This document shows, piece after piece, positions 1-64,000 of a stretch of 64,000 nt of DNA. Positions within the stretch are counted from its first letter, which is position 1. Each line of letters begins with the position of its first letter. This DNA is from an uncultured Gemmatimonadaceae bacterium. Lineage in GTDB: Bacteria > Gemmatimonadota > Gemmatimonadetes > Gemmatimonadales > Gemmatimonadaceae. The notes beneath the pieces were generated by a model. The model was given only the letters and a program-made list of their open reading frames with translations, was not told the DNA's origin and did no database searches. The position numbers and the translations under genes are program-made. The DNA lies in the NCBI GenBank assembly GCA_963822945.1, contig CAWGJO010000012.1, positions 32,001-96,000 of the forward strand, written 5' to 3'.

Positions 1-148
1 GCAGGCCGGGGTCCCCCTGCCCGCGCTCCTCGAGCAGTTCGAGCCACCCGCCCATGCTAGACAACGGGGCGTGCAACTCGTTCGCGACCTCCCGGGCCAT
101 GCCCGCCAACGGGCTGCCCGCGGGGGTCTCGATCGCCGCGCGGCTCAC
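1..148 (-). CDS. 5' part of a HisKA-like (histidine kinase dimerisation domain) protein; runs off window start
   Basis: Manual translation from GTG at 148 (overlaps serS stop): MSRAAIETPAGSPLAGMAREVANELHAPLSSMGGWLELLEERGQGDPGL; resembles an H-box (AHQLGTPLSS-type); not in the ORF track. Confidence 0.55.
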   Translation of the reverse strand, partial: MSRAAIETPAGSPLAGMAREVANELHAPLSSMGGWLELLEERGQGDPGL

Positions 149-1416
149 GCCAGCCGGTCCAATCCCAGATACGGTCGCAGGGCGGCCGGCACCGTCACCG
201 ACCCATCGGCCTGCTGATGGTGCTCGAGCAGGCACGCAATGGTGCGGGGGAAGGCCAATCCCGACCCGTTGAGCGTGTGGACGAAGCGCGGCTTCTCGCC
301 GGGCGCCGGCCGATAGCGGATGTTCGCCCGCCGGGCCTGGAAATCCGTGAAAGTGCTGCACGACGAGACTTCGAGCCACGCTCCGACCCCCGGGGCCCAC
401 GCTTCCAGGTCGTACGTCTTGGCCGACGAGAACCCGGTGTCGCCGGCGGCCAGCAGCTTGCGCCGATACGGGAGTTCCAGCCGTTCGAGCATCGTTTCGG
501 CGTGGCGCGTGAGCAGCTCCAACTGCGCGGCGGAATCGTCCTGCGCGGCGTAGCGCACCAATTCCACCTTGTCGAACTCGTGCGTGCGGAGCACGCCGCG
601 CGTGTCCTTTCCGGCCGACCCGGCCTCACGACGAAAGCAGCGGGAGTAGGCGACGAACGCCATGGGGAGTTGCCCGCCATCGAGGATCTCGTCGCGGTAC
701 AGGTTCGTGACCGGTACTTCGGCCGTCGGGATGAGGAACATGTCGTCCCGCGTCGAATACGCGTCGTCCTCGAACTTGGGCAGTTGGCCTGTGCCCGTCA
801 TGGTCGTGCGCGTCACGAGTTGGGGCGGCCACACCTCGTCGTAGCCGTGTTCCTGCGCGTGGACGTCCATGAACATCGTGAGCAGCGCCCTGACCAGCCG
901 CGATCCGCGCCCGCGGTAGACCACGAATCCGGAACCGCTGATCTTGGCGGCGCGCTCCTGGTCGATCATCCCCAGCGCCGTCATCACGTCCCAGTGCGGC
1001 TTCACGCCGGCGGGATCGCGCGGGGTACCCCACTGCTTCACGACGACGTTGGCGTCCTCGCCGCCGGGCGGCACGTCGGCGAGCGGCACGTTGGGAATCT
1101 CGAGCAGAACCTGCTGGACCGCGGTCTCGATCCCGCCCAGTCTGGCTTCGTCAGCAGCGATCGATTCGCCAAGGGCCCGCCCATGGGCGATCAGGGCCTC
1201 GGCGTCCTCCTTGGCACGCTTGCGCTTGGCGACTTCCTGCGAGGTGGTGTTGCGCTCCGCCTTCTTCTCCTCGACGCTGGTGATGAGTGCGCGCCGCTCG
1301 CGGTCCAGCGCTTCACCCCGTTCGAGGACCGGGAGCAACGTCTCGGCGGCGCCACGGCGTCGAACCGCGTCGCGCAGCACGTCGATCTGCTCGCGCAGCA
1401 TACGAAGGTCGTGCAT
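145..1416 (-). CDS. serS: Seryl-tRNA synthetase
   Basis: N-terminal coiled-coil arm, LIPTAEVP, FRREAG, EVSSCS, HTLNGSGLA motifs. Confidence 0.98.
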   Translation of the reverse strand: MHDLRMLREQIDVLRDAVRRRGAAETLLPVLERGEALDRERRALITSVEEKKAERNTTSQEVAKRKRAKEDAEALIAHGRALGESIAADEARLGGIETAVQQVLLEIPNVPLADVPPGGEDANVVVKQWGTPRDPAGVKPHWDVMTALGMIDQERAAKISGSGFVVYRGRGSRLVRALLTMFMDVHAQEHGYDEVWPPQLVTRTTMTGTGQLPKFEDDAYSTRDDMFLIPTAEVPVTNLYRDEILDGGQLPMAFVAYSRCFRREAGSAGKDTRGVLRTHEFDKVELVRYAAQDDSAAQLELLTRHAETMLERLELPYRRKLLAAGDTGFSSAKTYDLEAWAPGVGAWLEVSSCSTFTDFQARRANIRYRPAPGEKPRFVHTLNGSGLAFPRTIACLLEHHQQADGSVTVPAALRPYLGLDRLA

Positions 1417-1419
1417 GAC

Positions 1420-1992
1420 TCACTTGGTGGGGATGCCCGGGCCCAGCGACACGTACCCGCAATTGGGATCGGAAACGACTTCGGTATACATGGCCCGATG
1501 GGCGAGATCGATGCTGTCGACCACGAACTTGGCAAAGTACGACGATCCCAACGAGTACACCGTGCACGTGGTGGCGTCGAGCACGTTGACCGCCACGACC
1601 TGGCCGACCGGCACGACGAGCGTCGAGTCGAACGTATAGCCGCTCTTCCGCGCCTGGAGGTAGTCGGCGAAGGACCCGGGCACCGATTGCAGGCCGACGC
1701 TGATGGCCGACGAGAGCCCGTTGGCCACACGGCGAGCCGGATAGATGACGATGTTCCCCGCCGAGTCGATGTCGAGCGCGACGTTGAAGTAGAAGTTCGC
1801 GTCCACGGGCGCCGCCGTTGCCGTCAGGAAATCGATGCCGGCCGGCGTGGCCGGCGGGCCTCCGTTCAGCGCGAATACGATCGGCGAGTTCGACATCGTC
1901 GAGAACTGAGCCTTGGGGGGCTTGAGGGCCCCGCAGGCTCCGCATAGTACGACCGCGGCCGTACCGAAAACCATGGAAAGTCGTCGCATCAT
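1420..1992 (-). CDS. Hypothetical lipoprotein
   Basis: Signal peptide with lipobox-like LCGAC; 3 bp from serS start. Confidence 0.7.
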   Translation of the reverse strand: MMRRLSMVFGTAAVVLCGACGALKPPKAQFSTMSNSPIVFALNGGPPATPAGIDFLTATAAPVDANFYFNVALDIDSAGNIVIYPARRVANGLSSAISVGLQSVPGSFADYLQARKSGYTFDSTLVVPVGQVVAVNVLDATTCTVYSLGSSYFAKFVVDSIDLAHRAMYTEVVSDPNCGYVSLGPGIPTK

Positions 1993-2034
1993 CTAGGAGC
2001 CGGCAGACACGGCCAGAGGGAATCGTAAGGGCGA

Positions 2035-2063
2035 AGGATACCGTGCGCGGCAATCGACTTCAA
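2035..2063 (-). promoter_or_regulatory. Putative sigma70-type promoter for lipoprotein-serS
   Basis: TTGAAG-N17-TATCCT on minus strand. Confidence 0.45.
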
Positions 2064-2077
2064 GCGATTGCCGTCGC

Positions 2078-2106
2078 TTGACTTCGGCGAAGTGCATCTC
2101 TAGCTT
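2078..2106 (+). promoter_or_regulatory. Sigma70-type promoter for the roadblock operon
   Basis: TTGACT(2078-2083)-N17-TAGCTT(2101-2106); AAGGAG RBS at 2121-2126. Confidence 0.7.
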
Positions 2107-2131
2107 CGCCAACACTTTCCAAGGAGCGGGA

Positions 2132-2485
2132 ATGGCGAGTTTACGCGATCTCGTCGCCGCCATCCGGCAGCGCGACGGCGTGGAAGCCGCGGTCATCCTT
2201 GGCCGCGACGGACTACTGATCGACAGCCAGGCAGTCGAGGGGCTCGACGCCGAAGACATGGCCGCCCGCATTCCCCCGATCATGGCCGCCGCCGACGATC
2301 TCGGCGTGAACAGCGGGCGCGGCGAACTGGTGACCGCTGTCCTGGAGCACGCGAGTGGCATGGCGCTGATCTCGAGTCTCACCAGCGAGGCGGTGCTGCT
2401 CGTGCTGCTGGCTCCGAGCGCCAACGTCGGACCGCTGCTCTACGAATTGCGGCGGAATCGAGGCCAGATCGCCGCGCTCGTGTGA
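2132..2485 (+). CDS. Roadblock/LC7 (MglB-like) domain protein
   Basis: AAVILGRDGLLI motif, about 117 aa; ATG at 2132 after RBS. Confidence 0.85.
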   Translation: MASLRDLVAAIRQRDGVEAAVILGRDGLLIDSQAVEGLDAEDMAARIPPIMAAADDLGVNSGRGELVTAVLEHASGMALISSLTSEAVLLVLLAPSANVGPLLYELRRNRGQIAALV

Positions 2486-2488
2486 TCC

Positions 2489-2905
2489 GTGCCGTCCGAG
2501 CCCGAAGAGTTCCGTGTGCTCGTCGCCGATGATGAGCCCCACATCGGACGCATCATCAAGATGAAGCTCGAGCAGGGGCCGTTCCGCGTCTCGCTGGCCT
2601 ACGACGGCCGGGAGGCGCTCGAGATCCTCGAGAAGACGCCGCACATCGACCTCGTGCTGCTCGACGTGATGATGCCGGAGACGAGTGGGCTGGACGTCCT
2701 GGCGGCGATGCGCGCCGATCCCCGGTGGCGCGCCCTGCCGTGCATCATCCTCACCGCTGCGGGCGAAGCCGAGTACCAGCGCCGCGCCATGGCCATCGGG
2801 GCCAGCGAATTCCTCACCAAACCATTCAGCCCGAAACGGCTGTACGCACGCGCCGCGGAGCTGGTCGGACTGACGAGCGATAGCGGCGAAGCAGGTCTCG
2901 CATGA
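2489..2905 (+). CDS. Single-domain response regulator (CheY-like receiver)
   Basis: VLVADDE, LLDVMMP, LTA, FLTKPFS motifs. Confidence 0.92.
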   Translation: MPSEPEEFRVLVADDEPHIGRIIKMKLEQGPFRVSLAYDGREALEILEKTPHIDLVLLDVMMPETSGLDVLAAMRADPRWRALPCIILTAAGEAEYQRRAMAIGASEFLTKPFSPKRLYARAAELVGLTSDSGEAGLA

Positions 2906-3936
2906 GTCGATGGATGGTCATCCTGGCCGGGGGCGTGGGGTCCCGGTTCTGGCCCCTGAGCACCCCGGAGCGCCCCAAGCAACTGCTGCCGCTGGTGAGC
3001 ACCCAGCCCCTGCTCCGCGACACGCTCGACCGGGTGCGACCACTGGCCGACCCATCGCACACGCTGATTCTCACCAACGCTTCGCTCGTGCCCGCGATCG
3101 CCGCCCTGGCCCCGGAGATTCCGCCGGAGCACCTGATCGCGGAACCGAAGCCGGCCGGGACGGCCGCGGCGCTCGCGTGGGCCGCCCAGCGGATCGCGGC
3201 CACCGACGGCCCGGACGCGACGATGCTCTCCGTCCACGCCGATTGGGCGGTGGCCGACGCGGATGGGTTTCGACGCGCCCTGGCCCGCGCGGCCGACGCG
3301 GCCGAACGCCACGCGAGTCTCGTCACCGTCGGCGTGGTCCCGTCGCGTCCCGACCCGGGATTCGGGTACATCCAGCCGGCCGCCGAGGTGGAGCCCGGCG
3401 TGCGCCGCGTGGCCCGATTCGTCGAGAAGCCGAGTGCCGAGCGGGCTCGCGAGATGTGCGACGCCGGGTACTTCTGGAATTCCGGGATCTTCGTGTGGCG
3501 GGTGGGCGACTATCTCGGCGAACTCCGGGCGCACACGCCAGAAGTCGCCCCCGCGCTCGCGGCGCACCCAAACGATCTGGCGGCGTTCTTCGCGAGCGTC
3601 GAACCGATCTCGGTGGACGTCGGCGTCATGGAGCGCAGTACGCGCGTGCTCGTGATGCCCGGCGACTTCGGGTGGGACGACATCGGCGTGTGGGGTGCGC
3701 TGCGGCGTGTGCGGGCGCTGGACGCGCAGGGGAATGCGATGTCCGGTGACGCGTACGCGGTCCGGGCGACGGGCAACGTGGTCCATGCCGAGGAGGGCAC
3801 GGTCGTGCTCTACGGCGTCGACGATCTGGTGGTGGTGACGTGCGGGGGGCTGACGGTAGTGACCACCGTGGAGAAATCGCACGCGCTCAAGGAACTGCTG
3901 ATGGAACTGCCGGCCTCGGTGCGGGAACCCCGATGA
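2902..3936 (+). CDS. manC: Mannose-1-phosphate guanylyltransferase
   Basis: LAGGVGSRFWPLS..PKQLL, FVEKP, WNSGIF, FGWDDIG motifs. Confidence 0.9.
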   Translation: MSRWMVILAGGVGSRFWPLSTPERPKQLLPLVSTQPLLRDTLDRVRPLADPSHTLILTNASLVPAIAALAPEIPPEHLIAEPKPAGTAAALAWAAQRIAATDGPDATMLSVHADWAVADADGFRRALARAADAAERHASLVTVGVVPSRPDPGFGYIQPAAEVEPGVRRVARFVEKPSAERAREMCDAGYFWNSGIFVWRVGDYLGELRAHTPEVAPALAAHPNDLAAFFASVEPISVDVGVMERSTRVLVMPGDFGWDDIGVWGALRRVRALDAQGNAMSGDAYAVRATGNVVHAEEGTVVLYGVDDLVVVTCGGLTVVTTVEKSHALKELLMELPASVREPR

Positions 3937-5138
3937 GCGAACTGTTCCTCTACGACGACGCGACCGCGCGGCGGTTCGAGCCGTTCGCCCTCGTGCGCCC
4001 GGTAGCGGAGCTGCGGGCCGGCGCCACGCTGCTTCGCGAACGGTGGGAGACGGCCATGGGGCGTCCCTGCGCCGGTCTCGTGAGCGCGTCGCACCTGCGG
4101 GATTTCTCCGAGCGCGACGCCCCGCGGTCCGTGCACGATACGCTCCCCGCCGGCGCGGTTCTCGCCAATTCGCGGTGCGCGGTGGCGCTGGCGCACGCCC
4201 CCGAGGCGGACGTCTGGCTGTGCGACGGGCGCGTGGCCGCGGTGCGGCTTCGAGCCCCCGTGGCGTCCGATGAACTGGCGGACGGCACGCGCACGCTCGA
4301 GTCCCTGGCACCGCCGGCCGGCCGGACCGCGCAGGTGCACGGCCGCTGGATCGACGAGGTGTGGCACTTCATCCGCGATCTCCCGGCCCAATTGATGGAG
4401 GACATCTCGGCGCTGAGCGACCGAGCCCTGCTCCTTCCTCCCGACGAGGCGCCGCGGGTGGGTGAGCATCCGGTGTTCGTCGAGCGCGGCGCCACGGTGG
4501 AACCGATGGTCATGTTCGACGTCACCGCGGGGCCGGTGCTCATCCGCCAGGGGGCCACCGTGCAGGCGTTCACGCGCCTGGCCGGCCCGTGCGTGGTGGG
4601 CAAAAACTCGGTGGTGAGCGGCGGCCGCGTCGCGGCGAGTTCCATCGGCGAGTCCTGCAAGGTGCACGGCGAGCTGAGCACGTCGATCATCCTCGGTCAC
4701 AGCAACAAGGGCCACGACGGCTTCGTCGGCCACTCGTACCTGGGGCGGTGGGTGAACCTCGGGGCGGCCACCGTGACCAGCAACCTGAAGAACACCTACG
4801 GCGCCGTTTCGCTCTGGACCCCCGAGGGGATCCGCGACACCGGGCTCCAGTTTCTGGGGGCGCTGATCGGCGACCACGCGAAGACGGGAATCGGGGTGCG
4901 GCTGACGACGGGGAGCGTGATCGGGGCCGGCGCCAACGTCTTCGGCGGCGACGTCATGCCAAAGGTCGTTCCCCCGTTCGCCTGGGGAAGCAGCCCGCCG
5001 TACGCGGTCTACGATCTGGGCAAGTTCCTCACCGCGGCCGATCGCATGATGCAGCGGCGCGGCGTGGTGCTTTCGGACCGAACCCGCGCCCAGTTGAGCG
5101 CCTCGCACGTCACGCGCTGGAGCGTGCGCCAGCCGTGA
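3933..5138 (+). CDS. Putative sugar nucleotidyl/acyltransferase, GlmU-like with hexapeptide beta-helix
   Basis: SNKGHDGFVGHSYLGRWVNLGA, IGDHAKTGIG; ATG at 3933 overlaps upstream stop. Confidence 0.85.
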   Translation: MSELFLYDDATARRFEPFALVRPVAELRAGATLLRERWETAMGRPCAGLVSASHLRDFSERDAPRSVHDTLPAGAVLANSRCAVALAHAPEADVWLCDGRVAAVRLRAPVASDELADGTRTLESLAPPAGRTAQVHGRWIDEVWHFIRDLPAQLMEDISALSDRALLLPPDEAPRVGEHPVFVERGATVEPMVMFDVTAGPVLIRQGATVQAFTRLAGPCVVGKNSVVSGGRVAASSIGESCKVHGELSTSIILGHSNKGHDGFVGHSYLGRWVNLGAATVTSNLKNTYGAVSLWTPEGIRDTGLQFLGALIGDHAKTGIGVRLTTGSVIGAGANVFGGDVMPKVVPPFAWGSSPPYAVYDLGKFLTAADRMMQRRGVVLSDRTRAQLSASHVTRWSVRQP

Positions 5139-5944
5139 GAGTGTGGGTACTCGGCAGCGGCAGCGGCGGAAACGCCGTGCTGGTGGAAGCGGCCGACGGC
5201 CGGGTGCTGGTGGACGCGGGGTTCGGCGTGCGGACGCTGGCCGCCCGCCTGGCGGCGATCGGAGTGCCCCCCGAATCGATCGAGGCCTGCGTCATCACGC
5301 ATGAACACACCGATCACGTCAAGGGTGCCGCGGCCGCGGCGCGGCGGTGGGGATGGACGCTCCACGCCAGCCGCGGCACGGTTGCCCACACGCCCGAACT
5401 GGCGGGCGGCCACGTGCACGTTTTCGACGCCGGCGGCTCACTCTCGTTGTCGACGATGGACGTGTCCACCGTTCGTACGCCCCACGACGCGGCGGAGCCG
5501 GTCGGCGTGACGATCACCGCGAGGGCCACGGGCCTTCGCGCGACCGTGTGCACGGACATCGGACATGTGAGCGACGGCGTACGGGCCCTCTGCCGCGACG
5601 TGGACATTCTCGTGCTCGAGTCCAATCACGACGAGGCGATGCTGCGGGCCGGTCCGTATCCGCCGGTGGTCCAGGCCCGCATTGCCGGCGCGCACGGTCA
5701 CCTTGCCAACCGGCACGCCGCGGCGCTCATCCGCGAGACCGTGAGCCGCCACCTTCGCCACGTCGTGCTGGCCCACCTGAGCGAGAAGTGCAACGCGCCT
5801 GAGTTGGCCTGGGGCACCACGGACCGCGAGGTGAAGCGCACCGCGTACCGGGGCGCCGTGACGACTGCCCGCCAACGCGAGATCGTCGGGCCGTTCGACG
5901 CGGCGGGCCGAGAGGAGCCGAGCCAGTACAGCCTGGCCATTTAG
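5135..5944 (+). CDS. MBL-fold metallo-hydrolase (YycJ/WalJ-like)
   Basis: LGSGSGGNA, THEHTDH, LESNHD, LAHLS motifs; GTG start at 5135. Confidence 0.9.
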   Translation: MRVWVLGSGSGGNAVLVEAADGRVLVDAGFGVRTLAARLAAIGVPPESIEACVITHEHTDHVKGAAAAARRWGWTLHASRGTVAHTPELAGGHVHVFDAGGSLSLSTMDVSTVRTPHDAAEPVGVTITARATGLRATVCTDIGHVSDGVRALCRDVDILVLESNHDEAMLRAGPYPPVVQARIAGAHGHLANRHAAALIRETVSRHLRHVVLAHLSEKCNAPELAWGTTDREVKRTAYRGAVTTARQREIVGPFDAAGREEPSQYSLAI

Positions 5945-5966
5945 ACCGGATGCGGAAATGGAAAGA

Positions 5967-5995
5967 GGGGCGGAGCGCCGATGGCGCCCCGCCCC
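5967..5995. terminator. Hairpin terminator between convergent MBL gene and groEL
   Basis: GGGGCGGAGCGCC-GAT-GGCGCCCCGCCCC, pyrimidine/U-rich tail on minus strand; second hairpin at about 6012-6059. Confidence 0.65.
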
Positions 5996-6069
5996 AATTT
6001 CGTGTCCGGTTGGCGGTTCGCAGGTGGCCGTCCCCGCGGACGGCCGCCTGTGCACCGCCGACGGTCGTG

Positions 6070-7706
<1,637 letters not shown>

Positions 7707-7747
7707 CTAGTTCCTCTGCGAACTGAATTGTTGGAGTGGAAAGGGAC

Positions 7748-8056
7748 TCAGCCGACGACGGCCAGCACGTCCGACTCACGCAGGATGAGCACCTGCTCGC
7801 CGTCCACCGTCACTTCGGTGCCGCTGTACTTGCCGTACAGGACCTTGTCGCCAACCTTCACTTCCATCGGCACCCGCTTGTCCTTCTCGTACCGGCCGGG
7901 ACCGACCGCGATGATCTCGCCCTGCTGGGGCTTTTCCTTCGCCGTATCCGGGATGTAGAGGCCGCCGCGCATCTGCTCGGCCTCTTCCATCGGCTTGATG
8001 ACGACGCGGTCCGCCAGCGGCGCGACCTTCACGCCCGAAGCGCTCTTAGTTGCCAT
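7748..8056 (-). CDS. groES: Co-chaperonin GroES
   Basis: [31 protein letters not shown]. Confidence 0.98.
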
Positions 8057-8111
8057 TGCTACTGCCCCTCCAATGGAGCTGGTGAGGTGTGGATTGGTGA
8101 ATTCTGACGCG

Positions 8112-8138
8112 TTAGCACTCGGCTTCGCTGAGTGCTAA
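8112..8138. promoter_or_regulatory. CIRCE element (HrcA operator)
   Basis: Perfect TTAGCACTC-N9-GAGTGCTAA upstream of groES. Confidence 0.97.
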
Positions 8139-8147
8139 CCCGCCGGT

Positions 8148-8177
8148 AAGCTAGCTCGGCACTCCGACTCCGGGCAA
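8148..8177 (-). promoter_or_regulatory. groESL promoter
   Basis: TTGCCC-N18-TAGCTT directly upstream of the CIRCE. Confidence 0.6.
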
Positions 8178-8356
8178 GGCCCGGACGTTCAACGATCGAG
8201 TTGTATCTCGTTCGCCTTTAGCGACTTACGTGCCAGGCGCATCCGGCCAAAGTGACAAGCGCGATGCGTCGAATTGGCCAGCCGTCCGCACCCTCCGGAC
8301 ATAGCGGCAGGCCACGGTCGCAGACCGCGGCGTTCGACCCCACCCGCGTGAGCCGT

Positions 8357-9133
8357 CTACTTCACCAGGAGCCCGAAGGCGAGGTTCAAGCCGGTGAGCG
8401 TGAGGTAGGGATCGACGATGTCGAAGGACCGGCAGAGGTTGCGGAACGCCTCGGCCACCCCACCGGTGGCGATCACGATCGGGGGCTCCGGGTTCGGCCA
8501 CTCCGCCTTGATGCGACCCACCAGCCCGTCGATGGCGTCGGCTGCCCCGAGCATGACCCCCGACCGGATGTTCGTATCGGTGCGGGTTCCGATGGCCCGC
8601 TCCGGCGCGACGAGCTCGGTGGCCGGCAGCTTGGAGGTTCGCTTGAACAGCGTCTCGGCCGACGTGCGCACCCCGGGCGCGATGATGCCCCCGAAGAAGA
8701 CGCCCTCGCGCGTCACGCAATCGTAAGTCGTCGCGGTACCGAGGTCGATGACGATGGCATCGTGCCGGTGAATCTGGCTGGCAGCGAGCGTGTTGATGAT
8801 CCGGTCGGCCCCCACGGTGAGCGGCTCGTCCACCTCGAGGCGGACGGGAAGCTTCGAGGTCGGGTCGATGACGACCACGCGCGCGTGGGACACCCACCGC
8901 TCGCACGCCTCGGCCAGCGGCTGGGTGATGGGCGGGACGACCGACGCGATGGCCACCCCGGTCACGGCATGATGATCGAACCCGTGCCCGGCGAGCAACG
9001 CCCGGAGCAGCACGCCGATCTCATCGGGGGTCCGCGCCACGTCCGAGGTTACGCGCCAGTGCCCGCGGAGCGTGCCGCCATCGAACAGCCCGACGGTGGT
9101 CTCGGTGTTCCCCACATCGAAGACGAGATTCAC
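8357..9133 (-). CDS. coaX: Type III pantothenate kinase
   Basis: DVGNT, VGADRI, IDLGTATT, IATGG motifs. Confidence 0.95.
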   Translation of the reverse strand: MNLVFDVGNTETTVGLFDGGTLRGHWRVTSDVARTPDEIGVLLRALLAGHGFDHHAVTGVAIASVVPPITQPLAEACERWVSHARVVVIDPTSKLPVRLEVDEPLTVGADRIINTLAASQIHRHDAIVIDLGTATTYDCVTREGVFFGGIIAPGVRTSAETLFKRTSKLPATELVAPERAIGTRTDTNIRSGVMLGAADAIDGLVGRIKAEWPNPEPPIVIATGGVAEAFRNLCRSFDIVDPYLTLTGLNLAFGLLVK

Positions 9134-9882
9134 ACTTCCTCCTCAAGAACGAGCGATCCTGCACGCACCGCCTGCAGCCCAGCCAGCGTTCGCACGAGCA
9201 ACGCCCCCGACGCATCGATGCCGGCCACCGTGCCGGCAACGGGTTCCCGGCACCGGCGCCCCCGGGCGATGTCCCGCGATGCGTATGCCTCGCATTCGCC
9301 GGCCCGCAACTGCCCGCCCTCCCCCGCTGCCGCCCGCAACGCCGGCACCAGACGCGCGAGCACGTCGAGCCGGCGGGTACCGGGACGAAGCGCCGCCGCG
9401 TCCGGCATGGCCGGCGGCGCCTGAACATTGATGCCGAAGCCTATGGCAATCCAGTCCAGCGCGCCTTCGCGCCAGCGCGCCTCGACCAGAATGCCGGCGA
9501 GCTTGCCGCCCTGCACGTAAAGATCGTTGGGCCATTTCAGCCCGATGCGCGCCGGCGCGAACTCGTCCAGCACGGCCGCCGCCTTGAGGCCCAGGCGCAA
9601 CGAGAGCACCTGGACGGCGGTGGAGTCGCGCGGTCGTTCGATGAGCGCCAGCCAGATCCCGCCGCCAGGTTCGGAAATCCAGCGGCGTCCCTGGCGCCCG
9701 CGTCCCGCCGTCTGCTCGTCCGCGAGTACGAGCGTTCCGGGCGGCGCCCCGGCCGCCGCCCGTTCATGCGCCACGTCGAGCGTGGAGCCGACGCGGTCGA
9801 ACAGTACGACATCGGGGACGCCGCACGCCGCGGCCAACTGCTCCGCGTTCACACCGTCGTACGTCGGCCGATGCTCCGTCAC
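9130..9882 (-). CDS. birA: Biotin-[acetyl-CoA-carboxylase] ligase (no HTH)
   Basis: QTAGRGRQGRRW, LKWPND, KLAGILVE; GTG start inferred at 9882. Confidence 0.92.
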   Translation of the reverse strand: MTEHRPTYDGVNAEQLAAACGVPDVVLFDRVGSTLDVAHERAAAGAPPGTLVLADEQTAGRGRQGRRWISEPGGGIWLALIERPRDSTAVQVLSLRLGLKAAAVLDEFAPARIGLKWPNDLYVQGGKLAGILVEARWREGALDWIAIGFGINVQAPPAMPDAAALRPGTRRLDVLARLVPALRAAAGEGGQLRAGECEAYASRDIARGRRCREPVAGTVAGIDASGALLVRTLAGLQAVRAGSLVLEEEV

Positions 9883-9905
9883 GCGCGCGGGCGCTCGGCG
9901 GCCAT

Positions 9906-11030
9906 CTAGGCCAGCGACTCGGTATAGAACCGCTCGTAGTGCGCCACGACGTCGTTCAGCGCATAGCGCCGGCGCGCATCGGCGGCGGCAGCGCGACTCA
10001 TCGTGTTCCACCGATCGCGATCGCCCAGGATCTCGAGCGCCGCGGCGGCCATGCCGTCCACGTCGCCCACCGCGCAGAGCGCACCCGTGACGCCGTTCTC
10101 GACGACTTCCGGCAGCCCGCCCGCATTGGCGCCGATCACCGGCGTGCCCGACGCGAGCGCTTCCAGCGCGCTCAACCCGAACGACTCGCGGTCGGTGGGC
10201 AGGAGATACAGGTCGGCCGACGCGAGCAACGGCGCCACCGATTCGATCTTCCCGAGGAACATCACCTGGTCCTGCACGCCCAGCCGGCGGGCCTCCTGTT
10301 CGGCGAGGATCCGGTCGGGTCCGTCGCCCACCATCACCAGCAGACTCGGGATCTCGGCGGTGACGAGCGCAAACGTCCGCACGATGTCGACCACGCGCTT
10401 CACCGGCCGGAAGTTCGAGATGTGCATGAGCACCGGGCGGCCGTCGCCGAATGCGCCGCGCGACCCGGGATACCGGGCCCGGTCGTAGACCGTGGGGTCC
10501 ACGAAGTTGGGGATCACCTCGATCCGGCAGCCCGTGCACCCGAAGGCGCTCATCGTCTCCTGCTGCAGGAAGCGCGAGACGGCGGTGAGCCCATCCGACT
10601 TCTCGATGGAGAACTTGGTGATCGCGTGGAACGACGGATCCTGCCCGACGATCGTGATGTCGGTGCCGTGGAGCGTGGTGAGCACCTTGATGTCGGGTCG
10701 CTGGTCGCCGAGCATCTCCTTGGCGATCCACGCGCTGGTGGCGTGTGGAATGGCATAGTGGCAGTGCAGCAGATCGAGATGGTGCGCGAGCACCACCTCG
10801 TGCATCCGGACCGCGAGCGCCAGGTCGTACGGGGGATACTCGAACAGCGGGTAGCGGCCGACGTCAACTTCATGGAAGAAGACGCGGGGCAGGAATGCCG
10901 GCAGCCGGAAGGGCTGGCGGTACGTGATGAAATGGATCTCGTGCCCGCGGTGGGCCAGCGCGATCCCGAGTTCGGTCGCCATGGCGCCCGACCCGCCGTA
11001 CGTCGGATAACACGTGATGCCGATCTTCAC
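9906..11030 (-). CDS. bshA: N-acetyl-alpha-D-glucosaminyl L-malate synthase (bacillithiol biosynthesis)
   Basis: KIGITCYPTYGGSG, HYAIPHA, TTLHGTDIT, HISNFRPVKR, ESFGL. Confidence 0.93.
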   Translation of the reverse strand: MKIGITCYPTYGGSGAMATELGIALAHRGHEIHFITYRQPFRLPAFLPRVFFHEVDVGRYPLFEYPPYDLALAVRMHEVVLAHHLDLLHCHYAIPHATSAWIAKEMLGDQRPDIKVLTTLHGTDITIVGQDPSFHAITKFSIEKSDGLTAVSRFLQQETMSAFGCTGCRIEVIPNFVDPTVYDRARYPGSRGAFGDGRPVLMHISNFRPVKRVVDIVRTFALVTAEIPSLLVMVGDGPDRILAEQEARRLGVQDQVMFLGKIESVAPLLASADLYLLPTDRESFGLSALEALASGTPVIGANAGGLPEVVENGVTGALCAVGDVDGMAAAALEILGDRDRWNTMSRAAAADARRRYALNDVVAHYERFYTESLA

Positions 11031-11034
11031 CGCC

Positions 11035-11952
11035 TCATCCCTCCTCGTCCCCCAGCCACCAGCGATCGGCAACTCGCGCCGAGTCGGGGCGTTCGGGATC
11101 GAGCCGCGTGACCCGCTCCCCTTTCAATTGATTCCGGAACCAGGTGCGCTGGCGCTTGGCGTACTGCCGCGTCTCGATGATCGCCGACTCCCGTCCGCGC
11201 TCGAGGGACGTCGCGCCCTCTGCTACAGACCGCATGATGCCGTATCCCGTTGCTTTCCACGCCGGCGCGTCTCCCGGAACCAACGCCGAGAGGTGTCGAG
11301 CTTCGTCCACCCACCCGGCCGCCAGCATCGCGTCCACGCGGGCCTCGATGCGCCCCGCCAGGGAATTCCCCGGGTCCACGAGAAGATAGCGCGCGCGCCA
11401 CCGCGGCGGACGTGCCCGCTCGCGGTGAAGGGCGCTGACCGGTCGCCCGGTGAGCAGCGCGATCTCGATGGCGCGCAATAGCTGCGTGCGGCCCAGGTGC
11501 GCTCGTGCGGGATCCAACGCCCGGCACCAGCGTCGCAGCTCCTCGATCCGCATGGTCCCGAGCACTTCCGCCAACGCGGTGCGCCGCGCGGGATCCAGCG
11601 CCGGTTCGTCGAACAACGGCCCGAACAGCGCGCGCAGATAGAACCCGGTACCGCCCACGAGCAGCGGCGTGCGACCGGCGGCCACGGCCTGTTCGATCCA
11701 TCGTTCCGCATCCCCGGCCCACGCCGCCGCCGAATAGCGCTCGGTGGGTTCGCAGACGTCGATGCCGTAGTGGGGCACGCGCCGCCGTTCTTCCGCTGTC
11801 GGTTTGGCCGTGCCGATGTCGAAGCCGCGGTAGATCTGCCGGGAGTCCGCGCTGATGATGGCCCCGGCATGTCGCTCGGCCAGCGCGAGGGCGATGGCGG
11901 ACTTGCCGGCCGCCGTGGGACCGCAGATGACGCGGACGCTACTTTCGTCCAA
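11035..11952 (-). CDS. miaA: tRNA dimethylallyltransferase
   Basis: GPTAAGKS, ADSRQIY, DIGTAKP, VGGTGFY, YAKRQRTWF. Confidence 0.97.
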   Translation of the reverse strand: MDESSVRVICGPTAAGKSAIALALAERHAGAIISADSRQIYRGFDIGTAKPTAEERRRVPHYGIDVCEPTERYSAAAWAGDAERWIEQAVAAGRTPLLVGGTGFYLRALFGPLFDEPALDPARRTALAEVLGTMRIEELRRWCRALDPARAHLGRTQLLRAIEIALLTGRPVSALHRERARPPRWRARYLLVDPGNSLAGRIEARVDAMLAAGWVDEARHLSALVPGDAPAWKATGYGIMRSVAEGATSLERGRESAIIETRQYAKRQRTWFRNQLKGERVTRLDPERPDSARVADRWWLGDEEG

Positions 11953-13726
11953 AGCGGCGCTCGAGCTCGTCCCACGACAGCTGCACCACCGTGGACCGTC
12001 CGTGCACGTCGTGCGCGGGGAGCGTCGTGCGGCTGAGGTCGACGAACAGCGCCCGCATCTCGCCCGGGGAAAGGGAGTCGCCGGCCTTGATGGCGGCCTT
12101 GCACGCGACGGTGGCCGCGAGCCGCTCGTGCCGTTGGGCTACGGCGGCGAACCGATCGCCGGTGAGCGCGCCGAGCGTCTCGCGCAGGCAGCGCTCGGCC
12201 TCGAATCGCGGGTGCGGCATCGGGACGCTCCGCACGATCAGGGTGTGCCCACCGAACCCTTCGATGTCGAAACCCAGTTGCTCGAACAGCGTCCGATTCT
12301 CATCGAACGCCTCCGCCTCGGCGGGGCCGAGGTGGAGCGTCATCGGAAAGAGCAGATGCTGCGCCGGCGCTTCGCCCCGTGTCAGGACGCGCATGAACTG
12401 TTCGTACAACACGCGCTCATGCGCCGAATGCTGATCGATCAGGACGACCCCGCCCTCCCCCTCGAACATGATGTACGTGCGGCGGAGTTGCAGGAGCGGC
12501 GGGACGGGAATGTCCGGTTCGGCTCCCACCGACGCGAGCGACGGGGGCGCCGCGGGGTCGCGCGGCGACTCGCCCGGCGCGTCGTCTGCGAACAGCCCCT
12601 CCCCCGGCTGCCGTGTGGGTCGCAGCGCCTCGACATCCACGGCCGGAGACGCGTCCCGCGGTGCTCCCGGCAACGGTATCGGCGGCCGGCCGATGACGGC
12701 CCCGGCATCGAGCGTGCCCAGCGCGCGCCGCACGGCGTCTTCCACCACGCGCTCCAGCGGCCACCGATCGCGGAACCGCACCTCGGCCTTGGCCGGGTGA
12801 ACGTTCACGTCCACCGCGTCGGCGGCCACCACCACGTCGAGGAAGAGCGTGGGGCGCACCCCGGCGGGGATGGTCGACTTGTAGGCGGATTCGGCGGCGC
12901 GCACCAATCCGTGGTCTCGCACCGCCCGTCCGTTCACGGAGATGAAGACACGCCGGCCGGCGATGCCGACGTCGGCCGGGCGCTCGACCAGTCCGGAAAC
13001 CCGCGTGGAGCCGCGCACGTCTTCCACGTCGAGCAGCCGCTCGGCATACTCTCCGCCCCACAGCGCCGCCAACCGGGCCCGCCGCGACGTCGCCGCCGGC
13101 AGGGACATCACGTTCTTGCCGTCGTGCGTGAGGGTCAGCCGGACGTCCGTCCGCGTGAGCGCCACGTTGGTCACCGCATCCAGCACGGCGCGCCATTCGG
13201 CGCGCGCTCCCCGCATGAACTTGAGCCGCGCCGGCGCGTTGTAGAACAGGTGCGCCACCGAAACCGTCGTGCCACGGCGCCGCGCCGCCTCGGCGGTCTC
13301 CTCCACGACGCCGCCGGCCGCGCGCACCCGCGTGCCGGCGCCGTCGCGCAGCGCGGTTTCGATTTCGAGTTGCGACACCGAGCAGATGGCCGGCAGCGCC
13401 TCGCCCCGGAAGCCGAAGCTGGAGACGCCGACCAGATCGTGCGCGCTCCGGATCTTCGAGGTGGCGTGCCGGGAAAGGGCGAGCACGGCATCCGCGCGTC
13501 CCATTCCCACACCGTCGTCGCTCACCCGGATGCGGCGGCGTCCTCCCTCCTCGACGTCGATCTCGATGGATGTGGCGCCGGCATCGAGCGCATTCTCGAT
13601 GAGTTCCTTGACCACCGAGGCGGGCCGCTCCACGACTTCGCCGGCCGCGATCTGGTCGGCGACCTCGCTCGGGAGGACGGCAATGCGGGGGACGCCGGAC
13701 GCGGTCGGTTCAGAAGAAGCGGACAT
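11939..13726 (-). CDS. mutL: DNA mismatch repair endonuclease MutL
   Basis: IAAGEVVERP, HATSKI, GFRGEAL, DVNVHPAK, DQHSAHER, ACKAAIK. Confidence 0.97.
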   Translation of the reverse strand: MSASSEPTASGVPRIAVLPSEVADQIAAGEVVERPASVVKELIENALDAGATSIEIDVEEGGRRRIRVSDDGVGMGRADAVLALSRHATSKIRSAHDLVGVSSFGFRGEALPAICSVSQLEIETALRDGAGTRVRAAGGVVEETAEAARRRGTTVSVAHLFYNAPARLKFMRGARAEWRAVLDAVTNVALTRTDVRLTLTHDGKNVMSLPAATSRRARLAALWGGEYAERLLDVEDVRGSTRVSGLVERPADVGIAGRRVFISVNGRAVRDHGLVRAAESAYKSTIPAGVRPTLFLDVVVAADAVDVNVHPAKAEVRFRDRWPLERVVEDAVRRALGTLDAGAVIGRPPIPLPGAPRDASPAVDVEALRPTRQPGEGLFADDAPGESPRDPAAPPSLASVGAEPDIPVPPLLQLRRTYIMFEGEGGVVLIDQHSAHERVLYEQFMRVLTRGEAPAQHLLFPMTLHLGPAEAEAFDENRTLFEQLGFDIEGFGGHTLIVRSVPMPHPRFEAERCLRETLGALTGDRFAAVAQRHERLAATVACKAAIKAGDSLSPGEMRALFVDLSRTTLPAHDVHGRSTVVQLSWDELERRFGRK

Positions 13727-13733
13727 CGCGTGC

Positions 13734-13763
13734 AAGCTACCGGATGCGCGCGCCGAGCGTCAA
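13734..13763 (-). promoter_or_regulatory. mutL promoter, probably leaderless
   Basis: TTGACG-N18-TAGCTT ending 7 nt before ATG at 13726. Confidence 0.6.
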
Positions 13764-16150
13764 TCGACCGCCGGGGATATGGATGCGTCGAGCGAGGCGA
13801 GCCCCTCCACCGGAATCCATCCCTGCCGCCCGCCGTCGAGTTCCACGCGGTCCCACGCGCCATGCTGCGAGAGGACGCGCACCATCTCGCCGGTCACCGC
13901 CGTGGCGCCACGCCCGGCCCCGAGGGCGGGATCCGCGCTGAGCATCGTATCGGTCCGGACGATTGCTACTCCGCGCGCCGAGAGGCGCCCGCCCAGGGCG
14001 ATGGCGCTGAGGCCGAGCAATGCCGCCGCCCCGGCCAGGGACGCGGGCCACCGATGCGCCCACGGCCAGCGCCGCCGGAACGACGGGTGCCACATCAGGC
14101 AGGCCGCCAGCCAGCAGACTGCCATCAGCCATAGCACCGCATTCAATGGCACCGGCGGCACATAGCCGGGCGAACTCCAACGCAATCCGTGGACCAGGCC
14201 CAGCCGGCTGCGCGCGTCGCCGGCGAGCGGCTGGAGCCCGAGACCGCGGCGCCAGCCGAGCACGGCACCCACCGTGTCGTGCACGGCCCACGATGCCGTT
14301 CCCAGATTCACCCACCCGTCCGCGGCGCGGGGCGCCACCGCGACCACGCGAGCAAAGGCCGCCCGGGCCCCCGGGAAGTCATGCTCCTGATAGGCCACCA
14401 CCCCATCCGAAAACGCGTCGGCGGCCGTCGCGGCCTGCACGGCCTGAAGCGTGCCGCCGACGGCCACGGCCAGCGTCAGCGCCAGGGCGATGAACCGGAA
14501 CGGGAGTTCGCGGCGCGGCAGTGCTTCGTCGTCGATCCGGCGGACCAGGGCGATGGCCGTCACGCCGGCACCGTCTGCCAGCCTCCCGTCCGCCGAGAAC
14601 GCTGCGGCGTCGAGACCGCGCAGGAGCGCTTCCGCTTCGTCCGCGGTGGCGGTAGAAACTCCCGCTCTCCGCAGCATCCGCCGGAGTTCGCCAGCCGTCG
14701 TGAACGCTTCGGCCTCGATACCCAGCCGGTCGGCGAGGGCCGTCACGAACGCCCGCCGCAGTGCCGGCCCGTTCCGTGCATCGGCGGCGGCGACGGCGGA
14801 TTCCAGACGCGCCACCGGCGTGATCGTACGCCCTCCGCGCGATCGGCGGCGATCGCGCCAGCGCGCACGCACGGCCGGTAGCGGCACGAGCGCGAGCACG
14901 AGCCAGAACACCGGATTGGACGAGAGCGGCGTTCCGGTCTGCCCGTCGTACACCGTGCGCACGGGGAGCGCCGCCTCCCGATGACTCGTATCGACCGCCG
15001 CCAGCGTTCCCGGCGCAATGCGCACCGTTTCCGATCGCGAGCGGGCCACCGCGTAGCGCCGCGTCTGCGGGTCGAAGTAGGCGTACTGGACGGGCGGCAC
15101 GTCGAGTTCGCCGGCGATCCGCGGCGTGAGGATCCAGTCGAACTCCTTACTGCCGCCGATGTGCGCGGCCGCCGAGTCGACGTGCACCCGCTCGTCGGAG
15201 GCGACGGCCGAGGCCCATGGAATGCTGAGCCGCGGCCGCGGCAGCAGCTTGACGTTCCCGGTGCCGGACACGCGCACGGTGATGGTCAGGGGGTCGCCGA
15301 CGCGGCCGGTGGCCGACGCGACGCGCGTATCGAGGCGGAACCGGCCGACCGCGCCGTCGAAGTCCGCGGGCCGGCCGGTCTCCGGGGGCTCGAGCGCAAC
15401 GATGACCGCGCTGTCGGTCTGCAGTTCGTGTGAGACCTCGTGGCTGAAGAAGCTGGCGCCGCTGGGGAGGGAATAGGTCAGCTGCGCCGGCGGAATCACC
15501 AGGCGTCCGGGTTGCAGCGGGAAGAGCGCGCGACGATACACGAGCGCGTCGAAGCAGCTCGACGTGCCGCCGGAATGACGCTCGGTCCCGGCCCCGGGAA
15601 CGTCGTAGGCGAGCATGGACTGCATGTCGGGCGGATAGAACGTGGGATTCCGGCGGAGACGGTTCCGGACCGCGGCATTCAGGAACACGGTGACCGTGTA
15701 GTCGGCCTGCTGGCCCACGTACACCGTTTCCGGCGCCGCCCGGCGCAGATCGGGACGATCGACGGTGCCGATGTGGGCCCGCGTGATCACGGTCGGCGTG
15801 GCATCGGCGGACGCCGGCAACACGCGGACGTGCAGCGGCGCGGTGTGGGCCGTGGCCGTGCCCAGTCGCGCCTCGAACGACGGGATCGTGTATTCGCCCA
15901 GCCTGTCGGTGACGAGAACGTATCGGTACTCGACCGTCACGGACGGGACGGCACGCGAGTCGCGCTCCACGTGGGGCATGACGGCCGATCGCATGATGTC
16001 GAACGGCGCGAACGACGGCGCCACGAGCCGCGGGATTGCCGAGCCGGGGGCCGAGACGGCGACCGACACCTCGAGCGGTTCGCAGGCGCCGACCGTATCC
16101 GCCGCGTGGGCGACCATCGCCAACTGGGCGATCAGGAGCACACCGATCAC
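13760..16150 (-). CDS. BatD-like protein fused to a BatE-like TPR/SH3 C-terminus
   Basis: Signal peptide, Ig-like repeats (GAVGRF, VSGTGN), TM helices, TPR, C-terminal GRQGWIP; Bat operon context. Confidence 0.8.
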   Translation of the reverse strand: MIGVLLIAQLAMVAHAADTVGACEPLEVSVAVSAPGSAIPRLVAPSFAPFDIMRSAVMPHVERDSRAVPSVTVEYRYVLVTDRLGEYTIPSFEARLGTATAHTAPLHVRVLPASADATPTVITRAHIGTVDRPDLRRAAPETVYVGQQADYTVTVFLNAAVRNRLRRNPTFYPPDMQSMLAYDVPGAGTERHSGGTSSCFDALVYRRALFPLQPGRLVIPPAQLTYSLPSGASFFSHEVSHELQTDSAVIVALEPPETGRPADFDGAVGRFRLDTRVASATGRVGDPLTITVRVSGTGNVKLLPRPRLSIPWASAVASDERVHVDSAAAHIGGSKEFDWILTPRIAGELDVPPVQYAYFDPQTRRYAVARSRSETVRIAPGTLAAVDTSHREAALPVRTVYDGQTGTPLSSNPVFWLVLALVPLPAVRARWRDRRRSRGGRTITPVARLESAVAAADARNGPALRRAFVTALADRLGIEAEAFTTAGELRRMLRRAGVSTATADEAEALLRGLDAAAFSADGRLADGAGVTAIALVRRIDDEALPRRELPFRFIALALTLAVAVGGTLQAVQAATAADAFSDGVVAYQEHDFPGARAAFARVVAVAPRAADGWVNLGTASWAVHDTVGAVLGWRRGLGLQPLAGDARSRLGLVHGLRWSSPGYVPPVPLNAVLWLMAVCWLAACLMWHPSFRRRWPWAHRWPASLAGAAALLGLSAIALGGRLSARGVAIVRTDTMLSADPALGAGRGATAVTGEMVRVLSQHGAWDRVELDGGRQGWIPVEGLASLDASISPAVD

Positions 16151-16151
16151 G

Positions 16152-17828
16152 CTACCAGTCCTTCCCGTTGGGCGGCACCTGGGCCGACGTCTTGTGCTGC
16201 TGTTTCGCCTGCACGTCGCGCTCGTCGCGGGCCGCGCTGGCCAGGAGTTGGCGCGCCTGATTCAGCCCCAGACCGCCGCGCGGCGGGGACTGCGATGCAG
16301 GCGACGGATTCTCGTTGTTCTGTCCCCCGCCCCCGCCCCCACCACCGCCGCTCTGTGACTGCCTGGCGTGCAGGGCGAGTTCATAATTCCATTTCGCATC
16401 CACATCATCGCTGCGCATGAGCAGCACCTTCTTGTAGGCCGCGAGCGCCGCATCGAGATCGTCTCCGCCGCCCGTCGTGGCCTTGAGCCCGCGGCGCAGA
16501 TGCGCCAGTCCCAGGTTGAACAGTGCGCGATAGCGCAGCTCGGCGTCCGGCAGATCGACGACCCGCTCGAAGGCCTCGACGGCCTGTTCCACCGAGTCGG
16601 TGGCCAGATACGCCGTGCCGTAGTCGTAGATCGTTCGCGGACGTTGGTCGCCGTGCGCGATGGCGTTCCGGTACAGCCGCACCGCCTGGGGGTACTGTCC
16701 CGATTCATAGGCGGTCGCGGCATCCCTGGACTCCTGCGTGCCGGCGCAGCTCCCCAGGAAGACGGCCATGACGAGCGCCGCCGCCGTCGCCGTGGCCGGC
16801 GTCAACACACGGACCGCCCCCTCGCGCCGACGGCGGTCGGTCACGAACACATCGAGCAGGAGCAGGAGCACCGCAGGCAGCAGGAAGAGTTGGAACCGCG
16901 GGACGCGGGCGTCTCCGCCGAGCACCGAATGCCGGGCCGTCCGCAGCGACGACAGCGCCTGGCGAATGCGGGCCGCCTTGTCGGTGGTCGCGGCGTCGAT
17001 GAAGGTGCCGTGCGCGGCGGTGGCCGCGGCCTTCAGCATCCCGGGAACGTAGTGCGTGACGACGATGGCCCCGTTCTGATCGCGCTTGAACGTCATCGTC
17101 CCATTGGCGGCCTTGATCGGGATGGTGGATCCCTGGGTGGTCCCGAACCCGACGGTGACCAGCGCAATCCCCTTGTCGGCCGCGCGGCGCGCGGCGGCGA
17201 CCACATCGGCCTCGGGCTCGAACGCCTCGCCGTCGCTCATCACGACGAGCGCCCGGTCGGCGCCGTCGTTGCTCAACGACAACAGGTCGGTGCCCTGGCG
17301 GATGGCCGAGGAGAGCGAGCTGCCGCCCTGCCCGACGATCGACGGATCGAGATTGTCGAGGAAGAGATCGAGCGCGCTCTCGTCCACGGTGAGCGGCGAC
17401 AGCACATAGCTGCGCCCCGCGAATACGATGAGTCCGATGCGGTCACCGGACGACATGGCGCGCAGGCGCCGCACCTCTTCCTTCATCCGCTCGAGGCGGT
17501 CGGGCTTCACGTCGGTGGCGCGCATCGAGAGCGACGCGTCGAGCGCCAGTACCATGTCGAACCCGCGCGTGCGGTCGACCGCCCGTTCGAAACCCCAGCG
17601 CGGCCCCGCCAGCGCGATGCCCCCCAGCGCGCAGGCCCCGGCGAGCCGCGCCGTCCGCCATCCGGTTGCCCGCGCCAGTCCCGCCGGCATGAGGCGCGAC
17701 ACGACGTCCAGATCGCCGAAGCGGGCGAGGCGCTGGCGCCGCCGCCGGTCGGCGCGCCACAGCGCCACCGCGATCACGGCCGGCAGCACGACGGCGAGCC
17801 CGAGCAGCCAGGGATAGTCGATGGTCAT
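16152..17828 (-). CDS. VWA + TPR protein (BatB/BatC-like)
   Basis: MIDAS DASLSM, MSDGE, TVGFGT; TPRs ending DAKWNYEL; C-terminal GKDW; start MTIDYP at 17828. Confidence 0.88.
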   Translation of the reverse strand: MTIDYPWLLGLAVVLPAVIAVALWRADRRRRQRLARFGDLDVVSRLMPAGLARATGWRTARLAGACALGGIALAGPRWGFERAVDRTRGFDMVLALDASLSMRATDVKPDRLERMKEEVRRLRAMSSGDRIGLIVFAGRSYVLSPLTVDESALDLFLDNLDPSIVGQGGSSLSSAIRQGTDLLSLSNDGADRALVVMSDGEAFEPEADVVAAARRAADKGIALVTVGFGTTQGSTIPIKAANGTMTFKRDQNGAIVVTHYVPGMLKAAATAAHGTFIDAATTDKAARIRQALSSLRTARHSVLGGDARVPRFQLFLLPAVLLLLLDVFVTDRRRREGAVRVLTPATATAAALVMAVFLGSCAGTQESRDAATAYESGQYPQAVRLYRNAIAHGDQRPRTIYDYGTAYLATDSVEQAVEAFERVVDLPDAELRYRALFNLGLAHLRRGLKATTGGGDDLDAALAAYKKVLLMRSDDVDAKWNYELALHARQSQSGGGGGGGGGQNNENPSPASQSPPRGGLGLNQARQLLASAARDERDVQAKQQHKTSAQVPPNGKDW

Positions 17829-18818
17829 GGCAGGGGCGCCTTCCACGCCGAGAGCCCCAGTTCGAACAACAGGCCGAGCAGCGCCAAGCCCAGCGGCCAG
17901 CGATAGAGTTCCGTGTAGCGCACGTAGGTCGTGGTCTGCACCGGCACCCGCTCGAGCTGATCGATCTGCTGGTAGATGCGACGCAGCGCCTCGGCATCTC
18001 GGGCCCGGAAGTACCGGCCGCCGGTGATGTTCGCGACGTCCGTCAGCAATTTCTCGTCGATCTCCACGGGCCGGTTCTCGTAGCGCAGACCGAACAGCCC
18101 GCGTCCCACCGGCACCGGCGCCATGCCCTCGGTGCCGACGCCGATCGTGTAGATCTTGATGCCGAAGTCGGCGGCCGCGCGCGCCGCCGTCCGTGGATCG
18201 ATCGACCCGCGGTTGTTCACGCCGTCGGTCAGCAGGATCATCACGCGCGACCGCCCGGGCGCCTCGCGCAACCGGTTGGCCGCGGTGGCGATCGCCGTCC
18301 CGATGGCCGTCCCGTCCTCGAGTTGACCGGCCTGCAGATTGTCCACCGCCGCGTTCACCACCGGGTAGTCGGTGGTGAGCGGCACCTGCGTGAGCGCCTC
18401 GGCCGCAAACGCGACGATGCCGATGCGATCGCTGGACCGCTCGGCGATGAACTGCTTGACCGTCCGCTTGGCGACCTCGAGTCGATTGTCCGGCTGGAAA
18501 TCCTGCGACAGCATGGAGCTCGAGAGATCGATCGCGATGACGATGTTGATCCCTTCGCTCGTCACGTTCTCGGCCCGCGCGCCCGCCCGCGGCCGGGCGA
18601 GGGCGAGTATGGCCAGCAGCAGGATGGCGTTCCGCATGCCGGTGAGGAGCCGCGACCAGCGCCGGCCGTCCGCCCGACACCGCGGCCAGGGCGGCGACGC
18701 GGGAGAAGACGATTCCGGATTCGCGATGCCGGCGCCGCCACCACCACCACGCCGGCAGGGCGAGCAGCAGCGTGAGGGCGAGAGGCGTCACCCACTCCAC
18801 GTGCCAGCCCGGGATCAT
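17825..18818 (-). CDS. VWA domain protein BatA-like (+1 frameshift near 18670)
   Basis: N-terminal TM/FS motif in one frame; LARP, DLSSSM, LLTDG, IYTIGVG in the other. Confidence 0.88.
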
Positions 18819-19735
18819 GCGGCCTCCGTTCCGGGAGCCGGCGTCGAAGCCACATGCTCATGCGTCACCACGGCGCGCGCTTCACGGGCCAACTCCAGCG
18901 CCCGGTCGGTGGTCAGGCCCCGCCGGGCGAACTTCACGAGGTCGGCCTCGGACAGCAGCCGCGCCAGGCGCTCGTGAGGAACGGTCGGCGCCTCGGCGAT
19001 CTCGCGGAGGAGTTCATCGGTGGTGAGCGAGAGCGAGGCCAGCGCGAACCGTCCGTGCAGGTAGTCGCGCACCACCTCGACCACCAGCGACACGTACCGC
19101 CCGCGTTCGCCGGCCTCCACCAGTCCCAGCGCCGCGATGCGGGTGAACTCCCGCTCGGCGCGTTCGAACGGGCTCGCCGGGGGACGCCGCGGCCGCCCGA
19201 GCTCCTGCCGGCGCCGGCGCCAGGCGAGCCACGCCACGAAGGCGATGAACGCGAGCACGGCGAGGATCCACCAGGGGAAGGCGCGCCCCACGAACAGTGC
19301 GCGCGCCGGCTTTGGGGTCCGGCGGCTCGAATCGTCCGGCAGCACACTCTTCACGAAGACGGTGAGACCGCGCAGCGGCAGTCGCTCCACGGTCGTGCCC
19401 GCCCGCACGATCACGTCGGGCATGTCGAGCGCGAGCGTCCCGACGTTCCAGGCCGCCAGCCGGTAGGTGGCCGTGCGATCCACGCTGTCGGCCACCTGGG
19501 CGCCGGCAAGGGCCCGCGGATCCAGCGCCTGCACCCAGGACGCGCTGTCGGGCCCGTCCGGAAAGGTCACGGTCCGTCCGGCGGCGGCCCGCACGTGAAC
19601 GGTCAATCGAAACGGCTGGCCGACGGTGACCGTGTCGGGGCGAATCGCGACCTCGAGGTGCGCCGGCGCCTGCGCCCGCGCACCCGCCGCCAGCAGCGAC
19701 AACAGCACGACCAGACCCGGCGCGCGCATGATCAC
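18815..19735 (-). CDS. Hypothetical membrane-anchored protein of the Bat cluster
   Basis: Signal peptide, Ig-like domain, TM, C-terminal ADLVKFA motif. Confidence 0.8.
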   Translation of the reverse strand: MIMRAPGLVVLLSLLAAGARAQAPAHLEVAIRPDTVTVGQPFRLTVHVRAAAGRTVTFPDGPDSASWVQALDPRALAGAQVADSVDRTATYRLAAWNVGTLALDMPDVIVRAGTTVERLPLRGLTVFVKSVLPDDSSRRTPKPARALFVGRAFPWWILAVLAFIAFVAWLAWRRRRQELGRPRRPPASPFERAEREFTRIAALGLVEAGERGRYVSLVVEVVRDYLHGRFALASLSLTTDELLREIAEAPTVPHERLARLLSEADLVKFARRGLTTDRALELAREARAVVTHEHVASTPAPGTEAA

Positions 19736-20646
19736 CGACGCCGCGCCCGCGTCTCGCGGGTCCGGAAGAAGCGGAGCAGCGGCTCGATGATCGGTGTCTC
19801 CGTGCGGATCGCCACCTCGTCGATGGACAGCCGGCGCAGGAGGTGGCGCCGGTGGTCCCGCTCGCCGTTCACCTGCTGCTCGTAGGCGGCGCGGAGGGAC
19901 GGGCTGCTCGTGTCGACGTCGATCATCGCCCCCGTCTCGGGGTCGACCAGCCGGGCGAGCCCCACATCGGGGAGGACGATTTCGGCCGGGTCCTCCACCG
20001 TCACGGCCACCACGTCGTGGCGCTGGGCCAGCAGCTTGAGCGGCCGCTCCACGTCGGCGCCCAGGAAGTCGGAGACCACGAACACGATGGCGGTGTGGGC
20101 CAGCATCTTGCCCAGGTAGTCGAGCGCGCCCGCGAGATCCGTCCCGAGGCCGACCGGCCGGAACACCAGCAGGTCGCGCAGCAGGCGCAGCGCATGCCGG
20201 CGGCCCTTCCGCGGCGGCACCACGTGTTCCACCCGGTCGGTGAAGAACAGGGTCCCGACACGGTCGTTGTTGCGGATGGCCGACATGGCGAGTACCGCCG
20301 CCAGTTCGGCGGCCACCTCGCTCTTGAACCGCCGGCGCGTACCGAATCGCTCCGACGCCGACATGTCGACGACGAGCATCACCGTCAGTTCGCGCTCCTC
20401 GATATAGCGCTTCACAAATGGGCGCTGCATGCGGGCGGTCACGTTCCAGTCGATGTTGCGCACCTCGTCGCCCACCTGGTACTCGCGGACCTCCGAGAAC
20501 TCCATGCCCTGCCCCTTGAACACGGAGCGGTACTCGCCCGCGAACAGCGCGTTCACCAGGCCGCGCGTGCGCAACTCGATCAGCCGCACCTGCCGGAGCA
20601 CGTCCGGCGGCACGAGTGCCGTACGCGAGGTGGCTGCCGGGGTCAC
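19732..20646 (-). CDS. DUF58 domain protein
   Basis: GQGMEFSEVREYQVGDEVRNIDWNVTAR. Confidence 0.93.
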   Translation of the reverse strand: MTPAATSRTALVPPDVLRQVRLIELRTRGLVNALFAGEYRSVFKGQGMEFSEVREYQVGDEVRNIDWNVTARMQRPFVKRYIEERELTVMLVVDMSASERFGTRRRFKSEVAAELAAVLAMSAIRNNDRVGTLFFTDRVEHVVPPRKGRRHALRLLRDLLVFRPVGLGTDLAGALDYLGKMLAHTAIVFVVSDFLGADVERPLKLLAQRHDVVAVTVEDPAEIVLPDVGLARLVDPETGAMIDVDTSSPSLRAAYEQQVNGERDHRRHLLRRLSIDEVAIRTETPIIEPLLRFFRTRETRARRR

Positions 20647-21662
20647 GGGCTCTCGATCTTGGCGAGGACGCGGCGGACGATCTCGTCCGGAGTGATCTCC
20701 TCCGCCTCGGCTTCGTACGTGGTGAGCACGCGATGCCGCAGCACGTCCGGCCCGATCGCCTTGACGTCGTCCGGCGTGACGAATGCGCGTCCGCGCAGGA
20801 ATGCGTGGGCCCGCGACGCCTGCGCCAGCGAGATCGTCGCGCGGGGACTGGCGCCGAACTCGATCAGCGGCACCAGGTCGGGCAGGCCCGCCGACGCCGG
20901 CTCGCGCGTGGCGTGCACGATGTCCACGATGTAGTCCACGATCCGATCGTCCATGTACAGATCGGCGATCCGCCCCCGGGCCTCGAGGATCGCCTGTGGC
21001 GTGGCCACGTGCTGCACCGCGATCGGCACGCCGCTCGCCATGCGCCGCATGATCTCCTTCTCCTCGTCGCGGCTCGGGTAGCCCACGCGCAACTTCAGCA
21101 TGAACCGATCCACCTGCGCTTCCGGCAGGGGATACGTGCCCTCCTGCTCGATGGGGTTCTGCGTGGCGAGCACGAGGAAGGGCTCGTCGAGCTTGTAGGT
21201 CGTGCCGCCGATGGTGACCTGCTTTTCCTGCATCGCCTCGAGCAGCGCCGCCTGCACCTTGGCGGGCGCCCGGTTGATCTCGTCGGCGAGAATGATGTTC
21301 GCGAAGATCGGCCCCTTCTTGACCACGAACTTGCCCGACGCCTGCTCGTACACCTGGGTCCCGAGTACGTCGGCGGGCAGCAGATCGGGCGTGAACTGGA
21401 TGCGCTGGAACGACGTGTCGATCGCCTCGGCGAGCGTCCGCACCGTGAGCGTCTTGGCGAGGCCCGGCACGCCTTCCAACAGCACGTGCCCACCCGTCAG
21501 CAGGCTGATCAGCAGGCGTTCGACCATGTAGTCCTGGCCGACGACGCGGCGGGCCACCTGATCGGTCACGTCGTGCACCAGGCGTGAGTCGGCGGATGAT
21601 GTCTGCTGTGATTCCACGACCGCTCCAGCAAGAGTTGATGTGGCGCTCGCACCCATTCCCAT
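20643..21662 (-). CDS. moxR: MoxR family AAA+ ATPase
   Basis: EGVPGLAKT, RIQFTPDLLP, DEINRAPAK, ATQNPIEQEGTYPLPEAQVDRF. Confidence 0.96.
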   Translation of the reverse strand: MGMGASATSTLAGAVVESQQTSSADSRLVHDVTDQVARRVVGQDYMVERLLISLLTGGHVLLEGVPGLAKTLTVRTLAEAIDTSFQRIQFTPDLLPADVLGTQVYEQASGKFVVKKGPIFANIILADEINRAPAKVQAALLEAMQEKQVTIGGTTYKLDEPFLVLATQNPIEQEGTYPLPEAQVDRFMLKLRVGYPSRDEEKEIMRRMASGVPIAVQHVATPQAILEARGRIADLYMDDRIVDYIVDIVHATREPASAGLPDLVPLIEFGASPRATISLAQASRAHAFLRGRAFVTPDDVKAIGPDVLRHRVLTTYEAEAEEITPDEIVRRVLAKIESP

Positions 21663-21696
21663 CAGTACCCCGCCGCCGGGCGGCGGTTCTCCCTAT

Positions 21697-22425
21697 TCAG
21701 CCAGACGCACGGGACACGCAAGCGTCAATGGCCGCACGCTCGGCCGCGGTGAGCGGCCGCGTGCCCCCGCTCGGCAGGGACCCCAGTTCGATCGGCCCGA
21801 ACCGCGTGCGCACCAACCGCTCGACGCTCAACCCCAGCGCCTTGCACAACCGCCGAACCTCGCGCTTGCGGCCTTCGGCGATCGTGACCTCGAATTCCCA
21901 CTGGCCGCCGGCGGTCCGCCGGGCCTCGACGCGCCGGGGCGCCACGACGCCATCCTCCAGGGTCACCCCCTGCCGGGCGGCGCGCACGGCCTGCGGCACA
22001 TCGCCGCGCACCGTGGCCACGTACGTGCGCTCGATTTCCCCGCTCGGGTGCGTGAGGGCGTGGGCCGCCGCACCATCGGTGGTCATCAGGAGCGCCCCTT
22101 CGGTCAGGTAGTCCAGCCGGCCCACATAGACCAGGCCGGGCGCCGGCGGGACGAGATCGAACACCGTGCGCCGTCCCGCCGGGTCGGACTTCGTGGTCAT
22201 CACCCCGGCCGGCTTGTGGAGCAGGATCCACGTGGTCGCGCGGGGCGCGACGATCGGCGCGCCGTCCACGAGGATCCGGTCGGTGTCCGGCACCACGCTC
22301 TGTCCCACGCGCGCCACCTGGCCATTCACCGTCACCCGGCCGGCGGCGATCAACTCCTCGGCGCGCCGCCGCGACGCGACACCCGCGCGCGCCAGCGCGC
22401 GCTGGATGCGCATCGCTTCGCTCAT
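21697..22425 (-). CDS. rluB: rRNA pseudouridine synthase (RluB/RsuA family)
   Basis: S4 domain (SRRRAEELI), VGRLDY, EGRKREVRR; follows scpB. Confidence 0.9.
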   Translation of the reverse strand: MSEAMRIQRALARAGVASRRRAEELIAAGRVTVNGQVARVGQSVVPDTDRILVDGAPIVAPRATTWILLHKPAGVMTTKSDPAGRRTVFDLVPPAPGLVYVGRLDYLTEGALLMTTDGAAAHALTHPSGEIERTYVATVRGDVPQAVRAARQGVTLEDGVVAPRRVEARRTAGGQWEFEVTIAEGRKREVRRLCKALGLSVERLVRTRFGPIELGSLPSGGTRPLTAAERAAIDACVSRASG

Positions 22426-22967
22426 TCCACCAACGTCGGCTCGGCCCGCAGTGCGATGGCCAATTCGTCGGCACGCGGCAGTTCCTGCAGGTGGCGCAGG
22501 GCGAAGTGCTCGAGGAAGAGCGGCGTCGTGCCGTACAGCAGCGGGCGTCCCAATCCCTCGGCCCGCCCAACCACCTCCACCAATCCGCGCTCGTGCAGCG
22601 ACTTGAGCACGCCGCCCACGTTGACGCCCCGCACCTGTTCGATCTCGGCCCGGGCAATGGGTTGCCGGTAGGCGATGATGGCGAGCGACTCGAGGGCCGC
22701 CGCGGACAACCGCTGCGGACGTGCCGCGAGTTGGGCCCGTTCGATGGCCTCGGTGTATTCGGCGCGGGTGAGGATCTGCCAGCCGCCGCCCAGTTCCACC
22801 AACTCGACGCCGTGTCCGTCCACGTTGTAGTGCTCCCGTAGCGCTTCCAGCGCCGCGGTTACCGCAGCGAGGGGCGCTTCGGGATCGAGTTCCGCCAGTT
22901 CCGCGAGCGCGATGGGGCGCGGGCTCGCGAACAGCGCGGCTTCAAGCAGCTTCGCCAGCGGCGTCAC
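22422..22967 (-). CDS. scpB: SMC-Scp complex subunit ScpB
   Basis: LEAALF, LAIIAYRQP, GRPLLYGTT. Confidence 0.95.
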   Translation of the reverse strand: MTPLAKLLEAALFASPRPIALAELAELDPEAPLAAVTAALEALREHYNVDGHGVELVELGGGWQILTRAEYTEAIERAQLAARPQRLSAAALESLAIIAYRQPIARAEIEQVRGVNVGGVLKSLHERGLVEVVGRAEGLGRPLLYGTTPLFLEHFALRHLQELPRADELAIALRAEPTLVE

Positions 22968-23685
22968 GCTCAATCTCCACGTTCGCAAAGGGTTTCGGTT
23001 GGTGCACGCGCAACTCGCCCACCTTCGCCAATTCGAGCAGCCCGAGGAGCGTCGAGAGGACGAAGGACGGCTCGGCGTCGCGCTTCACGATCTCGGTCCA
23101 GAGCACACGGGCGCGGAGTTGGAGCAGGTCGCGAATGATCGCCACGGCCGCCGGCACGTCGAGCGGACGCGAGACGACGTCGTGCATGTCGGGGCGCCGC
23201 GCAGCGCGCAGGACCCGGTCCACCGCCGCGAGCAGTTCGCTGAGCGACAGCGCCAGCGGGGCCGGCGGGGCCGGCGCATCGGGGGGCACGAACGCGCGCG
23301 CGAACTGATTGCGCCGCTCCTCGCCCCGATGTTCCAGCAGGTCCACGATCTCACGCATCTGCTGATACTCGAGCAGCCGCCGAACGAGTTCGGCGCGCGG
23401 ATCCTCCCAGGCCTCTTCTTCACCCCGCGGCAGGAGCATCTGCGCCTTGATGCGCAACAGGCGCGCGGCCATTTCCAGATAGTCCGCGGCGTCATTGAGC
23501 CCGAGTGTGCGGATGCGCACCAGGAACTGTTCGGCGATACGCGCGATCGGGATGTCGTAGATGTCGAGCTGCTCCTCCCGAATGAGCGTCAGGAGCAGGT
23601 CGAGGGGGCCGGAAAAGGCCTTGAGGTCGACGACGAACGCCGCGTCGCCGGCCGGTGATTCGAGGGCCAGTTGCTCTCCGGTCAT
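22942..23685 (-). CDS. scpA: Segregation/condensation protein A (kleisin)
   Basis: FSGPLDLLL, IKAQMLLP, LLELAK. Confidence 0.95.
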   Translation of the reverse strand: MTGEQLALESPAGDAAFVVDLKAFSGPLDLLLTLIREEQLDIYDIPIARIAEQFLVRIRTLGLNDAADYLEMAARLLRIKAQMLLPRGEEEAWEDPRAELVRRLLEYQQMREIVDLLEHRGEERRNQFARAFVPPDAPAPPAPLALSLSELLAAVDRVLRAARRPDMHDVVSRPLDVPAAVAIIRDLLQLRARVLWTEIVKRDAEPSFVLSTLLGLLELAKVGELRVHQPKPFANVEIERDAAGEAA

Positions 23686-24379
23686 TGGGGCATCCACTGC
23701 TGCGTACCCGGCATGACGAACGATCCCACGATCCCCTGCAGGAACTGGCCCGCATGAATCACGGGTTGCAGCCAGACGTTGAAGAACGATCCGCCGAACC
23801 AGAGCAGCACCACGAGAATCACGATGCCGTACCGGCCCATGGCCTGGTAGCGCACCGCCCAGGCCGCCGGCAGCAGGTGCGTTACCACGTGCGAGCCGTC
23901 GAGCGGCGGGATCGGGATCAGATTGAACGCCAGCAGGATCAGGTTGATCCAGATGCCGAAGATGAGCATGGCCTGCAGAATGGAGAGCGCCCCCCGAGCG
24001 CCGGCAGGGTCTGCCCCACCGCGCCGACGATCCCGACCCCGGCCACGCAGGCGAGCGCGATGATGAGATTCGCCGTCACGCCCGCCAGCGACACGATGAT
24101 GTCGCCGCTTCTGAAATTGCGGTAATTGCGGGGATTCACCGGAACCGGCTTCGCGCCGCCGAGGACGATATGCCAGTTCGACGTGATCCCGATCATGAGC
24201 GGCAGGATGATGGTCATGAAGGGATCGATATGCCGGAGGGGATTCCACGTCAGACGGCCCAGGCTGCGCGCCGTCGGGTCACCCTGGCGCAACGCGGCGT
24301 AGCCGTGTGCGTACTCGTGCGCGATCATCGAGAACAGCAGGATCGGCCCGACGAGCAGGATGGTCTGGAGAGTATGCAA
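23682..24379 (-). CDS. Site-2 protease family M50 metalloprotease (frameshift in a C6 run at 23990-23995)
   Basis: HEYAHG in the 5' frame, FNLIPIPPLDG in the 3' frame. Confidence 0.9.
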
Positions 24380-24433
24380 CGGCTGGGGTTTTGGCGCGGA
24401 GCGGGCGCCGGCTGAGCCGGCGGCAACGACGGT

Positions 24434-24462
24434 AAGCTAGCGGACACGGCGAGGGGTGTCAA
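24434..24462 (-). promoter_or_regulatory. Promoter for S2P-scpAB operon
   Basis: TTGACA-N17-TAGCTT on minus strand. Confidence 0.7.
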
Positions 24463-24501
24463 AGCGCTGTGGCGCCACAACATCCGGCCGGTCGGCTCGG
24501 C

Positions 24502-24530
24502 TTGACAACCCCCCGGGGGACGCCTAGCTT
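24502..24530 (+). promoter_or_regulatory. rpsT promoter
   Basis: TTGACA-N17-TAGCTT. Confidence 0.75.
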
Positions 24531-24579
24531 CCCCCCTTCGCGCAACCGCGCGAATCGACTGGAACATTTCGGAGAACTC

Positions 24580-24813
24580 GTGCCAAAAATCGCATCCGCG
24601 AAGAAGAACATGCGGAAGTCCCGGGCGGCCACGGTGCGCAACCGCGCTCAGCGGGCCACACTCAGGACCGCGTTGAAGAAGGCCAAGGCCCCCGGGGCCA
24701 CGCCGGCCGACAAGGTCGCGGCAGTGCGTCTGGCCGATCGGGCTGCCCGCAAGGGCCTGTTGCACCGCAACGCCGCCGCGCGCCACAAGAGCCAGATCGC
24801 GCGCAGCGCGTAG
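24580..24813 (+). CDS. rpsT: 30S ribosomal protein S20
   Basis: PKIASAKKNMRKS..RNRAQR..KGLLHRNAAARHKS; GTG start after GGAGA. Confidence 0.93.
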   Translation: MPKIASAKKNMRKSRAATVRNRAQRATLRTALKKAKAPGATPADKVAAVRLADRAARKGLLHRNAAARHKSQIARSA

Positions 24814-24842
24814 CAGCCGATCATCGGTTTGGAGTACAAGCA

Positions 24843-24869
24843 GAGGGCCGCGACGTCGTCGCGGCCCTC
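24843..24869. terminator. Hairpin between convergent genes
   Basis: GAGGGCCGCGAC-GTC-GTCGCGGCCCTC, 12-bp perfect stem; weak U tail. Confidence 0.55.
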
Positions 24870-24909
24870 GGTGCGTTGTCGGCCATCCGCCCGCGCCGTC
24901 GCGCCCGTA

Positions 24910-26052
24910 TCAGAGCGAGGCCAACTCCGCCCCGCACCGCTCGCAGTACCACTCCGTCGGGTAGTTCATGGCGCCGCACTCGACGCACTTGAGCGTCTTG
25001 GGCTGCTCCACCGCCCCGGAGGGCCGGAGCACGATCGGATTGTTCCCGGTAACGTTGGCCGCGTAGGGACGGTCGTTGGGCCGCTCCGGCTCGCGCGCCC
25101 TTCCCACCAGCCCGGCCGCTGCATCTTCCTGGTCTTCACGGATGAACTCGTGCTCCTGTGAGGGACGCCCGGCTCGCTCCGACAGTTCCTCACCCATGGT
25201 GTCGCTGGCGGCCTGGGTGATGTCGGGCGACGATGCGCGCGCCGGCGGCGGCTCTTCGTGCGGCCCCGAGGGCCTCGGGGCAGACCGTCCCTCGTGCGGC
25301 CCCGAGCCTCGGCGGGGGGGCGGACCCTCCCGCAGGGGCGGTGCCTTGGCAGTCTGAGCGGCGCTCTCCGCGGCTTTGGCAACCGCGCGGCCATTCACCG
25401 GGGTGCCCTTGGCGAGCGGCGACACCACCGACTGGAGGAAGGCGAGTTCGTCGAACTTGGACTGTTCCGGCGTCTTCCGGTCCGCAGCCGAGCCCGACGG
25501 GGCGCCGGACTCCGTTGGACCGGACGCGCGGTCGACAGCCGCGTCATCGTCGGTCGCCGAGTCGGCCACCGCGGGGGAGGCTTCGGCCGGCGACGCCGAG
25601 TGGGTGGCCGGCGGCGCGGTGGCCGCCCCCAGCAACTCGTGCACCCGGTTGAGGTCGGCGCCTACCACCGCCTGCTCAGCCGCGATGGCAGCCAGAGCCT
25701 CGTCCGCCTCACCGGCGGTGGCGTTCCAGTCCGCTTCCGACAGCTCACCCACGTGGGCACGCAACTCGGCCTCGGCCCTGGCGTCCCGGCGTTCCTGTTC
25801 CTTTTCGGCCAACTCGGCCAGGCGCGTGGTGTACTTCTCCGCCTGCTCTTCCAGCGCCGCCGCATGTTCCTTCAACTCGCGGATCACTCCGGCGAGGCGC
25901 GTTTCGTAGTCCGCCCGAACGCGGTCGTACACGTTCTGCGGCGTCGACTCCCGGCGGGCATCCAGCGCCGCGAGCCAGGACTCGAACTTGACGCGCTCCT
26001 GCATGAGCGCGGTGACGACGTCGAGAGGAGAATTCGGAGTCTGCTTGGTCAT
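24910..26052 (-). CDS. Hypothetical protein: N-terminal coiled coil (CdvA-like pattern), disordered linker, C-terminal zinc ribbon
   Basis: Heptad-rich first ~140 aa; C-terminal CVECG..WYCERCG. Confidence 0.8.
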   Translation of the reverse strand: MTKQTPNSPLDVVTALMQERVKFESWLAALDARRESTPQNVYDRVRADYETRLAGVIRELKEHAAALEEQAEKYTTRLAELAEKEQERRDARAEAELRAHVGELSEADWNATAGEADEALAAIAAEQAVVGADLNRVHELLGAATAPPATHSASPAEASPAVADSATDDDAAVDRASGPTESGAPSGSAADRKTPEQSKFDELAFLQSVVSPLAKGTPVNGRAVAKAAESAAQTAKAPPLREGPPPRRGSGPHEGRSAPRPSGPHEEPPPARASSPDITQAASDTMGEELSERAGRPSQEHEFIREDQEDAAAGLVGRAREPERPNDRPYAANVTGNNPIVLRPSGAVEQPKTLKCVECGAMNYPTEWYCERCGAELASL

Positions 26053-26696
26053 TCGATATCCCGCGCTGCTTGTGCAGCGGCGCGCAGCGTCGCGGCTTGG
26101 TCCGGGCTCAACGGGGTGACGCGACCCACCTGGCGCGCAGCGAGCAGAATGCGCGCCGCGTGCTCGAGGCTCTCCATGCGCTGATGCGCAATGAGAAGGG
26201 ATGGACCTACGGTCGTCGCGCCATGATTGGCCATGAGAAAAGCGTCGTGGTACGGAAGGAAGGGTTCGAACTGGTCGGCGAGCGCTTCGCCACCAGGCAT
26301 CGCATACGGAACGAGCGGGACCCCGCCCACTTGAAGCACCAACTCCGGCAGCACCGGCGCCATGAAATCCTCGCCCGCCACACCGAACGCGGTCGCCGTC
26401 GGCGGGTGGGCATGGACCACGGCGTTTACATCCGATCGCCGACGGTAGATGCGAATATGCATCCTTACCTCTGACGACGCACGATGGTTCCCGGAAACGA
26501 GTTGCCCCTCCGGGTCCACCACCACCAGGTCGGTTTCCGTCAGTTCGCCCTTGGACAGGCCGGCGGGGGTGACCAGCAAATGGCCGGATTCCAGCCGTAC
26601 CGAGACGTTTCCGTCAGGGCCCGCAATGAGCCCGCGGGCTGCCAGGCGCTGGCAGACGCGGACGACGTCAGCTCGGAGTGCCGCCTCGGATGGCAT
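26049..26696 (-). CDS. Class II aldolase/adducin family protein
   Basis: GNVSVR, VTPAG, SSEVRMH, VVHAHPP, MANHGA. Confidence 0.92.
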   Translation of the reverse strand: MPSEAALRADVVRVCQRLAARGLIAGPDGNVSVRLESGHLLVTPAGLSKGELTETDLVVVDPEGQLVSGNHRASSEVRMHIRIYRRRSDVNAVVHAHPPTATAFGVAGEDFMAPVLPELVLQVGGVPLVPYAMPGGEALADQFEPFLPYHDAFLMANHGATTVGPSLLIAHQRMESLEHAARILLAARQVGRVTPLSPDQAATLRAAAQAARDIE

Positions 26697-27972
26697 AGGC
26701 CACGTCTCCGCCGACCAGGGTGTAGTGGACGCGCCCGGTGAGCGTCATGCCGGCATACGGGGAGTTGCGCCCCTTGGAGCGGAACGCCGCGGGGTCCACG
26801 GTCCATTCGGCGGTGGGGGCGAACACGGTCACGTCGGCGGCGGTTCCCCGCCGGAGCGTGCCCCCGGGCAGGTGAAAGATGCGCGCCGGCGCCACCGACA
26901 TCCGGTCGATGAGGGTGCCGACGTCGACGATTCCGGGTTTGACGAGCCAGGTCACGTTCACGGCCAGCGCGGTTTCCAGCCCGACGATGCCATTGGGGGC
27001 GTCGGAGAACTCCCGCTCCTTCTCGTCGTAGTGGTGCGGCGCATGGTCGGTAGCGATCACGTCGATGGTGCCGTCGCGGACGGCCTCGCGGAGCGCCTCG
27101 ACGTCGTCGGGCGTGCGCAGCGGCGGGTTCATCTTGGCGTTGGTGTTGTACGCCCCGACCGCCTCTTCGTTGAGCGAAATGTGATGGGGGCAGACTTCCG
27201 CCGTGACGTTGATTCCGCGCTCCTTGCCCCACCGGATGAGGTCCACCGATCCGCGCGTGCTCATGTGGCACAGATGGACGTGCCCGCCCGTCCGCTTGGC
27301 CAGCAGAATGTCGCGGATGGCCATGATCTCCTCGGCTTCCGACGGAATGCCCTTGAGCCCCAACCGGGCGCTCACCAGGCCCTCGTTCATCACGCCGCCG
27401 GCGGCGAGCGTCGGCTCCTCGCAATGGTCCGCCACCGGGATCCCGAAGTTACGGGCATACTCCAGGGCCGTGCGCATGAGATGCGCGCTGACCACGGGCT
27501 TCCCGTCGTCGCTTACCGCCACCGCGCCGGCGCCGACCATCTCGCCGAACTCCGCGAGCTTGGCGCCGAGCTGGCCCACCGAGACGGCACCGATGGGATA
27601 CACGCGCGCGGCACTGGCCCGCTGGGCCTGCCGCACGATGAATCCCACCGCCGCCTGATTGTCGGTCACCGGATCGGTGTTCGGCATCGCGCAGACCGCC
27701 GTGAACCCGCCCGCTGCCGCCGCCCGCGCGCCGGTGGCGATCGTCTCCACGTCCTCACGCCCCGGTTCACGCAGGTGGCAGTGCACGTCGATGAACCCCG
27801 GAGACACCACGAGCCCGGCGCAGTCGATCACCTCGGCGGCGCCGGCACCGTCGGCCAGCCGCGGACCGATCTCGGCGATCACCCCATCGCGGATCAGGAC
27901 GTCCGCCACCGCATCCATCCCCTGGGACGGGTCGACGACCCGGCCGCCGCGCAACAGGATGGCGCCGCTCAT
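26668..27972 (-). CDS. pyrC: Dihydroorotase
   Basis: [30 protein letters not shown]. Confidence 0.96.
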
Positions 27973-28946
27973 CGGGCCGCCCCGGTTCCGGTATCCTTGG
28001 CCGCCTCGGCCAGTTCCGGACGTCCGCCCGAGAGGAGATAGAGCACCGCCATGCGAATCGCCACGCCGTTGGTTACCTGGGGGAGGATGACACTGAAGGG
28101 GCCGTCGGCGACGTCGGAATCGATCTCGACGCCGCGATTCATCGGGCCCGGGTGCAGGATGAGGACGTCACGCGGCGCGCGGTTCAAGCGCTCGCGCGAA
28201 ACGCCGAACACGCGGTTGTATTCCCGCAGCGACGGGATGTAGCCCGCCGTCATGCGCTCCAGCTGGAGCCGCAGGATGTTGAGCGCGTCCGCCCACTGAA
28301 TGGCGTCGTCGATGTGATCGAAGACGGTCACGCCCATGCCGTCGATGGCGTTCGGCAGAAGCGACCGCGGACCGCACACCGCCACTTCGGCTCCCATCTT
28401 CTTCAGGCCCCAGATGTTCGAGCGCGCCACGCGCGAGTGGAGCACGTCGCCGCACAGGCAGACCTTGAGTCCGGCGAGCGTCTTGAAGTGATCGCGCAAC
28501 GTCAGCATGTCGAGCAGCCCCTGCGTCGGATGCTCGTGCGTGCCGTCGCCGGCATTGATGACGTTGGACTCGATCCGGTCGGCCAGGAACTGCGCGGCTC
28601 CCGAGGCGCCGTGCCGGATGACCACCATGTCGATCCGCATGGCTTCGAGATTCCGGGCCGTATCCACCAGCGTCTCGCCCTTCGTGACGCTGGAACTCGC
28701 GGCGGCCACGTTCACCGGATCGGCGGACAGCCGCTTCTCCGCGAATTCGAACGACACGCGCGTCCGCGTGGACGGCTCGAAGAACAGATTGACGATCGTC
28801 GCACCGCGCAGCGTGGGCACCTTCTTGATCGTGCGCTCGCTGATTTCCTTGAACGGCTCGGCGGTATCGAGAATGAGTTGAATCTGGTCGCCGGTCAGTG
28901 GCTCGAGTCCGAGGAGATCCTTGCCCAGCGGCCCGACGCTCCTCAC
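27969..28946 (-). CDS. pyrB: Aspartate carbamoyltransferase catalytic subunit
   Basis: [26 protein letters not shown]. Confidence 0.97.
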
Positions 28947-29494
28947 GCCGACGCTCCCGGCGGGATCTGCACCACCGCGTCGCGGCCGTCGAGTTCGGCG
29001 ACCAGCACGTCGATCCGGGCGCCGGGTGGTATGGTGAGCGTACGCCCCACCACGTCGGCGTGGATCGGGAGTTCGCGGCCGCCCCGGTCGATGAGGACCG
29101 CCAGCGCGATCCGTCGCGGCCGGCCGAAGTCGGCCAGCTCGTCGAGCGCGGCGCGCACGGTGCGGCCCGTGTAGAGCACGTCGTCGACGATCACCACGTG
29201 TTTGCCGTCGATATCCCAGGGGATATCCGTGGGGCCGACCACCGGTCGCGGCCCCACGGTCTGGAGGTCGTCGCGGTAGAGGGTGATGTCGAGCGCGCCA
29301 CGGGGAACGGTCACGTTCTCCCGTTCCGCGATCATCGATACGATGCGCGCCGCGAGTTGAACTCCGCGGCGCTGAATACCAACAATGAGCAGATCGTCCG
29401 TACCGTTGTTCAGCTCGACGATTTCGTCGGCCATTCGACGGAGGGTTCGCTGGAGCGATCGCGCGTCGAGAATCGTGACGGGGGCGTCAGGCAT
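28943..29494 (-). CDS. pyrR: Bifunctional pyr regulator / uracil phosphoribosyltransferase
   Basis: [28 protein letters not shown]. Confidence 0.95.
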
Positions 29495-29595
29495 CGGGAC
29501 ACAATATGGCGAATCGCACCGCGGAAATGAAGCGGCGAGTGCGCGCCGGCGCGATCTCGGCTTGCCCGGAAGCCCCCTTCCGAGTTCCTTTCGAT

Positions 29596-30396
29596 ATGCT
29601 CCGCCCACTCACGTGCACACTGCTGGCCCTGGCCTCGGCCGCGTCCATGGCCGCCCAGACACCGGTCGTTCCCGATACCACCGGCCCCGGGGCCGCCGCC
29701 AACTGGCCGTTCGCGGTGGGCGAGCGGATGACCTTCGAGGCCAAGTTCGGTTGGCTGCCCGTCGGCCGCGCCGAGGTGGTGCTCGAGGCACGGGACACCG
29801 TGCGTGGACACCAGACCCTGCGCAGCCGGTTCTCGGTGAATGGGGGCCCCTCCTGGTTCGGCGTCCACGACAACTACACCAGTTGGTTCGATACACAGAC
29901 GCTGGTGTCGTACCGCTACCACCAGGACATCCACGAAGGCCGGTACAAGCGGAACACCATCTATCAGATCTTCCCGGACGAGGGCATCTACACCAAGAAC
30001 GGGAAGGACACGAGCCTCACCGTGCTCAGTCCGCTCGACGACCAGTCGTTCATCTACTTCGTCCGCACGCTGCCCCTGGCCGTCGGCCAGCACTATGAGT
30101 GGAACCGCTATTTCATGGCGGACAAGAATCCCGTGATCGTGGACGTGGAGCGCCGGGAGGAAGTGGAGGTACCGGCGGGGAAGTTCATGTGCCTGGTGCT
30201 CAAGCCGACGATCAAGACGTCGGCCATGTTCTCCGAGGGCGGCCACGCCGAGATCTGGATCAGCGACGACGACCGCCGACTGATCGTGCAGATGAAGTCG
30301 GGGCTGAAGATCGGGTCGGTGAATCTGTACCTGAAGAGCTACTCGCTCGGCGGGAGCGCCTCCGACAGTTCCGGCGGCGCGTCGCACCAGCACTGA
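29596..30396 (+). CDS. DUF3108-like secreted protein
   Basis: Signal peptide; PFAVGE, EVEVPAGKF, IWISDD motifs. Confidence 0.8.
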   Translation: MLRPLTCTLLALASAASMAAQTPVVPDTTGPGAAANWPFAVGERMTFEAKFGWLPVGRAEVVLEARDTVRGHQTLRSRFSVNGGPSWFGVHDNYTSWFDTQTLVSYRYHQDIHEGRYKRNTIYQIFPDEGIYTKNGKDTSLTVLSPLDDQSFIYFVRTLPLAVGQHYEWNRYFMADKNPVIVDVERREEVEVPAGKFMCLVLKPTIKTSAMFSEGGHAEIWISDDDRRLIVQMKSGLKIGSVNLYLKSYSLGGSASDSSGGASHQH

Positions 30397-30414
30397 CCGC
30401 GAGGCCGGCCCGGT

Positions 30415-31143
30415 TCAGCGGGTGCCGGCGGTGACGCGGCGGAAGATGTGGGCGTTGGCGGCATACCACGGGGGCACGCGGACCGCCGCCAGGTCCAGCC
30501 GGAACGCGGCGTCGTCCGATCCGAGCGCATAGCCCAACGCCTCGAAGCGCTGGATCCAGTAGGCCACCGGCCGCTCGTTGACGTGCAGGGTGCCGCCCTG
30601 CCCCGGATGAGCCGCCGAAAACACGATCGTGGGGCATCCCGTGAGGGCGTCGAGCAGGCGCCCGGCATGCCAGGGCAGCAGGTGCTCCGCCACTTCCAGG
30701 CACAGCGCGACGTCGAAGGGCGCGCAGGCAGCCCGCAGTGCGGCTCGGTCCGGCCGCGACAAGCGCGGAACGTCGATCGCGTGGACGTCGATGCCGCGCT
30801 CGGCCGCCCGCGCCCGCGCCGTGGCAGATCCGTCGTAGCCGCGGAGTTCCAGATCCGGGGAAAGCGTCCGCATGGCGGCGAGCAGCTTTGCGTCGCCGCA
30901 TCCGACATCCACCACGCCGCGGGGTCGCGTATGCCGGAGGATGCACGCCGCGAACCCGGTCCAGTCCCAGGCGCCGTCGGCGTGCAGATCCCAGAACGCC
31001 GGGTCGTAGGCTTCGGCCGTCGAATCGCGCCCGGCCCACAGCCGCCAGCGCGCGTACTCGCCGAATGCGTAGGCGCGGCGCAGCGGTCGATACACCCGCG
31101 GCAGCCGGCGGCGCAGGAATGCGCTCAGTTGCTGAGCGAACAT
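30415..31143 (-). CDS. Class I SAM-dependent methyltransferase
   Basis: VDVGCGDA, CLEVAEHL, FSAAHPGQGG.HVNE. Confidence 0.85.
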   Translation of the reverse strand: MFAQQLSAFLRRRLPRVYRPLRRAYAFGEYARWRLWAGRDSTAEAYDPAFWDLHADGAWDWTGFAACILRHTRPRGVVDVGCGDAKLLAAMRTLSPDLELRGYDGSATARARAAERGIDVHAIDVPRLSRPDRAALRAACAPFDVALCLEVAEHLLPWHAGRLLDALTGCPTIVFSAAHPGQGGTLHVNERPVAYWIQRFEALGYALGSDDAAFRLDLAAVRVPPWYAANAHIFRRVTAGTR

Positions 31144-31153
31144 GACCAGTTCA

Positions 31154-31241
31154 CGGATGGGGTGGGATTCGAACCCACGGTACGCTTTTGACGTACACAC
31201 ACTTTCCAGGCGTGCGCCTTAAACCACTCGGCCACCCATCC
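31154..31241 (-). tRNA. tRNA-Ser (GGA)
   Basis: GGATGGGTGGCCGAGTGG..CT-GGA-AA..long variable arm..GTTCGAATCC..CATCCG; CCA not encoded. Confidence 0.95.
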
Positions 31242-31299
31242 AAGCGACGGCGCGCTGCCCGAAACGAGACCGCGGCAGCGCGCCGACTATGTAGAGCAG

Positions 31300-31386
31300 C
31301 GGACAGGGTGAGATTCGAACTCACGATACCGTTGCCGGTATGCCGGTTTTCGAGACCGGTGCCTTCAGCCACTCGGCCACCTGTCC
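31300..31386 (-). tRNA. tRNA-Ser (CGA)
   Basis: GGACAGGTGGCCGAGTGG..CT-CGA-AA..long variable arm..GTTCGAATCTC..TGTCCG; upstream TTGACT-N17-TATTTT. Confidence 0.95.
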
Positions 31387-31447
31387 TGGGGTCTCAAAAA
31401 ATAGACCGCAAGTTACGCAGAGTCAACGCGATGCGGAACGCGCTCGA

Positions 31448-31942
31448 CTAGCCCTCCGGCGGCTCCTCCCGTCGAGTCGCGAAGAACGCCCGCAATACCT
31501 CACCGCAGCGGGCGGATTCGACCCCCGCCCGCACCTCGGCGCGGTGATTCAGCTTCGGATGCCGCACCAGATCGCCCACCGACCCGACCATCCCCGCCTT
31601 CTCGTCCCAGGCGCCGAACACCAGCCGGTCGACGCGCGCCAGTACGAGCGCGCCGGCGCACATGGCACACGGCTCGAGCGTGACGTAAAGCGTGCAGCCG
31701 CTGAGCCGCCAGTCGCCCAGCACCCGGGCGGCCTGGCGGATGGCGAGCATCTCCGCGTGCGCGGTCGGGTCCTGATCCCGCACCGTGCGGTTGGCGGCGC
31801 GGGCGACGACCACGCCGTGGCGGACGATGAGGGCGCCCACCGGCACGTCGCCTTCCTCGGCGGCGCGCCCGGCCTCGGCCAGCGCCTCCGCCATCCAGTC
31901 CTCGTCGGAGACGGGGCTCGGCGCGCTGTCGAGCGCGGTCAC
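31448..31942 (-). CDS. tadA: tRNA adenosine(34) deaminase
   Basis: [20 protein letters not shown]. Confidence 0.95.
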
Positions 31943-34554
31943 GCCGTCGCCGTCGCCTCTTCGCGCGCCGGAGCGCGCTCGAAGGCCAGGGTGTCACCCG
32001 CGCCGCGCGTCACCAGCACGTGATCGCCCTCAGCGAACTTGCCCTCGAGCACCTCCATGGCCAGCGGGTTCTGCACCAGCCGCTGGATGGCGCGCTTCAG
32101 CGGCCGCGCGCCGAACGCGGGATCGTAGCCTTCCTCGGCGATCAACTGCTTGGCCTCGTCGCTCACCTCGAGCGTCAGCTTCCGCTCGGCGAGCAACTGC
32201 TCCAGACGGGCCAACTGCAGGTCGACGATGCGCACGATCTGCTCCCGGCCCAGCGGCCGGAAGACGACGATGTCGTCCACGCGGTTCAGGAATTCCGGCC
32301 GGAAGTGCTGGCGCAGCGCCTGGGTCACCTGGCGCTCGGTCTCCGCCCAATCGCCGCCCGTGTGCTCCAGGATGTAGTGGCTGCCGATGTTCGAGGTCAT
32401 GATGATCACGGTGTTGCGGAAATCCACCGTGCGGCCCTGCGAATCGGTGAGCCGCCCATCGTCGAGGATCTGCAGCAGAATGTTGAACACATCCTGGTGC
32501 GCCTTCTCGATCTCGTCGAACAGCAGCACCGAGTACGGCCGGCGGCGCACCGCTTCGGTGAGCTGCCCGCCCTCCTCGTAGCCGATGTATCCCGGCGGCG
32601 CGCCGATGAGCCGGGCCACGGCGTGCTTCTCCATGTATTCCGACATGTCGATGCGCACCATCGCGTGCTCGTCGTCGAACAGAAATTCGGCCAGGGCCCG
32701 CGCCGTCTCGGTTTTGCCGACCCCGGTAGGTCCGAGGAAGATGAACGATCCGATGGGACGATTGGGATCCTGCAGCCCGGCGCGCGACCGCCGCACCGCG
32801 TTGGCCACGGCCTGCACCGCCTCGTCCTGCCCGACCACACGCTCGGCCAGCTCCTGGTCGAGCTTGGTGAGCCGCTCGCGCTCGCTCTCCAGCATGCGCG
32901 ACACCGGAATGCCGGTCCACCGCGCCACGACTTCGGCGATGTCGTCGGCGGTCACCTCCTCCTTGAGAAACTGCGGGCGTCCGCCGTGACTGGCGAGCTT
33001 CCGCTCGGCGTCCGCCATCTGACGTTCGAGTTCCGGAATGCGACCGTACGTCAACTCGGCGGCCTTGGCGAGGTCGCCGCTGCGCGAGGCCTGCTCGGCG
33101 GCGGTGCGCGTCTGCTCGATCTCCTGCTTGATCTTGCCGACGTTCCCCAGCGTCTGCTTCTCCTGCTGCCACTGAGCCTTCATGCCCGAACTCTTCTCCT
33201 TGAGTCCGGCCAGTTCGCGTTCGATCGCCTCCCGCCGCTCCACCGACGCGGGGTCCTTCTCCTTCTTCAGCGCCGTGCGCTCGATCTCGAGCTGCATCAT
33301 GCGGCGCTCGACCTCGTCGATCTCCTGCGGCATGGAATCGATCTCGATGCGCAGCCGCGACGCGGCCTCGTCGACGAGATCGATGGCCTTGTCGGGCAGG
33401 AAGCGATCGCCGATGTAGCGGTTGGACAACGTGGCGGCGGCAATGATCGCCCCGTCGGTGATGCGCACACCGTGGTGCGCCTCGTACCGCTCCTTGAGGC
33501 CGCGCAGGATCGCGATGGTATTCTCCACGCTCGGTTCGCCCACGTAGACGGGCTGGAAGCGCCGCTCCAGCGCCGCATCCTTCTCCACGTGCTGGCGATA
33601 CTCGTCGAGCGTCGTGGCGCCCACCACGTGCAGTTCACCGCGGGCGAGCATCGGCTTGAGCATGTTGCCGGCGTCCATCGCCCCTTCGGCCTTGCCGGCG
33701 CCCACGAGATTGTGCAGTTCGTCGATGAACACGACGAACTGGCCCTCGCCTTCGGTGAGTTCCTTGAGCACGGCCTTGAGCCGCTCCTCGAATTCGCCGC
33801 GGAACTTGGCGCCGGCGATGAGGGCGCCGAGGTCGAGTGCCAGGAGGCGCTTGTTCTTGAGGCTCTCCGGTACGTCGCCGTTCACGATGCGCTGGGCGAG
33901 CCCCTCGACGATGGCCGTCTTGCCCACGCCGGGCTCGCCGATGAGCACCGGGTTGTTCTTGGTGCGGCGCGACAGCACCTGGATGACGCGGCGGATCTCC
34001 TCGTCACGGCCGATCACGGGGTCGAGCTTGCCGCGGCGCGCGGCGTCGGTGAGGTCGCGCGTGTAGCGCTGCAACGCCTGGTACTGGTTCTCGGGGCTCT
34101 GGTCGGTCACGCGGTGCGTGCCGCGCACGGCCGCGAGGGCCTCGATGAGCGCGGCGTGCGTGGCGCCGGCGGCGTTGAGAATCCGCTTGCTCTCGGTGTT
34201 CTTGGCGTCGGACAGCGCCACCAGCAGGTGCTCCGTGGACACGTACTCGTCACCGAGCTTCTTCGCTTCGTCCTCCGCACGGTCGAACACGGCGCTCAGT
34301 TCGCGCGACACGTTGGGCTGCGCGTCGCTCTGCTTGGGCAGCCGGCCGAGTTCCTGGGCCACCTGCTCCCGGATCGACGTCACGTTCACGCCAAGCTTCT
34401 GGAGCACGGGCACCACGATTCCCTCGTCCTGCGCGAGCAGCGCCGAGAGCAGGTGCAGATCGTACACCACGGGATTGCCGGCGCGGCGCGCCTCGGAAAC
34501 GGCGTCGTTCAACGCGTCGGCGGATTTGACGGTCAGTCGGTCTGGATTGATCAT
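31939..34554 (-). CDS. clpB: ATP-dependent chaperone ClpB
   Basis: Two AAA+ modules ([16 protein letters not shown]), M-domain coiled coil, GARPLKR. Confidence 0.98.
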
Positions 34555-34601
34555 GGCAGTCTCGGTTGGCACACCGGCATGGCGAGCCTCGATGCTCTTG
34601 T

Positions 34602-34617
34602 AGCAAACCCAATGCCC
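34602..34617 (-). promoter_or_regulatory. Putative sigma54 (-24/-12) promoter for clpB
   Basis: Minus strand GGGCATTGGGTTTGCT = GG-N10-GC with TTGC at -12. Confidence 0.55.
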
Positions 34618-34758
34618 CGCGAACCCGCCATACCGGCGGGATTCGCCGGCCGCCCTTGCGCCAGAGTCGCGGGGCCCTGCCGAGGGGGCGGACCGGCCCC
34701 GGCCGCGGCGGAAACGACGACGCCCCGCAGGCCTGGCCGGCCGGCGGATGACTCTGAG

Positions 34759-36615
34759 CTACCCTCCCACGGCCCGCCCGACCCAGACGCGAGCGTCGCC
34801 GTGCCGGCGGGTGAAGCCGGCGCGGTCGCAGTATTCCAGTAACGGGATCACGTACTTCCTGGAAAGCCCGAGGACCTCCCGGACCCCGGTCGGGGTCACT
34901 TCGATCTCGCCAGCGAAACGCCCCCCGAGTTCGCCGAGAACTTGGTTAAGGTTTGTTGTGCTATAGTACCTATTTGCATCAACTTGCACGATATCACCAC
35001 GAGCCGCCGCCACGCGCAGAAGATCGGCGGCCTGCGGGCCGAACTCTTCCGTGAGTTCGGAGACACCCGGAGGTTCCCAACCGGACGCCGAGAGGCGATC
35101 GAGCATCGTCGCCAGAATCTCCGCCTGCCGCGGCGTCAGCGCCGGAGTCCAACCGGCCCGACGCACCTCCGCCCCGTCCGTCATGATCGTTCCCTGCTCC
35201 ATGGCCTGGGCCACCAGCGCGTCGGCGAACTCCGGCGGCAGCCTCAGCCTGGCGCGCAGTTCCTGCCGCGACGCCCCGGACGCGAGCGGGTGGGCGGCAT
35301 GGAACTCGTCCACGAAGGCCAGCATCCGGTCCCGGGCGTCGTCCCAGACGGCGCGCGACAGCAGCCGGTCGCTTCCCGCAACGTCCACCGCGTCCGCTCC
35401 CGCCACGGCCCCCGCGATTTCACGGGCCGACGAGGCCACGCGGACCAGGAGTGACTGCTTCGGCATGCCGCGTACCCCCGCTTCGGCCAGCAGGCATGCC
35501 AGCCGTGCCGCCGGATCCAGCCCCAGCGCCGGGAACGGACGGCTCCGGCGACCGGCGTGCGGATCCGTGACCGTGCCGCCGCCGATCGTAGCCAATGGCG
35601 ACGGGAGCCGTAGCACGAACCGGTCGCCGGCCCGGGCCACCACGGGGGCATCGAGCACCACGCGCACCGGGCGCGCCTCGCCGGGCGCGAGCGCTCCGCC
35701 GCGACCCACCAACCGGGCGCCGACATCCGCCGTGCCCAGATGGAGGCGTACGGCGGTGCGCGGGCCCAGTACGGCGGGGGCATCGGGAAGCAGCTTCACG
35801 TCGGCCCGCAAGACGAGCGACGGTTCCCACGCGGGGTGCTGGACGAGCACGTCGCCCCGGTGGACCTCGTCCAGATCGGTGCCTCCGAGCGCGATGGCGG
35901 TGCGGTGGCCCGGAAGCGCACGGTCGGCGGTCGCGCCGTGCACCTGCACGCCGCGCACACGTGCGGCGCGTCCCGACGGGAGGATGCGGACCTCGGCATC
36001 CGGCAGCAATGAGCCCGACCAGGTGGTGCCCGTCACCACCGTTCCCGTGCCGCGGATGCTGAACACGCGATCCACGGGCAGCCGGAAGGGCTCTTCCGGA
36101 TCGCGTGCGGTGGTGGCGCGAAGTGCGCGGACGAGCGCCTCGCGCACCGCCGTAAGGGCCGCCTCATCGCCGGGCGACACCCGAACGATGGGCGCTCCGG
36201 CGAACGCGGTGGCGGCAACGAGCGTTCGCACGTCGTCCTCGACCAGCGCGATCCAGTCGCTCTCCACGAGATCGCACTTCGTGAGCGCGACGACGCCGCC
36301 CCGCACCCCCAGGAGTTCGAGAATCGCCAGATGCTCCGTGGTCTGCGGACGCACCCCGTCGTCGGCCGCGATGACCAGCAGTCCGACGTCGATGCCCGCG
36401 GCACCGGCGAGCATCGTCCGGACGAAGGCCTCGTGCCCCGGCACATCGACCACCCCCACCGTCCCGATGCCGTCGAGCTGCAGGGGCGCGAACCCGAGTT
36501 CGATCGTGATGCCTCGGCGCTTCTCTTCCGGCAGCCGGTCCGTATCGACGCCGGTCAGCGCCCGCACGAGCGTCGTCTTGCCGTGGTCGATGTGCCCCGC
36601 GGTTCCGATGATCAC
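34759..36615 (-). CDS. selB: Selenocysteine-specific elongation factor
   Basis: [32 protein letters not shown]-terminal winged helix [11 protein letters not shown]. Confidence 0.95.
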
Positions 36616-37373
36616 GTGGGGCCCCAGTGCCCGCGTTCCCACAACTCGAACGCGCGCAGCGACCGTCCGTCCACGACGTGGTGCTGGAGAAACTCGCGCA
36701 GCAGGCGCTGGTGCGCGCGCGCGGCAGGCGCCTCGAGCGGCATATCGGCGCGGCCCGAGGTCCAGGCGCGCAACACCCGGCGGGCGTCGGCCGGCATGCG
36801 GCGTCCACCTGGAGCGAGCGCGGCGCACCGCGGGCACAGGATGCCGCCGGCGGGATGACTGAACACCGCGTCGGCTTCGTCGTCGATCGGTGAATGGCAT
36901 TCCGCGCATTCGGCGAGGGCCGGCGTGAACCCGAGCACCGCGATCACGCGCCAGGCGCCGGCCAGGGTGGCTTCGAGCGCGCGGGACGGCTCGGCCCCGA
37001 CGATACCGTCGAGCGCCCCCTCGATGGCGTCGAACAGCGCCGGATCGGCGTGCTCCGAGGAGAACTGGAGCACCAACTCCGCGATCGCCGACGCACCCGC
37101 GAATCGTCCCAGGTCCTGGGCCAGCGCGGGGCGCGACCCCGTGACGTCGAACCCCGTCATCGTGTCGAGGTCCCGCCCCGGCTTGGTGGACAACTGCACG
37201 GCGCCTTGCGCGAACAGGTCCAGCGCGCTGCCGAACCGGCGCTGCGACCGGCGCGCCCCCTTGGCGAGCGCCGAGCGCACTCCGCCCTCGCGCGTGGCGA
37301 GCCGGACGATGCGCGACGACTCGAGGTAGTCGAACGCGTGCAGGACGATGGCATCGCTCACCAGCAGGGGCAT
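36612..37373 (-). CDS. recO: DNA repair protein RecO
   Basis: [17 protein letters not shown]4 zinc finger CAEC..CPRC. Confidence 0.93.
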
Positions 37374-37409
37374 GCCGGAAAGATAATCCGGCATGTCCCC
37401 CGCCCGCCG

Positions 37410-39374
37410 TTACATGGTGGCCCGAAATCCGACGAGCACGGTTCGTCCGGGGGCCAGGAAGTTGAAGACGGACTGGTAGCGGATGCCGGTGGCGTTCTGG
37501 ACCCGTAGGGTGAGCACCGTCCCACGGCCGGACGGGCCCGTGGTGATCGGATACGTGCCACCGGCGTCGACGCGGAGGTAGCCGGGCATCGTCACGGGCA
37601 CGGCCGGGTACGTTCGGAAGTCCCGGTCCGCCCGACGGCCGACGTAGGTAAGCCGCAGGTCGACCCCGCCGTGGGAGCGCGACGTCGCGGCCAGCGCGGC
37701 GTTCCAACTCGTGGCCGGACGGCGAATCAGCTGCTGGCCCAGGTGGTACAGCCCGTTGCCGGTGGTGTCGAATCCGCTGGTGAGGACGCGCGTGTCGAGA
37801 TGGGTGAGTCCGAGGCTCGCGGAGAGAAACGGCGCCGGGGCCGCGGTGGCCTCGTATTCGATTCCGGCGGCGCGCGCCCGAGCCACGTTGCAGTAGCTGT
37901 AGCCGCATGCGGTGGTGCCGCCGGTGTAGTCGATCATGTCGCGGAACGTCTGCGAGAACACCGTCACGCCCACGGTGGCCCGCCCACCGAGCAGCGACTG
38001 CTCGGCGCCCGCCTCCCAACTCAGCGCATGCTCCGGCCGAAGGTCCGGATTGCCCGTGACGTATCCCGTGGAGAAGTTCTCGTAGAAGGTGGGGGCGCGG
38101 AACGCCGTCCCGACGCTCGCCCGCAACCGGGTACCCGCCCGGGTCACGTAGTTCACGCCCCCCCGGTAGGTCCCGAACGCCCCGAAGGCCTGATTGTCGT
38201 CGAGGCGCGCACCGGCGACGGCGGTGAACCGCGGCGCGCCGGTCCAGAGGGCCTGCACGTACGCGGCCTGATTCCGGCGCGACGCGCCGAACGTGGACGT
38301 ATAGGCATATCCGCTCGCCAGCCCCTGCGCCTGCGAATTCTGATCGGCGGCGGAGAGCGCCGCGCCGAGGGTGATCACGCCGCGACCCGCCGGATCGCGC
38401 AGGTCGAGACGCGCGTCCACCCCGCGGCGGCGCACGTTGTCGAGCGACAGGTACCGGTCGCCCCCGGTCGTATCCGGTTGGTCGGTCGTGCCGCCGGTGG
38501 TCTCATCCGACGACAGCAGCACGTGGAGCGACGCCACGGGCGACAACACGCGGCCGTAGCGGGCACCGAGCACTACTCGGTCCCCGGCGTTGAACGCGTT
38601 GTGGTCCACCACGTCGCCGGCGCTGTTGGTCGGGTAGTGATAGCGCGAGTCCGTGTACCGGACGGTGAGCGCGAACGTGTCCCGGGCATCGGGTACGAAG
38701 TCGGCCCGGCCGCTGACGACGCTCTCGGCGAACCGGTTGTTGAACGCGTAGATGCCGTCCGTCTGATGGCGGGCCACCGAGAGCGAATAGTCGGCGCTCG
38801 TGCCGTCTGGGCGTGCAAGCCCGCCGCGCAGCGCGGCAGACGCATCGCCGCTGTGGTAGGTGCCGCCCCGTGCTTCGACGCTCAGCCGCGACCGCGTGCC
38901 CCCCCCGCGCGTCACGATGGAGATGACGCCGGTCACCGCATCGGCTCCGTACAGCACGCTCGCCGGACCGCGCAGGATCTCGATGTGGTCCACGTTGTCG
39001 GTGGTGAGCGTGGAGAGATCGAGCGCGCCGCCGGGATCGTTCACGGGCACGCCGTCCACCAGCACCTTCACGTACTTGCTCTCGCCGCCGCGCAGGAAGA
39101 GCGAGGTGACGCCGCCCGCCGACCCGCTCTGCGTGACCATGGCGCTCGGCGTACCGGCGAGCGCGTCGGCAACGGTGACGATCCCCAGCGCGCGGAGCTG
39201 GGCGCCGGAGATCACGGTGACCGACGCGGGCACGTCCTGCTGTGAGATCGGGATCCGCGTGGCGGTGGTGACGACGGGAGCAACGCGTGCCGTGTCGCGC
39301 GCCTGCGCCGCGAGCGACGCAGGGGTGGCCAGCGCAACGACCAACGGCACGAGTGCCAGGGAGCATCGAGTCAT
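37410..39374 (-). CDS. btuB: TonB-dependent receptor, BtuB-like
   Basis: TonB-box region VVTTATR, plug IEILRGPASVLYG, GNPDLRPE; in a B12-riboswitch operon. Confidence 0.85.
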   Translation of the reverse strand: MTRCSLALVPLVVALATPASLAAQARDTARVAPVVTTATRIPISQQDVPASVTVISGAQLRALGIVTVADALAGTPSAMVTQSGSAGGVTSLFLRGGESKYVKVLVDGVPVNDPGGALDLSTLTTDNVDHIEILRGPASVLYGADAVTGVISIVTRGGGTRSRLSVEARGGTYHSGDASAALRGGLARPDGTSADYSLSVARHQTDGIYAFNNRFAESVVSGRADFVPDARDTFALTVRYTDSRYHYPTNSAGDVVDHNAFNAGDRVVLGARYGRVLSPVASLHVLLSSDETTGGTTDQPDTTGGDRYLSLDNVRRRGVDARLDLRDPAGRGVITLGAALSAADQNSQAQGLASGYAYTSTFGASRRNQAAYVQALWTGAPRFTAVAGARLDDNQAFGAFGTYRGGVNYVTRAGTRLRASVGTAFRAPTFYENFSTGYVTGNPDLRPEHALSWEAGAEQSLLGGRATVGVTVFSQTFRDMIDYTGGTTACGYSYCNVARARAAGIEYEATAAPAPFLSASLGLTHLDTRVLTSGFDTTGNGLYHLGQQLIRRPATSWNAALAATSRSHGGVDLRLTYVGRRADRDFRTYPAVPVTMPGYLRVDAGGTYPITTGPSGRGTVLTLRVQNATGIRYQSVFNFLAPGRTVLVGFRATM

Positions 39375-40192
39375 GGCTTCCGGGGTGGCAGGGTGGACGG
39401 TGGAGCCGTGCGCGCACGCGCGCGCAGCGGGACGAGCGCCGGTGCGCCCACGGCGGGATCGCGCGTGACGACGAGTGGCCACCCGTACACGCGCTCGAGC
39501 ACTTCGCCCCGCATGACGTCATCCGGCGTCCCGGATGCCGCTACGCGCCCGCCGTGCAGCAACACCAGTTGATCGGCAAATCGGGCCACCAGGTTCAACT
39601 GGTGACTCACCAGCAGCACGGCCATCCCATCGCGGGCCAGCTGCGCGAGCAGTTCGAACGCCTCCATTTCGTGCGCGACGTCGAGATACGTGGTCGGCTC
39701 GTCGAGCACCATGCCGTCCCCGCCCTGCACGAGCGCCCGCGCGATGCGTACGCGCTGCCACTCGCCGCCCGACAGGGTGTCCACGGTGCGGTCGAGCAAC
39801 GACGCGATGCCGGCCAGGGACACGGCGCGCGCCATCGCCTCCCGATCGGCGGCCATCGTGCCACGCCACGCGCCGCGGTGCGGGAAGCGTCCCAGCGCCA
39901 GGTAGTCGTGCACCGGCGTCGGGAACGCCAGGTCCTCGCGCTGCGTGACCACCGCCACGCGGCGCGCCACGTCGGTGCGCGAGAGCGTGCGCAGATCGGC
40001 GCCGTCGATCGAGATGCGTCCCGAGACGAGTGGTTGGCGACCCAGCAGCGCGCGCACCAGCGTGCTCTTGCCGCTGCCATTGGGCCCGACGATGGCGGTC
40101 ATGCGGCCCCGCAGGGCCGTGAAGCTCACGTCGTGCACGGCGTCCTGGGGCGCTCCCGCATAGCGGACGACGACGCGGTCGAAGTCGATCAC
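39371..40192 (-). CDS. Cobalamin/siderophore ABC transporter ATP-binding protein (BtuD-like)
   Basis: GPNGSGKS, LSGGEWQR, LDEPT. Confidence 0.9.
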   Translation of the reverse strand: MIDFDRVVVRYAGAPQDAVHDVSFTALRGRMTAIVGPNGSGKSTLVRALLGRQPLVSGRISIDGADLRTLSRTDVARRVAVVTQREDLAFPTPVHDYLALGRFPHRGAWRGTMAADREAMARAVSLAGIASLLDRTVDTLSGGEWQRVRIARALVQGGDGMVLDEPTTYLDVAHEMEAFELLAQLARDGMAVLLVSHQLNLVARFADQLVLLHGGRVAASGTPDDVMRGEVLERVYGWPLVVTRDPAVGAPALVPLRARARTAPPSTLPPRKP

Positions 40193-41166
40193 CGGAGCCG
40201 CCGGAGCTGCAGGAGGAAGAATGGCACGCCGATGACGGCCGTGACGGCGCCGAGTGGAAGCTCCGCCGGCGGCAGCGCGGTGCGCGCGATGAGATCGGAT
40301 GCCACGACCAGGATCGCCCCGATGAGCGCGCTCCCGAGGATCACGCCGCGATGCGCACCCGCCCCCAGACGCCGCGCGATGTGCGGCACGACGAGCCCCA
40401 CGAACCCCACCAGACCGGCGGCGGCGACCGTGGCCGCGGCCACCAGCGAGGCGACGAGATAGACGCGGCGCGCGGCGCGATCGGCCTCGAGACCCAGCCC
40501 GGCCGCCGCGTCCTCGCCCAGCGACAGGATGTCGATCTGGCGCGCCCACGCGACGAGCAACCCGCCGCCGACGAGCACGTATCCCGCCAACCACGCCGCC
40601 TGGGTCCACGTGGCGCCGCCCACGGAACCCATCATCCACCACAGTGCTCCGCGCATGGTGCTGGGATCGCTGTTGGCGAGCAGCAGCATGATGGCGGCGT
40701 TGGCGAACGCCCCGACGATCACACCGGCCATGAGAAGGACCCGGGCATCGCCGCGGCCCGGCGACGCGTGGGCGACCAGGAACGCCACGGTCACCGCGAG
40801 GATGGCTCCGACGAATGCCGCCACCGGGACGAGCCCGACGGCCGCGCCGAGCGACACCGCGATCACCGCACCCACCGCCGCCCCACCCGACACGCCCAGC
40901 AGGTACGGCTCGGCGAGCGGATTGCGCATGACCCCTTGCAGCGAGGCTCCGCTCATCCCGAGGCCGGCTCCGAGCAGGATCGCGAGCACCACGCGCGGCA
41001 GCCGCAGCACTCGCACGATGGTCACCGCCGTCGCGTCGCCGCGACCGAACAGCGCATCGACCACCGCCCCCGGCGAGAGCCGGACGCTGCCCAATCCCAC
41101 GGCGAGGAGCGACAGACCGAGCAGGACGATCGCCGCGACGAGCCAGCGCCCCGACCGGCGGCTCAC
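40189..41166 (-). CDS. FecCD/BtuC family permease
   Basis: LRLPR, RNPLAEPY, VGFVGLVVPH, ELPLG. Confidence 0.92.
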   Translation of the reverse strand: MSRRSGRWLVAAIVLLGLSLLAVGLGSVRLSPGAVVDALFGRGDATAVTIVRVLRLPRVVLAILLGAGLGMSGASLQGVMRNPLAEPYLLGVSGGAAVGAVIAVSLGAAVGLVPVAAFVGAILAVTVAFLVAHASPGRGDARVLLMAGVIVGAFANAAIMLLLANSDPSTMRGALWWMMGSVGGATWTQAAWLAGYVLVGGGLLVAWARQIDILSLGEDAAAGLGLEADRAARRVYLVASLVAAATVAAAGLVGFVGLVVPHIARRLGAGAHRGVILGSALIGAILVVASDLIARTALPPAELPLGAVTAVIGVPFFLLQLRRLR

Positions 41167-42065
41167 GGCAGCACTCCGGGATGCAGCAGGCGGGCGAGGG
41201 ATACCGCGGCCTGCCCCAGCACCACCGACGGCCGGCCGACCACCGTGGTGTCGAACGCGAGCACGCGGCCCGTGCGAACGGCGCGCAGCGCCTGCCATCG
41301 GGGATCGGACAGCAATCGGGCACGCGTTTCGGGACTCGCGAGGACGACGTCCGGATCCCGCTTCACGACGTCCTCGAGACTCACGGTGGGCGACGGCGCC
41401 GCGATGTCGGCATACACGTTGCGGCCACCGGCAATGTCGATGAGTTCGTTCATGAAGCTGCCGCCGCCGATCGCGATCACCGGGCTCTCCCAGGTGGGCA
41501 TGAACACGGTGGGCCGCGGCAGACCCCGCGTGGCGGCACGCACGCGGGCGAGCGTGGCATCGACCGAGTCCACCACCGTCGCGGCACGGGCCGAATCGCC
41601 GAGCAGCGCTCCGATGTCGCGTGTGGCGCGGCGGAAGTCCTCGATGCGGTCGATGCGCAGCGCCGCCACCCGAATACCGGCGGCGCGCAGCCGCGCCGCC
41701 GCCGGCTGGTCGTCGGCGCTGGCGTAGAGCAGCACGAGATCGGGATGCGCGGCGAGCGTGGTCTCGACGTTGGGTCGCACGGCGGGCCCGAGGTCGGGCA
41801 CGCGCCGCGCCGAATCGGGCCAGCTATCCCACTGCGAGCGCCCGACCAGCCGCGCGCCGGCGCCGACGGCGAAGACGATCTCGGTGGTCGTGGGGTTGAG
41901 CGAGACCACCCGCTGCGGGGGCCGCGCCGGCAAGCGCAGGGTGTCGCCGAAATCGTCCACGTCGATCACGCGTCCGGGCGGCGCGACCCGATCGCGCGCC
42001 GGCGGTGCGCAGGCAACGAGCAGCAGGGCGAACGTGAACGATGGGGCGAAACGCAAAACGGACAT
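41163..42065 (-). CDS. Cobalamin-binding lipoprotein (BtuF-like)
   Basis: Lipobox LVAC; RVVSLNPTTTE; helical-backbone metal receptor motifs. Confidence 0.88.
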   Translation of the reverse strand: MSVLRFAPSFTFALLLVACAPPARDRVAPPGRVIDVDDFGDTLRLPARPPQRVVSLNPTTTEIVFAVGAGARLVGRSQWDSWPDSARRVPDLGPAVRPNVETTLAAHPDLVLLYASADDQPAAARLRAAGIRVAALRIDRIEDFRRATRDIGALLGDSARAATVVDSVDATLARVRAATRGLPRPTVFMPTWESPVIAIGGGSFMNELIDIAGGRNVYADIAAPSPTVSLEDVVKRDPDVVLASPETRARLLSDPRWQALRAVRTGRVLAFDTTVVGRPSVVLGQAAVSLARLLHPGVLP

Positions 42066-42164
42066 CCCTGGTTCGAGGCAGGATGTCCGCAGAGCCGGTC
42101 AATCCGCGCAATGCGCGACCGGAACCGCCACGAGTCCTCCCCCGAGAACCGTTGATCGTGGCGC

Positions 42165-42317
42165 GAATGCCGGTCGTCTCCTGGCTCCGGGCCGCCGCAC
42201 CCGCCTTCCCGACTCGCGTCAGTGGCATACTGGGTGGACGTTTCGCCCGTTACAGTGGCGGGGCCGCACCGGCATTACACCGGTTTCCGTATCCCGCACT
42301 CGCGTGCTTCAATTGTC
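42165..42317 (-). ncRNA. Cobalamin riboswitch
   Basis: Minus strand: GGAAACCGGTG..CCGGTGCGGCCCCGCCACTGTAA..GCCACTG..GGGAAGGC..GAGCCAGGAGAC upstream of btuF; boundaries approximate. Confidence 0.92.
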
Positions 42318-42323
42318 TCCGCG

Positions 42324-42352
42324 AATCTACGGCGCCCGCTCCTCCTCGGCAA
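42324..42352 (-). promoter_or_regulatory. Promoter of the riboswitch/btu operon
   Basis: TTGCCG-N17-TAGATT just 5' of the riboswitch. Confidence 0.55.
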
Positions 42353-43542
42353 GCGCCCGCGCGATGCGCTCCTTGAGGGCGGCTCGTTCGGCCTCGTGTT
42401 GCGCCACCCGCTCCCCGACCGGATCGGACTCCCGCGCAAATGCTGCGTCGAGCTGCGCCAGCTGGAAGAGCAGCGATTCGGACGGCTTCGCGTTGACGAG
42501 GACCGGAGGCAACCGCCGGCCGGGTGGGGTCGGCGGCCACCCGCGGCACGCGGCGCCGGATGGCGAACGTGAGCGCCACCGCCATCAGAATCGCCATCGC
42601 GAAGGCGATGCCGGCAAAGAGGCGGGTCCGCGATCCGCCGCCGGCGGTGCCGGCTTCGATGCGGAGCACCGTGCCGTCGGGCACGTCCTGCGCCAGGTAC
42701 CGCTTGAACGTGCGTCCCTGCGTGGTGACCGACTGACGCTGGGCCAGGCCGGGCATGCTCGGCGTCGCCGACGATTCCTCGAGCATGACCTCGAGCACGC
42801 CCGCCCCACCCGTCATCGGCAGGGACAACGGGAACGCGGAGGCCGGCAGCGAGAATCCCACGGCGAGCTGCCGCATACCAGGGCTCACCGGCGCGAACAG
42901 CTGGACTTCGGTTCCCTTGAACGCGACGGCCCCGGGCGCGATGTCGCCGCCACTCACCGCCGGCGAGACGGCGGCGGCCGGCAGCTGCGTGGTCCAGAGC
43001 GGCGTGAGCGTGTCGCGGGCGGTGAGCGTCTTCGTGCCGTCATTGCCGAGGTCGAACACCTCGGCGACTTCGCGCATCCCCTTCGGGCTGGGGGCGCCGA
43101 TCACGATGTGCCGCCCGAGCACCTTGAGCGTGATACCATGGCTCGTGGTATCGAACACCATGATGTCGGCGTCGGGGCTGGTGACGGTGACCGCCTGGAG
43201 CGGCCCGGTGAAATAGGCAATGCCATGGTAGATCGCCGACGCGACGTACACGGCGTCGGGCGAACCCGAGGTCTTGTAGTTGAACCGGTAGGCGCCCCTG
43301 GCGTCGGTGAAGGTGGAGTCGATCGGGCCGGCGGTGTCCTGCCCCACACGGTGCAGGACAACGAGCTGGTGCGCCACCGGAACCGGCACGCTGTCGGCGC
43401 CGGGATGCTGGACGAGGCCGCTCACCGACCGGGGCTGGCCCAGCGGAACGGCGCCCGGCGTCTGGGCGTGCAGCGAGCCGGCGAGCAAGAGCAGGCCGGC
43501 GGCGCGCGCCAGTGGGCGGCCGATCAACGATCGCAGTGGCAT
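42327..43542 (-). CDS. Hypothetical secreted/membrane protein (prealbumin-like domain, TM, coiled tail); +1 frameshift near 42520
   Basis: Signal peptide, TDARGAYRF, TM near C-terminus; tail LLFQLAQLDAAF..ERAP lies in the other frame. Confidence 0.75.
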
Positions 43543-43558
43543 GGGTGGCGGATACCGC

Positions 43559-44065
43559 TCAGGGATTGAACTTGCCGAAGTCCTCGGGGCGCAGACGCTC
43601 GAGGTACGCCTTGAGCTTCTCGGCGGAGAGATCGGGCGACTCGGGGCCGGCGGTGGGGTCGCCGCCGTCCCATTCGTCGCCGCCCTCCGCGAGCAGGGAT
43701 TCGGCGGCGAAGATGGGCGCGTCGAGACGGAGCGCGATGGCAATGCTGTCGGACGGACGCGCATCGACGGTCAGCCGCTCACCGGCGCGCACGAGCTGGA
43801 TTTCGGCATAGAACGTACGCTCCTCGATGCGGGTGATGTCGATGCGCTCGAGTTGGGCCCCGAGCGTCTGGATGAGACTGCGACAGAGATCGTGCGTGAG
43901 CGGGCGGGAGTGCGCGATCTGGTGCATCTCCACGATGATCGACTCCGCCTCGGGCTGCCCGATCCAGATCGGCAGGACCCGCTCGCCGTCCTTCTCCTGC
44001 AGGATCACGACATAGTTCCGCGTCGACGCATCGACGGCGAGCTTGGCGACCACCATCTCGATCAT
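43559..44065 (-). CDS. Bifunctional nuclease family protein (DUF151)
   Basis: LPIWIG..EA, RPLTHDL, DARPSDSIAIA. Confidence 0.93.
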   Translation of the reverse strand: MIEMVVAKLAVDASTRNYVVILQEKDGERVLPIWIGQPEAESIIVEMHQIAHSRPLTHDLCRSLIQTLGAQLERIDITRIEERTFYAEIQLVRAGERLTVDARPSDSIAIALRLDAPIFAAESLLAEGGDEWDGGDPTAGPESPDLSAEKLKAYLERLRPEDFGKFNP

Positions 44066-44081
44066 GCGACCTCCCGCTACA

Positions 44082-45254
44082 TCACCGCACGGCGCGCTTG
44101 AGAGCCGACGCGCGATCGGTGCGTTCCCACGTGAACGTCGTGCTGGCGTGTTTGCCCCGCCCCACCCGCTCCGGTTCGCGCCCGAAGTGGCCGTAGGCCG
44201 ACGTGGGCGAGAAGATGGGCTTGCGGAGGGACAGCGCCTGAATGATGGCCCGCGGCGTGAGGTCGAACACCTCGCGGACCGCCTGCCGAATGGCGTGATC
44301 CGGCACGGCGCCCGTCCCGAACGAATCGACCATCACCGAGACCGGCTCGGCCACGCCGATCGCGTAGGCCAGCTGCACCTCGCAGCGCGTGGCCAGTTTG
44401 GCGGCGACGATGTTCTTCGCCACCCAGCGCGCGGCATACGAACCCGAGCGGTCGACCTTGGACGGATCCTTGCCGCTGAACGCGCCGCCGCCGTGGCGCC
44501 CCATGCCCCCGTACGTATCGACGATGATCTTGCGCCCGGTGAGCCCGGCGTCGCCCTGCGGACCGCCGACCACGAACCGGCCGGTGGGGTTGATGTGGTA
44601 CTTGGGGCGTTTGGTCACGAGTTCGGCGGGCAGCGCCGGCTCGATGATCCGCTCGATGACCTCGCTCCGAATCCGGCGGTTGGAGACGCCGGCGGCGTGC
44701 TGTGTCGAGATGACCACGGTGTCGATGGCCACCGGACGGTGGTCCTCGTAGATGACCGTGACCTGCGACTTGCCGTCGGGCCGGAGCCACGGCATGGCGC
44801 CGCTCTTCCGCTGATCGGCGAGGGCCCGCGTCAGCTGGTGCGCGAGCATGATCGGCATCGGCATCAACGCGTCGGTCTCGTCCGACGCATATCCGAACAT
44901 CATGCCCTGGTCGCCCGCGCCGCCGGTGTCGACGCCCATCGCGATGTCCGACGACTGGCGGTCGATGGTGCTGAGCACCGAGCAGGTGTGCGAGTCGAAT
45001 CCGTATCCGGCGTCCGTGTACCCGATATCGCGGATGGTGTTGCGGACGATATCCGGGATGTGGACGTAGGTGTTGGTGGTGATCTCGCCGGCCACACACG
45101 CCATTCCGGTCGTCACGAGCGTCTCGCACGCCACGCGCGCGTTCGCGTCGTCGGCCAGAATGGCGTCGAGCACGGCATCGGAGATCGCGTCGGCGACCTT
45201 GTCGGGGTGGCCTTCGGTGACGGATTCGGATGTGAACGGATGACGGTCGCGCAC
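44082..45254 (-). CDS. metK: S-adenosylmethionine synthetase
   Basis: [28 protein letters not shown]. Confidence 0.98.
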
Positions 45255-45354
45255 AGGGGACTCGGTGAAAGGTGAGTGGAACGGCATCGGCGCGCCGAAG
45301 CGCGCCGCGTCTGAGGGAGAATAAGGGGGGCGAGGACGGTCGGGCAACCCGCCG

Positions 45355-47103
45355 TCAGCGCAGGGCGAGATCGCCGATCGCGTCGTGGAGGCGCCGGAGC
45401 AACTCGGCTTCGGCGTCGGCCGCCGTGGCCGCGTGCAGCGCGGCCGTGGCCGCCACTTCGGCGTCCCGCACGCTGACGCTGCGGACGATGCGCTTCACCA
45501 CCGGCAGCGACCGCGGGGCCACACTGAGTTGACGCACGCCGAGCCCGAGGAGCGCGTACGCCATGAGCGGCTGTGAGGCCATCTCCCCACATACCCCGAC
45601 TTCGAGCTTGGCCTGTTCCCCCACGTCCACGATTCGGCGGATGAGTCGAAGGACGGCAGGATGCAGCGGTGTGTACCGGTTGGCCAGGTTCGCATTGCCG
45701 CGATCGACGGCCAGCGTGTACTGCACCAGATCGTTGGTCCCGATGCTCAGGAAGGCGACCTCTCCCGTGAAGGTATCGGCGGCCACGGCGGCGGCCGGCG
45801 TCTCGACCATGATGCCGAGCGACAGGTCGCGCCGGAACTCCACGCCCCGCGCTTCCAATTCCCCGGCCGCCTCGGCCATCAGTTCCCGTGACTGACGCAC
45901 TTCGGCCACCGACACGACGAGCGGCAGCATGATGCGGAGATCCCCGTGCACGCCGGCACGCATGAGGGCGCGCAACTGCGTCCGGAAGATGGCCGGCTGG
46001 TCGAGGCACATGCGGATGGCGCGCCAGCCGAGGAACGGATTCGGTTCGGTGGGGAATCCACCCACCGGCAGCTTGTCGCCGCCGATGTCGAAGGTGCGGA
46101 TCACCACCGGCTTGCCGGCAAAGGCTTCGACCACCCGCCGGTAGCTCCGGTACTGTTCCTCCTCGTCGGGCATCGTCGCGCGACCGACGACGAGAAACTC
46201 CGTGCGCATGAGCCCCACGCCGTCGGCTCCGCTCTCCCGAGCCGCCTCGGCCTCTTCGGGCAGGTCCACGTTGGCACGCAGCGTGACGTGGATGCCGTCG
46301 AGGCTCACGCTCTCCAGGTCGGAGAGCCGGCTCAGTTCGGCCTCGACCACCTCCTCCTGGCGCGCGCGCTCGCGGTACTCGTCGATCTCGGTGTCGGTGG
46401 GGTTGATCGTGAGGCTGCCGTTGGTGCCGTCCAGAATGGCGCGCTCCCCACCGGCCAACGAATGCGCGGCGTTGCGCAGCCCGACGACCGCCGGCAGGTG
46501 CAGCGACCGGGCGAGGATGGCCACGTGCGACGTGCGGGTGCCGGCGTCGGTGGCGATCCCGACGATGGCCTCGCGGTCCAGTTGGACGGTGAGCCCGGGC
46601 GTCAGATCGTGCGTGACCAGAATCGCCCGCTCGCCCCGGGCCAGGCCCACGGGATCGTGGTCCGGCAGATCGAGGAGCAGGGAGAGCACGCGGATGTGCA
46701 CGTCGGTCAGGTCGCTCACCCGCTCGCGGAGCATCGCCACGGAATGGCGGGCGAAGCGCTGGCGCCATTCGAGCATCACGAGGTCGAAGGCCTTCTCCGC
46801 GGCCAGTTTCTGGCGAATGAACTCCTCGACGCCGGCCAGCAGGTCCGTGTCTTCGAGAATCGAATGCTGGACGTCGAAGATCGCGGCTTCCTCGCGTCCC
46901 GCAGCGGCCTCGACCCGCGCCCGTACCTGATTCAACCGATCCTTGGCCCGGTCCACGGCGGCGTGGAAGCGGCGCAGTTCGGCCGGCACCTGGTCTTCCG
47001 GGATCAGCCGGTGCGGAACATCCGGCACCTCCCACCGCAGGAGGTGGATGTTCCCGACGGCGATGCCCGCCGACGCGGGAATTCCGGTGAGCACGCGATC
47101 CAT
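45355..47103 (-). CDS. ptsI: PTS enzyme I
   Basis: TSHVAILAR phospho-His motif, [29 protein letters not shown]. Confidence 0.96.
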
Positions 47104-47369
47104 CAGGGTTCTCCGAAGCCGTCGGCGATGAGGTTGGCGAGCGCGTCGAGGGCCGCCTCGGCGTCCGGCCCATCGGCCCGCAGCAGGAGGTCCGTGCCGC
47201 GCTCGGCGGCGAGCATCATGACCCCCATGATGCTCTTCCCGTTCACTTCGAGATCGTCACGGCTGATCGTGATGTCGCTCTTGAATCGCGACGCCAGCTT
47301 CACGATCTGGGCGGCTGGCCGGGCATGCAGCCCGACCTTGTTGACGATCGTCACCGTGCGTTCAGCCAT
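47103..47369 (-). CDS. ptsH: Phosphocarrier HPr
   Basis: GLHARPA (His15), GKSIMG (Ser46). Confidence 0.96.
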   Translation of the reverse strand: MAERTVTIVNKVGLHARPAAQIVKLASRFKSDITISRDDLEVNGKSIMGVMMLAAERGTDLLLRADGPDAEAALDALANLIADGFGEP

Positions 47370-48142
47370 CAACGGATCACCGAGAAGAGGACGAAAGCCG
47401 AGACCATCAGCAGTGCGAACCGCCATCCTTCCAGTCGCGACTGCGCTTTGACGACGACGATGGCGCCGACGAGTGTGGCCAGCAGAATCTCTCCGAGCAG
47501 CGTGCGTCCCTCCCCCACGACGCGGGTGAACGCGAGGGGAATGGCGACCCCCGCGGCCAACGCCGCGGTGCGGGCCATGAACGCCGGCCCGCGCCGCAGC
47601 ACGGGGTGTCCGAGTCCGGCCGCCACGCGCAAGCCCTGGTTCCACCCGGTGCGCATGCCCCACAGCAGGAGCGCCACGTGGCCGGCATTGTAGACGGCGA
47701 GGAAGGCGATGACCACGACCGCCGCCGAGCTGCCGAGCCCGAACAGCGCCAGGGCGAGAAACGAGGAAAGCGGCAGCCACCCCGCCCAGACCAGGCGGTC
47801 GCCGACGCTCCCCAACGGGCCGCACAACGCCGTGCGGAACCGCTCGATGCGCTCCGGCGGTTCCCCGTCCAGTTCGGCGCGGGCCAGCGCGCCGACGGCG
47901 AACGCCGCCAGGTAGGGGTGGGCGTTGAAGTATCGACTCTGACGCGCCATGGCCGCCTTGAACGCCGGCGTATGCACCCCGCCAGGTAGCCGGCGCAACG
48001 CCGGCTCGAGACAGAAGGCGATCCCATTCCCCATCAGCGTCTCGTAGTTCCACGAGCCCTGGATGGCGAGCAGGCGCAGGAGCACGGCGGCGCGCACCCG
48101 GAGCGCGGGCGGCGGCGGAGGGACGATCGATGCCTCTCTCAT
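47369..48142 (-). CDS. Mannose-family PTS IID component
   Basis: QGSWNYE, YFNAHPY, GPLGSVGD. Confidence 0.9.
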   Translation of the reverse strand: MREASIVPPPPPALRVRAAVLLRLLAIQGSWNYETLMGNGIAFCLEPALRRLPGGVHTPAFKAAMARQSRYFNAHPYLAAFAVGALARAELDGEPPERIERFRTALCGPLGSVGDRLVWAGWLPLSSFLALALFGLGSSAAVVVIAFLAVYNAGHVALLLWGMRTGWNQGLRVAAGLGHPVLRRGPAFMARTAALAAGVAIPLAFTRVVGEGRTLLGEILLATLVGAIVVVKAQSRLEGWRFALLMVSAFVLFSVIR

Positions 48143-48822
48143 CGCATCGCCAGCACGAGCAGGCCGATTCCGAGCCCGCCCAGAAAGAACCAGCGCGCGC
48201 CGCTCGTCGAATGAAAGAGCTTCCACGCGGAGCCCAGCGCCACGCTCGCGGCGGTCGCGACCAGGAGGGCGCGCGACCAGTGTTCGCCCAGCGTCCAACG
48301 TTGGAGCACGAAGTGCTCCGCGGGGACGAGCATGAGGTACGCCGCCGCGCTGACGAGCACCGCCCGGACGAAGTCCCCGGTGAGACCCGCCAACTGCACG
48401 TCGACCACGGCGCCGCGCGAGCCTGCTTCGAGGGCCACCCGGCGGCGGCGCGCGACGACGGCGTTGTGCTGGCGCAGCGTGACCATGGACCAGCCGCCCA
48501 GCCAGGCGAACAGCAGCGCGCCGAGCACGGCGACGATGAGCGCCCCCACGGTGCCGGGGCCGGCCTCACCGTAGATCGCCCCTGCCACGACCGACGCGGA
48601 GCCCCATTCCGGATACCGTGACGCGCCCACCGGCATCGTCTCCAGCGCGATCAGTTCGAGCACGACCCCGATGAGCAGGCCCGGCGCCGGCGCCCCCACG
48701 AGGGCGCCGCCCAGCGTCGCCGCCACGAGGGGCCGGGAGATCATCGCCTGCGGAAAGCTGACCGTATCCAGCCCGGCCACGCCTCCGAGGAGCGAGATCG
48801 GCACCACGTCCACGATGTTCAC
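48139..48822 (-). CDS. Mannose-family PTS IIC component
   Basis: QAMISRPLV, LELI..PVGA; hydrophobic. Confidence 0.88.
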   Translation of the reverse strand: MNIVDVVPISLLGGVAGLDTVSFPQAMISRPLVAATLGGALVGAPAPGLLIGVVLELIALETMPVGASRYPEWGSASVVAGAIYGEAGPGTVGALIVAVLGALLFAWLGGWSMVTLRQHNAVVARRRRVALEAGSRGAVVDVQLAGLTGDFVRAVLVSAAAYLMLVPAEHFVLQRWTLGEHWSRALLVATAASVALGSAWKLFHSTSGARWFFLGGLGIGLLVLAMR

Positions 48823-49307
48823 GGGGCGTGGTGGGTCGCGAGCACTTCGTCCAGCGGCACGGGCCGCGCCGAGGGCACGTCCTGCGCCGTGACCGGAACG
48901 CCGCGCGCGACGATCGCGCGCAGCGCCTCCTCCTCTGCCGGCGACAGGAATACGTAGCGGAGCCGTTGCGTCCGATCGCCCCGATGATGGATGCCGCCCA
49001 CGTTCACAGCGGGCACCACGCCCATGTCGACGAGCGCCCGCATGGTCTCGACGTCGGCGGTGAGCAGAATGCCCGCGCGCGGATCGTCGCGATACCGTTG
49101 CAGCGCCGCCGGGCACTCGCCGGTGGTGTGGAAATACACCTCGGTGCCGGGCGGAACCGCCATCTGGTACAACTCACGCTCCCACTCGCTGAGCGCCACG
49201 GCGTCATCGACCAGCACGATGAATCCGGCGTCGAGCGGCTGCCCCCACCCCAACACCACCTGGCCGTGGATCAGCCGGTCGTCGATGCGGTAGAGCGCGA
49301 GGGTCAC
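48819..49307 (-). CDS. Mannose-family PTS IIB component
   Basis: RIDDRLIHGQV, VNVGG. Confidence 0.93.
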   Translation of the reverse strand: MTLALYRIDDRLIHGQVVLGWGQPLDAGFIVLVDDAVALSEWERELYQMAVPPGTEVYFHTTGECPAALQRYRDDPRAGILLTADVETMRALVDMGVVPAVNVGGIHHRGDRTQRLRYVFLSPAEEEALRAIVARGVPVTAQDVPSARPVPLDEVLATHHAP

Positions 49308-49696
49308 GGCGTGCCCTCCACCGCGTCGATCGCGGCCCGTCCGCGGTCGGCCGCGTGGCGCGCCGCCGTGACCGCGGGCTTCGATTCCGCGAACGCGAAG
49401 TCGAGCAGCGCCGGCAGATTCGCGCCCGAGACGAGCACCGCGTCCGGCATGCCGCGCAGAATGCGCCGCGCCGCCATGGTACAGCTCCCGGCATGCAGGT
49501 CGGTGAACAGCACGCGCGCGCCGGTCTGTTCCATCGTCTCGCGCAGGAGCGTCTCGATGTCGGCCGCGCTCAACTCGGGCACCGCCACCGCGTGGAACAG
49601 GCCTCCCCGCCCGGTGATCACCTCCACCGCCGAGACGAGCCCGGCCGCGAAGTCGCCGTGCCCGGCGACGATGGCGCGCGGCGCGCTATTCGTCAT
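49304..49696 (-). CDS. Mannose-family PTS IIA component
   Basis: IVAGHG, FTDL..GS, GANLPAL. Confidence 0.88.
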   Translation of the reverse strand: MTNSAPRAIVAGHGDFAAGLVSAVEVITGRGGLFHAVAVPELSAADIETLLRETMEQTGARVLFTDLHAGSCTMAARRILRGMPDAVLVSGANLPALLDFAFAESKPAVTAARHAADRGRAAIDAVEGTP

Positions 49697-50660
49697 CTTG
49701 CTGGAGATACCGTTTCACGTCGGCAGCCTCGCGCATGCGGCCGATGAGCCGGGCGTTGAACCGCTCGGCCGGATCGAACCCGCTGTACTTGAGCAGATGG
49801 TTCATCGCGATCACCTCCGCCACGACCGTGATGTTCTTGCCCGGATTCAGGGGCACCGTGATCTTCGGCAGGTCCACGTCGAGGATCGTGGCCGTCTGTC
49901 CGTCGAGTCCGGTGCGCTCGATGTACGTATCCTGGTGCCACTCCTCCAGCTGCACCACCACCTCGATGCGCTTCTGCTGGCGAACCGCGCGCACCCCGAA
50001 GATGGCCGGGACGTCCACGAGCCCGATCCCGCGGATCTCCATGCAGTGGCGCTGCATCTCATGCCCGGTGCCGATGAGCACGTCGGTCCCGCGGCGCTTG
50101 GCGAACACGAGGTCGTCGGCCACCAGCCGATGGCCGCGCTCCACGAGATCGAGCACGCACTCCGACTTGCCGATCCCGCTCCGGCCGACGAACAGCAGTC
50201 CGACCCCGAACACGTCGGCCAGCGAGCCGTGCAGACTCGTGGTCGGCGCGAACTCGTCCTCGAGCCACGGCTTGATCCGCGTGTAGAACTCGTTGGTCTT
50301 CAGCGTGGAGGTGAGAATCGGGACCCGCGCTTCGGCCGCCGCCGTGACCATGTCCTCCGGCGGCTGGAGCCCCTTGGTCACGAAGACACAGGGAATCGCG
50401 TGCGAGAAGAAGAGCTGCAGCACGTGCGCCCGCTCCGCCGCCTCGCGCGTCGAGAGGTACGTGATCTCCGTCTCGCCGAACACCTGCAGCCGGTGCCCGG
50501 GGAACCGTTCGGTGTAGCCGGCGAGCACGAGTCCCGGACTGGAGATGTTCGGACTCGTGATCTCGCGCTCAAGAGTCCCGGTCCCGTCCACGTGCGCCAG
50601 CTGGAGCGTGTCGCGCATGCGCTCCAGCAGGCTCCCGGCAGTGAGCAGTTGCTTCTTCAC
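49686..50660 (-). CDS. hprK: HPr kinase/phosphorylase
   Basis: LHG, GRSGIGKSE, LVADD, MEIRGIG. Confidence 0.96.
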   Translation of the reverse strand: MKKQLLTAGSLLERMRDTLQLAHVDGTGTLEREITSPNISSPGLVLAGYTERFPGHRLQVFGETEITYLSTREAAERAHVLQLFFSHAIPCVFVTKGLQPPEDMVTAAAEARVPILTSTLKTNEFYTRIKPWLEDEFAPTTSLHGSLADVFGVGLLFVGRSGIGKSECVLDLVERGHRLVADDLVFAKRRGTDVLIGTGHEMQRHCMEIRGIGLVDVPAIFGVRAVRQQKRIEVVVQLEEWHQDTYIERTGLDGQTATILDVDLPKITVPLNPGKNITVVAEVIAMNHLLKYSGFDPAERFNARLIGRMREAADVKRYLQQDDE

Positions 50661-50962
50661 GCCTGTGCCTTGCGGCGGGCGAACCGCTTGCGCCGCTGCG
50701 TTTCCACCTGCGTTTCGAGCCGGCTGAGCGCCTCGCCAAGGGCCACGCCGGCGTAGCGTCCGCTGGCGGTGGCAACGAGCGGCTTCCGGCGCGGCGCGTG
50801 CAGCATGATCTCGACGCGCCGGGCCGGCCCGTCATCTTCGAACCGGATCACGGCGTCCACCGGGCGGCCGAGCCGCTCGGCGAGCTTGGAGACGCCGACC
50901 CGCGCGCGGCGACGCATGCGGTCGGAAATTGGGGCGTGGTGGGCGTGAAAGATCACTTTCAT
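50657..50962 (-). CDS. hpf: HPF/RaiA family ribosome-associated protein (short form)
   Basis: About 101 aa with HPF-like pattern (KL..VEI.L..A.A..AL..LE.Q); directly upstream of hprK. Confidence 0.7.
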   Translation of the reverse strand: MKVIFHAHHAPISDRMRRRARVGVSKLAERLGRPVDAVIRFEDDGPARRVEIMLHAPRRKPLVATASGRYAGVALGEALSRLETQVETQRRKRFARRKAQA

Positions 50963-52071
50963 CCAGCGGTATCCTCCGGCGCGTGAACGCGGGCAAGGTG
51001 CTCTTCGGTCTGGTCGGCGGCGCGGTCCCAGGTGAAGGTCTCGGCGAACCGGCGCGCCTGCACACCCAGCCGCTCGACCAGGGCGGCGTCTCCGGCCAGC
51101 CGGTCCATCACCTCGGCCATCGCGCGCGTGTCGCCGTGCGGGATCAGAAAGCCCGTCTCGCCGTGCTTCACGGACTCCCGGATGCCCGGCGAGTTGGAGG
51201 CGACGACGGGCGTGCCACACGCCGCGGCTTCCAGGTTCGTGATACCCCACCCCTCCTTGGGCGACGCGAACGCCAACCCCCACGACCGGCGCAACAGCGC
51301 CAGCTTCTCCTGCTCGCTGATACGCCCAAGAAACCGCACCCGCGTGCCGAGGTCAAGCGAAGCGGCAAGTCGTTCCAACGTTGGACGATAGTCACCCGCG
51401 CCCGCGATCTCCAACACCGCCTCGCGGTGCCGCATCGCTGCAAAAGCCTGGATGACCAGATGCACGCCCTTGTAGTGTTTGAGCCGACCCAGATAGGAGA
51501 AGGTCGGCACCGCCGACCGCGTGCCTGCGGCTGGCGTATACGACTCGGCATCGATGCCGGGATAGATCACTTCGATGTGCGCGCGTGGAATCCCGCGGTG
51601 CACCAGGTCGTCGGCCGTGCTCTGGCTGATGGCCTCGAACGGCGTCCCGCGATACACGCGTCCGAGCGGCCGCTCGGCGAGCCACACCGCGGCGGCGAGG
51701 GGCGCGGCAAATTCCTGGAACGCCGTGGCCCCGAACAGGTGCGGCACCAGGGTCATCGCGCGTGGGGCGCCCCATCGCGGCGTGTAGAGGGGAATCTTGT
51801 TCACGTCCTCGACGAGCACGTCGCAGGTGCCGGCGAGATGACGGGCATAGTACCGCCGGGCAAAGAAGGGAAACGAGTGCCGGGTTCCCACGCGATGCAC
51901 GTCGATGCCATCCAACTCGGCCCGGGGCGGCGCATCGGGCCAGCCACCGCAGAGCAGCGTGACGCGATGCCCGCGCGCCGCCAGCCGGCCGAAGATCTCG
52001 TGGAGATGAATCTCGGCGCCCCCGGCCAGCGGATTCTCCCGATCCTGCCAGTTGACGACGAGAATGCGCAT
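50959..52071 (-). CDS. Glycosyltransferase family 4
   Basis: NPLAGGAE, YLGRL..YKG, EGWGITNLEA. Confidence 0.92.
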   Translation of the reverse strand: MRILVVNWQDRENPLAGGAEIHLHEIFGRLAARGHRVTLLCGGWPDAPPRAELDGIDVHRVGTRHSFPFFARRYYARHLAGTCDVLVEDVNKIPLYTPRWGAPRAMTLVPHLFGATAFQEFAAPLAAAVWLAERPLGRVYRGTPFEAISQSTADDLVHRGIPRAHIEVIYPGIDAESYTPAAGTRSAVPTFSYLGRLKHYKGVHLVIQAFAAMRHREAVLEIAGAGDYRPTLERLAASLDLGTRVRFLGRISEQEKLALLRRSWGLAFASPKEGWGITNLEAAACGTPVVASNSPGIRESVKHGETGFLIPHGDTRAMAEVMDRLAGDAALVERLGVQARRFAETFTWDRAADQTEEHLARVHAPEDTAG

Positions 52072-52481
52072 CAGAGGCGGCCCATGCGACGCGCCAGCGC
52101 GTCGAGCACGCCGTTCACGAACCGCGCGCTCTGCTCGCTGCCATACCGTTCGGCCAGCCGCAGCGCCTCCTGGATCACCACGCGCGCCGGCGTTTCGCCG
52201 CGCCGGAGTTCCGCCGCGGCCACGCGCAGCACGCTGCGTTCGATCACGCCCAGCCGCTCGAGCCGCCAATTGGTGGTGACGTCGGCCAGCTCGCGGTCGA
52301 TCTCCCGGCCGTGCTGCTGTATCTCGCGGACGAGCAGGCCCGCCAGGCGGCGCTCTTCGGGCGCGATGGCCAGATCGTCCCAGATCATGGTGGCCACGCG
52401 CTCGAGGTCGGACTCGCCGCGGAGGTCCCACGCGTAGAGCGCCTGCAGCGCCCGGGCGCGGGCCCGGGTCTCAACCCTCAT
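52071..52481 (-). CDS. nusB: Transcription antitermination factor NusB
   Basis: RARALQALY, WRLERL, FVNGVLD. Confidence 0.95.
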   Translation of the reverse strand: MRVETRARARALQALYAWDLRGESDLERVATMIWDDLAIAPEERRLAGLLVREIQQHGREIDRELADVTTNWRLERLGVIERSVLRVAAAELRRGETPARVVIQEALRLAERYGSEQSARFVNGVLDALARRMGRL

Positions 52482-52950
52482 GCGATGCGTCCAGGCGGTC
52501 GAAGAGGTCGGCCATCTCGAGCGCCGCCAGCGCGGCGTCCCACCCCTTGTTGCCGTGCGCGCCGCCGGCGCGGGCCTCGGCCTGATCCATCGTGTCGCAG
52601 GTCAGCAGCCCGAAGCCCACCGGTACGTCGAACTCGGCCGACGCCCTGGCCAGCCCCCGGGCCGACTCGCCGGCCACGAAGTCGAAGTGCGGCGTTTCCC
52701 CCCGGATCACGGCGCCCAGCGCGACGACGGCATCGTACCGCTCGCTGTCCATGAGGCGGCGCACCGCGGCGGGCAACTCCCACGCGCCCGGCACCCAGAC
52801 CACGTCGATGTTGTCGGCCGCCACGCCGTGGCGCACGAGCGCGTCCGTGGCCCCGTCCGCCAGCTTGCTCGTGATCGTGTTGTTGAACCGGCTCGCCACG
52901 ACCGCCACCCGCCGGCCCCGGCCCGAAGGCGATCCCGAAAATTCTGCCAT
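52471..52950 (-). CDS. ribH: Lumazine synthase
   Basis: SRFN, VPGAWELP, IRGETPHF, GNKG. Confidence 0.97.
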   Translation of the reverse strand: MAEFSGSPSGRGRRVAVVASRFNNTITSKLADGATDALVRHGVAADNIDVVWVPGAWELPAAVRRLMDSERYDAVVALGAVIRGETPHFDFVAGESARGLARASAEFDVPVGFGLLTCDTMDQAEARAGGAHGNKGWDAALAALEMADLFDRLDASHEG

Positions 52951-54156
52951 TTAGGAGACGAGGAGGTGGCCGAGCTTCTCGCGCTTGGTCTTCATGTACC
53001 CGGCGTTCTCTTCCTGCGCCGGCTGGACGATGGGCACCCGCTCCTCGACCCGCAGACCGTACCCCTCGAGGCCGATCATCTTGCGCGGATTGTTGGTGAT
53101 GGGACGGATCGACTTGAGCCCGATGTCGAGCAGGATCTGCGCGCCGATCCCGTAGTTGCGGAGGTCCGGCTTGAAGCCCAGCCGCTCGTTGGCCTCGACG
53201 GTGTCGATGCCCGTATCCTGGAGTTCGTAGGCCTTGATCTTGTTCAACAATCCGATGCCCCGCCCTTCCTGATCCAGGTACACGATCACCCCGCGCCCTT
53301 CGTCGGCGATCATCTGCATCGCGGTATCGAGTTGCCAGCCGCAGTCGCAGCGCTTGGAGTGAAACACGTCACCGGTGAGGCACTTGGAGTGCATGCGGAC
53401 CAACACGTTCTCACCATCGGACACGTCGCCGTACACCAGCGCCACGTGCTCGTGCGGATCCACGTCGTTCTTGTACCCGAGGATCTGCCACGCGCCGAAC
53501 TCGGTGGGCAGCCGCGCCTCGGCCACCCGGTGCACCAGCCGCTCGTTCTTGAGCCGGTGCGCGACGAGTTGGGCCACGGTGATGAACGTCAGGCCGTGGC
53601 GCTCGGCGAACTTCTCGAGATTGCCACGGCGCGCGGCACTGCCGTCCTCGTTGAGGATCTCGCAGATGACACCGGCGGGGTACAGCCCGGCGAGGCGCGC
53701 GAGATCGATGGCCGCCTCGGTGTGCCCTACGCGCTGCAACACCCCGCCCTCGCGGGCCCGGAGCGGGAAGACGTGCCCGCCATGCCGGAGATCGGACGGC
53801 GCCGTGGCGGGATCGACCGCCACGCGGATCGTCGTCGCACGATCCTGCGCGCTGATCCCCGTGGTCACGCCGAACCGCGCCACGGCGTCGATGCTCACCG
53901 TGTAGGCGGTGCGGTATTCGTCGGGGTTGGTCTCGCTCATCGGCGCGAGGTCGAGCTGCTCCACCCGCTCCGCCGTGAGCGCCAGGCAGACGAGGCCGCC
54001 GGCCTGGCGAATCATGAAATTGATCCCGTCGGCCGTCATGAGCTGTGCGGCGCCGATCAGATCGCCTTCGTTCTCGCGATCCTCGTCGTCGGCCACGATG
54101 ACGAGCTTGCCGGCCTTGATGTCGGCGATGGCTTGGTCTACGGATCCGAAAGTCAT
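52951..54156 (-). CDS. ribBA: Bifunctional DHBP synthase / GTP cyclohydrolase II
   Basis: DDEDRENEGD, GHTEA, RMHSKCLTGD..RCDCG, QEGRGIG. Confidence 0.97.
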   Translation of the reverse strand: MTFGSVDQAIADIKAGKLVIVADDEDRENEGDLIGAAQLMTADGINFMIRQAGGLVCLALTAERVEQLDLAPMSETNPDEYRTAYTVSIDAVARFGVTTGISAQDRATTIRVAVDPATAPSDLRHGGHVFPLRAREGGVLQRVGHTEAAIDLARLAGLYPAGVICEILNEDGSAARRGNLEKFAERHGLTFITVAQLVAHRLKNERLVHRVAEARLPTEFGAWQILGYKNDVDPHEHVALVYGDVSDGENVLVRMHSKCLTGDVFHSKRCDCGWQLDTAMQMIADEGRGVIVYLDQEGRGIGLLNKIKAYELQDTGIDTVEANERLGFKPDLRNYGIGAQILLDIGLKSIRPITNNPRKMIGLEGYGLRVEERVPIVQPAQEENAGYMKTKREKLGHLLVS

Positions 54157-54755
54157 ATCACTCGCGTCCTGTAGGACGTTATGAGTCGCTGCACGTACTT
54201 GCCGATCACGTCCGCCTCCACCTGGACCTCCGATCCCTCATTCAACGCGCCGAGGGTGGTGTGGCGAAGCGTGTACTCGATCAGGGACACCTGAACTGCA
54301 TCCGGCGCCGGAAGCGCGTTGACGGTGAGGCTCACGCCGTCCACCGTCAGCGACCCGTGCGGCACCATAAGGTCCGCCACATCTGGCGGGAGGGCAAGGT
54401 CGACCAGCCGCGCGTCGCCCCGCTGTTCGACGCCGGTCACGCGCCCCACGCCGTCCACGTGCCCGAGCACCAGGTGCCCGCCGAGCCGGTCGGCGGCGCG
54501 GAGCGCACGCTCGAGATTGACCTCGCGGCCCGCGGTCCATGACCCGATGGTGGTGCGGTCGAGCGTGGTGGCGACGGCAGCGACCGTGAACCAGCCAGGG
54601 CCGTGCTCGCGCACGGTGAGACAGGCCCCGTTGACGGCAATGCTCTCGCCGTCGGCGAGGTCGTCGTACCGGCTGGCGATGCGGAACTCGCGTCCCGCCG
54701 CCGTTCCGGTCACGTGCTCGATGGTTCCGACGCTGTCAACCAGCCCGCTGAACAC
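54153..54755 (-). CDS. ribE: Riboflavin synthase
   Basis: (M)FSGLV, SIAVNGACLT, VNLERA, GGHLVLGHVD. Confidence 0.95.
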   Translation of the reverse strand: MFSGLVDSVGTIEHVTGTAAGREFRIASRYDDLADGESIAVNGACLTVREHGPGWFTVAAVATTLDRTTIGSWTAGREVNLERALRAADRLGGHLVLGHVDGVGRVTGVEQRGDARLVDLALPPDVADLMVPHGSLTVDGVSLTVNALPAPDAVQVSLIEYTLRHTTLGALNEGSEVQVEADVIGKYVQRLITSYRTRVI

Positions 54756-55843
54756 TAAGGCGCTCCCAGCGCATAGGTCGTCATGACGTCGTCGCCCAGG
54801 ACCCGGCGTTCCAGTACCCGCAGGCGCTCCAGGCGCGCGACGTCCCCCGGCGGCGCAAACGCAAAGGCGTTGAGGGCGCCCTGCCCCAGCACCACCGGCG
54901 CCTGAAAGATAATCAAGCGATCCACGGCGGCGCGCTCGAGGAAGCTGCCCGCCAGGCGGGCTCCCCCCTCCACGAGCAGGGATCCGATGCCGCGCTGCGC
55001 CAGCGCCTGCAGGGCCTCGGGCAGCCCGGAAGCGACCACCACGTCGACCCCCGACGCCTCGAGGGTCCGCGCCCGCTGTGGATTCGGCTCCCGGGCCACG
55101 ACGATGACCGGCGTCTCCCGGGCCGTGCGGACGAGCACGGAATCGGGCGGTGTACGCAGCGTGGAATCGAACACCACCCGGCGCAACGGGATGCGCGGTG
55201 GCTCCCAATCGCGCACCGTCAGCGCCGGATCGTCGCCCAGCACCGTCCCGATGCCGACGGCAATCGCATCGTGGCCCGCCCGCAGGCGGTGAACTTCGCG
55301 ACGCGACTCGGCACCGGTAAGGTGCGTGGTGGTGCTCCGGTCGGCGGCGGCGATCGCGCCGTCGATGGACATCGCCAGCTTGAGCGTGACGAATGGACGT
55401 TCGGGGTGCGCGAACCGGTGGAAGAACGGCGCGTTCAAGTCGCGCGCGGCCGCCTCCCCCTCCCCCAACTCCACGGCCACCCCGGATTCGCGGAGGCGTT
55501 GCGCGCCGCCCGCCGCCTCCGGATTGGGGTCGCCGACGGCGATCACCACACGACTCACCCCCGCCGCGGCGATCGCCTCGGTGCACGGGGGCGTCTTGCC
55601 CTGGTGGACGCACGGTTCGAGCGTCACATACAGCGTCGCGCCCCGGGCGCGCTCCCCCGCGGCTCGCAGCGCCGCCACCTCGGCATGGGCCTCGCCGAAG
55701 CGGGCATGATATCCCTCGCCCACCACCACGCCGTCGCGGACGAGGACGGCGCCGACCATGGGGTTCGGCGCCGTCTTGCCCCAGCCCTCGCGGGCCAGGT
55801 CCAGGGCCCGGCGCATGAACGCCGAGCCGCCGCGATCAGTCAC
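54755..55843 (-). CDS. ribD: Riboflavin deaminase/reductase RibD
   Basis: PNPMVG, HAE, TLEPC..PPC, LVEGG. Confidence 0.96.
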   Translation of the reverse strand: MTDRGGSAFMRRALDLAREGWGKTAPNPMVGAVLVRDGVVVGEGYHARFGEAHAEVAALRAAGERARGATLYVTLEPCVHQGKTPPCTEAIAAAGVSRVVIAVGDPNPEAAGGAQRLRESGVAVELGEGEAAARDLNAPFFHRFAHPERPFVTLKLAMSIDGAIAAADRSTTTHLTGAESRREVHRLRAGHDAIAVGIGTVLGDDPALTVRDWEPPRIPLRRVVFDSTLRTPPDSVLVRTARETPVIVVAREPNPQRARTLEASGVDVVVASGLPEALQALAQRGIGSLLVEGGARLAGSFLERAAVDRLIIFQAPVVLGQGALNAFAFAPPGDVARLERLRVLERRVLGDDVMTTYALGAP

Positions 55844-55846
55844 GCG

Positions 55847-56833
55847 CTACCATGCGAAGCGAAGCCCCACGGAGCCGTAGAGGCGTGACGCGTTCGCATC
55901 CTTGTTGGCGAACGAGTTGTACGTGGCCACCGAGCCGCCGGACGCCTGTCCGATCTCGCCGACGAGCTTGAGGATCGGGAGGTTGAGCGAGAGATCGGCG
56001 AACATGTTGGTGCGCGTCATGTTCTGCGACAGCGAGACCTGCGCCGACTGCTGCCCCAGCGCGCTTCCCTGGACGGTGGCGCTGGTGCTGTACTTATCCT
56101 GCCCGACACCGGCCGCAAGCCCGAAGATGATGAAGTGCTTGCTGGCCACCAGGCGCCACGCGGTGGTCCCGATATCCATGTTCGACACGTTGAAGGAGGC
56201 CCCGTTCGAGGTGCCATCCAGCGTCACCGTGGGGAGATCGCGCTTGAGATACGTGAGCGCGACGCCCGGCACCACGATCGACTCCTTGAGAATCCCCAGA
56301 CGTGCCCCGTACCCGAACTTGAGCGAACCGTTGGGCGTATTCACGCTGAGGCTGTTCTGATTCACGTTCGGGATGTACGAGACGTTCACCAGGAAGTCCA
56401 ACCCGAGCACGTTGGTGACGCCCAGGGGCAGCCCGTTCCAGAGGCCGATGGCCGCATCAACGACCGGCATGGGCAGCGGTTGATTGGTCTTCGTGGGCAG
56501 CGTCTGCGCGGGGCTCGCACCGGTGATCCGGGTGTTGAACTGATCCACCTGCGGGAGCGTGCCCGCCACGATGTTGGCCCGGATGCCGAGCGAGAAGTGG
56601 CCGAACCCGCCAAGGATCCCGCCCTGTCCGAGCGTCGCGTTGCCGCCGGCGATCGCCGTGCCGAGCTGCGGCGCCATGTATTGGAACACGTCGACCGCCT
56701 GCTGGCAGGCATCCTGCGTTACCTGCGCAGAACTCCCGAGCGCACCGCTCGGACAAGACGTCGACTGCGCCAGGGCCGCCGATGCCGTCAGCAGCAGTGC
56801 GCCGACCGCACCGAACATGCCTCTTGCCTTCAT
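55847..56833 (-). CDS. Hypothetical secreted protein, probable outer-membrane beta-barrel
   Basis: GGAGGAG RBS, signal peptide, amphipathic beta-strands, C-terminal YGSVGLRFAW. Confidence 0.8.
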   Translation of the reverse strand: MKARGMFGAVGALLLTASAALAQSTSCPSGALGSSAQVTQDACQQAVDVFQYMAPQLGTAIAGGNATLGQGGILGGFGHFSLGIRANIVAGTLPQVDQFNTRITGASPAQTLPTKTNQPLPMPVVDAAIGLWNGLPLGVTNVLGLDFLVNVSYIPNVNQNSLSVNTPNGSLKFGYGARLGILKESIVVPGVALTYLKRDLPTVTLDGTSNGASFNVSNMDIGTTAWRLVASKHFIIFGLAAGVGQDKYSTSATVQGSALGQQSAQVSLSQNMTRTNMFADLSLNLPILKLVGEIGQASGGSVATYNSFANKDANASRLYGSVGLRFAW

Positions 56834-57874
56834 AACTCCTCCGCGTGGTAAATGTTTGGGCGACCCGAACCGCGAACCACACGGCCCACCTGCCACCCCT
56901 CGCATCCGGTAGCGGCGACGGAGGCCATGACGGCCTCGGCGTCGGAAGGCGCGACGATCACGACCATCCCGATCCCCATATTGAACGATCGGTACATGTC
57001 GGCCGTCGGCACGCCTCCTGCCCGCTGCAATTGGACGAACAAGTTCGGCACGCGCCACGCACGCGCATCGACGTCCGCGTCCAATGTGTCGGGGATCACT
57101 CTTCCCAGATTGCCGGGCAGTCCGCCCCCCGTAATGTGAGCCATCGCACGAATCCGGCCGAGGACCGGGCGCAGGGCCGCGGAGATACGACCGGTGAATC
57201 CGGAGCAGCACGTCGGCCACCGTGCCCTCCTCCCCCGGGAATGCATCGCTCATCCCCAGCCGCATCCGCTCCGCCACGATACGCCGGGCCAGCGAATACC
57301 CGTTGGTGTGGAGCCCGCTGCTGGCCAAGCCAAGCAACACGTCACCTTCGCGCACGCGCTCGGCCGAGAGGATCGCGTCTTCCTCCACATAGCCGACGAT
57401 GAACCCCGCCAGGTCGAAGTCCGGCGGTGTATAGAGGCCGGGCATCTCGGCGGTCTCGCCACCGACGAGCGCGCACCCGTTGTCGCGACATCCCGCGGCC
57501 ACCCCGGTCACGATCGCCTCGACGACCGCGGGCACGAGCACACCGAACGCCACGTAGTCGAGGAAGAAGAGCGGCGACGCGCCCTGCACCAGGATGTCGT
57601 TCACACAGTGGTTCACCAGATCGTGCCCCACCGTGTCATAGCGGCCCGATTCGACGGCGACCTTGATCTTGGTGCCCACGCCGTCGGCGCTGGACACGAG
57701 CACGGGCTGCTTCGCGTCTTGCGGGAGGCGGAACATCCCGCCGAACCCGCCGAAGCTGCCGCGCGCGCCCGCCGTGAACGTCGATTCGACCAGGCGCTTG
57801 ATGCGGTGCTTGGCGTCGTCCGCCGCATCGATGTCCACGCCGGACGATCGATAGTCGAGAGGGGCCTCGCTCAT
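56830..57874 (-). CDS. purM: Phosphoribosylformylglycinamidine cyclo-ligase (+1 frameshift near 57181)
   Basis: DYRSSGVD, DGVGTK, GGETAEMP, GLHTNGYS in one frame; AHITGGG, FNMGIG in the other. Confidence 0.95.
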
Positions 57875-58794
57875 CCAAGCATCTCCGCTTCGAACGACAC
57901 CAGGCGGTGGAACTCCCGCACGCGGCGGTCGACGTCACTCGGCTCGATCTCGAGCAGGCGCTCGACCGAGAACTTCTCGACGGCGAACGACCCCATGGCG
58001 CTGCCGTAGATGACGGCGCGGCGCAGATTCTCCTCGGACACGTCGCCGGTATGAGCCAGGTAGCCCATGAACCCGCCGGCGAACGAATCGCCGGCCCCCG
58101 TCGGATCGAAGACTTCCTCGAGCGGATAGGCGGGCGCGAAGAACACCGAGGTCGGCGTGAACATGAACGCCCCATGTTCACCCTTCTTGATGATCACGAG
58201 CTTGGGGCCGCGATCCATGATCCACTTCGCGGCCTTCACCAGATTGAACTGCTCGGTGAGTTGCCGGGCCTCGCCGTCGTTGAGCGTGATCGCGTCCACG
58301 CGCTCCAGCAGCGAGAGCAGTTCGGGGCGCCGGCTCTCGATCCAGAAGTTCATCGTATCGCAGGCGACGAGCGTCGGCTCGCGCACCTGGTCGAGCACGT
58401 CGAGCTGGAGGCGCGGATCGATGTTGCCGAGGAACACGAACGGCGAGTCGCTGAACTGCTCGGGAATCTTCGGGTGGAAGTTGGAGAACACCCCGAGGTG
58501 CGTCTCGAGCGTCTCGGCGACGTTGAGGTCGTGGCGGTAGCGGCCGCGCCAGCGGAACGAGGGTCCATCCGCCGTCTCGACGCCGGCAAAGTCGACGCCG
58601 CGCCGGATGAGCGGCTCCAGCCGGTTCATCGGGTAGTCGTTGCCGACCACGCCCACCACGCGCACGCGCGCGAGGTGACTGGCCGAGGCGGAGAAGAAGT
58701 TGGCCGATCCGCCGATCACGTTGTCCGCCTTGCCGAACGGCGTTTCCACGGAATCGAGGGCGACCGAGCCGACCACCAGCACGGTCTGCTTCAC
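57871..58794 (-). CDS. PfkB family carbohydrate/nucleoside kinase
   Basis: [23 protein letters not shown]. Confidence 0.93.
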
Positions 58795-60446
58795 ATGCGC
58801 TCCGGGGCTGAGATGCCGAGAAGGGTGAGTCCGTTGTGCAATACGATCTGCGACGCGCGGGCGAGGGCGAGCCGGGCGTTCATGACCGGCTCGGGTTCGT
58901 TGAGCACGTGGGCTGAGTGGTACCAGAGGTGGACCTTTCCCGCGAGATCGTGCAGGTAGTTGGCCACCCGGTGGGGTTCCAGCGCGGTGGCTGCCCCGGC
59001 GACGAGCGCCGGATAATCGAGCAGCGCCTTGATCAGCTCTCCTTCCTCGGGCCGGGCGAGCTGGGTGAAGTCGACGCCCTCGCCCGTGACCGACGCCGCG
59101 TCGATCTCCCCCACGCGGAAGATGCCGGACATCCGGGCGTGCGCCATCTGGATGTAGTAGACCGGGTTCTCCTCCGACTGGGAGCGCGCGAGGTCGACGT
59201 CGAACTGCAACTGCGAGTCGCCCTTGCGCATGAGGAAGAAGTAGCGGACCGCGTCGCGCCCCACCTCGTCGATCAGGTCGCGGACGGTCACGTAGCTGCC
59301 GGCGCGCTTCGAGATCTTCACTTCCTCACCGCCCTTCATCACCGTCACCATCTGATGCAGCACGTACTCGGGGTACCCTTCGGGGATCCCGATGCCGAGC
59401 GCCTGCAGCCCGATGCGCACCCGGGTGACCGTGCTGTGATGGTCCGATCCCTGCACGTTGATGGCGCGCCTGAACCCGCGTTCCCACTTGGTGACGTGGT
59501 ACGCGACGTCGGGCACGAAGTAGGTGGGCTCGCCCCCCTTCTCCGCGCTCCGGCGCATGACGCGGTCCTTGTCGTCGCCGAAGTCGGTGGTCTTCAGCCA
59601 GAGGGCGCCATCCTTCTCATACGTATGGCCGGCCGCCACGAGCCGATCGATCGTCTCGCCCACCTTCCCTTCGGCGTACAGCGACGACTCCAGGAAGTAC
59701 ACGTCGAATTTCACCCCGAACGCCTGCAGGTCGCGGTCCTGTTCGTGGCGCAGCTCCTGCACCGCGAACCGGCGCACCGCGTCCAGATCGGCGCCGTCCG
59801 GATCGCCGGGGTACCCATCGACGTATCGTTGGGCGATCTCCCGGATGTACTCGCCGTGGTACCCGCCCTCCGGGATCTCGATCGAGCGCCCGTGGAGCTG
59901 CGCGATCCGCGCCCGCACGCTGGTGGCGAGATTCATGATCTGCGCCCCGGCGTCGTTGTAGTAGAACTCGCGCGTGACCGCCCAGCCGGTGGCTTCGAGC
60001 AGGGACGAGATGGCGTCGCCGAGCGCGGCCTGTCGCCCGTGCCCCACGTGCAGCGGACCGGTGGGGTTGGCCGACACGAACTCGACGTTGACGGCCTGCC
60101 CGGCCGCCGAGTGGTCGCGGCCGTACGCGCGCCCCGCCTGGACGAGCGCCAGCAACCCCTGGGCGAGGGTGTCCGTGGCGACGCGGAAGTTGATGAATCC
60201 GGGCCCCGCGATCTCCGCGGAGCGAACGCCGCCGCGCGCGAGATCCATGGCATCGATGAGCTGTTGCGCCAGGTCGCGCGGCTTCCGGCCGAGCGGCTTG
60301 GCGAGCGTCATCGCCAGATTCGTGGCCCAATCGCCGAACGCCGGATCGCGCGGACGTTCGAGGAGGGGCGTCACATCGTCGGGCGCGCCCAGAGCCCGCG
60401 CCGCCCGCGTGAGCTCGGCGCGCAGGAGATCGTCACCGGCCATCAA
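58791..60446 (-). CDS. argS: Arginyl-tRNA synthetase
   Basis: [39 protein letters not shown]. Confidence 0.98.
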
Positions 60447-60823
60447 TCGCCTTTCTTGGGAGTGCTCTTGTCGGCGCCGGAATTGGCGCCCTTGCTCGCC
60501 TTCGCGTCCGATCCGCCGGAGGACGAACCCTTGCCGGCCTCTCCCCCGGAACCACCGCTCGACGCCCCTTCACCGCCGGGCTTGGCGCCCTCACCCGTCG
60601 GGCGCGCCGGCTTGGCGTCACCGCGCGTGGCATGGGCATTCTTGCCGTAATCCGTCAGGTAGAACCCCGAACCCTTGAACAGCAGGCCGGCGCCGGCCGA
60701 GAGCTGCCGGACTCCGACGGCACCGCATTCCGGACACGGGACTTCCGACTGCGAAGCGCTGATCGTGCGGTAGAACTTCTCGAAGTCGTGGCCGTTGGGG
60801 CAGCGGTACTCGTAAGTAGGCAT
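60443..60823 (-). CDS. FmdB family zinc-ribbon protein with low-complexity tail
   Basis: [24 protein letters not shown]. Confidence 0.92.
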
Positions 60824-60846
60824 TTCGCGGGGACTTAAGACAGCGA

Positions 60847-60875
60847 AAGCTACCCGCCGCGTGAGGGCCGTTCAA
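60847..60875 (-). promoter_or_regulatory. Promoter for FmdB-argS operon
   Basis: TTGAAC-N17-TAGCTT. Confidence 0.6.
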
Positions 60876-60901
60876 GGGCACGGGCCACGCTCGCCGTGGC
60901 G

Positions 60902-62504
<1,603 letters not shown>

Positions 62505-62517
62505 ATAACTGAGAAGA

Positions 62518-62667
62518 GGCGGAACCGAGAAACGACGCAGGGCCGAGACTACGCAGGGCATGAACAGCGCAGGGCCGAAACCGCGGGGATGTGGAGGAGT
62601 TGAAACAGCGGATTTGGGAAAGGACGAAACAGCGAATTCGGGAAGTTACGAAACAGAAAGATACGGC
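62518..62667 (+). repeat. Left arm: 16-bp tandem units, then GAAACAG-led 24-bp units
   Basis: ggcggaaccgagaaac/gacgcagggccgagac/tacgcagggcatgaac/agcgcagggccgaaac; gaaacagcggatttgggaaaggac/gaaacagcgaattcgggaagttac/gaaacagaaag. Confidence 0.8.
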
Positions 62668-62703
62668 GTGGGGTGGATTGTAGCCGCAGGCAGCATATCC
62701 GGG

Positions 62704-63078
62704 ATGCATCGTGCCGTTATGAATACGGCGACCAACGTGCGGGATCTGAAGGTCTGGGACGCGGCGCGAATGCTGGCCCGTGAAGTGCGCCGGGTAGCGG
62801 AGGCCGCGCGGGGAGAGGGGTCGGGCGACGTGTGGGCCCAGGCGAAACGTGCCGCCGACTCGGTTGGGGCGAACATCGCCGAAGGGTGCGGGCGCCCGAC
62901 GACGGCCGACCGGCGTCGGTTCTTCTCAATCGCGGTCGGCTCCCTTCGCGAAACCCAACATCATCTGCGTAGCTGCCACGACTATGGCCTGCTCGAAGAA
63001 CGAGAGTACCTGCGGCTGGCAGGCCTGGCGAGCGTCACACGGCGCATGCTCGAATCCCTGTCGGCCCGCCTGCGCTGA
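62704..63078 (+). CDS. Four-helix-bundle protein (23S rRNA IVP / Avd-like family)
   Basis: RDLKVW..A, QAKRAADSVGANIAEGCGR, FFSIAVGSLRET signature; start may be 62719. Confidence 0.9.
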   Translation: MHRAVMNTATNVRDLKVWDAARMLAREVRRVAEAARGEGSGDVWAQAKRAADSVGANIAEGCGRPTTADRRRFFSIAVGSLRETQHHLRSCHDYGLLEEREYLRLAGLASVTRRMLESLSARLR

Positions 63079-63130
63079 ACGTTGGATGCATGGACGGCTT
63101 GGAGGTCGAAAGGCGAAACGCTACTCCACC

Positions 63131-63290
63131 TTGTTGATCGCCGTTGATGGCCGTTGATGGCCGTTGATCGCCGTTGATCGCCGTTGATCGCCGTTGATCG
63201 CCGTTGATCGCCGCTAATCGCTGTCGCACGCCGCTGCACGCTGTCGCACGCTGTCGCACGCCGCTCCTCGTCGTTTCACGGCGTTTCAAC
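63131..63290 (+). repeat. 10-bp-period tandem array
   Basis: CCGTTGAT(C/G)G x7 (63141-63210) drifting to CTGTCGCACG-type units in the same register. Confidence 0.95.
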
Positions 63291-63320
63291 CCGCTTCTGG
63301 AGTGCTTCCGACTCCCCGCA

Positions 63321-63400
63321 GTTTCGGTCCTGCGCCGTACCGGCCCTGCGTCGTTTCGGTCCTGCGTGGTATCGGCCCTGCGTCGTTTCTCGGTTTCGCC
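63321..63400 (+). repeat. Right arm: 16-bp tandem units, inverted relative to the left arm
   Basis: gtttcggtcctgcgcc/gtaccggccctgcgtc/gtttcggtcctgcgtg/gtatcggccctgcgtc/gtttctcggtttcgcc. Confidence 0.85.
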
Positions 63401-63416
63401 GCTTTTCGGTTCGTGG

Positions 63417-64000
63417 TTACGCCGTAGCCAACTCCCCTTTCAACATCCTCTCCGCCAACTGCACATCATCCCGGCTGCCGATGTACAACGGCGTCCGCTG
63501 GTGCAATTCCGTGGGCTGTACGTCGAGCACGCGGTTCGTGCCGTCGCTCGCCAGCCCCCCGGCCTGTTCCACGATGAACGCCAGGGGATTGGCTTCGTAC
63601 AGCAGGCGGAGCTTGCCGTCGGGCGATTTGGTGTTGCGCGGATAGGCGAAGATTCCGCCGCCGAGCAGGTTGCGGTGGAAGTCGGCGACCAGCGATCCGA
63701 CGTAGCGAATGCTCAGCGGCTTGCGGTCGCCCTCCAGCCCGCGGTAGCGACGCATCAGCAATCGCACCTCGTCGCTCCACAGTTGCTGGTACGAGTCGTT
63801 GACCGACAGGTACCGGCCGACGGGCGGGATCTGAATGTTGGGATGCGAGAGCAGGAACTCGCCGATCGACGGATCGAGGGTGAATCCGTGGGCACCCTGC
63901 CCCGTGGTGTACACCAGCATCGTGCTCGATCCGTAGATGACGTAGCCCGCCGCCACCTGGCGCCGCCCCGGCTGCAGCATGTCCTCCATGACCCCGTCGC
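63417..64000 (-). CDS. fbp: Class 1 fructose-1,6-bisphosphatase (3' part; 5' end outside window)
   Basis: [34 protein letters not shown]. Confidence 0.95.

Follow-up and report, generated by a model that had tools for sequence, protein, structure and literature searches.

A four-helix-bundle gene and the dispersed tandem repeats that accompany it in a Gemmatimonadaceae genus

Between the genes for fructose-1,6-bisphosphatase (fbp) and methylmalonyl-CoA mutase of an uncultured Gemmatimonadaceae bacterium lies a small gene, antisense to the operon and bracketed by two long inverted arms. What this cassette is, and how the gene is related to the arms around it, is the question raised by the locus. 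Positions given below are those of the window, the whole stretch of 64,000 nucleotides that was analysed; its source genome is designated G000. In the preliminary description of the window, the cassette was taken to be a small, possibly mobile element akin to the intervening sequences of 23S rRNA.

The cassette and its protein

Both host genes are read from the minus strand. The upstream gene is the class 1 fbp, the 3′ part of which lies in the window (63417..64000), and the downstream gene encodes the mutase large subunit (60902..62504), with PF01642 matches on both of its pieces. The reading frame of the mutase is shifted by a single additional base near 62022, which is absent from the nearest relative, G012, and is likely an assembly error. 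No Shine-Dalgarno sequence was seen ahead of the mutase ATG (62502-62504). The pairing of the arms was confirmed: 62507-62559 and the reverse complement of 63359-63411 are identical at 46 of 53 positions, the perfect 24-base core (62523-62546/63372-63395) extends in neither direction, and weaker pairing continues inward to GTTGAAAC at 62599 and GTTTCAAC at 63283. Without gaps the arm pair reaches 79 nt at 81% identity. One arm ends 2 nt from the mutase ATG and the other 5 nt from the fbp stop (63417-63419), as had been described.

The mutase-side arm (62507..62600, purine-rich on the plus strand) is a degenerate array of a 16-base unit with the core CGCAGGRCCGAWAC, followed by an inner tail. 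The motif of this tail is repeated in a 24-base unit detected by TRF in 2.3 copies (62602..62656, plus strand). The fbp-side arm (63290..63411, purine-rich on the operon strand, minus) consists of about four 16-base units with an outer lead and an inner tail. The segment 63133..63264 (plus strand) holds local arrays that do not pair, first of a 10-base unit, GTTGATCGCC, in 8.9 copies and then of related decamers; they occur nowhere else in the genome and are shorter in G012. In predicted folds the arms close a stem near the stop and start codons, in line with the earlier proposal that the element loops out as a stem, and folding of the region gave z = -3.9 against 20 shuffles. No Rfam match was obtained at E 0.1 for five loci including the cassette, and no flanking direct repeat of the target-site duplication type was found among the repeat families shown. 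On the operon strand two -10-like hexamers, read by eye and 13 nt apart, lie at 62657..62682 (TACAAT at 62682-62677, TATCTT at 62663-62658). They form a putative internal promoter for the mutase, and a similar motif persists at the gene-less site of G004.

The enclosed gene had been described as an Avd-like gene spanning 62704-63078. Its family assignment was borne out by the profiles TIGR02436 (81.2 bits, cut-off 24) and PF05635 (87.1 bits, cut-off 33.8), while the start had to be revised. In all 11 orthologs a YAnnnT hexamer is placed exactly 6 nt ahead of the matching start codon, CATCGT at 62707..62712 (plus strand) in the window, and the same spacing is found at 562 of 89,506 ATGs genome-wide; because of this, the gene most likely starts at 62719 and not at 62704, and encodes a basic protein of 119 aa (62719..63078, plus strand). 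A -10-like hexamer at such spacing marks a leaderless transcript, and the gene is probably transcribed leaderless from its own antisense promoter. Judged by dN/dS values of 0.02-0.29 in the six ortholog pairs computed, it is under purifying selection.

The orthologous proteins have a pI of 9.5-11.5, and the structure model (pLDDT 92.7) consists of four helices. The best matches in both sequence and fold were Xcc0516 (2gsc; Z 17.9, rmsd 1.9 over 110 residues, profile E 4e-27) and BT_0352 (2rld; Z 17.8, profile E 3e-13), which are solved PF05635 structures to which the texts consulted assign neither a function nor a link to repeats. Against Avd the model gave Z 14.0-14.9 (14.0 for 4dwl) with rmsd 1.7-2.8 over 105-114 residues and 10-11% identity, values of Z only about 1 above those of unrelated helical bundles (13.9 downward). 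A sequence profile search with the protein did not reach Avd. According to the model the protein has the Avd fold, and by comparison with 2gsc and Avd it is predicted to form a basic, Avd-like (homopentameric) ring. We know of no catalytic role and no recognised catalytic motif for the PF05635 four-helix bundle.

The junction and the arms in related genomes

The fbp-mutase junction was followed through 41 genomes, in which 40 fbp matches were found and 30 examined: 17 loci of the genus and 13 of the outgroup, the latter including the unpublished G022 and one locus without a downstream mutase. In eleven of the 17 genus genomes this junction is occupied by an ortholog of the gene (57-99% identity), antisense and flanked by arms, in the same orientation in every carrier and with a gap of 691-938 nt between the host genes. 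The gene is missing from the other six (G003, G004, G006, G009, G014 and G015), where the gap is 33-194 nt, and from all 13 outgroup loci, so that relatives with empty junctions exist. The gap of about 7 bp predicted to remain after removal of the cassette does not correspond to these real empty sites in the genus, and in five of the 13 outgroup loci the stop and start overlap; insertion into a once-tight operon junction, as had been suggested, is supported. Remnants of arms or promoter persist in the gene-less G004 and G009.

In a tree of fbp and mutase the genus forms a clade (support 100) in which the six gene-less genomes are scattered. Both the grouping of all gene-lost genomes (p-AU 6e-5) and that of all carriers (p-AU 2e-5) were rejected, and an rpoB tree of 15 genomes (without G002 and G008) agrees with this tree. 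One insertion followed by several independent losses is the simplest reading of this pattern. The earlier idea of a cassette that lands in different operons was not upheld, as the carriers share one ortholog at one junction in one orientation and the empty genus sites read as losses. Among the joints listed from contigs of eight metagenome runs (presumed to be DNA, depth 2-5), none skips the cassette. One joint in these contigs connects opposite strands; its sides are 38 bases long, and it most plausibly reflects a further copy of the repeat family.

The arms had been regarded as the ends of a single cassette; they are in fact two members of a dispersed family of 16-base units that the earlier reading missed. 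A BLAST search of G000 with the arms gave 29 arrays. Besides the two of the cassette, 27 are spread over 20 further sites (two of the 27 are weak, E about 0.008). The 27 are arranged as seven gene-less inverted doublets and 13 single arms. Many arrays abut stop or start codons (gene ends being judged from open reading frames by eye), and in those that could be placed the purine-rich strand is directed away from the gene. At least five of the seven doublets lie between co-directional genes and one lies between convergent genes. In the inner tail of seven of 24 arms (stricter pattern) a GGCCTNCGGCC hairpin is present, one per doublet and none reversed, and this hairpin is absent from the focal cassette; we take it to have a UNCG loop as RNA and a GNA loop as DNA of the other strand. 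The gene labels ruvB, queA, acs, pth, ychF, rimO, bipA, asnS and atpA were assigned from the translations and are presumptive. At G000:C35:23285-25865 a pyrimidine-rich arm lies between the inferred promoter and the start of a host gene, presumably acetyl-CoA synthetase, and a purine-rich arm follows its stop, ahead of a terminator-like hairpin; pairing between the 5′ and 3′ ends of this mRNA is conceivable. A search of GTDB contigs with an 18-base arm sequence gave 36 loci, 11 of them in records named Gemmatimonadota or Gemmatimonadaceae.

DNA between arms was found in both orientations. Two doublet centres are reverse complements between G000 and G012, and at the locus of a paralog associated with octamer arrays the DNA between the arrays, which includes a DUF520 gene, has the inverted orientation in seven of 15 genus genomes that do not group together on the trees; none of 12 orientable outgroup loci shows the inversion. 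In G000 this locus (C21:61400-62620) follows a sigma-70 gene, and its octamer arrays enclose a second four-helix-bundle gene as well as the DUF520 gene. These comparisons indicate that the arms recombine and that the DNA between them has flipped repeatedly, reshaping operons. The focal gene is unflipped in all 11 carriers, perhaps because the putative mutase promoter lies inside.

Repeat words, gene variants and paralogs

Two repeat words are found in the arms of the carriers, and their genome-wide abundance was counted with patterns picked by eye from the arms. Exact copies of word A (CGCAGGRCCGAWAC) number 81 in G000, 93 in G012, 47 in G001, 30 in G008, 26 in G007, 22 in G005, 19 in G011 and 8 in G010, all of which carry the gene with word-A arms. 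In the gene-lost genomes the counts fall to 0 (G003, G014, G015) or 1 (G004, G006, G009), and in the carriers with word-B arms to 0 (G002, G016) or 1 (G013). Word B (GCGCSGRCAAGAAC) is present in 52, 35 and 24 copies in G002, G013 and G016 respectively, and in 0-2 copies in the other 38 genomes. Reversed-pattern controls gave 0-1 matches for word A and 0-3 for word B. The cassette itself accounts for 1-8 word matches per genome in the genomes listed (G012 aside), and outside the genus word A has 0-2 copies per genome in the 147 genomes searched, which include two unpublished ones. All genomes are metagenome-assembled with 72-99% completeness, so counts are of assembled repeats, some of which can be missing from such assemblies.

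Individual sites show the same dependence. Six gene-less junctions were compared: the carriers G012 (6/6) and G001 (5/5) have intact arms there, and in the gene-lost G006 (6/6), G009 (5/5) and G003 (6/6) the arms are absent or eroded, two comparisons overall being without an anchor. At two of the six, G013 has word-B doublets sharing one centre; at these two junctions G010 has one intact, and G004, G014 and G015 have none. The disappearance of the repeats is therefore genuine, and they have not taken on another word. When arms were matched to one another, a genome's own arm ranked first or second in eight of 11 cases; the matrix separates word A from word B, and does not separate genomes within A.

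The proteins associated with word B form a clade (support 92/94), and alignment columns 5, 60, 70, 96, 97 and 115, which separate them from the word-A proteins, are candidate specificity columns. Exchange of a word-B allele was considered and is not established: the gene tree rejects the grouping of G016 with G010 (p-AU 0.024), but a word-B clade is compatible with the host genes (p-AU 0.235), so word B may reflect shared ancestry.

Presence of other enzymes was also compared with the words. No Y1 transposase (PF01797) was detected in the 11 carriers, G000 among them; it was found in three of 17 genus genomes, all gene-lost (G003, G009 and G015, two of these matches being weak fragments). Reverse transcriptase (PF00078) was found in four of the 17 and not in G000 (88% complete). 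Neither presence fits the word pattern. Taken together, it is very probable that the repeats depend on the presence of the gene.

With other words, paralogs show the association in a weaker form. G000 has four family members: besides the focal one, two have arms of other words and one is armless. The expectation that paralogs would have inverted arms thus held for two of three and failed for the remaining one. Octamers of the octamer paralog, counted as the sum of two patterns, number 19-250 in nine of nine holders (one frameshifted) and 0-10 in seven of eight non-holders. The exception is G014, in which 51 matches and no matching paralog were found at 97% completeness. G000 carries two octamer words and a single such gene; its octamer families are large, with 135 and 115 pattern matches. 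The third paralog's heptamers do not separate the two groups: holders have 7-65 copies and non-holders 0-10, with controls of up to 15 (G000 and G010 left out). Junctions with left and right arms of different families also occur in G000, for example at C20:311298-311629 and C17:69493-69745. The armless, divergent member (G000:C20:203331-203645) lies beside a gene we take to be atpA; it is apparently kept in most genus genomes and is possibly a domesticated form.

Family-wide, a homolog was found at E 1e-25 in 80 of 151 genomes. From 30 loci fetched, two of the genus, one unpublished and two with short flanks were dropped. Inverted arms scoring at least 40, each with its own word, flank 20 of the remaining 25 homologs and none of 21 control windows. 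The paralog at G007:C458 has direct-repeat units of about 100 nt on its flanks, not short inverted arrays.

Explanations and comparison with known systems

High copy numbers of the repeats are confined to genomes that retain the gene, and the word changes with the gene variant, which makes it likely that the protein recognises and sustains the repeat family. We favour the explanation, with a probability of about 0.6, that each protein recognises its own word and sustains the arrays, that host recombination homogenises and spreads them, and that fold-back makes inserts at junctions tolerable. The link between gene and repeats is a correlation, and its direction and molecular route are inferred. 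The gene is single and long resident at one site, and its protein would arise from leaderless antisense transcription. The ligand of the predicted basic, Avd-like ring would be single-stranded nucleic acid containing the word or its hairpin; the relatives of the protein favour RNA in this role, although strand tests did not show RNA. Pairing of the arms would fold back the insert and place the stop of the upstream gene close to the start of the downstream one, which would make inserts in coupled junctions tolerable. The arm copies would be homogenised, and occasionally spread, by recombination between arms; as no catalytic role of the protein is known, this recombination would rely on host enzymes. 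Once the protein is gone, the arms would bring no benefit or do harm, and would be deleted. Stop-to-start coupling alone was discarded as a full explanation because single arms and a convergent doublet exist.

The cassette may instead act as an mRNA intervening sequence, the arms pairing in the fbp-mutase transcript and being cut by RNase III. Their purpose would then be processing or stability of the operon mRNA, with the protein at most a helper. The long stem predicted near the stop and start and the co-directional genes around at least five of seven gene-less doublets fit such a role, as does the Coxiella 23S rRNA intervening sequence, in which a 28-bp stem is cut by RNase III and heptamer repeats precede a gene of the same family (the passages of PMC4990558 on this element). 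Over the 11 cassettes G-U pairs also outnumber A-C on the operon strand (85 vs 55), but no such bias is seen in G000 (13 vs 14) or in five of its gene-less doublets (24 vs 34); the wobble tests disagree and do not settle the RNA strand. The gene, however, is antisense with its own putative promoter, so the looped RNA would not encode it. The convergent doublet, the 13 single arms and the flipping of doublet centres relative to the mRNA between G000 and G012 are also difficult to accommodate, and RNA processing alone does not account for the erosion of all arms upon gene loss. This role is compatible with recognition and maintenance of the word by the protein, and we regard it as unlikely to be the principal one.

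It is somewhat less likely still that the gene is a passenger, captured between two arms of a family that another host factor makes or homogenises, so that loss of this driver led to decay of the arms and collapse of the cassette. The octamer arrays kept in G014, the overlap of heptamer counts between holders and non-holders, the protein's lack of a recognised catalytic motif and the promoter and arm remnants at the gene-less site of G004 would all be expected of a passenger. They are to be set against purifying selection on the gene, the promoter-like hexamer ahead of every ortholog, the arms with a word of their own around most family-wide homologs, the different words borne by different paralogs of one genome, and the failure of Y1 transposase and reverse transcriptase to follow the word. 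Joint movement of gene and arms to new operon junctions, as an autonomous mobile cassette, is very improbable. Paralogs do occur at several other junctions of the genus, some in one or two genomes only, and the outgroup loci are uniformly empty; yet there is one copy at one site in all carriers, the best-scoring paralogs are 30-50% identical to the focal protein, and the joints listed from the low-depth, presumed-DNA runs include none that skips the cassette.

Among known systems, REPIN-RAYT offers the closest comparison. As outlined in parts of PMC3337134, each of its repeat types has a single gene copy, which lies between repeats of that type and is long resident at one site; many gene-less inverted doublets are found elsewhere, and each paralog has a word of its own. 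The RAYTs are IS200-related HUH/tyrosine transposases. The present system is similar in its single-copy, long-resident gene flanked by its own repeat type, in its dispersed gene-less inverted doublets (seven, with 13 single arms, in G000) and in the tie between repeat type and gene variant (words A and B, and the octamers with one exception). It differs in the partner, an all-helical PF05635 bundle with no Y1 match, and in the arms, which are tandem arrays of a 15-16-base word whereas REPIN-RAYT repeats are single palindromes. Because the partner is no HUH transposase, the system is not a member of REPIN-RAYT. When transposition of doublets was checked at six junctions, these proved to be old, shared sites at which the centres are homogenised per genome and flip, and no fresh insertion was seen. 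Insertion sequences and MITEs differ as well, for there is one copy per genome at one site and not multiple near-identical gene-bearing copies.

ORF-bearing 23S rRNA intervening sequences share with the cassette the protein family, the complementary ends enclosing the gene and the short tandem repeats in the arm. The S23p ORF of Coxiella is in sense orientation, probably not expressed and decaying, according to the same passages (PMC4990558). Here the gene lies between protein genes, is antisense in 11 of 11 carriers, has its own putative promoter and is under purifying selection; being outside rRNA and antisense, the cassette is not a 23S rRNA intervening sequence. Avd of the diversity-generating retroelements (4dwl, 8ub7) resembles the protein in fold and basic character. 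In the portion of 10.1101/2023.10.23.563531 drawn on here, Avd forms a pentamer, and a single RNA stem-loop is contacted by all five protomers. A UNCG-loop hairpin is common to the Avd-binding RNA and the gene-less doublets. The differences are the neighbours, here fbp and mutase with no reverse transcriptase found in G000, the lack of the UNCG hairpin in the focal cassette, and the low identity with no sequence-profile match.

Abundant short tandem arrays are also formed by the GGGAATC repeats of Xanthomonas, with 70 convergent inverted pairs among 186 patterns (PMC4692102, in part), and by TAACTGA in Beggiatoaceae (PMC4679880, in part); inverted pairs are thus a further likeness of the Xanthomonas repeats. 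The main texts of both papers contain neither 'helix bundle' nor 'intervening', and within them no PF05635-type partner gene is proposed. In the literature searched, with supplements and most subscription papers outside its scope, no description of this gene-plus-repeat system was found.

To our knowledge, the large family PF05635 includes two solved structures and no member of known function, and short tandem arrays at bacterial gene junctions have so far been described without a cause. A wider proposal, which we put forward only tentatively, is that PF05635 proteins are sequence-specific masters of tandem-repeat populations: word recognition by each paralog would recruit host recombination or synthesis enzymes, which plant and rewrite arrays at gene ends. 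If so, the family would be a transposase-free counterpart of RAYT-REPIN. The rRNA intervening sequences and Avd would have branched off from it, and orphan repeat families, the Xanthomonas GGGAATC pairs among them, would find an explanation. The genus provides natural knock-outs, in six genomes through several independent losses, and two natural variants in words A and B. With these and the candidate specificity columns, the function of PF05635 and the cause of the arrays become one question. If the protein sustains repeats without being a transposase, this would be a route for the maintenance of repeated DNA distinct from RAYT-REPIN, insertion sequences and retroelements.
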